From assembly GCF_037042905.1 (NCBI RefSeq), contig NC_087245.1:18912001-18972000 (forward strand): a stretch of 60,000 nucleotides of DNA, in the 5' to 3' direction. Below the pieces are notes generated by a model, which had not been told where the DNA came from, did no database searches, and saw only the letters and a program-made list of their open reading frames with translations. Position 1 is the first letter of the stretch. Each line of letters opens with the position of its first letter. Source of the stretch: Lytechinus pictus (Eukaryota). This document shows positions 1 to 60,000 of this stretch, piece by piece. Position numbers and translations under genes: made by a program.

Positions 1-117
1 AATGAAGGTCGTCTAAACGCTGATTCTGTGATATTGTGATTCATGTTTGTGTTTTGAATCATGATTCAAATCATGATTCAAATCATGATTCTGGCTTGAG
101 GTCGCATAAACGCAGCC
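1..117. mobile_element. Right end of a MITE truncated by the window edge (PIF/Harbinger-like or TA-targeting), with tandem palindromic 12-mers
   Basis: Three tandem AATCATGATTC(A) units at 57-91; ends ...GCATAAACGCAGCC followed by TAA (118-120). The left TIR is outside the window. Confidence 0.5.
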
Positions 118-2400
118 TAAGATATTCCCATCAAAATCTTTTCATTCCCAGAGTAGGCAATTCACAATAGATGTTTTAAAAGGATTACAAAGATAAGGCA
201 TTATGCATTTATTATTCATGATGGTTTATAGTGGCATATATGACTTCAAAATGCCAGACAACTGCCAATCCAGGAATATTACAAGATTGACGTCGAAACT
301 AGGCTGAGCCATAGCAACTGAGAAGTCGGTCTTTATGTCTGGCAATATTCTGTGCCATTAATCCATTCTCTTTATTTCAGCAGCATCATGTGTTACTAAA
401 GTTCTCTTGATATCTGAAGAAATTTTTCCTTGCACTCTTACAATCAAACATATTTAGGGCTTTTGGTATTAAGTGGAACATTTTCAGCTTCAAAGGATTA
501 TAAGGCCTATACTTTCACTTCCTTAAATATGGGGGGGGGGCATAATGGGTGAGGAAAACTTTATATCATTGATAAGGATGAAATGCCTAGTCAATTCCAT
601 TTTACCATCAATGATAATCAAGTAGGCCTCTTGGTTGAAATTTTGAACATCAGCAGTTGGAAGAAATCAAAATTGAATGGAATTTCCCTGACTTTAATCT
701 ACACAAAATATATTTATTTGATAGGTTAAAGGTCCTGCGAAGACTAGAGGGGGTGCCTTTAACATGAAGAAGTCCATGACACCATGAGGCCTGGCTGGTC
801 TACACAGGAAACATTGAGATTTCCTCCTGACATTGTGCTCCCGTTTAGAGCTATGTAACTTTGGACCTTTATCCCCAAAGAGGAGAGCTGAAGGAAAGCA
901 AACAAGGTGATACCAAAGTGTGTTTTTAAAGTAAACTCGACAAGACCATCTACAACCCTAAACTGTGCACTACCTTTTCCACGTAAGATGAGTTGTACTA
1001 CATAGAATAGAACAGAACTAGCTATGACTGCAGAGGTTATCATCAGAATCCACTCACTAACCAATACACTTATATTATGTATCTCACTGATAATCAGTTA
1101 AACAGTCAAGAGTAATTATGAGTTAATATCAAATCAGCTTTCTTCTGGGATATCTTGCCTATGCCATACTGGCAAAAGGTGTTAACAGGGTAGGTAGTTC
1201 AAGGGAATTTATAGAAGCAAGGAACTTTTTCTCGCCTCTCTTTGTTACGTCCTGTGAATAGTAGGAGTGGAGCAATGCTCTTTTTTTTTTTAGAGCAATG
1301 GAACTGAATGACCCACAACAAGGGAGAGTCAGACTGTTCTGTTTCTTTCTTGTGATCATAAGGTCAAGGTTTGGCACAGATTTCCCATCCAAGAATCCAT
1401 TTTTGCCTGTGACTTTTCAACAAAATTGGTTTGTTTGTGTGTGTGGTGTAATAGCAATCTGCATTCACATAATCAAATTCTGCGTAGACACAGCATTGGG
1501 GGAACAATCATTGTCTGAAAAATGACAAATAGAAGGCCTGTCCAGTTCTTCTTAACTCGGCTAAATCGATTGAGTTTTATTCTTAACACAGAAAAAAAAT
1601 CATGGCACAAATCTGGAATATAGGGCCTAGGTGAATTGTAAGTATAAACCCTGTTGAGCAGTGATATACACAGGTTACACTCAGTATCCAGGATTTCATG
1701 AAAGTGAGGACATTCAAATTTCTAGAAAGATAGATTAATGGGCAGTAATTTTACTAAATTCCCCTGAAAGCCCCCATCCCACACTGAGCAGTGTGCATAA
1801 CAAGTAGGCCAACCACTGTTTCATACATTATCACTATGTCACAGTGTTCACTGTCAATCCATAGCAGCATTCTGTATGCATTCTGTATGCACCATGATTT
1901 CAGTTTTATGTTTACTTTTTTATTTGAGGAGTAACTGTCCTTTGTTTGTGATAGGAGTAATGTAATTTCCATATTAGGACCACACACCCAGTACCTAGCA
2001 AGGCCTCAGATTATGAATGGCAAAAACTTCTCAATACTCCCACAAAACATTATCAAGATGGTTCACCAAAATTATCTTCTTTTTTTTGTATGTTTTATTA
2101 TATCATAAAATCATAATCAAGGTAAAATTACAATATTTACAACTTATTAAAACAGATGAGAGTTATTCTTACAAAAAGCAACTTATCTGTTTTGCTTTCT
2201 TTTACATTATTATTTTTTTTTTTCGGGTGGGATTTTCTGATCCCCTGCAAGGCCCAAACCAAATGTAGGAGTGACCTGTCAAATGTTGACTCAATGTTAC
2301 AAGTGATTGAAATATAAATGTAATAAAGAGGGATCCTACTTCTTGCCTTGAACTGAGGAGTACAAGTGACATTAGTGATTGAATTGTACACATTTCCTCT

Positions 2401-2605
2401 GCCAATTACAATTTGCGTTATCTCATGTATAAATAACGCAGCCTTGACCTCATCAACGCAGTGACAAATTCAGTCCTTTCACACTCTTCCTCCGCTTAGC
2501 AGAATCCACTGCTGAAGAAAATAGTCAAATCCTCTGCCGAAACCAGAGAGTGGGATCTGGAACTTGAGTGAATCATATCATATCCAGAGAATCCAGTTTA
2601 GACTG
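2401..2605 (+). promoter_or_regulatory. Putative Pol II core promoter plus non-coding first exon
   Basis: CCAAT 2402-2406, TATAAATA 2428-2435, Inr-like GCAGT/TCAGTC near 2460/2470, ~145 nt without ATG, consensus donor CTG|GTAAGT at 2605/2606; locally retains CpG. Confidence 0.4.
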
Positions 2606-3022
2606 GTAAGTAAAGTCAATGGAGAGGGAGACGAAGGAACGTGGCCTGCCCCTCCCCCTTCCCCCACTTACATGTAGCTTGAAAACCTAGTAGGCTTCAG
2701 TAAGTTTACAAAGGCATGAGGCAAGTTCTAAACTTTGTTTTCTTCTTCATTCAAATCAAATGCACCTCTATGTAAATTTCACCCCCAACCAGCAGATTAA
2801 CACCCTCTAAACCCTCTTTGAAGCATACTTTATGCTCATTTTCAATGACTGATGAGGGAAAAAAATTCAGATTCTTTTTTTTCTATTAAATCACTACTGA
2901 TAGTTCACACCTCAAAGTTTCCTTCAGAAACTCTGAGCAACAGAGGATACATGTAAATTATGGGTATATAGTCACACTGCATTTATACACAACACTGTGT
3001 ATATACAGTGGAGCGTTGGAGT

Positions 3023-3300
3023 GGAGCGTTGTGGCCCAGTGGATTAGTCTTCGGACTTTGAAACAGAGGGTCATGGGTTCGAATCCCAGCCATGGCATGA
3101 TTTCCTTCAGCAAGAAACTGATCCACAGTGTGCTGCACTCAACCCAGGTAAGGTAAATGGGTACCGGTAGGAAGTAATTCCTTAAAAAGCTGTGTGCGCT
3201 ATGAACGCCTAGCTTAGCCGGGTAATATATAGGAGCGCCTTGAGCACCTAACAAGGTGGATATGTGCGCAATATAAATACCCTATATTATTATATTATTA
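3023..3300 (+). mobile_element. Full-length tRNA-derived SINE
   Basis: A-box TGGCCCAGTGG (3032-3042), anticodon-arm-like CGGACTTTGAA, B-box GGTTCGAATCCC (3076-3087), body, (TAT)n tail ending at 3300. Confidence 0.9.
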
Positions 3301-4223
3301 CAACACTGAAATCCACATTATCCCTGCAATTTAGTACTCATATTTAGAGAGAACAGGTGAGACCTATTAATTTTGAATGAAGGATCACTCTCCCCTCCAA
3401 ATTTTGTAAATGAGAGAGATAAAGTTGTCTGCTGTCATTATTAAGATGATAAGAGAGAAATTAAAAAAAAGGGAGGGGGTATCAAAATTGCATAGCCCCT
3501 TGCATAATATTTGAAACACTCATAATCAGTGGGGGCCCCGGCCCCTGTACACATAGGTTTGTGATTATTCATAAAATTAGAAGAGCCATTCAGGATCCTG
3601 GTTGTCTGCATATTATTTTATGAATGGTTGGGGGCCGCCCAGTACATCATCTGTCACGGCAGATGATAAAAATGATTCAAAATAAAACTATAAAAATTCA
3701 ATTTTCCTGCCAATAACCTTCCAAGTCAAATATACATGTCTATATTTTACACTATAAACGTGCCAAATAAATTACTAGATCAAATGAGTACCAGAAGAAT
3801 CTATATACCTGATAATGGTAAAAGACATTTATATGGCACTATATCACTAAGTCCACAAATGTTATTAATCCTTATGAATATCACTGCCTCAACTGACCAC
3901 ATAAATCATCTGGAAATAATATATTCCAAAAGTAAATAGAAAGATAAACTGCACATAGACTTGACTTACTGAACGTTGAATAAACAGGAGTCTGATAAAT
4001 AAGTGGCCAATAGCCTTATAATAAAGAATGTAGAGTTTGACTGCATAATTTATATAAGTCATAAAAAATAATGCTGAGTGTGATGATTCCACCAAAATGG
4101 TTACCATTACAAATGTCAAAATTATATGAGAAGGGCAAAAATCTTTTATGGCCCTTATGAACCTCCTTCTTTTCCGATAAGGGACCCATAGGAATATCAG
4201 CATATGGAACTGAGACACTTTTA

Positions 4224-4723
4224 TGCTTTTCACATTGCATTTCCTTAACCCCATACTATCCTTAATCCTGGACTATCCTTAACCCCATACTATCTTTTTT
4301 TGGATTCACACTGTCTTTCTTAACCCCATACTATCTGCTTAGCCGGGGTTAACGCCTTAACCCCGGACTTTCCCACAGCTCATGAATATTGATGATTTTA
4401 CCATACAGAGCGTGATTAACGTGCAATTTCGACTTCTGTGATTGGCTATTTGCTTAGCCCCACATTTCCTTAGCCCAGTTTCGTTTCACACTGCATCTCT
4501 TAGCACCGCAATTGTGGTGCTAGCACCACAATAAGCCGGCTAACCCTGCTTTTTTGCAGGGCCAGATAGTACCGTACTACTTACCGTGCTAGCCCACTTT
4601 GCTAAAACGTAGTGTGAAAACGAAGTGGGCTAAGCTTAACCCCAGGAAATTGGTGGGGCTAAGGGGGGCCTTAGCCCCACCAATTTCCCGGGGTTAAGGA
4701 AAAAAAGTACAGTGTGAAAAACA
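4224..4723. mobile_element. MITE, ~500 bp, TA-flanked
   Basis: Imperfect TIRs TGCTTTTCACATTGCA-TTTCCTTAACCCC / GGGGTTAAGGAAAAAAAGTACAGTGTGAAAAACA; TA on both sides; many internal TTAACCCC/TTAGCCC motifs. Confidence 0.85.
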
Positions 4724-5848
4724 TATTTGTTTCCTAACATGATGGTTATTGGAAAAGGGAAATTAAGATGGTGAATGGGACTGTCATATTATAACAAATT
4801 CTTTTAATATTAAAATAATATTTCTCTAAAACTTTGCAATTAGAAATAAGAATGATTGACTCCGACTTAAATCAAAATATGTATTTCCAGTCCACAAAGA
4901 TATAAGGTAGAATGTTCCATATGATTTCTCGCGGGATTGTAAATATTTCTTAAAATATCAATTTGACAAACAAAAACAAAGACAGCTGTTAAGAGCTGCT
5001 GACGAGTGGCTAAAATGGCAGTACTGATACCATAATACGTCTATGGACATGAATAAAACACTTCTATTCCAGCACATGAAAAACACCTTTGTGCTGTGTT
5101 CAATTTTGACCCTTGAAGCATGGTTTTCAAGGAGGTTGGTTCAAATAATTGTTTTGTTTACGGTAAAAAAAAAATCAATGTAAAACACAAACATGAAGTG
5201 CTGAAAGAATGTGTTTTGAAGGTGATCATTCTACAAAACCATGAATATAAGAAATATAGTTTGGATTGAATGCAAAGTGGATATCAATTATGATTCTATG
5301 AGTGGCCTTCTCCTGGTTCAGACAGTCTATGTGTTTCATTCACTGCAAGTTGACCTTTAATTCTTAGGTCAAACTCAAGATCTGGGATGCGAAGTGAGTG
5401 AGCTTGAAAATATTAAAAAAGGAAAAATAGAATTCTCTAAAAAGTTTGGTTTTGTGTTCATGTTTTGATTGTAATTCATGTTTGTGATTCCACTATATTA
5501 TGAGAAATAGTTTGAATGCACCCTTGGTCCACAAGTGGGTCAAGATGATTGCTTTTGACAGGCAGGGTTGAAGAAGGGTAAGCGAATTCAATGATTTCAA
5601 GAGTTCATGCAGTGGCAACGAGGTTATGAAATGAATGCTTGCATTGAATGATATTTTTATGACAGCAAGCTTTTGAAATAAGTGGAACTAAAGTTAAGTA
5701 AATTAAAAATCAAAAAGTCTAAGAATCAGTCACCGTACTATAACCATATTTGGAATGATGTTTATTTATAGAATAAATTAGTATGAAGGAATTTTCTATC
5801 ATAAGTCATTTCAATTATTTCTTTTCTTCCTTCTCACTCCCTTTCAAG

Positions 5849-5873
5849 ATCCATCAATTGAACATTATTGAAG
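5849..5873 (+). other. Candidate 25-nt micro-exon
   Basis: Long pyrimidine tract ending TTTCAAG| (5848), then ATCCATCAATTGAACATTATTGAAG, then |GTAAGT at 5874. Confidence 0.35.
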
Positions 5874-6390
5874 GTAAGTTCATCAGGATAAACAATATCA
5901 AATTCGTGAACATCAATTGCACCCACAATAAACAACAGTAAGGGCTGTGTAGTGGAAGACACCATAGTCCTCCTACAAAACTACAGAGAACTCAAACTGT
6001 TCAAAGAGACAACAAAATAAAGCTGGACTGGCTTAAATCAGCATCCTATTTTCAAGGAATTAATAACAGTGCTGTCTTTCTGACCTCAAAACAAATTAGG
6101 ACAAATTAGCCTCAAACCTCAGCATGATCAAGGTCATGGTCAACTATTCTATATTCAGCCGTTCCATTATTTACAATGCATGATTGCGTGTGGAGTGACT
6201 GATGGATTTGTCTAAGCCACCTGGTGTAACAGTAGCTTTCAGCATACCCCCCCTAGAAAAAAAAAAGAGAAAAAAAACCCAACTTAATCCCAGCAGAGAT
6301 ACCGTAGCCTAGTCCAGGCACCTGTTTTGTAACAACTTAAAATTACCTCAACCAAAACACTAACCCCATACCAATACTTATATCATATTC

Positions 6391-6840
6391 AATAAGCCAG
6401 TTCGTAGTTCCTTTCTGCGCATGATCAAAAGATTCTATGCATGATCAGAGGAAGGTCATTTGTACAAGTGACATGGTGGTTTAAAATCTTATGAGATAAG
6501 CACCAACTTTGATGTCTTGATTATTCATATATTCTTTTGAATTGTGGTTTTCATTTACATCCACAAAAAACATGCGTCCACGAACGACTGGTATTGCACA
6601 GTTTGCCAAGTACATTGTGCAACATGCTATGATATGCATTCAAAGTAGGAATGCAACAAATACCTTCATAAAGTGTTCATTGGTGTGCTATTCTAATCAC
6701 TTGGTCTATTCAATTTCTTCATCCTGCTATGTAAGGCAAGCTTACATAATATCTTGTTTTGAAATCTGCCTATCATAATGAAAGAAATGAAAGGTCATTT
6801 GACCAAAATTGTCCATGAAGTAACTACGAACTGGTCTATT
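6391..6840 (+). mobile_element. MITE family A, copy 1 (superfamily undetermined)
   Basis: 19-bp TIR AATAAGCCAGTTCGTAGTT / AACTACGAACTGGTCTATT; a highly similar copy lies at 56051-56485. Confidence 0.9.
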
Positions 6841-9638
6841 CTTCACATGTTACTATTTTTAAAATGTGTTATTTTTCCCTTAAAAAAAAAAAAGTTTTTA
6901 AATCATGAAATGCCAATAGGAAAAGGTTCAGGACTGGTCCACCTTTTGGAATGGCCATATCATTGATGTCACCATTGTTGGTCACCTCCTTATCTCCCAA
7001 CCTTCACCCTAACTCTCAAGGTAGCCCCTCCCCAATCTTAACCACCATAGGTTTGAATGACAAGGTTATTGACAACCTTGCCATAATTCAATTTTTTTTT
7101 AAAGTTCAAAGAATTGGCACATTCTAACCAATGTGAGACTATATTCTCTGCAGACAAGAATGATGATTTTGCAAAAACTAGTGACCAAATCTTTTAAAGA
7201 AAAGGGATTTCTGAGTGTAAAGTCAATAAATACTCTGAAGTTTGATCACACAGATCTTTCAACAAGTATTTGAGGTCTAGATGGGACCCATGATAGGTAT
7301 AGATTTGGTAATTTTTTCCTCTTTTAATCATGATAGATATCAATGGAATAAATACACCTTGAGCACAGAGGAGAATTTCAACTCCAAAGATAAACAATTC
7401 AATCCATGAAAAGATTAGACAATCATTGGGTTAACAATAAATGTAAAGATGGTTTATAAAGGTATATATGATTAATATAGATTTTTCAATTAGGTTTTTC
7501 AAATAGTGGCTAGGTGGAACTTTATTTTTGTTCTTAACCATTTTGTTTGTGTTATGCATCAAAGTGATGATTACAATGAATGCATCATTTAGTTTGGACA
7601 AATGCCAAAATGTGACTGAGACCATGTAAATGTCTATCACAAGTCATTTAGATTGATGGAAAAAAAAAGAATTAACAAAAATCACTACAAAATATGAATA
7701 GTGGACAAAAATAATATAAAAAGAAAATGTAAAGATATAATTCATTTTCAGGTCAGTTTGAAAGGAAGTGTGTCACTTGATGTTATACTTCATTGTAGGC
7801 CTAATGCAGAAAATAAAGGATATTGCTTGTTGTAACATCCTTTCTGTAACATCTTTGTTTTTTCCTCAAAATAGAACTTAAGAAACTCAAAAAAACTTCT
7901 TCAAAAAGTAGGACAAAGTTTTCTACTTTGATAGCAAAGAAATCATACCAAGCAAAAAAAAGTACTTAAATAAAGAAATAAAGTTATGGAAAGAATATAA
8001 ACACCATTCAATTGAGGTAATGGAATTCTTGGCTGAAAAGATTTCTATGGTGCATGAAACTGACTAAAAATGATAGACGTGTCATTTTTTGAAGGACAAA
8101 GCATGATGTGCATCATTTCTCTTGTCTATCACTGAATTCAGAAGCATGACTTTGAAAACTTCGGCTCTCATTTGATCTCAAATTTTCATTTACCCCGTAA
8201 TATCTAATTTCTGCTTGGGATTTTTTGGAGTATAACGCTTGAAAGGTCACATATCTCTATCTCATGTGACTAGACTATTTATATTCAAGCCCAGATTAGA
8301 CCCTTTTTATTCAAGGAAGCATATCAACCATCCTCCTTACAAATAGAACATCTATCATTACTCCTAACGTACAGAATATTTCAAGCTAACTGATTTTCGT
8401 ACTGTGTCTTTATAAAATGCAGAACTAGCATATGTCCAAAATCTAAAACTGGTCATAATGAAATAAAATTAAACCAATTTTTTTTTCAAACTTATCCCCT
8501 TTCCTTTTCTATCAATATATTTTCTATATTGTGTAATAGATAATTTTGTCTCATTTTTTCTCTCTATTGATTAATTAACTTGGATATATGTTTAATTCAG
8601 ATAGTGATTTTTTTCTATGAATTTTCAAAATAAAGTAATACTCAATCGAAGCTTTAATTTTTTTTAAGTGGTTGACACTCAAATTAATAAATCTTTATCA
8701 AATCTTCAGGCATGGGAATACATAATCAACATTCATCTTCCACTTACATCTGACTCTCTCATTACCATGGATATGCAAACAATGAAGAGTATTTCTAATG
8801 AGAATTATGGCAGGTTCAAGTGATAACCCCAAAGTAGAATTCCATTAAGTTCTGCAAACACACACAAAAATAATTTTAATTAAAACAGGCCTGCAGCCAA
8901 CTAATTAATAAACTGTTTACTTCTTCTACAGCAGCTGTGGTAAATCAACTTTTACACTTGAAAAAGAATGTTCAACGCCTGGTATGACCGCATTCTCAAG
9001 GTGGAAAATGGGTTTTCACACTTATGTTCAAAATTGAATAACATTTCATGTAAATAGTTTGATTGAGGGCAGTAGAGGGACTTTCCCTTTCAGTTTTATG
9101 ACAGAAATTGGACACATGTTTACAAGGAGACGTCTGGAGTCGTATCACATCAGATCATGGGGTTTTTAGAACATTTATAAACTTGGTGACATGCATTTCA
9201 ATGGAATCATCAAGATGAGAGCAAAGACCGTTTTGTTGAAGAGACTATGTTTCGAGCCAACGTTGCTTCAGAAGAGGTCAAAGTTCATCCAATAACAATG
9301 AGCCGAGCAGCATGTGTCTGCGCTCAAAATTACCATGTTTCAAGATAGAATGAGGATCTTTGCAAAGCATGAGGTAAAAACAGCTATTACATTTTTGGCT
9401 GCAAGCATACCCTCTGTTCATTTGGGTGAATTTACTCATAACTTTTCAATATTTCCACCTGAAAGTCCCATTCCTTTAGCTAATTGTCTTCAAGATATTT
9501 TTTATTTATTTCTCTCCATTTAGTAAATACTTGAGCCTTTATCATTTTCTACATATGATCAATATACTCAAAGAACTACTTGCTAGTGCAGCAGGATAGC
9601 TCACATATCAACATCTATAAAGAATGAAGGATCACCTA

Positions 9639-10283
9639 ATACCCCTTTCATATTGCGCTTTTCACCGGTGAAGTTCGCCAGCGAAGGGGAAAGTGTCCAG
9701 TATGAAAGGTACACAGGAGAACTTCACCGGTGAAGTTCGCCGGCGAACTTCTCCACCTCTAGAGGTGGAGAACTTCGGCGGCAAAACTGTTTCACCGGCG
9801 AAGTTCGCCAGTGAAAAGGCCAGTATGAAAGCAAACCGGAATGGTCAATTTTTTTCTCTCACGAAGTCCCTTGTACCGAGATTCCGCGCGCGATAGTTGC
9901 AAGCTCAGCTGAATGCTATGGCCAAGCAGATACCCTCGAACATAATTTTTTTTTTGTACTAACAATATTTATTAAAAAACACTTTTTACATGTATAAAAT
10001 GCGCTAAAATATAAAAACAAGGTGATATTGTTTGTTTTTATCGTAATACTTCCAAAATATGTTGTAATCAATTTTTTTTATACCTTTATGTAATAGGTAA
10101 AAAGTAATGTTTACAATTTTCTTTCGTTTGTTCTGCAATCGCCCGTTGACTTTCGCCGGGGAAGAAATGTCAGTGCGAAAGGGTACATTTTTTTCTTCGC
10201 CAGGAAGTGAGGAATGCAAGGCGGAGAAGTTCGCCGGCGAAGTTCGCCGGTGAAAAATGAAGAGGGCAGTATGAAAGGGGTAT
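9639..10283. mobile_element. MITE, 645 bp, TA TSD, with subterminal GAAGTTCGCC repeats
   Basis: TA|ATACCCCTTTCATA ... TATGAAAGGGGTAT|TA; repeated TTCACCGGTGAAGTTCGCC(G/A)GCGAA motifs near both ends; CpG-rich. Confidence 0.9.
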
Positions 10284-12647
10284 TAGTTGAAAAGCACAAA
10301 CATGATCAAACCACTTTGTTCTATGCAGACAAACTCTGCTTTCAGCTCATAATTGTTTGAGCTGACATGAAGAGCCTACATTAACTATTCTCAATCACAT
10401 TTCTATTAAAACAAATGCATATAAGACCAAAATAAAATAATTATGTCAACATCATGACTACGATACTCATACAGTACAAGTACTGTATCCTCTAAAGGAG
10501 AATGAAAAGACTCTTTGGTGGCAGGCGTCAGAACTCTCCTGCATGCTCCCAGCTGACTTGCTACCACGAGTCAAAGGTCATAGATCAACGCAGTTAGTTC
10601 CATCGAAAACGAAAATTCCCTTGTCATATTCCATCTAGTCTGCATATTTGGGCCTCTCTGGGCTTCGTTTGCTCAGGAATTTTAGTTTCTACCCTTCTTT
10701 CCAGAGTTCTTCCCAATTTTAGATTCAAAATTGCAAATCATTTCAAAACTGGATGGGAGTAATGGTGGGGGTATATGAATTTTATGTCTGCTAAGAAAAT
10801 TGGTTGGGAGGGGGTGGGTTAGCCCATGAGGACAAGGGACCTCAAAGGTAGGCCTAAATATCAAGGCCTGCATTCCTAGGCACCTCGCATGAAAACATAC
10901 ATTTGAAGTACTGTCCCCAATGCTGGTTTTTTTTTAAAGCATATCTAGAGTTTAGATAAAAACCATACACATAATTACATAAAATACCCTCATATTATTC
11001 AAGTGCAACTGATAACAAAAATCCTGTTGAAAAACAATTATTCTTGCTGGTATCAACTTGCACTTTTCTTTGTTGAATATGACATATCCTCAACCTTTAT
11101 GCCGTGAATTATTTCTTAAGTAATGTGTTGCATATTGAGACACTACTCAAGGTTGATATTTCCTTTCTTTATTTGAGTGAAAGCTACAGGTATTCTTTGA
11201 TATCTAGGTTTCCTTTCAATTCCAGAAGAGCAGTTAAAACTTAGAAAGAAGGTGCATTAATGTTATGCCGTTGTAACAGAACAGGGTATTGTTATGGTAT
11301 CTCTTGTGGAATTGTTGAATTTTAAAAACTCTTAGGACATCAGTTTTTTTTTTGCAAGCAAGATCCCAACAACATGGCCCCAATCAGGACCCAGTGTCCC
11401 AAAGAAAAAATAAATGCAAAATCTACACCAGCGTAATAGCTAAATTTCCTTGTAAGATTTTTACATAACAAATTTCACACCTTAAATAAATGAAATTGTA
11501 CTATGGGAATACGATTAGCATGCAAGATTTCTCTTTTTTCTTGATTGAATATATCGGCCTCTAACATTAAGCTATAACATCATGGTATTGTGCCTTTCGA
11601 TATACAGGCAGCCATATCAAACAGCAATGGTTATTCAGACTAAAAAGAAGCATTATCACTAGATAGTGTCATCTCATAGCAAGGGCAAAGTTGCAAAAAA
11701 AAAATCCTGAGTTTTGTGGTCGTGATAGTCAGCAGGTGAATTTAGTTTGTAACATTCATTAACCATAAAAAACCTAAATCTACACATGAAGAAGCCAATT
11801 GAATTTTAGGGTGTTATTGATTACTATGTAGCCAAAATTATCATGCTGTTAACATTACATATGTACTAATTATGGTTAGAGCCCTATATGAAGCTGTGGT
11901 GAGCTTGATATCATTGTTATGTGTACCAAACTTCAAAGCCTCGCTCTCCTCGTAATACATTCCTTTAATCAATACATTTTCCTCGGGCCTACCCAAGAGC
12001 AAGCCATAATGCCAGCTTGAAGAATGTTCCATTCTGGTTCCAAAGTTCAGCTTTTCTTTCCATAAAAGACTGCAAGAACCCTTTCAAAATAGAAATCCAT
12101 TACTTCAAGATCACTTTGAGTTAGCAGAATACCACATCAATACAAATTAAAAACTCAATTATTTTTTCAGGGTGAAGGTGTTTGGCTTGTTACCATTATT
12201 CGTGTCCCTAGACTATATAGTAGTTTTTACAGCCTAGAATATCAAGGTGTCCCACACCTTTCGATCATGACCTTCATCAAAATGATATATACAGATTATG
12301 TAGTCTTCACCAATGACTTGGTAAATCAAGAATAGTTTTTGATGAAGTTGCCAGCATAACATTTACCTATAGTCACTAATATCTGTGATCAATACTCCCA
12401 CATCTTGAAAAAAAACCTTGCAATTTCAATTTAATATGTAATGGAGAAAGATTATGGTTCAAATTATATTCATAATAACAAATTCATGTAATTAATCCTT
12501 GGCATGTGATGACATCTGAAGACAAAAACAGCACATAAATGTATATAGAACTACATCTACATGGACACTTCTATTGAAGCTTTAGGTGCTTTTTCAAAAT
12601 AATGAATTCCTGAAGAAATGTAATTCCATCAAAATTATACCTCTTAA

Positions 12648-13236
12648 AGGTCAAGTCCACCTCAGAAAAATGTTGATTTGAATCAGTAGAGAAAAATCAG
12701 ACAAGCAAATGCTGAAAATTTCATCAAAATCGGATGTAAAATAAGAATGTTATGACATTTTAAAGTTTCGCTTATTTTTCACAAAATAGTTATATGCACA
12801 ATTTAGTCACATGCAAATGAGAGATTCGATGATGTCTCTCACTATTTCTTTTGTTTATTGTTTGAATTATACAATATTTCAATTTTTACAGATTTGGCAA
12901 TAAGGACCAACTTGACCGAACCATAAATGTTAAACAAAGATAATTCCACATGTTCAGGGAGAAATAAAACTTTTTTCACAGGACAATGAGGAGAAAGTTT
13001 GAATATTTCATATAATAAAATACAAAAGAAATAGTGAGTGAAGTGCGTGATGTCATCAGTTCCCTCATTTGCATACCGACCAGGATGTGCATTTAACTAT
13101 TTTGTGAAATTAAGCGAAACTTAAAAATATCATAACTTTCTTATTTTACATCCAATTTTGATGAAATTGTCAGTTATGCTTGTTTGATTTTTCTATTTTT
13201 ATTCAAATCAACTTTTTCTTGGGGTGGACTTGTCCT
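12648..13236. mobile_element. TTAA-targeting MITE (Kolobok-like) family B, copy 1
   Basis: TTAA|AGGTCAAGTCCAC ... GTGGACTTGTCCT|TTAA; long imperfect TIRs. AG..CT termini with a TTAA TSD fit Kolobok rather than piggyBac (CC..GG termini). Confidence 0.9.
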
Positions 13237-14860
13237 TTAAGATTTGGGGAATATCAGTCATTAATTATTAGGGGAAAAATGAGGAAAATTGATTCATTCT
13301 TTCACTGGGAAGAGGGGGATTGTGTTTGTGGAACTCATGAAAACTACCAGTAGTTAAAACTGTAAGATGATGGAGAAAGAAAAGATTTGGGGGATAAGTT
13401 ACTGGGTCATGAAGCAATGGTTGTCCTGTCTATAACATTAATGTTTTATCACCCTTTTCAATCTTAATGTATCAAATGAGCAAATCAAGAGCGGAAAACC
13501 ATGTCTGGAATGAGGTCGCCTCTTGTTTCTAAGATTTAAATTGACAATCTTAGAGCATGACCTGCCAAAATCAGACCAGGTGATTTCCGCCATAATTTTT
13601 TTTTACTCTACATATAAGTCTTCAAGATTCCAATCGTTTCATATCAAGCTCAGAATCAACTTTAGTTTGAGAATGATTGAAAATGGCACATTCCTCATCC
13701 TTTTGTATGAGAAAGCCCCATATCAAGCCAAGTAAGTAATAAATTCTTCTGTTCTATGCTGATTATCATATCCTTCTTTTATTCTTATAAAAACTGACCT
13801 GAATTTGAAAAGAAAATATATTTTGTCTTCTTCAGCACTGTCAAATATTTGATAAAACATGTTTTTCTTTAAAAAAATTATAGCATTCACTTGGTATTGT
13901 TTTAATGGATAATGGATGAATTTTTCTTAATTTTATGTTGAAATCCATTGCAGTGTCGTTCTAAAAAAAAATATGGCTAAAAAAAACCTTCTTTTAGTGT
14001 ATGATTTTATGCTAATATAGTACTTTCGTGTACTTGTATATGAGCAGGGTTTTCAGTCATTTATTGACTCAATCATTGTGAATGCAACAATAACAAATAG
14101 GCCAACATTTATCACTTTATGTTCATATTCAATGTTAGGAGCCAAACGATCCTTGAGGACAATACACATGTTTGTTCATGATAGCACAGAGAATCAAACT
14201 TTGAGATGTACATGTAGATATACATATACGTGTCTTATCATCTTAATAATCACAAGGTCTAGACAAAAGAAAAATTTAAAAACACATTTCCACCTCATAA
14301 AACGCATCATTGGATGTTTATTCTTGTTACAAATGGGGGAGGGGATGAAATCTTTCTAAACTATGAACCTCAATTGAGTTCTTTGCATAGTTTTGGCAAT
14401 CTTTCCATAAGAAGGAGATTACAGAAGATAGTACTGTGGGATGATACAGTAGGACTAATTGACTATTTCACTATTTGATTCTTAGAGCAAATCCATTCTT
14501 TCAAGATTACATTATATGAGATCCTAAAGGCAATTAAATCTGAATTGAAGAATTAATGCATACATCTAATCTCTCGCATTTAAAGTATTTTCAGATTTAA
14601 GTTTTTACACTCGCAAGGATCTTTCACAATCCAAACTTTCTAATTTCATTCCCCTTACAAATTCTTTCATGAATTTCTACCTATTTTACACTCTTGTATA
14701 CTTCTTTCTTGGTAATACTTTACTCATTTTCTGTTTTCTCTTAATATCTTGATTTTGAGATGAATTTTGAGGGTTATTTTTACCGTCTTCCTTTTCCTGA
14801 TCCCACCATGTGTTTTGCCTGCCTTTTTTCACTCCATTCTCATCAATCTCTTTTCTTCAG

Positions 14861-15350
14861 GCTCAAAATGATTCCTACGTGACAGGTCAAGGGTCACACA
14901 TTGTGCAGTGCCTTCTCCAAATCTCACAGCGATCTAGTCTTCAAAAATAGACCATGTCTCTTGGCAAAAGCGCATACAATGACTGCCGCATCACCGCGAC
15001 AACCATTTTCAACAGAAATAAACAAATAATTTGCTTTATCTCTGTGGCGTATCCACACCTACAAAGGTACAGACAGCCTTATTGCATTGAGAAATCATTG
15101 CACAACCAGCCAATATGGACGAAGACGGCGTACACGAAAGCGTATGATCTGCGAACTTAGACTACAACGCCCTTCCCACCAAAGACTAGTATACGTAGAA
15201 ACGACTCTCGTTGCCGAAGATTCAACATGGCGGGTTTCTCCTTTACACGGCATGGCACTTAGTGCATGTTTAGAGACGGGGGATTTGCCACTGCAAAGTT
15301 TCAGCAATACAAGGGCATTGGCAAAATCAGCCCTCAAAGAGTTAACACTC
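14861..15350 (+). other. CpG-rich patch beginning at a strong splice acceptor: candidate exon or cis-regulatory module
   Basis: Long pyrimidine tract ending CTCTTTTCTTCAG| at 14860; DR1 AGGTCA-A-GGGTCA at 14884-14896; several short ATG ORFs including 14954-15160; many CpGs. Confidence 0.3.
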
Positions 15351-16008
15351 GTCCCTTTGATTTATATCTTAGAAGATGATTAATAAGTGTCACACTGTTA
15401 TAAAATCATCATTTATCAAGTTTTTCCTTGAGAATTAATCATTTCAAAGACTAAGATGAAATCAATCCATGAGCATAACATACTGTACGTAGTATGCATT
15501 CTTTGAAACCAGAACAATAGGGAAATATGTTTACTTAAAACATGTATATATATAGCAATGGTTTCATTACAAAAATGAAACATTAAATAGCATTAATTAC
15601 AATTCCCAATGACACTGCTTTTTATTTAAAAAAAAATATTATAATTCAACAGATCAATGGTAACAGAGGTCCTCTATGATAGGACTTGTGTGATTCTTCA
15701 ATAATCTTCATGACGTACAGGTATGTGATGTGATCAATACATGGAAATTTTGTTCAATGAATGGAGTTCTTTAAAAACCAGTTTAAACAGCATTTACACA
15801 AAGCATTCCAGTTTCTTATAAAATTCACACTCTCTTTGCTAAAATTAAATCATTTTTCAACAGTTTCTGTTGGATTTGTTCAAAAATTACTGATCTATCT
15901 ATCATTCAAAGATAACTTCATCTTCTTTATTCCTTCAACATTACTATTTTGTCTTTGAAAGAGGCATTTTCCCTTTTTTCCCTATAGTCCTATCTCGAAT
16001 ACTTCTTA

Positions 16009-16169
16009 TGCCAGAGTCACATTTCCCTTACGGCGGCCATTTGGCGAGTCGGAACAGCCGTTTTAACATATTTTATACCAGCTACATATCTTGGTTTTAA
16101 AAAAAAATTAATAAAACAGCTCTTTTCGACTCGCCGAACGCCCAACGTAGGGAGAATGTGACTGCAGCA
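16009..16169. mobile_element. Short fold-back MITE (~160 bp)
   Basis: AGTCACATTTCCCTTACG..GGCGAGTCGGAACAGCCGTTTTA mirrored by TAAAACAGCTCTTTTCGACTCGCC..CGTAGGGAGAATGTGACT. Confidence 0.8.
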
Positions 16170-16669
16170 CTAATGTCTTCTCCATTTTCTATGCAACTCT
16201 GGCTACAAGGGTTTGGAATTCTCGTACTTGACTGTCTGGACATATGAAAAATATTAAAATTGTATGGCTCCTTTCTTTGATAAAATTGGGTTCTAGCAAG
16301 ATAAAATGAGAGAAATGTATGAGAATACCATTATTTCTTCAGGTAAGATATGTTCTGTGACAGATAAAGACAATTTGTGTAAAGTTCTTACGTAAAAAAT
16401 AACTAAATACTTTCCACATTGTCTCTTGACTGTATATAAATGTTCACTTTCCTTCACTTTCGTGCAATGATTTCCCCCACAGTGTTGCAACAATTTCTAC
16501 ATTTGAGTGAGTTAAATAAAATTATCATCATGGTCAACACATCTCTCCATATGTTAAACGCATTGTGTTGTTAAAATGCTATCACATTCACTAGCCAATC
16601 ACTGGAGTATCATTATTATTATTTTATAGATAATCAATTCACAAGTGAAATATTATCACTAAATTACAC

Positions 16670-16689
16670 GGGGGGGGGGGGGGGGGGGG
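16670..16689 (+). repeat. poly-G tract (G20)
   Basis: Read directly; other G/C runs of about 10 or more near 531, 18902, 22271, 25944, 41329, 47553, 48553, 48717. Confidence 0.95.
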
Positions 16690-17437
16690 TCTCATGGTGA
16701 TTCCGCCCCCTTAATAATCACATCCCTATACATTGCCATGTTAAAGCTCATCCAATGTTGCAGATTCACACTGTAGGTTTTGAAAACAAGCCCTGAAAAA
16801 ATTGTTTGCTCCATAATTATTCAAGTATATACATGTAGGTTTGCTTGTTTCTCACAGTCTGTGAATTGTGCATTTGTGCATTCTTCTCATAATTTTCTTT
16901 ATTTTTCAATTCAAGTTTGACGGAATGATCAGTGTCACTTTTATTTATTTCTATCTATTAAATAAACTATTCGTTGTGGTGGACTTACAATTTAAACCAT
17001 ATGCAAGCACTATTCGATGAAAACAATGTGTTTAATGCCCCTACATGTACATTGCATGCTGTCTTGTTTTCATTCCATATCAATTGAGTGGGTTCTGTGG
17101 TTTAGACAACTTAATCTCTTTATGTTGAAATTGTCAACCTTATTTGTGTTATTAATTCTGTGTAAGACCATCCCAATATCTTTCTCAGTACTGCTCTGCA
17201 CATCGTAATAGAGATTTAAAAAAATACAAGCTCCTATTCTATTGTAATTTCAGATATAGTTTCATGGTTTGATCAGCATTGTTTTAAGGATAGAGCTACT
17301 GAAAACATTGTGCACTTTATTGACCTCTTCAAATCCTTTATGAAATATAGCACATCAGCATTTTTTTAAAACCACAATGTTGTGGCTATCTCTATCCTGA
17401 GACTACAAATGAAAACAATGATCAACCCTTTTCCTTA

Positions 17438-17615
17438 CACTGTAAAAATACTGTTTAAAAAATTTCAAGCAACACTGTTTTAAGCTTGTCACCCTTACAT
17501 CTATTATTGTAACAACTTTAAAACAAGTTGTTTTTTAAGTTTAAACAAACAGTAGTTGTTGGAGCAAGGGGCTTAAACAGCATTGCTTAAAATTTTCAAT
17601 AGCGTTTTTACAAGG
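17438..17615. mobile_element. Degenerate CACTG-terminated fold-back MITE
   Basis: TA|CACTGTAAAAATACTGTT... with mirrored AAACAGCATTGCTTAAAATTTT..GCGTTTTTACA; right terminus decayed. Confidence 0.6.
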
Positions 17616-19156
17616 GAAACTTAACAGCATAATTAACAACTAATATTACTTTAATTTTTACTTCTCTTACCTTTAAACACCCAACAAACCTTACTTTTAA
17701 CTTATAGTTCTCCTATGATCATCAAATCCTCTATACATCAAAATATTTCTTTAACTTCTGCAAATACTACATTGAAGATCATTACAGAATCTCACTATTT
17801 TGCATCATCATACAAACTTTTTCAGGAATTCAAGAAAATGGGATTGCTGAGTGCTGACCTAACCCCCGCCCAACCCCCATCCATCCCTTTGAACCCAGCA
17901 GGGAAAAAATATTTGTTTTAGGTTATTGGTTTTACGCTATCTTCAACAAACTTCTCAATGTAAATATATAACACAAAATAATATTTGGTGAACCTTACAC
18001 AGCAACCACAAGAGTAGCCAATATGAAATTTTAATTGCATTTCCATTATTCTCCACCAACTTGGATTCATTATTTCTATCAAAGGCATAACAGGTCACAT
18101 TTCTGGAGCAGAGGATGCTATTTATACATTACAACCTCATGGCCAAAGAGTCAGCTTCTTTAAATGATCTAGTTTCTCTGTCTTACCCAAAACAGGACAT
18201 ACATGTAGAAAATATAAAAAAAGGCTATAAAAAGAAAATGAACTATAGAAGAAAACTGATCAATCTTGATCTTTAAACCAATCTTATAGGCCTACAAATA
18301 TCCAAATCATGTATTCTGTTATATTTACCACAAAAGATCTTGCATTTTTGTGTCAAATATATATTATATATAAAATATATAAGCGAATTAGATTTTACAT
18401 ATCTCTGAAGGTTTTCATTTATAATCTGGAAATAGAGTTTAACTAAAAAAGAATATGAAAAAAGACAAATGAGAAATTTTCACATCAATGTGATCTAACC
18501 TATGGCAACTGAGTTTTAGAAAATGGGAATATGCAGTCAGAAAAAAATATTCTATTGAAATTATAGGTTAGAAATTATTTTACAAAATCAATTCACAGTT
18601 TAATTAGATGAAATAGGCTAAATACAGACAAGGTGGTTTAGATGTTTCTTTTACATCTTTTTCATGCCTCTTTTATTCCTGTGTCATTGTGCAACTCAAT
18701 TTACATTATCCTCACTTTGTAACAAAGATATGCAGCATTTTCCTTCAATCTTTTTAGTGACCAACCTTCGTTCTTCGCATTCTCAGCCAAATTTCTAGCA
18801 CATTCATAACTTTCTGACTTCTGATCTTACGCTCCAGGCAAAAATGCTGAATAATTTAATTAAATTTAAGGACACTTTTCTGCAATAAGAAATATGTCAT
18901 AGGGGGGGGGGGGGTACCAAAAAACATTCCTCATCCAATTTGAATTACAGGACACTGTTTGTTGCTAGTTCAATACAAATAAAGATATGGATACAACTCG
19001 TGGTTTGCGTATATAGGCCTACATGAAAAGAAGATATTTTTGGATTTCACTTTTTATTCACACTTTCTTCTATTAGGGGTATCTCAGTCAAGCTAACAAC
19101 ATTCAAGGTGGTAGTCCGTACACAGTGGAGTCAGGAGCCAAGGAGGGGATACTTAC

Positions 19157-19220
19157 ACACAACACGCATCTTGTCCTCTGCCGACTTGCCCTGAAGTTTC
19201 CTCTCCGTCTTGCCCGACAT
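19157..19220 (-). CDS. Candidate first coding exon MSGKTERKLQGKSAEDKMRVV (phase 1) of an unidentified gene
   Basis: ATG at 19220 downstream of an in-frame TAG; 21 codons + 1 nt, then consensus donor GTAAGT (19156-19151); lies in the largest CpG-rich patch of the window. An alternative frame MYAVG...DACC (phase 2) is also open to this donor. Confidence 0.45.
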
Positions 19221-19639
19221 GAGAAAAACCTGGTCCGCCGAACCACGACGCTCTACGATAGCCAACAGTACCTCCTAGAGTATATCCAACCGCATACATG
19301 TACGGCAGGGCACAGCACCGATATCCAGAACAGATATGATTTCCGTTGCTTCAATAGCAAGAGGGGGGCTGGCTATGCCTACACCCTATGCATGAACGTA
19401 GGCCACATGAACATCATCAAGAAAAGGGGATCGGATGGAGATGAAATATCTGGGAAACACAGAGTCCTGGTCAAATGGTAGTTCCACGTGAACGATTCCA
19501 AGGGATCAATAGGGATGGCTAATTCCTTGGATTGGGAAATCTTTGTTGGCAAGAATACGCAGGTCCACACCACTTTTACAGTCCCATGCTACCGATTCAA
19601 AGGCAACCTCGAGCTCGATCCATCAAGGCTTCTGTGAAA

Positions 19640-20300
19640 CTCTTTGGAAGAATGAATGAATGACTGCGTGAGAGCAAGACCGATCCCAGCCGAATGCACG
19701 AGAAAGAGAAAAAGAGAACGATCACTAGTCGGTCGTGGTCTGCATTTAGAAATCCCGCACAGCCGGCGAGTAGCGCTTCATGTGATGTCCCGCTATTCCT
19801 CTACAGAAATAGCAGGGAAGCCTTGCTGACTGCTTATATTGTGAATGAAGAACACACTGACTTGCGTACAACAACCAACGTACAACGCACATGGACATGA
19901 CCTGCAATGATAGGGCGCTCCCAGCTTTACCGGTATCTGGATTCCCCTATTTATTCTACACTGATACCACACGTACATGCTATGCACATGTGTTCAATGC
20001 ATCTAAAATGTGTGTGTGTATAGAAGTGTGTGTTAATGCTCAGTCATTGATATGACTGTGTTTGCGTTCTGTGAGTGTGGGCAAATGGAGAGAGAAGAAG
20101 AGAGAAAGAGAGAAAAGGAGAGAGGGAACCAGAGAGAATGAAGGGGGTAAAAAAGAGAGCCTTGGTGAGCTCATTTCGGTAACCTGCTATGTACGCACTC
20201 CCCATGCTGAGCTCCATTGTGTGTGTACATGGTGGTAAATGCGTTCTGTCCAAGCTTTACACACACACACACACACAAATGTACAGTGAATAGAGCTCCT
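19640..20300 (-). promoter_or_regulatory. Putative promoter region of the minus-strand exon ending at 19157
   Basis: CpG-rich; minus-strand CT-rich tracts followed by Inr-like GCAGTCATTC (~19664) and ACAGTCATATC (~20057); (AC)n at 20259-20277. Confidence 0.4.
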
Positions 20301-21007
20301 ACGAAACACTCCACGCTTTATAATGCCCTTTGAACAGGCTCGTGACCTCAACCAGGCTGGGAAAAAGATTTACATTAGTCTCATTCCTCAGACCCTACAT
20401 AGAATTGGGCAAAAGGAATCAAAATTCATATTCAACAGAATCTTCCAAGCGAAATCGATGAATATCACAATATTCAAGTTTTCAAAGCCATTTAGTAATA
20501 GTAATAAATGGTAAATAAAGAAATTCTCACACCATATAATTCATAAATATACCCGGTCCACATTCCCTTATGTCAGGAATACAGGCTTTAAATACCCAAT
20601 ATTTATAACGCGCATTTCCGAAATGGCAGAAAGCGCTTACAAATTCAAATTCATACAAACAAAGTAAGACAAATACAGAATGCCAGACAAATACAGAATG
20701 CCATACATATAAAATGAAGGCAACTGCCTAGAACAAAAAAAATATCAATAAACAGATTTGAAATTTAGTTTCATAGTGTTTTCTGTTATTCATTTATTTA
20801 ATTCATTTAAAGTCAATACATAAAAAAGCATTTGGAAGTATATAAATATGGCTTTACTATATATTCTAAGTGTGGTTTTAAAAAAATGTGATTATGCCTG
20901 TACAGCAAAGTAGTAGTACCACCATCCCTGGGGAAAGTACATAACTTTGCCACAAGAATACAATAACACTTGTAAGTTGCACTATAGGTCTCACAAAATC
21001 ATCTTTA

Positions 21008-21405
21008 GGGCCGTCTGCACCAGCTCGAGTTTTCAAATTAGCGCGCTATTTCTGATCCGGCAAATTATCCCGATCTGAACAATCCCGAGATTATTTGTAT
21101 TGGAGACACAATTATCGCGCTAGTTCGTAGGATTAATCTCGAGATTGCAATTCCAAGTCAACTTGGGATTATTTGCAACATAGCGTGCTATTTTACGAAT
21201 TATCCTGCTAATTCGCAGGTGCAGATACACTCGGGATTATTTATTCACGGCGTCAGACCATAATGCATCGATGCCTCGCTCAAGCAGGAATCGCTCTTCT
21301 CGTGGTGGTGGAGACGGAGTTTGGTGAATCTCGAGATTATCGCGAAGAGGGCTGATTGGGGTAAAATCTCGAGATTGAGCAAACTCGGGCTGGTGCAGCG
21401 CTGCC
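21008..21405. mobile_element. MITE, ~400 bp (Harbinger-like or TA-targeting)
   Basis: TA|GGGCCGTCTGCACCAGCTCGAGTTT ... AAACTCGGGCTGGTGCAGCGCTGCC|TA; repeated ATCTCGAGATT/GGGATTA motifs; CpG-rich. Confidence 0.85.
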
Positions 21406-21791
21406 TATTGGGTTCAATAACACTGTAATTTGGAATGAACATCTGAAGAAAAAAAATAGCCTTGTATGTAAATTCTGATTTTCCAGCTCATAAGCAATCC
21501 TGTCTTGCTAAATAGGGCCTGTTGTTACAATAATGGGTGTATAAATACCGGTATACAGGTTATATACAGCCATATCTGTGTACAGAAAGTAGACAGACAG
21601 GCCCACTGTTGAAAATGGGTCTGATGTATCATACTTTTCATATTTCATTTTCAATTCATCTCCCTTCCATTTGGCCCTGATCAGGGAGAGAGAAAATAAC
21701 AAGCCTTGACCTCAAGGGGGCTCATTTCAGCACCAGTCAACAAAAGACAGGAAAAACAGAGACAATATGGAGGGCAGTCAGACAGACAAGT

Positions 21792-21900
21792 GAGAGAGAG
21801 AGAGAGAGGGAGAAAAGGAGAAGAGAGGAGAGAGAGAGGGGTGCAGTACAATTAGATGAAAAATTGGGGGAAAATATAGTAAAGAGAGAGGGAGAGAGAA
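21792..21900 (+). repeat. GA-rich simple repeat
   Basis: (GA)n and GA-rich tract read directly. Confidence 0.85.
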
Positions 21901-22069
21901 CAAGAAAATGGGAAGAAAGATGAATATGATATGGTTCATTAGGTTCAGACTTTCGATCTAGTCTCTCTTTTAAGGCTCCTAATATCTGAAAGAATCCCAA
22001 CTTGAACTCTTATACAACATATATTGTACATAATTGACTGCTTTCCCTCAGTTATTTTCTTATGACTGA

Positions 22070-22388
22070 AGCCGGTGCATTGTATGTAAACGTCTTTCCC
22101 ATGTTTCATAGATGCAGGCTATGATACAATGGAAAACACTCCGTCCCTCGTATAGGACATTAAATTGAGGCCCCGTGTAGAGGAGAGTCACCACCTTTGC
22201 ACGATAAGAACCCAATGCACTATTCGTATAAGAGTAGGGGGAAACCCCAGTGTAGTGGTCCACCTGCACTCCCCCCCCCCCCATCAGTTATATCGGGAGG
22301 AGAGACCTGCGGGTCATAATGATTCAGTTCGCTTTTCGCCTCCCAGGCACAGGTGACGCCAAACAAATAATAATAATGATAAGAAGAA
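22070..22388 (+). mobile_element. 5'-truncated SINE with Deu/Nin-type conserved central domain
   Basis: CCGTCCCTCGTATAGGACATTAAATTGAGGCCCCG...GCACGATAAGAACCCAATGCACTATTCGTATAAGAGTAGGGGGAAACCCCAGTGT resembles the Deu/Nin SINE core as I recall it; (AAT)n tail at 22366-22382; no intact A/B boxes. Confidence 0.7.
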
Positions 22389-25300
22389 TTTAACAAATAA
22401 TATATTGGATTGTTAATATTAGATTTAAGGAAAAACTTACTAATTAAATGCAAATATTCTAAAACGATACCGTCTCACAAATAGCTTGGGCCTATAGTTT
22501 TCGGCAGGTATAAAGGCAAATATTATACTTTGACCAGGATTGTTGTCATGATAACCGCAAACCTTTCTGTCTGAGATATTGATACATTTACAATAGAGGA
22601 TTTATATCTCTATAGCATACCATCACAACATTTAACAAATTTCAGCCAGCATAGCTCTCTTTGTTTGGGCATGCTGCTGCTTCAGCCTGCCCACAACTTC
22701 TACCCATCAGGCACTCTCACGCATGATATAAGACAAACATCAAATATTGTCACTTTTTAACATTTCCATTTCTTTTAAAGCTTTCAGGTATTTGATAATT
22801 AGGGCCTGCGTACTACAATAGGAAATTGCTATGCCTCTCTTCCATCAGAAGCAAACTGTCTACTTCCAATAACATTGATTAATCAAATTTTTGGCATATA
22901 GGACTAAAAATTCAATTTCATGTCGCATATGTTCCTACTGCTATATTGTTTATACATGGCTGAATTAGTTCACCAAACCTTAAATTTAACTACAAACCTC
23001 ACTCTAATACTTAAATCAAACACTCATGCATAACCCCTCAGCAAAATACTTTTTACCCTCAGATAACCCCTTACAAAAACTTCAAACCTGGGATGACTCA
23101 GCAAGCAATCCATAGCACTTCCAAAAGTTCCCTCATGCAAGCAACTATCACCCCTCCCCCCACCCCTTTCAGTTTCAAGAGTACGTTCGCAATCACACGT
23201 TCAAGTTCATGGTCTGAACACCATAGACTATCAAAGCTCAAAGGGGTTATCATCTGTTTTGCGGTTTTGAGCGGTTTTGGTTCACTTTGTCTCCTCCTCC
23301 TGGGTGGTGGTTGGGGGGAAGGAGGGGGGGGGGTCTTTAGGAAAGGAGGGTGTTATGTCCCATTCATAAAAACTGGGTTGATGAATTGCAGAACAATCAT
23401 AAACACACTCCAATTTGAAAGCCCAAATGAGAAGATCAGAACATGGAGGAAATTTGCAGAATGCTGATCAACCCCCATCTCTCTATATTCATACCACCCC
23501 ACATCCACACCCCTTGTCTGCCTTCTTGAAAAAAAAAACCTGAGAGGGAGAAAAAAAAATCAATTTTCAAGCTTCATTAAACTTAATCGGCATGGGTCTT
23601 TTTCCATATGGTTGCCACTGATACATTATAGTGCTTAATATAATCTTCATGCTAAGTCATTTTGGAAATTTTCAGGCTTTTAGCTACAGTTTTTATTGTT
23701 TCTTGTTCTGATCAGAAATTCAATGATAAGAATAATTTGCATGAAACATATTTCAAATACTGTGACACTTCAGTGGAAATATAGGCATATATGAGTGGGG
23801 GTTTAACCAATATTCCACTCTTGATATGTGGTTTTACAGCTTCATAGTCAAATAATTCAAAAGATCACATATCATTAACTACCACTTTCTATTATATTCA
23901 GTGGTACAAACACCCAATGATGGCAGCCCCCTGCACAGCTGTTTATAGTGCTCTGTATCAATGTCACATAAACAGGAATGTCAATTTATTTATATGAGGG
24001 TGACTTTTCAGATGGAACCTGCAGTAAAATTTGTTGTATATTTTAGTCACTCTTTCCTTATAGCTATTTCAGAGCAAATTTTGCTCAGACAAACATCATC
24101 TGGTTTTGATAATTTATGGTCAAACATTAAGTATAAAGTTATGTTCATTGTAGCACCAATTCACCAACTTACTAATGACTGAACCTTAATCTTTCATGTC
24201 AGAAATATACATGACATGATTAGCAATTCAATGATTGTAAAGACTTCCTCAAGAAATTTATTGCTCTCAATGCTTACTTCAACTTGGTTATAAGCCCTTG
24301 TATCTCCAAACAAGGCATTTATTATTGCGGAAAGTTACGACCCTCCCTGACTGGCACTATCTTTTAATAGATTTACGTCACACACCATTAATGTATTCAA
24401 ACAATGAGCCCATGCTGACTATAGGACCCAAAGTCCTCTATCAGATATGATTATAATAATTGACCCTACTTTGACCTCCTTGACACATTAACTATCAACA
24501 TGAAAGAGAAAGGTTATTCACAGGTTAGTCAGAGCAAAAGAGTAATCAATACTCTTACCAGGCAGGAATCGGAACCCTGGACCCCGTTTCACAAAACCCT
24601 TCATCAACATTGAATTCATGAATTCTATGACTACTTCCAACTCCGCCAATCAAATGGCAAGAATTCTGTATGCTACGTCATAGAAAATAAGCTGGTAACT
24701 AGTCATTGATAAAAAATAAGTTTCATAAAACAGGGGCAAGGATTTTAATAGCTTTGTCATTTTAGGGCAACAAGGGTGTACGAGTGTACAAATAGTGGAT
24801 GTCAAAGTCCTTTTGGCAATGATGTCAGTGGTATTCAGTACCCAAGATGGTTTAGAATTATCTTTTTGAATCAATGTCTACTTAAATTATTGCAATTACT
24901 TCAATACCTATGCATACTTTTACACATAATTGGCTGATAATTGTTTGCTTTCGGTTGATTTTGTATATTTCAATGAAAATTTTGAATGTATGCTTTGAGT
25001 TTGCTAAAACTTCGAACTTCCAGGAATTGTTTTTTATGTATTTTCATGGATGACATAAACTCGATTGAAGTGAATTAAATTGAATAAGAACTTGAATGTG
25101 ACTTTCCCCCTATCATTCACCACCCCAAGAATTCATTAATATACTCTCAGCATTATTGTACTATTAAAATAAGTCCCTAAGCAAAAAAAATGCACATACC
25201 AGTACAATGTATTGTCTGCTACAAGCCCTGCACAGGACAGACCAGATTTTTTTTCCTTTTATTTTTTACTTCATGGATACAATGCAATGCCTTCTTTTTT

Positions 25301-25755
25301 TCATGCTGCCCCCTTCATCGATCAACCTTGGACCAAGTGGGAGAAATAAGTATGTAATAAAATTGTGATTATTGCATGGCAATGAACTGAACCTTGTACA
25401 CTTGGGGTGGCTGGCAGCTTTGAACACGCTCATTAATGACAGAGAGAATACATGCCATAAATACTTTAAACCTCCCAACTAAGCTTCTGGTTCTACTGTA
25501 TTTTTTAAAGTATAGATCCTTCTGTGGTGGAGGCGTAAGCATAAAGCATGTACAGCTGACAGCTTATATATCACATTATGGGAGGCGGGTATGGTTTGCT
25601 TCTATGGGAAAGGGAAGGTGGGAAATCAGGTATATTTAGGTATGGGCGGAGGATCTGGATGGTGTGGCACAGAGCTATGGTTGGTGGGAGGGGTTAGAAT
25701 TTGGGTGGAAATACTCCATTCACTGGTTACCAAGAATGAAAGTAAATGAGAGCTG

Positions 25756-25901
25756 GGGTCCGTTGCAGAAAGAGTTGCGTTTAAACGCAAGTCAAAAAAA
25801 TCAATCGCAAGTCTCAAATGCGCGCTGTTGATTGGTTGAAAATCAAGTTGCGCATGATTTTTAAAGTTGCGATTGATTGCAACTCTTTCTGCAACGGGCC
25901 C
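25756..25901. mobile_element. Short CWG-flanked MITE (PIF/Harbinger-like)
   Basis: CTG|GGGTCCGTTGCAGAAAGAGTTGC ... GCAACTCTTTCTGCAACGGGCCC|CAG. Confidence 0.9.
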
Positions 25902-27206
25902 CAGGATTGATTGATAGGGGATTGGAAGTGGGCAGGAGGCTAGAGGGGGGGGGGGGGCTTGGAGAGGGCGTGGTAGAGAGCTAGGATGGGTGGGGTGTAT
26001 AGAAGAGAAGTAGACTACAGGTTTCTGTTTAGAAGGTCCCAAACTTATTTTCTAAATTTCAATAAAAGCTTTTTGTATTGATGTTCTTTCTGATCAAGGA
26101 CAAACATAAATGAGTTGGATAAAAATAAATGAGAGTTGGATTTAAGAGTACAGTGGATTGAGGTGTGTCAGTGGGCTGGTAGGGGGCTGGAAGTGGATGA
26201 GGGAGAAACTTGCAAGTTTTTGAGAAATGCATGTGTTTGCTCTAGAGATGGTCTATGTTGGTCAAAAGAAAGGGTCAATCAAATCCACTATATGAATACC
26301 ATTCATATTGAGTCATAAACAAAATACCCACCCAGACATTGCAAACAAAGAAAAAAAACTAATAGTATTATTTCACATCTCTTTCTACGTAACCCAAGAA
26401 ACCTCTTAAAAATAATTCTTGACAGATAATTATTAATTTGTTCTTTAGGATCGTTGATAATTTGATACACATTGAATTGTAAAATAAATTAAATTATTTA
26501 CAGTAGGAATAATAAATATCATGATAACAATTTGAAAAGAGCAAGATATAATTGGTAAAGTACATCATGCAGGGAGTCGCCCAAGACAATCTGCTGTTAT
26601 TCATTTGCTTTGCAAGTTTTTTTCTGGCACTGGAAAGAGGACAATAAGAGCAACAATAGAGGGCGATGAACGATTGGTCACCGACCGAGACTTTTTTTTG
26701 TAATAGCAAAAAACACTCCCCCTTCTTCTTTTTCATACCAGGCCGTCTACAGCAGAGTATTCACTGAGCTCCACTCACCACAAAGAGCACCATCTTAAAA
26801 TTCGATTCCAACCAATCAACACTTTCTACACCACAAACTCACCTCTAGTCTTCTCTCTTATCCCATCACTCTTTATTCTTTTTTCTCTTTTTCTCTCTCT
26901 CTCTCTTTTCTTTTTCTCCCTTTTCATGTAGCTCATACTTCTCTTCCCCTCTTTCCTTGAGATTCATTCATTCTCTTTCTCAACCAACCATCTTCCCTTC
27001 CCCTTCCATGGACCACCTTATCCTCTTGCCTTCCCAATATCTGAATGAGGTATTCCACAAGAAGATACACACATCATTACATTGAACATGGGGATTGACA
27101 AACGGAAGAGCACCTCAAAAACATCACACCTGTTTTAAAAGAAAAAGGCTCTGGTCTCTGGAAGCATGGTGAGCGTCTTTAAGACTCGGTTTGAAGAGCA
27201 TCTTAC

Positions 27207-27560
27207 CACAAAATCAATACTCCTCGCGAGAACGCTGTCCTTCCCTTAAAAAACTGGTGGATGTAAGATTCAGGACAAATCTATCGGTTCATCAAGAGAA
27301 CGATGGCTTCTCCTGCTCATGTTATTGACCGAACGGATAACTACCCTTCTAAAATGGGGAGAAGAGTTCCTCTGCAAACTTAATAAAGTGAATGAAACAT
27401 GAGAATGATAATAACTCCAAACTTTGTGGTTTTGGATATCCCCGATTTCATCCCCAAAGCCGGGAATCATGATATATTCGCCTGAAGCTAAGATTTGTGT
27501 TTTCATCGCTCTTCATTTTAATTCAACAAACAGCAGACATGCTATTGAGAGTAAAATGAC
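27207..27560 (-). other. Candidate non-coding 5' exon containing a 78-codon uORF
   Basis: CpG-rich patch; donor GTG|GTAAGA at 27207/27206; the ATG ORF 27506-27270 stops before the donor and no ATG-initiated frame reaches it. The start coordinate is a guess. Confidence 0.3.
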
Positions 27561-29382
27561 TCTGCATGATTATCAAATACATGGATAACATTGGAAAATC
27601 GATCTGAAATTGGTCTGCAACAAGTGACAAATTATTGTAATCCTTTCTCCTGCTTGAAATAAACAACTGTGAACCGCCATCTCTCAGGTTCTACATCTCC
27701 TCTTAGTTTAAATTACTTCTTAATTGTCTTTTACTGAATTTCTGTCTTTTAAACTATCCTTCAAACTTACTCTAAACTTACTTTTAATTCACTTAGGAAA
27801 TTTCACTTATTTTTAAAGAGACTTATCTTCAACCTGATAGAAATATAAGCAGCCATCCCAAGCTTTCTAGAAATTGTTTTATCACTATTAAGGATTAAAG
27901 AAGCATATCAATGCCATTTGTGATCACAAGCAATACGAAAACATATAGATGTCTTACATGGTTCCCAGTTTTTGTGTATAACCCTTGCCTTATTCTAAAC
28001 TTAACCTTTGTGCAAAAAAAATATTTTATTCGGCACATGTCATGGATACGGTTTGGCATGGTTTTTGCAGGGATTTTGACAAACTAGGAGAAAACCTAAA
28101 GAAATATAAGATTCACATTGATGACTTGCTGATTCATTTATGAAGGAATATAAAAAGACATTTGATTTCTAATAATTGATCTTAAGTGAATGAAGCAGAC
28201 GTAAACTGCTATCTAAAGTAGATGAAAAACTACTGTTCCACTAAGTGCTATGCAAGTGAGTTCAAACAATTTTGTAAAGCTTGAATCACAAACAGTAAAA
28301 GTACCAAATGCAAATAACAGCTAGCATTTACGTATTTGTTCATCCACATGATTCTTGCACATTTTCAAGCCTAGCCACTTGTATTTTAAATCAGAGTAGA
28401 TGCAATATTTTAACCAAGGTCTATCATTAAATCATGGTTGAGATGACCATTGGATTCAAGCAATAGTTAAAAACAATGATTCTGAAGAATCACCATCCAA
28501 ACACATCTTTCTTCTATTTGGTTTCATACTTGCATTTTGAAAAAAATTGTATTTCCGCAACCAGCATAAAATCGCTTGAATGCCATAAAGAAGATTTTAA
28601 CTAAATCTTTTTTATAACCTTGTTTCTAGAGTTATGAATTCAATTCAGCCTTTAATACACCTGACAGGCAATGATGGTTGGAAATTTTAAGCCATCCACA
28701 GGCAATAAATGATGACACGATTGTTGATAAGATTAAGACCAGCTCATTCAAAACCTTACAACAAATGAACATTGTGTTACAGAAATTGTGCAGTGTTGAA
28801 CATGATCCCACATCTCAAGAGAGCTCAGATGAACTAAATGATAGGATAGATTTTGACATCTTGACCTGAATATGTCACTTTAACTGCATTCTTCCTTCCA
28901 TGTAATAAACAAAAAAATGTTCCAATTTCAGAGCTGTCAGGTTCAAATAATGTATAGAATTAGAAGAGGAGGAACAATCTAGGTCAATTTCAAACACAAG
29001 AAGTCTAAATCAAATCATCTTTGAGGATATGGAAGAAGTTTGGGGCTTAAGTGGCTGGTAACTTAATCGCAAATGACTGTTTAACCTCATGACAATTTCA
29101 TTTAACACTGTTATGAACTCGAGAGGGAATATTTGATGTAGAACATGAGGAGATTCATTGATAAAGAGGATGAGGAATAACCTTAACACAGTGGATATAT
29201 AATTTTCTAATTCCCATAGATTTTTTGCAGGGACCACTTGGTTCCAATAGGTGAAAAAGCAAGTTGCTTGTTTAAGCAGGGCATTGCGTTAAATTCACTA
29301 AGAGATTATTCCCTGAATGTAATTAAGGAAAACTAAGCCTTGTATTTTGAATTGAAATATTACGTTTTAATGACTAGAATAT

Positions 29383-29583
29383 AAAAGAAAGGTGAGAGTG
29401 AGACATTATTGGCAAAATCATTTACATATCAACTATCTATGATGTGAATATCACCATTGTGAAATCAAGCAAAACGTCCTGAATTTCTTATTGTACATAT
29501 GATTTCAATGAAATCTTCATTGCTATGCATGCTTGATTTTACTCTGATATTTAAATCAACTCTTTGTTGTGAGGTGGACTTGA
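29383..29583. mobile_element. Old, decayed right half of a family B (TTAA) MITE
   Basis: Colinear similarity to 13024-13233: AAAAGAAA..GTGAG..TTGTGAAATCAAGC..TTTCTTATT..AAATCAACT..GAGGTGGACTTG. Confidence 0.6.
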
Positions 29584-29769
29584 AATTGAAGTAAAACAAA
29601 TTGAGGTTATCTTGATCTCAAACCTTAAAAAGGGGGGTTGGGGGAAGAAAAACAAAACTTCTCATGCTTCTACTCTCGTTCTTCTCAATATTAGGTGATT
29701 CTTCTCAACATGGTTTGCCTTGGTATACTAACGCATGATTCAAGCGTGTGTGGGAAGCTGCATGCATGC

Positions 29770-29892
29770 GCTAGGCATGGTGAGAAACACTCGAGCTAGG
29801 CAGGCACATGTGAATCTCCGATGTGGCAGCCATGTTGGAAAGCAGGCAATAATGTCAAACCAGGTACTCATCGAATAGGGACAGTGGTAGAT
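29770..29892 (+). mobile_element. Probable SINE body fragment
   Basis: GATGTGGCAGCCATGTTGGAAA..AATGTCAAACCAGGTACTCATCGAATAGGGACAGTGG resembles an echinoderm interspersed repeat recalled from memory; no second copy in the window. Confidence 0.35.
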
Positions 29893-32800
29893 CTACGACT
29901 GCATTCATTTTTTGCTTCCATGATGCTTCAAGAAGAATAATGCATTTATGAAATCATCTGAAAATTGAGTATAGTTTGTGGAAAAACCTTCAGAACTTAA
30001 ATAGAGCTGACGAGTAGAAGAATATTTACAAGCTAACAATGGGGATATATAATGTACAGATTGATATGCGCAGAATGGGTTATTGGGAAAGGGGTGTAGG
30101 AATAGTACTTATTAATAGATCTGTCCTTGTGTAAATTGCTGATGACAATGATGATGATAATGATAATGTGTATAATAAGACTCTAATTTACCCTAATATA
30201 TATTGATGACAATAATCATTTATTCCAAGACTTCAGCGCTAATTTCATACATTACAGAATTATCTTACGACATTTGAATGATAATCTACGAACTTGACAA
30301 TGCCATTCCTAATTTAAAAGCAAAGCAAAATGCATTTCAACAAGAATTGTCATTTAAATCCACATTATTCATATTCATTGGGTCCTCACGCACATAAATG
30401 GCAATAGTCAGCAATTACATACATCATGTACGTGTGAAGTCAATTTTTCTTATTTCAATGTCTGCATGTCACGAATCATGTGTTGAAAACGAGAATGAAT
30501 CGCAATCACGGAGAGGAAGTGTGATATAATTCCTCTACAGGTCATTGCCTCGTCGGATAAACAAAAGATAAAAGGCAACGAGAGGTCGGGATGAGTTCGA
30601 CAGTAATATTCTATTACTCATATTTGTCTCCAAAAGTAAATCTTGAAGGATTGACAGTCTTAATGAGACTGATTACACATATCACTTGGTGCATCATTCA
30701 CAAAGAACTAGTCTCAATCTTAATACCCCATTACCAAGTCAGGTTATGATATTTAATTTATAGAAGGAATGTATTCTCCAAAAAATGTAATGAAAAGCAA
30801 TATTTTCACCTGTTGTACCGCATTGACAAACAAATTACATACAGTATGTATAAAATGTGTAAATATAATAATACAGTTTAACAAATTAATGAATGATGGT
30901 TAGGAATCATTATTGAAAGATTTGGCTGAAGAATAGTCAAAGAAACTACTTTCAATCATAATGTGTCTATATCATACATAAACCAACGATTGAGTTTAAA
31001 GGGATACTCCCACTGAGGAAATAACAATAATTGTGAGTTTTCAAGTTCTTTTCATGTTATTTAAAAATGAAATTACAGTATATGTATCCACCCTAAAGGG
31101 TCACTTCCCAAATATCTTACATTCATGGTATAACCCAAAATGGCTAAAAAGTTCAGGGAAAACATTTGTAAGTAGTCCTATTCATGTAGTTCTGAATTAA
31201 GTTTACGTGACTTGGGAGATTTGAATTAATAATATAATCATTTTCTTGATTTCTAAATCTTACAGCATACATTCAATGCCATTAGATTAATATTTCTCAT
31301 CATTATTTACTAAAAGTCAATCTGATGACCAGAAATGAAGCTCACTATCAACTTGATAATTTTTTATTAATTTTCAATATCAACTTCATAAAAAAAAAAA
31401 GGAAATGATAATCAACATATCTATCCTTCCTATTTTCATCTATACTAAAAAAAAGTATACCATTAACCTAGAATCACTCTGCTCTTAATTACCATCTACT
31501 GACAATCTTTAAAAAGTTTTCCTCATTACCCGGTACCCTTTCTTTAGAGGACGAAAGCAAGATCTCCACCTAACTGATTATAAAGACAGGTAAAGTCTTT
31601 AATGAGCAGGCAGTTCTAAATACAGGCTCTCAAGTCCATCGAGGTATTTCCGTCCTAGATGAGATATAAATGCTCTGAGTGACCTTCTCCTGACCTGATA
31701 TGACTGCTCACTTCCTGCCAAAGTTAAATTGCACCAAGGCTTTCAAAAAGGAGGTATCAAGCAGGATACATTGTCACAAAAGTTCAAACATTTTTTTTAT
31801 CTGAGTCTTTTCTCATTTTGCAAAAAATATAGACATGCAAAGCAGAGGGATCAAAAGAAGAGTGTAATCTTGTGATATATTTGATATTTTCATTGAAAAG
31901 GTAACAACCACTTTGACTAGTTATGGAATTCACAACTACAATTCTTATATTTAGAAGCATTATTTTGTCAGAGGTGCATGATCCATTTGGAGAAATGATC
32001 ACAGGGGCATTTGTATGGTGCTAAATTTTACCCCATATACACCAACATCAGGATCCAAGAGCCATAGACAAATATCCTCTACTGCCCCCATCCCCAACCG
32101 GGCAAAAAAAAATCACAGATTGGTCAAATTACATCATCATGACCCCAATCATTAACTAGGAATGACCATGGTCAAACCTTGTTTGGAGAATTGGGAAATC
32201 AACTTGGCTGGAGAGCTTGAACTTCTGATCTTTAGTCTAGAATTTCAGTTGGGTTGCATTTTTTGTTTACACTGCCAATGTCAAGATTGCAATTTTGGAA
32301 AGAAAAATAGCATATTTTTTTTGGTTTAGATGCTTGATGTTTGAATTTTCGAACCTTCAATGGCATACTAAAATGTTCTTCATAACATCCTAACACCTTC
32401 ACAATGCAATCACTATTCTCGACCGATTTTTTTTTCTTCTTAGAAACCATAGGCCTATGCTTTTAAAAAGGTTGATTTCAATAAGTGAATCTCTTAACAC
32501 ATGTCATAGAAACCCATGGGTACAGATAAGCAAAAAGATGAAGCTGAAAAAAGTAAATGAAGCCAAATTTAGAGTTTCATTGTCATCTGTCATTGAGGAT
32601 TACAAGGGCGATGATCACAATAACAGAGTCTGCTGCAAAGACTAAATGCTTGACCATAACACATGACCTCCACATTGTAGCAATAAACCATGACCACCTG
32701 GGGGGAATTCTTGACCATGCTCACTTCCACTGGACATTTCTAAGATTGTGAACTGACCTCAAATGACCATGGGCATCCAAGAATTCTACTGGATTTTCTG

Positions 32801-34580
32801 ACTAGACACAACAAATTCTGATTAGTCTTGCAAATTCAGGCTTAGAGGATATACAAAATTACCATCCTCAAAATAATTTCAAAAGAAATTTTATGATTAT
32901 AGCTAGTGGAAATGTGATAGGAAGAAAAATAAGGTTGTTTGAAAATTTTCCAGCCTTATTACAGTCAACGTAAATAAATGATGTAAAAACAATCTAGTAT
33001 CTAAATGAACATGAATAATAAAGTGACCACTATAGGCCTAAGCCTATATCAGTTTTCAATAACTGCTTTTTGGTCAAAATTTGAATTTGACCATTAATCA
33101 TATTTCGCCCCTTCTCTTGGTAATGTGTTGTTCTTTTTCAAATACAGGTCCGTCAAACAAATTCTAAATAACTATTTACAGGTTTAAATTGGAGGCCTAG
33201 GATATGTTTATCAATCCTTAAACCTTGAATGTATTCTGGTATGAAATCAGGAGTTCAAACATTCGTGTAAAAGATAGCCCTATGTGCATTTGTTTTTATC
33301 TGTTTTGATTTTGTTCACTTTTCAAAAATCTTTGTTTCTTATTTCACCTTGGTTCTAATGACATGTTCATTACTACTGAACTAAACATATACCTTTTTTT
33401 TTTTTTTTTAAAGAAGCAGGCACAAAAAGAACAAAAAGATTAACTTACTACTTATGGAACCAATCATAGGTAAATAGCTTTCTTTTTCACAATTTTACCA
33501 GGAAAACAGAGAACTGATTGGAAATATCTGCAAAAATCTAAATCTTATTTCTAAATATAGACAATCATAACCAAAACCAAATGAAAATTATTAGTAATAA
33601 AATCTTTCCACAACAGATCCACTTTATGTAATGCCATCTTCAATTAAATATTAGGAGATGCACTCAAATTTTGAATATTATTTCACAAATTTATTTCATC
33701 TTACATCTTATTTAACTCCTTTGCTATCAAATGAACTTCAATTTCCCCCTGTGGACACTTTCCTAATTAGCAATATTTTGTCCAAAGCTTCTGAGAACAT
33801 TTCTACCATAGGATAAAAAAACAATACTATGCATGGTAGATACACCACCGCATATAGACGAACAGGGAGGGGTAGTTAACAAAAAATGAGCTATTTCACT
33901 GGGCGTGGCAAGTGGTCAGACAACTTGACATTTGGGCAATTCCAAAGGGATAAAAAAGAAAATCCTTTCCTTGGCATTCTCAGTTGAGACTATCTGACCG
34001 GCCAGACACAGACTGCCCTCAGGCTACTATGACCCCAAGTGACCAAAAGACAAGGTCAGAGACCTTTAGATAGTTTTCTCTACCAGTCCTCGTGAGGAGC
34101 AATATTACCAAGCAGCATAGACCAAAGTGTTACTAGTACTATTATAGAGTATATAGTTAGGCTGAACTTGCAGGTAGGAGATAAATGATGTTTCCAGTGA
34201 AATGTGATTGTATTAAGCCTAAACTAATAGGCTGGTTAATTAAATTACATTAAAATATTTTCATAGAAAAGGAATATATCTACCTGCAATTGCAATTAAT
34301 AAAATTGAACGTATCAGAATGCCCAAGATTACAAGGCCTATAATTGTTATCTTCATTTAACAATGTGGACTTAAGAATGGTGGTGTTGAGAAAGATATTA
34401 GGGTAATATAACACAAGAATGACAGACTAACTTGGAGGGGGTCAGTCAGGGAGAAGAAAATGGGCACCCTGTCTTGTGATATTGAGTCGACATTGAAAAT
34501 CAAGTTGAAATTAATTTCATTCAATGCAAATTATCCACGACAGTCAGTTTTTTTAAATCTAAATCAAGAAAAAAAATTAA

Positions 34581-35162
34581 AGGAGAATGAAACCCTTGAA
34601 ACTAGCTGAATCCATATCAAAGAGAAAAATCAAAGAAACATATTGTTGAAAGTTTGAGGAAGATTGAATGAATAATAAGAAAGTTATGAGCATTCGAATA
34701 TTGAGATCACTAGTGCCATGTAGATCCTCCCAACGGCAATGCGACCAAGATCTGTGATATCACACACGTACAACTCCCTCATTACTTTAGTACTTATTTC
34801 ACTTATATTCTCACTTTTATAGAGTCTATCACAAGGTGAGGTGTTCTCTTTAAGAGATGACAAGTACAGAGGTTTCACAACATTATATAATTGATGAATC
34901 GTTTGTCATATGATTAGAATGAGCAAAAAGAGATGTTTTGGGGTATATTTTCAGTGTCCAAATGGGAGAGTTGTACGTGTGTGACATCACAGATCTTGGT
35001 CGCATTGCCAATGGGGGGATCTCCATAGCATTAGTGATCTCGACATTCAAATGCTCATAACTCTTTATTGCTAGTCCTATTTTACTCAAAGTTTTGTTGA
35101 TCTGATTCTTTGATTTTTCTGCTTTCACAAAAGCTAACTTGCTCCAAGAGTTTCATTCTCCT
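34581..35162. mobile_element. TTAA-targeting MITE (Kolobok-like) family C
   Basis: TTAA|AGGAGAATGAAAC ... GTTTCATTCTCCT|TTAA; ~200-bp imperfect TIRs, e.g. GCAATGCGACCAAGATCTGTGAT / ATCACAGATCTTGGTCGCATTGC. Confidence 0.92.
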
Positions 35163-35370
35163 TTAAGTATTGATTCATAATGGGTGACAATAAAGGCAAT
35201 ATAGGTGTCAAAATTATTTTGATTGTTCTTTAACAGAAAGTAAAAATTCAATATTTGATAAGATATATATGACAAATTGCCTCACATATCATCAGCTTCC
35301 TCATTTGTATACTGCCTGTACTGTTTTGTGAGACTAAGGTAAGCTGAAAAAGCATATGCTCATTTCACAT

Positions 35371-35455
35371 CTAATTTTCAAGGGATTATCAGTGTTAAAC
35401 TTGATTTTTTTTCTCTTTTCACTAAATCTAATATAGTGTGAGGTGGACTTGACCT
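35371..35455. mobile_element. Terminal fragment of a family B MITE
   Basis: Ends GAGGTGGACTTGACCT|TTAA like the 52443-53029 right terminus, with decayed upstream similarity. Confidence 0.65.
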
Positions 35456-36200
35456 TTAATGATGGCAAAAAATAAATTTCTACTACATAATGTTCTGTTT
35501 TATTACTGTAGATTCTTTTTGACCCCACTGCTCCCTATTCAACAAAATGTTGGAAAGGATAAATTCAGAAGTAAAAGTTCACTCCTCAAGACTACACAAA
35601 GAAATGACAGCTGAGCTATACAAGTGTGAATTATGACCTTACCACATTTTATTTCTAGGCCAATACATCTTACTTGACCCATAAAACAAGTACCAAATAT
35701 TGACCACAGATGATAAAGGAGGCACCCCACCCCATCCACTTCTAATTCACTTCAGTAAAGAAATCTATGAATGGATATGTCCAGACAGATTTCCAGGCTT
35801 GCACTCCACGTGGTCAGTCTTTGTTTACTTGCTCGCTGGAGAAATATAATGAGATTTCTCTACCATATAAAAAATCTAGGCCAAATCCATTTCGCTTGAC
35901 CCAAATGTCACCCTCCACCTAAATATAGATGACCGACCAGCCAGCCCACACATTTTCCCCATTTCCTAGACAAAGGGTTTGACATGGGCAAGCCTCCACA
36001 ACATTGGCTACTACTTGGTAACTTTTAAAACAAAAAAACCTATATAATTTTCCTTGATTTTTAATGGAGGAGTGGGTACTAGCCTTTGTTTTAGCAGGGG
36101 AAATCATACTTGGATTGACCCACACGAATACTTATATATTTGCAATTCTATATTATTCCATATTACCAACTCTTAATGATTTGCAACGCTATTATGCATT

Positions 36201-36402
36201 TGATTCCATACATTTTCTAAATAGAATGCAAATTGAATTACTATATATTTATTTCAGAACAGAAAAGCGATTATCAATTGTCTTTGTAATTTGCAATACT
36301 ATATATTGTATATGATTCCATACATGACAGATTTTGTAAATAATAAAATGCAAATTGAATTTAGATGTTCATTTCAGATCAGGAAAGCAATTATCAGTTG
36401 TC
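36201..36402 (+). repeat. Diverged tandem duplication (~112-bp period, 2 copies)
   Basis: TGATTCCATACAT..AATGCAAATTGAATT..ATTTCAGA..AAAGC.ATTATCA.TTGTC at 36201 and again at 36313. Confidence 0.8.
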
Positions 36403-39362
36403 ACTAAATAGCAAATCAATATGGAAATATCCTAAACATTTTTTGTTTTCATTTTTTTTTAGTATCTGCCTTCCCGCCCCCTCCAACCTCTTGACCCTTC
36501 ATAACTACAGTTGATTGTTCTAGGGATTGTAAAGAACAAAAATAAAATTCCAGATTACATGCACATTCAATAATCCCAAGGAAAATTACAATGAATGGAC
36601 TGAAAAGCATGTCATTGGATGAGGATAGCACCACAAAGAAATAAACCTTGTTTTTCCACTCAACCCCCATCTCAGACACTTGACCTTTAAGTATCCCCAT
36701 CGACGGAGGTCAAGTTTGAATTACGATCTGGCTGGGTGAACACAGAAGCCTGGACTGACCATAGGAAATAAAATTTCAACTGTGATTCTCGCTCATGAAG
36801 GAGAGTAGGGCCGAGTAGTTTTAAGTTCTTTTTCAAGTTCATTGCTGACCTTAGGTGTTGGTGATAGGCCAACTTTTACACCAGCACAGCACCAAACTTC
36901 TAATGAAGCTGGTGTTAAATTTCACAAGGTGTTTGAACTTTCAATTATATCACCTCTTGTAAACTCATATGTTTTAGAGCTATTGAAGGCTATCGGATTT
37001 TCTTCCATACATTACATGAAAAAAAAAAGAAAAAAAAACGGGTTTCATATCATATACTTTAATGTCACCAAATCCTTTTAATATGGAATCATATCTCATG
37101 AAAGCTTTTAAATGGAAAGTAATTTATTCCCTACGAGACAACACCATTTATAATTACTTTTAAATGGGTGTGCTGAGGATATGATACCCAGACATACTTC
37201 TGTGAATGTGGACCACCTTAAGCCTTTTAAAGGATTTGTTCATATCCACTACGCTGTTTTTTTTTTAATTCTAAAATGCAATTGAAAGTATGGTTCATCT
37301 ACATTTATTACCATGCTTTAAACCGTGGAACGTCTTGAGTGTGAATGATCCAGACATAAACATAATTGGGGCTTTGGGGAGATTGGTGAATAAAATATTC
37401 CTAAGATTTAATATTTTACAAAAAACATAGTTTACTGAGAGCTGCTGCATCAGAGAAAAAAGGTAATTTCTAGAGAGGTAGATTAAGAGCTTTGGTATGA
37501 CTTTCTATTGGCTTTAACAGGACAGAAAGTGATTTCAGAATAGGATTATTCTGTCTATCCCCAAGTTTAGGTATTTTCCCTTCCTGAATCAGAAAAGATA
37601 TTTTAGTTACATAAGACTTCGATAACATTTAAAATAAATTCATTCAGTTATGCATTTTGTAATTTCTTTGCTAGGTGGGTTGTTTCAAACATGCACGATA
37701 AGTCAAATAAAAATAAAAAAACAGGAAAAACTGAAAATTTGATACATTCTTAAATCAAGATGCTTGACTGAAATACTAGCAGTTGTTTGAAGACGTGATA
37801 GGTACAATGGAAACCATAGAAAATGTTGAAATCTAGGAGATAAAACAAAAAGGACAGTCACAGGGAAAAACTAGAGAGAGTGAAAGTGGGAATGAAAAAA
37901 AAAAAACACAGTGAAAGGGGTGTTTTGTAGAAAGAATTGGGTTTGAATGCAACTAAATTATAGTCCAAAATACATGCTTGTGATTTATTTCAATTGATTT
38001 TTTGCCTTGTGTTTGAATCTTTCTCCAGCTAGCCCTGCAGCTAGAGATACAGGAGATGCAAGTAATTTGATACACATGCAATAAATAATCCCAAAATTTC
38101 ACCATGATGGTATCCATCATGATTTTTACCTGTTTTTCAAGGCAACCAGTGATCTCTAAGCATTTACCACCGCTTCCCAGAATTACGTGCCCTCTTCAAA
38201 GTCACCTTCACACAAGGGGGAAAAAACCTGTATAGATAAAGAAGGGAGAACAGGGGAGGAAAAAAAAGTTAACATTTTGCAGTAAAATTAAAAACAAAAT
38301 ATCATCATGAATTCATCACTATGAATTTGAAATAATGCAGGTAATTTGTAAAATCATAAAATCAATCAATGTTTTTAGATGGCATTCACAAATGTACAAT
38401 ACTTGGAAATGCTGCTATAATCTTAAATAGCAAAGGCAAGTGACTAACAAAGCTCTATGCACCTATGACCCTAACAAATCAAAAGTAATGGGAAACTTTT
38501 TTTTACTCTTGAAACAATACAAAATTGAATGTGACTGTTTAAAGTCAGGAGTAACTCCATATTCTCCAGCTTTCTATTGACAGATAGTTAAGTTGTTTAT
38601 ATGTTATCAAGAAGAAAACTATTGACTTTTGAAAGTTATGGAAAATACAAAAGACCATGGATTAAAAAATGACATGGACAGTATGGTTCTTAAAGCATTT
38701 CAGTTGCTGCATGTTATTACATTGGAGGAATTTAACTGTGAAATATCAGGGAATGCAAAGGCAATGTAAGCCGACATGTAAGGCTTCCAGAAATGTTTCA
38801 ATTTGAAACTACACAAGTCTAAACCACCACAAGACTGAGACTGAAATAAGGTTGAAAAATACCTTTATATAGTAACTTCCACAGAGTAAATTAATCATGG
38901 CCCAAATAAAAGAAAGCTTTCAGACCAAGTAGGGCTTATACCAAGGTAACCCCTTGCTTACACAATAAAAAGCCCAGGGTCATTCAAAGGAACTGGAGTG
39001 ACCAAGTCCCCCAGAGTCATATGGGTCTGCTGTAATAGACTACACAAGGAACTATTTCTGTCTGGGCTGTTATGTAACCACATTAGCTTCTAACTGTGCT
39101 GTGGTCAGATAAGCATCTCAAATGTAAACATAGCTTGAACCAGGATGTTATTCAATACCAGGAGCTTGCATAAAAAGTGCATTGACCTTAGAAGAGGCCA
39201 TTTAAGGACTACCATGGAGGGAGAAAAGAACTCCATGAGACTACCAACACACTTTTACTTGTAGGGCAAGGGGGGTATGAGATGCTTTCAAACCTGGATC
39301 ATTACAAAATGCCAAATGATTTTTTTTTTTTGGGGGGGTGGGATATTAACTAGTTATCATTA

Positions 39363-39601
39363 CACTGCAAAGACTCCGGTGTTGATTTAACACCAGCCCG
39401 GAAAATTATGTCCACACCAGAGAAGTATTGAAATAACACCAGTTTGGAATCAAACCGATGCTGTTTTAATACTAATTGGTGTTGTATAAACACATATCTG
39501 GTGTTAGACCTAAACCAAACTGGTGTTGTTTAACACTTCTCTGGTGTGGACATATATAGATTCCGGGCTGGTGTTAAATCAACACCAGAGTTTTTTCAGT
39601 G
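39363..39601. mobile_element. Fold-back MITE with CACTG termini, TA-flanked
   Basis: TA|CACTGCAAAGACTCCGGTGTTGATTTAACACCAGCCCGGAA ... TTCCGGGCTGGTGTTAAATCAACACCAGAGTTTTTTCAGTG|TA; ~85-bp arms; repeated AACACCAG motif. Confidence 0.92.
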
Positions 39602-42600
39602 TAGTAAGCTCAGCTTATGTAAAGGTTGTACTTATTTATAGTTACACTCTAAAAACAGGAGTGACCACATTTTAAATAAGGATGGAAAACTCTGTCACTC
39701 CTTGGCCCTTTCGGCCCGTACATGTATCAATGGATTGGCCAATCAGAACTTTCAAAATTTCAACATGGTTCATAATTCATTAAATGTCAAAGAGCTAGTT
39801 GGAAAATAACAGGATTGACCGAATTGTACAGTATGGAGATAACTAGTTTAATTCTTTTTTTTTTTTGAAGTATGGGCTCAGATAAATATACTTCACATTC
39901 TTCTAAACCTTCCATTTGGATAGAGCTTAGAAGATGAGTGTTTAAGTTCCGTATTTCAAGTTGTATACATGTAGTTTGAATACTTTTCTTGGCATCAATA
40001 TACAAAGGTCTACTGGTGTAAATTCAGACATCATTATCTATCCCTGTCCCCTCTCCCAATCATACTTTTCACTCTTTTTCTTCCCTCTCTCTTTCTCTGA
40101 AAGCAAAAATGGTGTTGACACATGAATATCCCTTTTGCCTCTTTGATTTCATCTAAACCATCCACCCACAAAGCTTTCTTCTTTAACAAATAAGTAGTCA
40201 TGCAGAGCCCTATCGGCACACTTGATAAATCCCAAGATTCCAGGCATTGTTGGGAGATCACCACTCCACCATCCCAAATCACCTACACGTGAAAACAAGG
40301 GGGAAAACGTACTTTTGTAATTAACGTCAGATGATTAGAGCCAAATATAGCACCCAGGCTGCAAAACAATCCCCCAAAATCCTAGACTATGAGCTCCATA
40401 CACATAGAAAGCAAATAGATTGGGTAGATTCGGGAGATTGCCTGTGATTTATTTATTGTACTTGAGAGGACTTTCCCATTGTTTAGGCAACTTTTTCATG
40501 TGTTGCGAGTTTGGAAGTTCTCTCAGCTGGCCGAAACACCTATATTACAAATTTTATTCTGATGGGAATCTATAACTATTTCCTTGTTCTTACAGGTCGA
40601 ATTATTTTACAAAAATTTTCATGATTTATTTTTAAATTCTTTATTTTTGCAACCAAATTTAAATGATCTCCTACAATACATTCAACAACTGAATACTCAG
40701 TTAAAACTTGACTAAAGCAACCAAAGACCTGTTTTGCAGAAGCAAATATCAAAAGGACCATAGTTCTCGACTAAAACCTGAAAATAAAAAGCTATTTATT
40801 TCATTAGCTAACAAAACAACAAATCAATAATGAAGTGCTGAATTGTCCATCTTAGGTTTTTGAGGTCTTATCAAAATCAGATTAGGCATTTAAGAATTCT
40901 TGAGTGCGTCACCACTTTAAGAGAGATTGAATAATTCAAAGTCGAATGAAGCAGACATCATGGATATAAGTGGTTTGCCACAACATCCTTACATTTTAAG
41001 TTGGTTTTTACTTGTCTTGGCAACTTTACAGCACATAAGGTGGTGCACTTTTACTTTCATAGAAGATTTTCAAAAGGACTTCATGGATACTTCACAAGTT
41101 CTGTAACAGTATAGTAAAGTACTTATCTTCAGGAGTTATATTTTTCAAGCAAATTCAACAGTCAATTACTTTGAAAAAAGAAAAAATTTAGAACGTTTTC
41201 CCCCCATACATTGCAAATTTGTAATATAGCCCACAAGTGAATTTACCCACCTACCAATACCCCCCCAAAAAAATTGTAGTTCTCTCTCTCTCTGCCTCGT
41301 ATCAACAGGGGTAGCTTCATAGAAATGCTGGGGGGGGGGGGGGTGTCTCACTGAAGCGATCAGAGCAAGATGTGATAATTTACTCCTTGCCAACGTTAAG
41401 TGCATTTCATTATTTTCAAGAGCATTAAAAGCACCTGATAAACACTTTTCAGAGCTAAATCAGTCTCTGTTTCTGAGTATTTCATTTTACACATCACTTT
41501 TGCTTGGAATTCAGCATCATAACACATGTAATATGAACTAGGAAGACAACATCTAAGAATATAAAAGGCAAATATCAACCTGACTTGGGGGTAGGTAGGT
41601 CTAAGATCAAAATTGGAAGGGGTTTGATATCTTGAAATCACAAACACGTTTCTGCCCTTGAACCCCCGTCACGTCTTTCTACCCGACAAGAACCAGACAA
41701 GAAACAGAGCTCTGCGATCCTCCAAGGGTCTCGCAGTCGACCCCTCCTTTTAGATGGCATCAGTCCAGTGTACAATCTGGTGAACTGGTTCATGTACTGA
41801 TTCACAAACAGGAATTGAATTTCAACATTCAATTTATTCTTCTTTATGATGCTGACGCTTTTTTTTATAGAATGTATCATTAGAACAATGGGTTTGTTTC
41901 AGGTTTAAGTAAAGTTGGCAGAGAGGTGAAAGGTTTACATAAATCTAACAAAGCATCCACGTTTGTGCCCTCAATCAAAACACTTTTAAGCATTGACCTT
42001 TATCATGAAACATCTTCATTTCACTGTTTTTTGTTTTTTTTGGGGGGTAGTTGTTATCTATACAACCACCCTTTATTTTTACAATGCAGATATATTCTTC
42101 TTTCTTCTTTAATTTACAAAGAAAAATACTTTTCCAAACTACATATCTTTTTCGTGTTGATTGGCACTATGTACATCCATTGTTTTTTTTAAATATTTTT
42201 AAATGAGTTGTTTCTACACTGAGAAAAACAAAAGATAGGTGAATAATTCAGAAAATTTCATATTTGAAAAAAAAAACACCCTGGGTGTCTTTTGTTTAAT
42301 TCATATATTTAAATTTTCATCTTTCATTGAAATATTTGAACTCTAAATTGGCAAGACGGTCTCTTAAAATACTACCACACCCACAATAATGTTATACTTT
42401 ACGATTTTGCAAACCCTAATTTTGCAAAATTGAGAAACACAACTTATGTCAATGATGTGCACGTGCCAAGTAAAACTTGACTTTGATGGCAGTGAAAAAA
42501 AAACAGGAAGCCATTTTACTTCTCAGATTCAAGCTTTGCGACCATAATGAACTTGACAATTGCCGTTTGATCTCTTCCTTTAAACAAGATGAGAAGTCAG

Positions 42601-42699
42601 ACATAGTGTGATAGGGGATTCAAAGGTAGGCCATAGAAAACCATGGGCCAAAGCCGAACCTCATTGACAATGTACGTGACCTGTAATTCAACTCTCACG

Positions 42700-42900
42700 T
42701 TCAGGTTGTTTGTTCGGCCTCGTTCGATATGAGACTGTGCAGAAAGGAAGAAAGAAAAGGCGATTGGACCGTAAAAGAAGCAAGAGGAGAGATAGAGAGA
42801 TGGAAATATTGAGAGCAAGCGGGCGAGGGGAGAGGAGGCAAAGAAGAGAGGGTGGGAAAGGGGTACTGGGGCGGGGGACAGGGGCAGAAGGGTAAAAATA
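42700..42900 (-). promoter_or_regulatory. Putative minus-strand start site (or strong splice acceptor) near 42736
   Basis: Minus strand: long CT-rich tract, CCAAT (42767-42763), then TTTCTGCACAGTCTCATATCG; CpG-rich downstream. Confidence 0.35.
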
Positions 42901-43776
42901 AGGGCACTATAAAACATACAAATAGTATCAAGTTCAATTAAAGAGAATAGATAAAGAGAGGATGATACGTCCGAAGGTTGTGATACAAGACAAATAACAT
43001 GAAAGGGGAAAGTACAGGTTAAGGTAATATGCAATAAAAATAAACAAGGGTTACAAGGTACTCGTAATGAGAGACTGAAACATACACGTCCACAGGAAAC
43101 AGAATGGAGCAAAGAGCAGAGTGGTAGTCAAGAAAGTTACAGAAGTAAACAAGACGATAATCAAAACGCAATTTAAAGAAGAGAGACAAAAATTTAATGA
43201 AATTACTCCGCATACTTAAAGAGAAACTTACAACTGAATTCAAATAGCCTAGAGGCCTACCATTATTTCATTCCCATCAAAAGGTTCTAAGAAAAATGAG
43301 AACTGTAGATGATGATATAGATACATGAGGAAAAAAACTGTAAGAAATACTTGATGATGTATTTGAAAGTGATATAGCTGAAGCAATTGATTGATGGGAA
43401 ATGAATTTTAGGTGTGAAATGCAAAGAGAAATGTGCATATCAATATATGACAGAAAGAAATATGTTAGATACAGCAATGTTTTTGTTCTTTAACTTTTCA
43501 AATATTAACAGATGCTTTGAAGTTTGATCATCTTCGGAAAGTAAGGATATTTAATTGTTATTTGTTAACTCATATGAGCTGGTAATAGCAAACTTCTGGT
43601 TTTAAATAAATAATAAGCCATCCATATTACACAGACGTATACAGACGTATAGAATGACAAAATATGATAAGGCATAATGAATGCATAATAATAACCAACA
43701 AATGGAAAGGAAAAGTAGAAGATAAAGAAATACATGCATATGGGTAGAATGATAAACCAAGAGAAAGACACATATG

Positions 43777-43777
43777 C

Positions 43778-43814
<37 letters not shown>
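43777..43814 (+). repeat. (CAGA)9 microsatellite
   Basis: Read directly. Confidence 0.95.
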
Positions 43815-43818
<4 letters not shown>

Positions 43819-46800
43819 CACTTGTTCCCACAAACAATTACTTCATGATTGATAAGGTTTGCCCAGTCATATTTGATTGATAAGCTCTGGGGATGGGGAT
43901 AGAGATGAAGAAAAAAAAGCAAAAGAGGATAGAGAGCCAGAGGGAGGGATGGAAGGATACTCAACTGAAGTTGAAATATCATAAAAGGAAAGGAAGATGA
44001 TGGAGGGAGTAAAAGTCGATGTTGAAGGGATTGAAAATGAAAAAGGAGGAAGGAGGAAGGAGAAGAGAAACAAGAGGAGGGAAAGACAACATAGAATGAA
44101 AAAAACAAAGTGAAACGTGAAAGATATAGGTGAGAAGAGAGGCAGATAAATAGATGACAGAGACAGAGTTAGAGAAATGGAGAGGGCAAACAAGTGACTG
44201 ACAGACAATCGATCAACAATAGAGAGACGTGTCAATCTTCCGTACTGATAAAATACAAGGAATATGCAATGAGACAGAGATATTCTTGAAGAATGACCAT
44301 GTTGATGTTAAGACAGGAAACTGAAAAAATATAAACATCAAAGTGACTGGCGTACTAGAGGCTGATTTTAGGGGCTGTACTGTGCCCCCCTCCCCCTAAA
44401 AAAAATCATAAAAATCATATTCTAAAAAAAATCACAGAGTCATTCCATATTCCAATTTCTCTTAGTTTACTGATATTTTTCTATATTACGGAATTCTACA
44501 TTTCCTTATTATCTGTTTCCTTCAATGATTCAGTACCAACTTGCAATGTGCTTACTACAGATACTGATTAGCAATTTAAAAACATTCAAAAGATTTTGCA
44601 TTTAAATGGAAGGGGTACCCATCTTTTATTGTCTCCGTTCAAGGAAACAGTAACAAGAGAGAAAAGAATGCACAGAGAAAGAAAAATCATCTAGAGCAGG
44701 GGGGATGTGAACATATCGGTAAGTTTTTCTTGTCTATCATCAAGCAACATGGGAGGCAGACAAGTCAGATCTCTCTCTCCAAAAATTACTATGCCGCCAA
44801 CAACCTCTCTGTGACCCCAATCCCCTTCAGTTGCCCGCGGAAACGAGAATAATGCTTTCACTTTAGATACAAAAGTATGCGATGCTTTCCAACACCGGTA
44901 TGACATCCCGAGGTGTATGCATTAATGTCGAACTTTGAAAGATGTAAATGGAACCTGTTTCCAATTTTCTGCCACAGTTTTCCCCGTATCGACTTTGACC
45001 AAAAAGATATTCATTATATTCAACATTCAGGACAAGGATATAAAGATGCTAATATCTCGTTAACCCAATGACTACTGATTTATCAAATTCTTAAAGGCTC
45101 TGTACAGAGACCACCAAGTTCCAGCAGCCAGCGGGTTTAAACCTGGAGTTACATTTGAAGCAAAATGTGGAGATGAATCTCTTTAACAGGTATCACATTA
45201 TACAAACAATCTAGATCACTACAAAAATAGCTGCCCCGTTTTACTTAATTGAAAGGAATGAATGGATTGTTTGAGCAGATAGGCCTCTTCACATACCTAC
45301 CCCTTTGAATAACTATTTCCCTCCCCCATCATCATCATCCATCATGGAGGCAAGATATATGGAGCAATTTCTCATGAAATCATATGGTTAATAAACTAGA
45401 AATGTCACTGGAGGTGATTAATAACCCCCTCCCCCCTTCTCGATGAGGACAGCTATAACTACAGATATGACAGTTCAGTAACTTCAGTGAAAAAGGGAAC
45501 TAAAGCAATATAGAAAAAAATGCCAGACACCTCTATTACTTTTATTATCTTTAACTGATGCCAATATACTAAAAAGACTGAATAATATGAGTGCTGAAAA
45601 AAAAAACGTATAAGAGTACCATTACAGGACTCCGCCATGATGGTAAAGCTAACTCCCGAAAATAATTTTCTTATCATTGGTCCTACATAGGCCTACACAT
45701 TTGATGTCTTGTGTGATGCAACAGCAGCACAGTGGGCTAACACCTCACCAATTTTCATGGGGGGAGGGGCGTTTCCGGGTACCAGAGCCTTAAGTTCTTC
45801 CTTTTTCCCCATACTTTGATTCGATATCACACTGAAATCAAGTACGGCCATGCAGTTAGGATGTACAGAACACTCAAAGTCTTTACAACTACCAGTTTAT
45901 AGCTTTACATTTACCACCAATGATCAAATCATTTCACTATTTTCCCCAAGAATTATAGTAGAAACAGCATGATTCCTTTGACCTAACATAAATAAATTTA
46001 AATAAATTACACTTCACATTAACAAGATGCACTGCCCTACTTTAAGCTCTCTTTCTCTGGTAAATTGACTTTAAGAATTTTGTGAGGTATTTCAAAAGCG
46101 ATTTCACCGCCTACGCTCTTTTTATCACCCCTCACAATGGATATAAACTACCGTGACTGACATAGACCCAAGCTAAAGTTCTTCTACACATTCCACAATG
46201 CGAGCCTGGTCAATTGACATTACTAGAATACATATCAAATATTGTCTCAATGTTCTCTCCCTCATGAACTCATTGTAATAAAAGAAAGATGGAAGATCGA
46301 ATAGATGCAATAACACTTGCCCAATCCAAAATCTAATGAGACCGTACGTTTACACATCACTTTTGCTTGGAATTCAAAATATATGTTCATTCATTTCATG
46401 AAGAACCAAATAAAATGTGCATAAAAATTATAATAGTAATAATACTAAGTTATAATAGAGAGTATTTATTGTGATGCATCACATTTGAAATTCTTGGATC
46501 TTTCTTTCACCATTAAAAAAAATCGAGACATTCTTGTAATTTCATGAAGTACTTAAATTTTTTTTTTGCTTTCACACTGGCAAAGAACCTGGTTTTTCTC
46601 TTCAAACTTCCAGGTAGATTTCCCAATCGGATAATACAGGTATTTTCTGTGATTGGGTTGGTATGAAATTGCCTAATGGGAATTTTTGTTATTGTAAAAA
46701 GGGATATAATTTGCACACAGCCCCCAAAGGTATATGGTAGCAATGTCAATTTACATGAAGACAGTGAAAATATTGACTTTGGTGGTTTGCCCAAGATGGC

Positions 46801-49800
46801 AAGCAATATACCTGTAGTGTGTCTGAGATTGACATGGATCCTGTCATTTATTTCTATTTTTCATGTGTCTTGTTTTCATTCAAAGACAATGAGAATATGG
46901 AAAATGTCATATTAATATCATGTGGATCTGGTTTAAGCAAATGTAAATATAAGGTGTATTTGCTTCTCTGTCTCATTCATTTTGTCATGGTAATTAATTT
47001 TATGTTTAAAGTCTGTAGTAAGTTTGGTAAATTTAAACATGATTTATTTTCTAATATTTAATTCATTGTCATACAAACTGAAAGACAATGCGATAAAACA
47101 CTTGTGTGAAAGATTCAATCTGAAATTTGACACTTACAGGTAAAAATTACAATTAAACTGTCTAAATTAATTTTTGTTTTAAAAAAGAATAGGCCTACCC
47201 TTTCTGTTTTAAAACCATTTTTAAAGCATGGAATAGGAAGAGATTTCCAGTCTTCAATCTTTATATATACCTTTGTGATAAGCTTGTAAAACAGGTGTTT
47301 TAATTACCTTTATATGAAAAAAGCAAATCATTATAATTCATTATATAAATTTATTTTTTTAAAGAAAATTTAGGCCTTCAGATTTTTAAATTGCAATTTG
47401 CTCTGAATGTTTCATGATCTTACAATGAATTCAAACTGCGAAAATGCACCATAACACCTTGATACAGGCTTCAAACAGTACTTTCTTTTAGTTTTTGTCT
47501 CTTTTTTTAATTCAAGCAAAGTCTCTCATCACCTGTACCATATTCACAGGAAGGGGGGGGGGGGTGGCAGGCCTAAACACCTTCATTAATTGAATAAATT
47601 CCACGAGGTCTAGTATTCAGGTGTATCTTTTTTCAATTTTGATAACGAGCTCTCAACTACCATCCAATGCTTATATTCCACACAGGTGAAGGCCGATACA
47701 ATAAGGAAGGGGGTTCAAAAGTTTACATGTTGAAAGACTCAATTGTTTCTAGAAAGTTCATCATAACAGATTCTAAATATAATGAAAACCTGTAAACGGG
47801 GGAAAGTGATACAAAAACATTCACTCTATTTCTACATTCACTCCTCAAAGAGTAAATAACTTTACTCATAGTTTCAGAGTACAAACATCAAATATATACA
47901 GTGGTCTCTTATTTGGTTCGTGAAGAAGGGAATTACTTTCAACAGATGTGATCAACTGCATTTGATTTTCCAACCATTGGTTCTTTCTCCTCGGAGAGTG
48001 AACATTTTGGGATACAATCGGCTACCAATGAGGCATGAGAATGGGCAGTCAAGGGAAAAGCATTATCAGATGAGCACAGGCTCTCAATAAACCCAGGTGC
48101 TTACAAAAGTGACAAGAGGAAAAAAAAATGAAATCAAATTTCCATTGCTTTCCAACAAAGGGGACATGCTTGGCACTCTGTATGAATTCTGCATAATAAA
48201 AAAAGTTGAGCAGGTATTGAGATTCGTCCATGGGGCATATCCTTTACATCGGTAAGCTTTGAAATACGAGGGTTCGTATCAAAAGAGAGGGTGACTGCTT
48301 TCGATCAATTTTTCATTTCTCTTTTTCTTTTGGGCTTGATTGTTTTTATGCATTTTTTTCCAAGGATCAGCAGTTTTGAAAGAGAAGAAAGATAACAAAG
48401 ATAACCGAGTTAGCACTTTATCTTGCAATGAAATCTGAGGTAACATTTTTTTCTTCTTCAAATTGTACACGTTATGGCTATTTTTGACAAGGAAAGAGTA
48501 TATACAAGTACATTTTGATGTTCATGCTCCTTCCTTCCCCTCTTCTTTCCTACCCCCCCCCCCCCCTTTCCTCATATTGACTCTGTCTCTCTTTCATCTA
48601 TATCAAGAAGCCAATAATCCAATATCTACCAATTTGATTTGGCAATTTCTTCCAGCCAATGACCCTTGATAATTTTCCAAAGAACAGCTCCCTACACGTT
48701 TCCCTTCATCCAAGTACCCCCCCCCCCCCCCATATTCTTTCACCTTGGTTAGTAATCTGAAACCTCATCCTAAACCTTGGCAAAAAAACATTAACCACTA
48801 TCACCCAATCCCATTCACTCAATTTGTGTTCTTGTCCCTTTACTTTGTAAGCAAGTCCCATCTATTCATTTGGGTGTTATCTTGGAGGTTAGTACTGGAA
48901 AGAGGCCAAAGTCCCATTGATACCCTATTTTCAGCCATAAAATCTCTGCACTGACTCGGTGGGGATGGTATAATACTTCTCTCAGCTGGCTGTATGAGAA
49001 TGTAATGGTTTGTTTGCTTTGAATAGAAGCCAAATACTACTCTTCTTTTTTTTTTAAAGTGTGATATTTCCCCCTTTGTCCTGCTTCACGAATGACTCCT
49101 ACATGAACCCTGGCCTGGAGTCATTCAGAGAACAAGCAAATCGGCCATAAATACGTTGTTTCCCCACAAAAACATGAGGATTGCATACCAACCCTGTAGA
49201 TCATATATCAAAGAACATCACCTTACACCAGTAGCACAATGCAGGATTTCCTTTTTAACACTAGAACTTTGATGGACATATGTTTATTATCCTACATGGC
49301 ACAGGAACAGAAAAAAAATATCAAAGGGCAAGAGAATTCAAAGTCTATTTCCTCGAAGGTATGCTCTTGCAGGATGTGCATTTTAATTTCATACTGAGAA
49401 GCCATAATCTTGCATGTTTATGACATGTTTATCTCATAACCTTTCAATAACTTGACTGGAGCCTGGCTTATGATTAATGTTCATCGAAGAACTGGGGGGG
49501 TCCTTCCAGTTTGAATTCATCAGCAGTTATGAGCATGACAAACTTTCACACCTCTCTTTGATATTGATTTATTTTCGTGACTTGTAGGTGAACTTTGCTG
49601 TCTGCTCGCTGAACTCTCTCCTTTTCTCTCTCTCCGTCTCTCTCTCTCCTTCTCCCTCTCTTTGTTCTGGAGCTGACGTTCTATAGAAGCTTTGAACGAT
49701 GTTTATTCATCCGAAATTGTTATCTTTTATCACTGATATTTCACTTTTGTTTGAGCCATTCATATTTCTAGCTCTGGCAGTCGCTCCCGTAACAACACAC

Positions 49801-50528
49801 TTAACTTCCTAAACTAACCATATTGTCACCTTCAACCAGTGATCCACCTTAATTAACTCTTTTTCTAAACCATAATAGTAACCCAGGTCAGTAAATTTAT
49901 CCCCATTTAGGGAAATTTAACAAAATCTTGAACCAATCTAACTGTTGTGATGGGAAAAAACACCCTTGGCCCTATCTTAAGACAGGTTCAAATATAAATT
50001 TAAGTTCTTATAATGAGAAAGAACAAGCTAGCTCAAAGTTATTGCCAAGTGTTGACTACAATAATGAGGATTAAGAAAGTAAGATCTAATAATCAACAAA
50101 TACAAGAGAAACATTGGCTCAAGAGGGGACTCAAACTAAGTGGAAAGTGTGTGCCACATGAAATAAAATGAAGAAAAAATAATCTGGGCCTCTGAAATGG
50201 GCAAATCATGAAAAAGGCAGTATTTGTGACAACTGTTTGCCGTTGAGAATCACAAGCACTGGGCATAAAAAAGCATGATTGGGACTGCACACAAATGTTT
50301 GGGTCGTAGCTTGAAGCCGAGAAGCAGTCCTTTTCAGTGGACATTTCCAAAATAACTGGGGAACTCTTGAAAGCTCCCACTTATGTTATCTCTCCTACGA
50401 GGGGAGCTTCCCTAGAATGATTAATTATGTCCAGTGTGGTTGGATCATGGACCTGGTGGACAGAGGCAAAGGCCTGCAGTCTGAAGACTATATCAAACAT
50501 TTCAGCTATGTTTCCTCCTGTGACTCAC

Positions 50529-50699
50529 AGAGGGAGGCAAGTCTGTGGCAGAGGCTCTGACATACTTGAATATATTATTGAAATCAGCATCATTTAAAGC
50601 TCCAAACACAAAATCTTCACCCTCTTGCCCCCTTTTCATACTTTTCTTCACCCACTGCCTACTGAATTCTGGTTTACCCATAGTGACCACCCTGTTCCG
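50529..50699 (-). CDS. Candidate 171-nt symmetric (phase 0-0) exon RNRVVTMGKPEFSRQWVKKSMKRGQEGEDFVFGALNDADFNNIFKYVRASATDLPPS
   Basis: Acceptor CCTTTTGCTTTAATAG| at 50700/50699, donor TCT|GTGAGT at 50529/50528, open frame, internal ATG at 50681. No family recognised. Confidence 0.35.
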
Positions 50700-52442
50700 C
50701 TATTAAAGCAAAAGGTTGCATCATCAATTCATAGTTGCTAATTACATTGTATGTCTAAAATACAGAAACTACGGTACCATTGACTGCACTTGCCCAAGTC
50801 ATATTATACCATGATGTCTAATATACAATTCCAAAAGAGATTAGAGGACAGGTTACGGAATCCCATTCCATTTCTAAGTCCCAAGTTCCAATAACTGAAG
50901 AAAAGTTATTGATAGTATGAAATAAAGACAAGTCAGAATATCAGCTGATATATCTTCAAATTGGTCTTCACCTTGCTCCCCAATACAGGGTACCATTGAT
51001 TTATGCATGATCACCTTTCATTATTTCTTAAACCATTTTCTTCTAGTGTGAAGGACCCTCTATCTCATCCAATGGAGCAAGTCAGAGTGCATGCTCTGAA
51101 CTGGTATCAAGATAGCAGCAGGACCCTACCCATCCTTACTCCTCTCCCCTTTCTTGACAGATTTCAATTAGGATTGGAAGAAGAAGAGGTATGGTACCAT
51201 CATGTGTGACTCACGAAGCTTATCAAGTTCAAACCTGCTGATGGCAACATTGTCAGGGTGGTCCCTCACCCAGGGAAACTCCAAGATGTTGACATGAAGA
51301 AGAAAGAGTGTCAAGAACGGGTAGGTCTTGCCAAGTTTGCACGATGCTGTCTGCCGTAGTTGAGGTATATTTAATCCTTTAATTTTCAAACAATGGATCG
51401 ATTCAACCCTTAAAAAAAGATGCGGGTATATCAAGCATCCAGACAATTACCAAAACAACCACAGGATATTAACTTGAAGACAAAAATAATGAATAAAACA
51501 GAACATTTTAAGAACTGACCATGTTTCAAGGTAATCAGACCTCATCTTACAGTGAGACAACATTCTAACTAAAAATACAATCACATAACTCTGCCATCCT
51601 TGTACTTTTGACAGTATCCCCCTAAGACATATTCAAGATTAATCAATTATTCATTATTTAAAGCTTCATTTGCGGTTGGGCAGCCAGTAAGAACTGATCA
51701 GGAAGCCTGGAAGCATTTCAAATAAGCCAAAATATCACACAAAAAGGGTTTTCTCTGACCTTACAATCAAATGCTAGTGTCAAAATTCAAGTTTTATTTT
51801 TGTGAAATTTGACATACTATATAGAAAAGGTAAGATCACGCGACTATTTATAATTTGTATGGTTGTGACTACAGACTATTCAAATCTTGCTCCTAAATTA
51901 CTCTCAAAATCTTTGATAATAACCTTATAAATTAATTTCAGCTAAAATTACACTTTGAAAATAGTGTGGTGTTGGAACCTTGTTTGCATGATAGCAAATT
52001 CACCTGTAATCGGAGGTGACTGCTGTAGATTTTCAAAAGACTGCATGACCCAGGGCTTTGATCCAATGACCTTTGGGTGTCAGTGCAGCATTGACAAACC
52101 AGATGTTCATAGACTTCTCATTAGACTATGGAGGTAACTCCAACTTATTGACTTGCAGTTCATGGTCAGGAAAGAAATGATATTTCATGGACATGTTTGC
52201 TTCCAAACAAAACTGAATGGATGAACTGAAAATACAGGGACTAACAGGTATTGGTGAAGCACAAACCTAATGGGATGAAAACTCTGAATACCCTTTAAAG
52301 AGAATATAGCCATGTCCAACTTGTAATTACTTTCACTTAGGACAGACAAGGTTGCATGGTTTCAAGGTTCGATTGCTCAGAATACCTTCACCTTCTAATC
52401 CGACGCCAATGACTCCAGACAAACCAGTTATGACATTATTAA

Positions 52443-53029
52443 AGGACAAGTCCACCCCAACAAAAAGTTGATTTGAATAAAAAGAGAAAAATCCAACAAG
52501 CATAACACTGAAAATTTCATCAAAATCGGATGTAAAATAAGAAAGTTATGACATTTTAAAGTTTCGCTTAATTTCACAAAAGTTATATGCACATCCTGGT
52601 CGGTATGCAAATTGGCAGACTGATGACGTCACCCACTCACAATTTCTTTTGTATTTTATTATATGAAATATGAAATTTTCTAATTTTCTCCTCCTTGTCA
52701 AGTGAAACAAAGTTTCATTTCTCCCTGAACATGTGGAATTACCATCGTTTGATACTATATGGTTCAGTCAAGTTGGTCCTTATTGTCAAATCTATAAAAA
52801 ATGAAATATTGTATAATTCAAACAATAAAAAAAAAGAAATAGTGAGTGATGGACATCATGGACTGACTCACCTAGTTGTGCATATCACTATTTTGTGAAA
52901 AATAAGCGAAACTTTAAAATGTCATAACTTTCTTATTTTAAATCCCATTTTGATGAAATTTTCAGCACTATGCTAGTTTGATTTTTCTCTATTTATTCAA
53001 GTCAGCATTGCCTGCGGTGGACTTGACCT
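52443..53029. mobile_element. TTAA-targeting MITE family B, copy 2 (inverted relative to 12648-13236)
   Basis: TTAA|AGGACAAGTCCACCCC ... GGTGGACTTGACCT|TTAA; interior is the reverse complement of copy 1. Confidence 0.92.
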
Positions 53030-53384
53030 TTAACAATGACATGCCATTGGTCAGCTTGAAGTTGGTTTCATTGGCATGAAAAAGTCATATCACTCTGATT
53101 TTGAAAGCTGTATGGAAAACATTTAAGATCAGAAAATCTGATAGAAATGTCAATATCTATTTATATGGTTTTGAATAAGCATTTAGGCCTTATTTATTTC
53201 TTCAATTTCTTCTACAAGCCCTTATACTTAAAAGAAGAAACCAGAAGTTCTGAGAACTGCTAAATTAGAGCCAAACAAGGTCAGGGAACTGTCTTCAACA
53301 TATATTAAGAATCAACAAGGACATAAAATTTTCATACATGTACCACCTAGTATGCATAGAAATTGAGCTCAGGAGTGCTTGCTG

Positions 53385-53545
53385 AAATGCTCCCCAGGGA
53401 GAGGAGAAAGTGCATAAATTGAGTGTGGGGAAAATCCAGAATTTGATGAGACGGGTAACATATCTGTAAAAGCACTACGATGTGTTGTCCTGATGTCATT
53501 AAGAGCTATGCAAAGCAAAATATTCATATAATTATCATTATATTT
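53385..53545 (+). mobile_element. Decayed SINE 3' end
   Basis: GCTCCCCAGGGAG.GGAGAAAGTGCATA...ATCTGTAAAAGCACT..TTAAGAGCTAT followed by an AT-rich tail, typical of L2/CR1-dependent SINE tails; recognised from memory. Confidence 0.4.
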
Positions 53546-55443
53546 CATATTTCATACATTCATGTAGAACTTTCTTCCGCAGCCTCTCACCGCACTGAAG
53601 ACATCACCACCAGCAAGATTAGATGTAGGGTTCAAGGATGAAGTGACCTTCACCCAGGCCCAAGCCAAATGAGGGTATGGCTACCCAGCCTCTTGGCTGT
53701 CCATATGATCACTTGCCTCTTGCTGTCAAAATATGAATGAACGACCATCGCATGGCTCGGAGTGTACTCCCGGCTGCCAGCACCCCGTGTAAATTAATAA
53801 GACGATGACGATCGATCGGTGGCGTAATAAAATCGGCTGGTGAAAGGCTGTCCGGGTGAATGTCTGGGTCATGGTGGTGCTTCAACTCTTAAAGCTGCAC
53901 TCTGTGGGATACTTGGCAAAACAACCAGGCAAACATATGGTTCAAACTTGTACTTGGGAGTCTTAAAGCTACATTCTGTCGTACAACCAAGAAACTGGCA
54001 GAAAAGAAGAGTATTCATTGTCAGCCATTCAGTGAATATTTGGCTCAGAGATATCTTTGTTCTTACATCTGTATTCTACAAATCTACCATGGTACAATTC
54101 CATTAGCTTGCTGAAAGTATCCTTCATCTTGTAAATTTAACAATTTGGTGATACTACACTGAACTGTGTGTGGCCCATGAGTGCGTTTAACTTGTGAAGC
54201 TGTATCACCATGCTTTTACTGCTCTAAATATATGTTTCAATACTTAACATTTCATGTGTACTGCTGTTGAAACTAAACTATATGAATCAAAATTCTCTCT
54301 GCTGCTTTTTTCGATAATATACAGACATAAGGACAATGAAGTACAATAGGTATGAATCACTTAAATTGTATCTATCTGGTATCACCTTAAAATATCAATA
54401 AAAATCTAACACATTCCGATGTCTATTTTTGTAATCATGAATGAAATTGAATATGATAATCAACTTGAGTGGTACAATACATAATTAGTAATTTATTTTC
54501 TCTGAATAGAATTTAATGTTTCAAACAAACGGCTCTGGTAATTCTATCAAAAGATGTTACTGGTAGCATCCACATCCGACCCACACAAGATAAGGTGGGA
54601 GAGGGACCCAACCATTGAGGTGATAGCAAAATAATGATGTCTATCACATCCGGTGATCGATTGCCTAAGGTAATTGGAGGATACCATTCTCGGACATGGT
54701 TTGCCCCCTCACAGCTACCATACTCCGACCCTGGCCTCCAAATAGAGATAGCCACAGACATATCAAACATAGCCAGCCGATCATGACCTCCTTTTTCAGA
54801 GGGGGCATGTGCTCATCAGAAAATGTTTTTATCATTGCCTCAGGGCATGATGGGAGAAACAAGCCTCTAGATTATGAACTTACCTGCCCTCAACAATCTG
54901 CTGTATATATATGAAAATAAACTCCTTTTGGAACATGATAAGGAATGGGATAGGGGGCAGAAGTAGATTTTGCCCCATTATTTTTAGATTAAAAAATGAC
55001 CCTCTAAATTGGGAGGGGGGTTGGGGCAGTTGTAAATTCTTGTCTCATTTATGTGAGATTTAAGATGTTTTTTTTTTTTTGGGGGGGGTAGGAGTGGCTG
55101 TAGCAGATGCCCTTGTTTCCAAAATTGCGAATTCATCTTATTAAACAGCACTAGAAGATGAGAGTTTATGACATTGAAAGAAATTTTACATTATCAGAAA
55201 GTGTATATTGATATCACTGTATTTTGATGCACTCATCTTCTCAACCTATGTAAAGTACATCATACAATTCAAATGCTGTAAAAGAATGTCTTTGAAGATG
55301 ATGTTTCCTGTATATTGCAAACATTATGAGTACAGTCGACATGAAGCATTTTCCAACAAATATAAATCAAAGGTTTTCTAATTTAGTAAAATTCATAAGT
55401 GGTTAAGTTCTATGAAATGATCAATGTACACTGGCAAGACCTG

Positions 55444-55572
55444 GGTTCCGTAACACAAAGGTTAGCGATTAATCGTACGCTTGATTTTCACGATTGATTG
55501 TACACTGTAGTCAATGGAATCAATCGCAGAAAATTTTTCTATGATCATTGCTAAGCTTTGTGATACATGCCA
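55444..55572. mobile_element. Short CTG-flanked MITE
   Basis: CTG|GGTTCCGTAACACAAAGGTTAGC ... GCTAAGCTTTGTGATACATGCCA|CTG. Confidence 0.75.
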
Positions 55573-56050
55573 CTGGATTTTAATTTTCATTAATAAATAA
55601 AAGTTGAATTGTGATAGCCAAGATGAAATTCATGAGGTTTGCTTGGTCAATAGGATTGATTAAGGGTCTTAATTGTGGGGGATTCCTCATCAAGAATGAA
55701 TAACATTCAAGATATTCTCACTGGAGGAGGTAGAAGAATATTATCCACCCACCACTGACTATGGATTCCGATTGTATGAATACATTTTGATAAAGCAACT
55801 TTGTAGAGTGTAGGTGAGAACACGACCTGATGTTTGTCACTGAAAAACATTATAGACCTGAAGAGTGAAGATTGGATTGTCATTATACTCTAGTCTTCAT
55901 ACCAAGAAGGCTATCAAAGCAGCCCACTTATATCTGGCTTTGATTCTGCAACAAATATTATATTGATAATTTCTATTTTGGAGGGTACAACCCCCATCCA
56001 CTATGAATAAATTTGTTTGTCTCAGACTTAAACAAATCTCTGGCCCTTGC

Positions 56051-56485
56051 AATAAGCCAGTTCGTAGTTCCACTCTGCACATGATCAGAGGAAGGTCATT
56101 TGTACTAAAGTGATATGGTGGTTTAAAATTTAATGAAATAAGCACCAACCTCAATGTCTTGATTATTCATATATTCTTTTGAATTGTGTTTTTCATTCAT
56201 ATCCACAAAAAACAATGCGTCCACAAATGACTGGTATATTTCACAGTTTGCCAAGTACATTGTACAACATCCTCTAATATGCATTCAAAGTAGAAATGCA
56301 ACAAATACCTTCAAAGAGTGTTTATTGATGTGCTATTCTAATCACCTGGTCTATTCAATTTCTCCATCCCGCTATATAAGGCATGCATATGGAATATCTT
56401 GCTTTGAAATCTGCCTATCTTAATTAAAGAAATGAAAGGTCATTTGACCAAAATTGTCCATGAAGTAACTACGAACTGGTCTATT
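56051..56485 (+). mobile_element. MITE family A, copy 2
   Basis: Same TIRs and colinear interior as 6391-6840, same orientation. Confidence 0.9.
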
Positions 56486-56593
56486 CCTCAACTCTAGTTC
56501 AAATATTTTAATCTTTAATTATTAAATTAAGAATGGGAGGTATCTAGCGAATGCATTTGTCATTGTTTTTTTTTTGTCTGACAGCTGCTATAA

Positions 56594-57470
56594 GGCCCCC
56601 TCACACCTAATCGAATTGCCTGAAATATGCCTTGCGATGGCTGGCGAAAGGCATTTGAAAAAAAATAGTTTTCAATGGTAACTTATGGTAAATCATATTT
56701 ACCCTTCGTGTTTGGGTTCGTACACCTTCTGAACAGCTGCGATTATTCAAATTCGCGCGAAAATTTTGAACTTGTTTAAAATTTCCCTACGAATTGAAAA
56801 ATTGATGGTTACCTGTTTGTGTGTGTGTGTGTATTTGAGTTCGTCAGACGTGTATCAATCAGATATGATTATTTACGTCTGGGACCAACCTTTAACGTCA
56901 CCATCCAAAAGACGTGACCAGGGCTCGAACCTCTGCATCAATTTGTAACTTCCCCACATAGCTTGGATAACAGGCACACGCCACAACGCCCAGTTTGAAT
57001 TCGCATCTCTTATTTAGTCTGCGGTAATCGTTCGTTTATCATGGTTATCGTTCGTGTGTTATTGTCGCGCACAGTCCCTCATCTCGCTTTTGCCAAAAAG
57101 GACAGATCTCGAAAGAACCCTTAACGAAGCAACACGATGACACAAACGTATAAGAACGCCCGATCTATTCCATCGTCTTCGTTTCTAATCACACGTCATA
57201 TCAAACCATTGCTCACTGTTCGTTCGTCATATTGGGTTATATCAACCCTTCGTTCGCCTTCGGCTGCAATTTACTCTCAGAGGTGAACCGAAAAATTGAT
57301 ATCCTTCGCATGTCATATTTATCCTTTGCTTTCCGTTCGTTGATACAATAGTTACTAATCGCATGATTTGACGGAAATTTTATTTGAATTTGTTGAGTTC
57401 GCTTGCATTTTGTGCATTTTTCCCATTCATCACCCTTCGTCCGCCTACATTCGGTCAGGTGTGAGGGGGC
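56594..57470. mobile_element. Harbinger-like MITE (~700 bp plus nested SINE)
   Basis: TAA|GGCCCCCTCACACCTAATCGAAT ... ATTCGGTCAGGTGTGAGGGGGC|TTA; CpG-rich interior with many TTCG motifs. Confidence 0.85.
56820..56992 (-). mobile_element. SINE with a 7SL(Alu-domain)-like head, B-box, Deu/Nin-like motif and (CA)n tail
   Basis: Minus strand: TGGGCGTTGTGGCGTGTGCCTGTTATCCAAGCTATGTGGGGA..GGTTCGAGCCC..CGTCTTTTGGATGGTGACGTTAAAGGTTGGTCCC..(CA)n; GTTTG direct repeat at 56815-56819 and 56993-56997. Confidence 0.75.
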
Positions 57471-58440
57471 TTATGAATATAAGCTACTAAAATCCTACTT
57501 TTTTAATTGCTGTGAGTAAATCGGTTTGTGTCAAAAATCACATACAAGCTTACAACACACTTTTAAGTTAATGTTCAAAAGTGTGAGAGTTCATGCTTTG
57601 GATATTTACATGTACTGTATTCTCAGCTGGGGTGAAAATGATTAGATTCATGCATATTGATGTATTAAGCTCATTAATTTCAGACAGGCGACATTTATTC
57701 AAGCAAATTTGGATCAGAAATAGTGTAAAATTTGTAAACTTTGGACACTGACTGATGCAAGTGTATCGTACTATGACCCATTAATGTGTAGAACCAAGTA
57801 CGGTTCTATTCATATTAAATATGTGATCTGGTTGCACTATCGAGATATATTTTGCACGAATTTTGCCATTCTTATTCATGTCCTTCCTTTGCATATTCTC
57901 TTTCAGCATGTGAAAAATTCACTATCAGGAAATTTAGTCTTTTCCCTCAGAGAACCTAACAATTATATTAAACCATCTGTGGAAAATGTGGCAAGGTCCA
58001 TGTGTTTTGTTGCATACACGGTAAGAGCTAGAGGTCATAGTCAAAATCCTATTTCATAGGAACTTGTAAAAGTCATTGCCCGTGGTTTCGAAGCCAAGAC
58101 TAATTCTGAGGTTCAGAGACAAAGATAGCGAGTTACCACTAAGTACATGAACAGCTTGGGCTTATGCTCAGATCGTAATTACATTTCCATACATGGTGCC
58201 CCTGGAGAAATACAGGGAGTTCAAGATCAGGGTGTTCGTGTCTGAAGGATTTCATATTTTTTCTTTGTCTGTCGATCTGTCTGTCTGTCTGTCAGTCATT
58301 CTGTCTATGTCCATCTATTGGTCCGTTTGGTTGGTGTATATTTCTATATATCGGTCTGCACATATTTACCTGTTTATCAATTTATTTTCCTGTTTATCAA
58401 TTTGTTGATTTATTATTTATCTGTCTATATGACAGTCTAT

Positions 58441-58441
<1 letters not shown>

Positions 58442-58508
<67 letters not shown>

Positions 58509-58557
58509 TTATTTATCTAGCTAGCTAGCTAGCTGTCTGTCTGTCTGTCTGTCTGTC
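58442..58557 (+). repeat. (TATC)16 followed by (CTAG)n and (CTGT)n; compound microsatellite
   Basis: Read directly; degenerate TCTG/TCTA sequence extends back to ~58265. Confidence 0.95.
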
Positions 58558-59590
58558 TCTTTAAATATCTATCAGGAAGACATATTTTATCGAAAAATTT
58601 GTTGCATTATTCCTGGAGGGAAATTTCACTTGTTCACACTTGCAACACTGTAAAAATACAATTTATTCAAATCAGAAACCAGACAAATTGTAAGATCTAC
58701 AGGTTGCTATTACAATGAGGCAAAATTTCCTGGAAAGAGGAATAAAAGACGATCCTCAAGTTAATAATTAATGCATACATGCATGTAGAGAATTTTAAAA
58801 AGGTGCAGCACGAGTACAGATACTGTACATTATATAAACAACACTCTGCCTAACTGGTAGGCATTGCCAATCATCATTGAAATAAAATAAGCCCTCAAAA
58901 ATCCAGAAACGGGAGAAATCAAACCACAAAAAGACAAACCACACAGACCATACAGGAGCCTTGCAAAGTATGCATGTCGCTGCATCGATATGCAATTTAT
59001 GATATATCTTTATTTGCCTTGTCTGCAAATGAAAACATTCTTGTAAGGAAAAAATACACATGCACATCTTTTTGCTCATACTTAAAATTCTCTAATTTCT
59101 AAATGTATCTCCTTCTTCTTTCTTTATAACTATGGTATTACGAAAAATCAAGTTCTAAATCCTTCTTCAGGTTTCCTGGTTGAATAATTTTGACAGAAGC
59201 AAAAATTTTCTCCTGATTTTCTTTAAATTCAGCTTGGGAGTGCTGTTCTTTGCTAGTAATCACACCAGCCTGAATGAGATAAAGTTCTCATAATAGTACG
59301 CTAGCCTGCAGCAAGACTCTTATTCCTTTAGCAAATGATGCACTTTTTTGCCTTACATCAAAGATCCTTACTATTTTCTTTCACACTATAGAAATCTTCA
59401 TGACCTCAGAGCAACCCCTGTAAAACATCTTTAAATTTTCAACAAAAAAACAACTAATTTGCGCGTGATTTCTCTCAGGGATATGAGCACCTTCCTTTCA
59501 CACAGGCAAAGTACCATTTTTTTTTTATGTGAACTACTTGAACAGAAACCAGGTCCCACAGCCTCTGACAAACCATCAGTTTTTACTCAC

Positions 59591-59637
59591 ATATCGCCAG
59601 ACAGCAATCCCAAGAAAGAATCCTTGAGTGCTTCCAT
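59591..59637 (-). CDS. Weak candidate first coding exon MEALKDSFLGLLSGD (phase 2)
   Basis: ATG at 59637, 15 codons + 2 nt, then donor GTGAGT (59590-59585); Inr-like TCAGTC ~59695 upstream. Confidence 0.2.
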
Positions 59638-59761
59638 CTACCAAGCCTTCAACACATAGCTTAGCAACTAAATGTACAGTTCATTTCTAGGACTGATAGA
59701 ATTAATTGTAATAAATGGTGAAAATCAGCCCTGCATTTGATTTAGCTGTTTATGTGACCTG

Positions 59762-59976
59762 GGGGGTGTTTCACAAAGATTTGAGTATGACTTAGAGTCA
59801 CACTTAAATGCCTATTTGAATGCGGTATAAAATGCGTGACTGCATTGGTCAGATCATACAAAGAGGACGCGCACTAATGCGTATCGATCAATAAGATTGC
59901 GCGTTGCATATCATGTATGCGGCGGCCTTTAAGTGCGACTCTTAAGTCATACTTAAATCTTTGTGAAACATCCCCC
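59762..59976. mobile_element. CTG-TSD MITE (PIF/Harbinger-like)
   Basis: CTG|GGGGGTGTTTCACAAAGATTTGAGTATGACTTAGAGTCACACTTAAA ... TTTAAGTGCGACTCTTAAGTCATACTTAAATCTTTGTGAAACATCCCCC|CTG. Confidence 0.92.
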
Positions 59977-60000
59977 CTGATCATGTATTTAGGGCCATGT

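Follow-up and report, generated by a model that had tools for sequence, protein, structure and literature searches.

We find that the minus strand of the window, the 60,000-nucleotide stretch of Lytechinus pictus DNA analysed here, carries at 56819–56994 a complete but decayed copy of a SINE, comprising about 162 nt of unique sequence and a 14-nt CA run. With a probability of roughly three in four, it is a dead copy of a young, three-part composite SINE that has a head derived from the host's own 7SL RNA and that would be transcribed by RNA polymerase III (pol III) and mobilised by a LINE. What is observed in this genome is the composite anatomy, the origin of the head in host 7SL, how many copies there are, that the family is young, and that 5′-truncated copies exist. 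The window copy itself is a dead, decayed bystander repeat in gene-poor DNA, and no recognisable coding ORF was found in the window; its practical meaning for the window is small, that of an inert, mutated repeat.

Read downwards from position 56994, the minus strand of the window copy starts ACTGGGCGTTGTGGCGTGTGCCTGTTATCCAAGCTA. After its 5′ sequence, ACTGGGCGTTGTGGCGTGTGCCTGTTATCCAAGCTATGTGGGGAAGT, come the B box GGTTCGAGCCC, ~90 nt of body and seven CA units. Specifically, the 7SL-derived head (nt 1–47), delimited by alignments to 7SL genes, by shuffled controls and by the Rfam Metazoa_SRP model, occupies 56948–56994; the middle segment (nt 48–76) occupies 56919–56947 and holds the B box at 56931–56921; the 3′ module (nt 77 to ~162), delimited by folds and pattern matches and also found headless, occupies 56833–56918; and the (CA)7 tail, at 56819–56832, completes the element. 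The minus-strand head, the B box, the short body and the CA tail that had been named in the preliminary description are thus all present in the sequence, and its claim that the element has neither the AGTGG of a tRNA A box nor an S domain is upheld as well, neither being found and the part beyond the head aligning to 7SL at chance level. The head contains helix 2, helix 3, the UGUAAU turn and helix 4 of the SRP Alu 5′ domain, and includes a 7SL/Alu-type A-box region, TGGCGTG.GCC. The 3′ module contains a longer predicted hairpin at 56881–56845 (CAGACGT...ACGTCTG, with an inner AATCA/TGATT), a small hairpin (GTCAC/GTGAC), and a short unique stretch after the longer hairpin.

Compared with the majority sequence of 43 aligned copies, the window copy carries five substitutions and a 1-nt deletion, and three of the five substitutions are C>T changes at CpG. 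One CpG C>T change, at position 88, converts the TTTC of the majority into an internal TTTT (56907–56910), a possible pol III stop private to this copy. Two further private changes fall in the head: C19>T leaves helix 3 with a G-U in place of a G-C pair, and the UGUAAU motif is altered by A26>T. The predicted minimum-energy fold of the isolated head of the window copy is no longer 7SL-like, while consensus-like heads still fold as 7SL does; conservation of the SRP fold, as proposed for this copy, is not confirmed. For the family, the proposed Alu-domain fold stands for the 5′ domain (helices 2, 3 and 4 and the UGUAAU turn) and falls for the helix-5/3′ part, which is absent.

On sequence grounds the 7SL origin of the head is secure. 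The Lytechinus pictus genome contains seven full 7SL genes (272–283 bits), six of which begin ACCGGGCGTTGTGGCGTGCGCCTGTAATCCAGCTAC/T.TGGAGGT; the seventh, L037, begins ACTGGG...GGAAGT. Counted from base 1, the SINE copy L038 and L037 agree at all 34 of 34 bases; relative to the other six genes, consensus-like copies show a single substitution and a single inserted A in 36 nt. Of the 37 alignment columns that cover the first 36 nt, 32 are identical between the window copy and the host's 7SL, and 34 between consensus-like copies and the host's 7SL. The local alignment of the head to 7SL scores 60, as against 15.3 ± 2.3 for shuffled sequences, none of 2,000 of which scored as high. The likeness first proposed against the human 7SL is therefore borne out by both the 32 of 37 columns and the 2,000 shuffles, and it is closer to the species' own 7SL. 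Furthermore, the first 60 nt of the element are identical to two host 7SL genes at 69–78% of columns, with the likeness concentrated in nt 1–47, and lie above the threshold given in the part of the SINEBase paper that defines it, at least 60% identity with 7SL, tRNA or 5S RNA over at least 60 nt (PMC3531059).

At permissive thresholds, Metazoa_SRP was the best of five Rfam matches in 56700–57100; its gathering score is 70, and the window copy scores 26.1 bits (E 4.9e-5). No Rfam family reached its gathering score in the window. In this alignment the first 47 bases fit the 5′ end of the model, and the supposed helix-5 part contains several non-standard pairs. Two other copies score 29.6 bits (L002, E 3.6e-6) and 32.5 bits (L039, E 3.5e-7), in both cases over model positions 1–44 only. 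The next relevant Rfam match is mir-1268, whose consensus resembles the 5′ end of 7SL and Alu and which we take to be a family derived from Alu. In predicted folds, the isolated consensus-like head forms the same two hairpins as the 5′ end of 7SL.

The head also carries letters particular to its host. The sea-urchin 7SL genes read GUUG...GUGCG where the Rfam metazoan consensus reads gcgg...gcgcg, and the SINE shares the sea-urchin letters, which indicates that its head was taken from the host lineage and not from a vertebrate. Helix 2 of the SINE has a U3-A pair (ACU...AGU) where six of the 7SL genes have C3-G and L037 has the same pair as the SINE; because MAFFT placed the 3′ strands of helices 2 and 4 in different columns for 7SL and the SINE, these pairs were tabulated by hand. 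The U3-A pair resembles a compensatory change, and it may have been inherited from an L037-like source gene, or L037 may have been converted by the SINE; since L037 also has the pair, it is no independent evidence of selection. Oddly, a SINE copy sits 35 nt upstream of three 7SL genes; if the 'minimal Alu' reading given below is true, this could be either the site at which the family arose or a preferred source of new copies.

The head occurs in at least three variants at the helix-4 loop: CTACGTGG, CTATGYGG and a 2-nt deletion. The most 7SL-like head, CTACRTGG, has 45 exact copies, the 2-nt-deletion head has 303, and CTATGYGG is the type of the window copy; the main head type has C37>T and an inserted A. 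Helices 2 and 3 and the UGUAAU turn are unchanged in the aligned representatives of all subfamilies. In SRP RNA, the helix-4 loop pairs with the helix-3 loop, and the alteration of this loop in abundant subfamilies (45 versus 303 exact copies) argues against strong selection for SRP9/14 binding. The body likewise occurs in two variants, with or without a 7-nt repeat of GTTCGAG; a hand count of the spacings listed for one contig (C1) gave about 20 short-form pairs and 14 long-form pairs.

These variants bear on what the head does. By analogy with Alu, it is plausible that the RNA binds SRP9/14, docks on ribosomes and captures a LINE reverse transcriptase. In HeLa cells, 46 nt of the Alu 5′ domain were found to be enough both for association with SRP9/14 and for Alu retrotransposition, at about 86% of the level of the full Alu (PMC12199147). 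The piece retained by the SINE corresponds to this minimal domain, and the missing 3′ half is thus no argument against function. In the genome, a profile search matched an SRP14 exon (30.6 bits) and did not match SRP9 (PF05486), a negative result that carries little weight given the small size of the exons. The strongest form of this reading, in which the element is a natural 'minimal Alu', with the 7SL 5′ domain alone, about 1,500 copies, SRP9/14 docking and a tail-recognising LINE other than L1, is one that we put forward tentatively and consider possible rather than likely. If it is true, non-autonomous elements in general could dock on ribosomes through SRP9/14 and so catch LINE reverse transcriptase as it is being made, and such docking would require neither poly(A) nor L1 nor the 3′ half of the Alu domain.

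Alternatively, the same 7SL-headed SINE may need its head for nothing more than a pol III start and an A-box promoter piece, with RNA stability as a possible further role and SRP9/14 uninvolved in its spread. We regard this as a strong contender whose chances fall somewhat short of even. It would explain why the helix-4 loop could change in the successful subfamilies, with 45 copies of the 7SL-like loop as against 303 with the 2-nt deletion and with C37>T and an inserted A in the main type, and why the 3′ Alu domain could be dispensed with; moreover, a partner LINE expected to recognise the 3′ stem-loop would mean that a ribosome trick is not strictly necessary. A promoter, however, would not call for a retained piece of about 45–47 nt, which runs well past the A-box region and ends at the minimal SRP9/14-binding domain as delimited in the relevant part of PMC12199147, nor for helix 2, helix 3 and a UGUAAU turn that stay constant across the aligned subfamily representatives.

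The 3′ module suggests the kind of LINE that would mobilise the element. Both whole-element folds contain a 7-bp stem (CAGACGU/ACGUCUG) and an inner 5-bp stem, located before the unique end and the CA run; the whole-element fold as such is no more stable than those of shuffled sequences (z −0.41 and 0.11), and helix 3 does not form in it. LINEs of the CR1/L2 kind, and their SINEs, carry a stem-loop with a simple repeat after it. In a search with a 26-nt tail anchor that excluded the SINE letters at the B box, 203 matches were found; no LINE with the same tail appeared among the 100 matches listed or in 30 loci that were inspected, and the non-SINE upstream parts of the same 100 matches contained nothing recurrent except variants of the SINE. 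Published sea-urchin SINEs are listed with CR1/L2 partners in a table of Ohshima (2013, PMC3747384). By this analogy, the partner LINE is probably of the CR1/L2 kind.

Pattern searches of the whole genome (811.7 Mb in 368 contigs), with up to two mismatches allowed and with no matches to reversed control patterns, indicate a family of about 1,500 copies, or approximately one in every 525 kb: the sequence where head and middle segment join gave 1,493 matches and a 27-mer from the body, within the 3′ module, gave 1,545. The preliminary description had held that a single-copy element would speak against its reading, and the element is multi-copy. The same genome yields a Pfam Bindin match of 236.7 bits (E 1.5e-67), with none in 14 control genomes; Bindin is a sperm protein family characteristic of sea urchins, and the match fits an echinoid host. 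At about 175 nt, on many contigs and with differing flanks, the SINE lies within the SINEBase limits for size (<1 kb) and copy number (at least 100).

A search with a 177-nt query returned 1,783 first-look candidates, and the 43 matches that were scored included 40 other full-length copies, 39 of them at 96–97% identity and one at 91%. The family is young. Specifically, in 33 copies from the 30 best loci the mean number of substitutions relative to the majority is 1.24 per 165 positions, and four of the 33 do not differ from it at all; as these copies were drawn from the best matches, they show that very young copies exist rather than giving a mean age.

The copies have the marks of retroposition, which is backed by their differing flanks, varying CA runs and 5′-truncated members. 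In 41 copies the CA run ranges from 4 to 20 nt and is 12 nt in the window copy when counted from after the ATAC of the tail anchor, or 14 nt when the AC of that motif is added. The 30 loci from the tail-anchor search comprise six head-bearing indel variants, six palindromic chimeras, eight truncated copies and ten headless copies. In the chimeras a palindromic element replaces nt 1–76, and there are at most 24 such junctions genome-wide; the eight truncated copies have different breakpoints, and the ten headless copies all begin at nt 80–85. One headless copy, L052, lies inside the reverse-transcriptase ORF of an unrelated LINE and is flanked by a 14-nt repeat, and L058 is also an insertion within an unrelated LINE. 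At a further locus, L044, an insert of ~600 bp interrupts a SINE at TTAA.

Apart from the 14-nt repeat at L052, flanking repeats are weak, being short or missing: exact ones of at least 7 nt were found in four of 41 full-length copies, as compared with 2.4% of 1,997 mismatched flank pairs. The GTTTG direct repeats (= CAAAC) that had been proposed for the window copy are not convincing. Three of the five letters of the 5′ repeat fall in bases that recur throughout the family, with AA (by reading) directly before CTGGGCG in about 26 of 33 copies, including the window copy, and the remaining CA of CAAAC is indistinguishable from the (CA)n tail; hence this copy has no demonstrated target-site duplication. 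General targeting of pol III genes was considered and rejected, there being no tRNA gene within 1.5 kb of the copies at 40 loci.

Could the copies be by-products of other processes, with no self-propagating SINE at all? Repeated chimeric 7SL retrocopies, or a 7SL pseudogene spread by segmental duplication, would produce 7SL-headed repeats; L1 is known to make template-switch chimeras that carry small RNAs at the 5′ end, and flanks are shared within two groups of loci (L004/L005/L008 and L015/L021/L022). We consider this very unlikely: about 1,500 copies join 7SL nt 47 to the middle segment in exactly the same way, where independent chimeras would differ, the flanks of most copies examined are unrelated, and the family contains subfamilies with diagnostic changes. 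An independent, host-derived origin of a 7SL-headed SINE, as originally proposed, is well supported by host 7SL letters from the first base, by about 1,500 dispersed copies and by a head that matches 7SL rather than tRNA.

The 7SL-derived part ends with the head. Alignment of nt 48–172 to 7SL positions 41–300 scores 15, as compared with a shuffle mean of 15.2, and is matched by 1,128 of 2,000 shuffles; alignment of the middle segment to the rest of 7SL likewise scores 15, as compared with 14.2 ± 2.1, and is matched by 726 of 2,000. The older-looking subfamily shows no better likeness to 7SL beyond the head, and the helix-5 region, that is, the 3′ half of the Alu domain, is missing from the element. 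A 7SL origin of the middle segment and B box was rejected on these chance-level scores.

The pol III B box has the consensus GGTTCGANNCC, and against this consensus the B box of the element, GGTTCGAGCCC, is canonical; the A-box region of 7SL is also present in the sequence. The decamer GCGTTGTGGC is, as had been remarked, common to the window copy and a tRNA-type SINE at position 3023, and it also occurs within the host 7SL. A tRNA that fits the head better than the species' own 7SL had been named in advance as a result that would overturn the 7SL assignment, and the outcome is the reverse: Metazoa_SRP matches the head, and no tRNA model is among the five, six and seven matches listed, at E up to 10, for three copies. 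ARAGORN found no tRNA genes in the window and none in 40 loci. A search for a tRNA-headed progenitor gave 892 matches, and the 100 listed were all variants with the same head; its exclusion pattern is uninformative, as the permitted mismatches could fall on the exclusion letters. A tRNA-derived SINE (SINE2) with a 5′ likeness to 7SL by chance or convergence would account for the tRNA-type B box and for the decamer GCGTTGTGGC shared with the SINE at 3023, but it is highly improbable in view of an uninterrupted identity of 34 bases, from base 1 on, between a copy and a host 7SL gene, a 7SL score that none of 2,000 shuffles equals, the lack of any tRNA model match (E up to 10, three copies) or ARAGORN match, and the lack of a tRNA-type head among the 100 matches listed of 892.

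For the preferred reading, a young composite SINE with a host-7SL head, we propose the following origin and mode of action, in which pol III transcription, the type of LINE, template switching and SRP9/14 binding are inferred. The first part, from nt 1 to about 45–47, was copied from host 7SL RNA, starting at its first base; the second is a piece of ~30 nt with a perfect B box; and the third is a module of ~90 nt with a stem-loop and (CA)n, of the sort that 'stringent' LINEs recognise in their own 3′ ends. An older RNA would have carried the B-box piece and the tail module already. Most likely, a reverse transcriptase that was copying this older, tail-bearing RNA jumped to 7SL RNA at about nt 47. 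A late template jump of this kind would yield a chimera that starts at base 1 of the small RNA and breaks off inside it, and template switching is one route to chimeric SINEs according to Kojima (2020, PMC7245038).

The product of the switch would have a 7SL-type start with its A-box region, a B box about 50 nt downstream and a tail recognised by a LINE, a combination that would make it both transcribable and able to be copied again. Pol III would start at the 7SL-type 5′ end, directed by the A-box region and the acquired B box, and would stop in flanking DNA. The LINE reverse transcriptase would then bind the 3′ stem-loop and (CA)n and insert copies of the RNA elsewhere in the genome. Binding of SRP9/14 by the 7SL 5′ domain may also help, by bringing the RNA to ribosomes that are making the LINE protein.

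The 7SL SINEs include the most successful human mobile element, and their independent origins are extremely rare. According to Kosushkin et al. (2026, PMC13023118), no 7SL SINE had been reported outside supraprimates and hagfish before that of the shrew mole. The literature searched yielded no 7SL-derived SINE from sea urchins or other invertebrates, and strings specific to the element had no literature match, among the papers listed, beyond chance occurrences of an 11-mer; the family may already be catalogued in Repbase, Dfam or SINEBase, possibly as tRNA-derived. Set among the origins named in PMC7245038 and PMC13023118, namely supraprimates, one hagfish and one shrew mole, an echinoderm 7SL SINE would be the first outside the vertebrates. 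It also allows a question to be put to the test in a remote animal whose LINE partner is another one: does SRP9/14 binding help SINEs generally, or only those that work with L1?

The published 7SL SINEs, as far as the cited sections of PMC13023118 and PMC7245038 describe them, all keep both ends of 7SL after a central deletion. The sea-urchin element falls outside a definition that calls for both ends of 7SL and falls within one that calls for a 7SL-derived 5′ part. Alu, FLAM and B1 of Euarchontoglires and Urop of the shrew mole share with it the 7SL 5′ domain at the 5′ end, an A-box region in the 7SL part and the character of a high-copy, pol III-type retroposon (PMC13023118, cited passages). 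They differ in consisting of 7SL only, with a central deletion of ~183 nt, and in using poly(A) and L1 (same passages of PMC13023118); the sea-urchin element, in contrast, has no 3′ 7SL part, has a foreign body with a stem-loop and (CA)n, and resides in an invertebrate.

Sea-urchin SINEs already described, namely SURF1/SINE2-4c_SP, SINE2-3_SP (a DeuSINE) and SINE2-8_SP, come from the same host group and have CR1/L2-type partners, but are tRNA-derived, a comparison made by description only and with the part of PMC3747384 that lists them. SINE1-1_EBu (Ebu1-1) of the hagfish Eptatretus burgeri, as portrayed in the corresponding part of PMC7245038, resembles the sea-urchin element in having a head from its host's 7SL and an origin independent of Alu. 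Both are chimeric with non-7SL parts and young, with a few thousand copies in the case of Ebu1-1, and both have a tail with a short simple repeat; that of Ebu1-1 is recognised by sequence by a LINE other than L1 (same part of PMC7245038), as is probably the sea-urchin one. Ebu1-1 differs in that it keeps both ends of 7SL and lacks the centre, and in that its bipartite tail derives from RTE, with a partner that has been identified (PMC7245038, as above), whereas the sea-urchin element has 7SL nt 1 to ~47 only, a B box from elsewhere and a (CA)n end. In extent the element resembles SA46, the 46-nt minimal 5′ Alu domain that Moldovan, Yin and Moran (2025) delimited by experiment: the sea-urchin element retains almost exactly the same piece of 7SL, as that piece is defined in the part of PMC12199147 devoted to it. 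SA46, in the same part of PMC12199147, is a human laboratory construct that is driven by a CMV promoter and uses L1 ORF2p via poly(A); the sea-urchin element carries this piece in a natural family of about 1,500 copies with a (CA)n tail.

On contig C10, where three 7SL genes lie in tandem, each gene has about 35 nt upstream and on the same strand a diverged copy of the SINE whose head derives from host 7SL RNA. In the three 7SL loci concerned, where positions are those within each locus and the gene starts at 1501, the diverged copies lie on the strand of the gene at 877–1048 and 1290–1461 (L031), 1294–1465 (L035) and 1315–1465 (L036), the presence of two copies in L031 being due to the duplication of the SINE together with about 90 nt of flank. 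Because the density of the SINE is about one copy per 525 kb, chance placing beside 7SL genes is unlikely. General targeting of pol III genes can be rejected as an explanation, since no tRNA genes were found near 33 other SINE copies. The position upstream of the C10 genes could represent a favoured insertion site or a source site.

Among the seven full-length 7SL genes, the gene of L037 (contig C12, about 1501–1799, minus strand of the locus) stands apart. Specifically, it carries a paired change in helix 2, reading ACT...AGT versus ACC...GGT in the other six genes, and an additional T in the helix-4 loop that the other six do not have. The paired helix 2 change is also present in the SINE.

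Ten headless SINE copies, located near position 1500 in each of loci L043, L046, L047, L052, L053, L056, L057, L061, L063 and L064, all start at SINE nt 80–85 (CGTCTTTCGG...); their flanks all differ, and one of the ten has a 14-nt flanking repeat. The common start is unlike the outcome of random 5′ truncation; a stop of the reverse transcriptase, RNA processing and a separate short element are candidate causes. In six further loci (L042, L049, L051, L054, L055 and L067), the SINE head and B box have given way to a palindromic element (CCCTGGGGAGCGTTTCATCAA ... GAAACGCTCCCCAGG; length about 190 nt), which joins the 3′ module of the SINE at GGTCACGTC. This chimera is rare, with at most 24 junctions genome-wide.

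Two LINE fragments, one encoding reverse transcriptase and RNase H (L052, 1566–3104, plus strand) and one encoding AP-endonuclease and reverse transcriptase (L058, 138–2140, plus strand), have been struck by truncated SINE insertions. Neither is the partner whose reverse transcriptase would copy the SINE. The window also contains a tRNA-type SINE (3021–3300, plus strand) that has A and B boxes of classic type (GTGGCCCAGTGG and GGTTCGAATCC, respectively). Its body closes with GCGCAATATAAATA, after which come ATT repeats, and it appears to resemble a Deu-domain SINE.

In L044 (about 950–1545, reverse strand), an insert of roughly 600 bp divides a SINE copy at the TTAA of the SINE, and, among the matches listed, two other places, on contigs C7 and C20, show the SINE broken at the same point with similar sequence beyond. 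The insert has TTAA at either side and imperfect inverted ends, of the kind that piggyBac-type elements leave.
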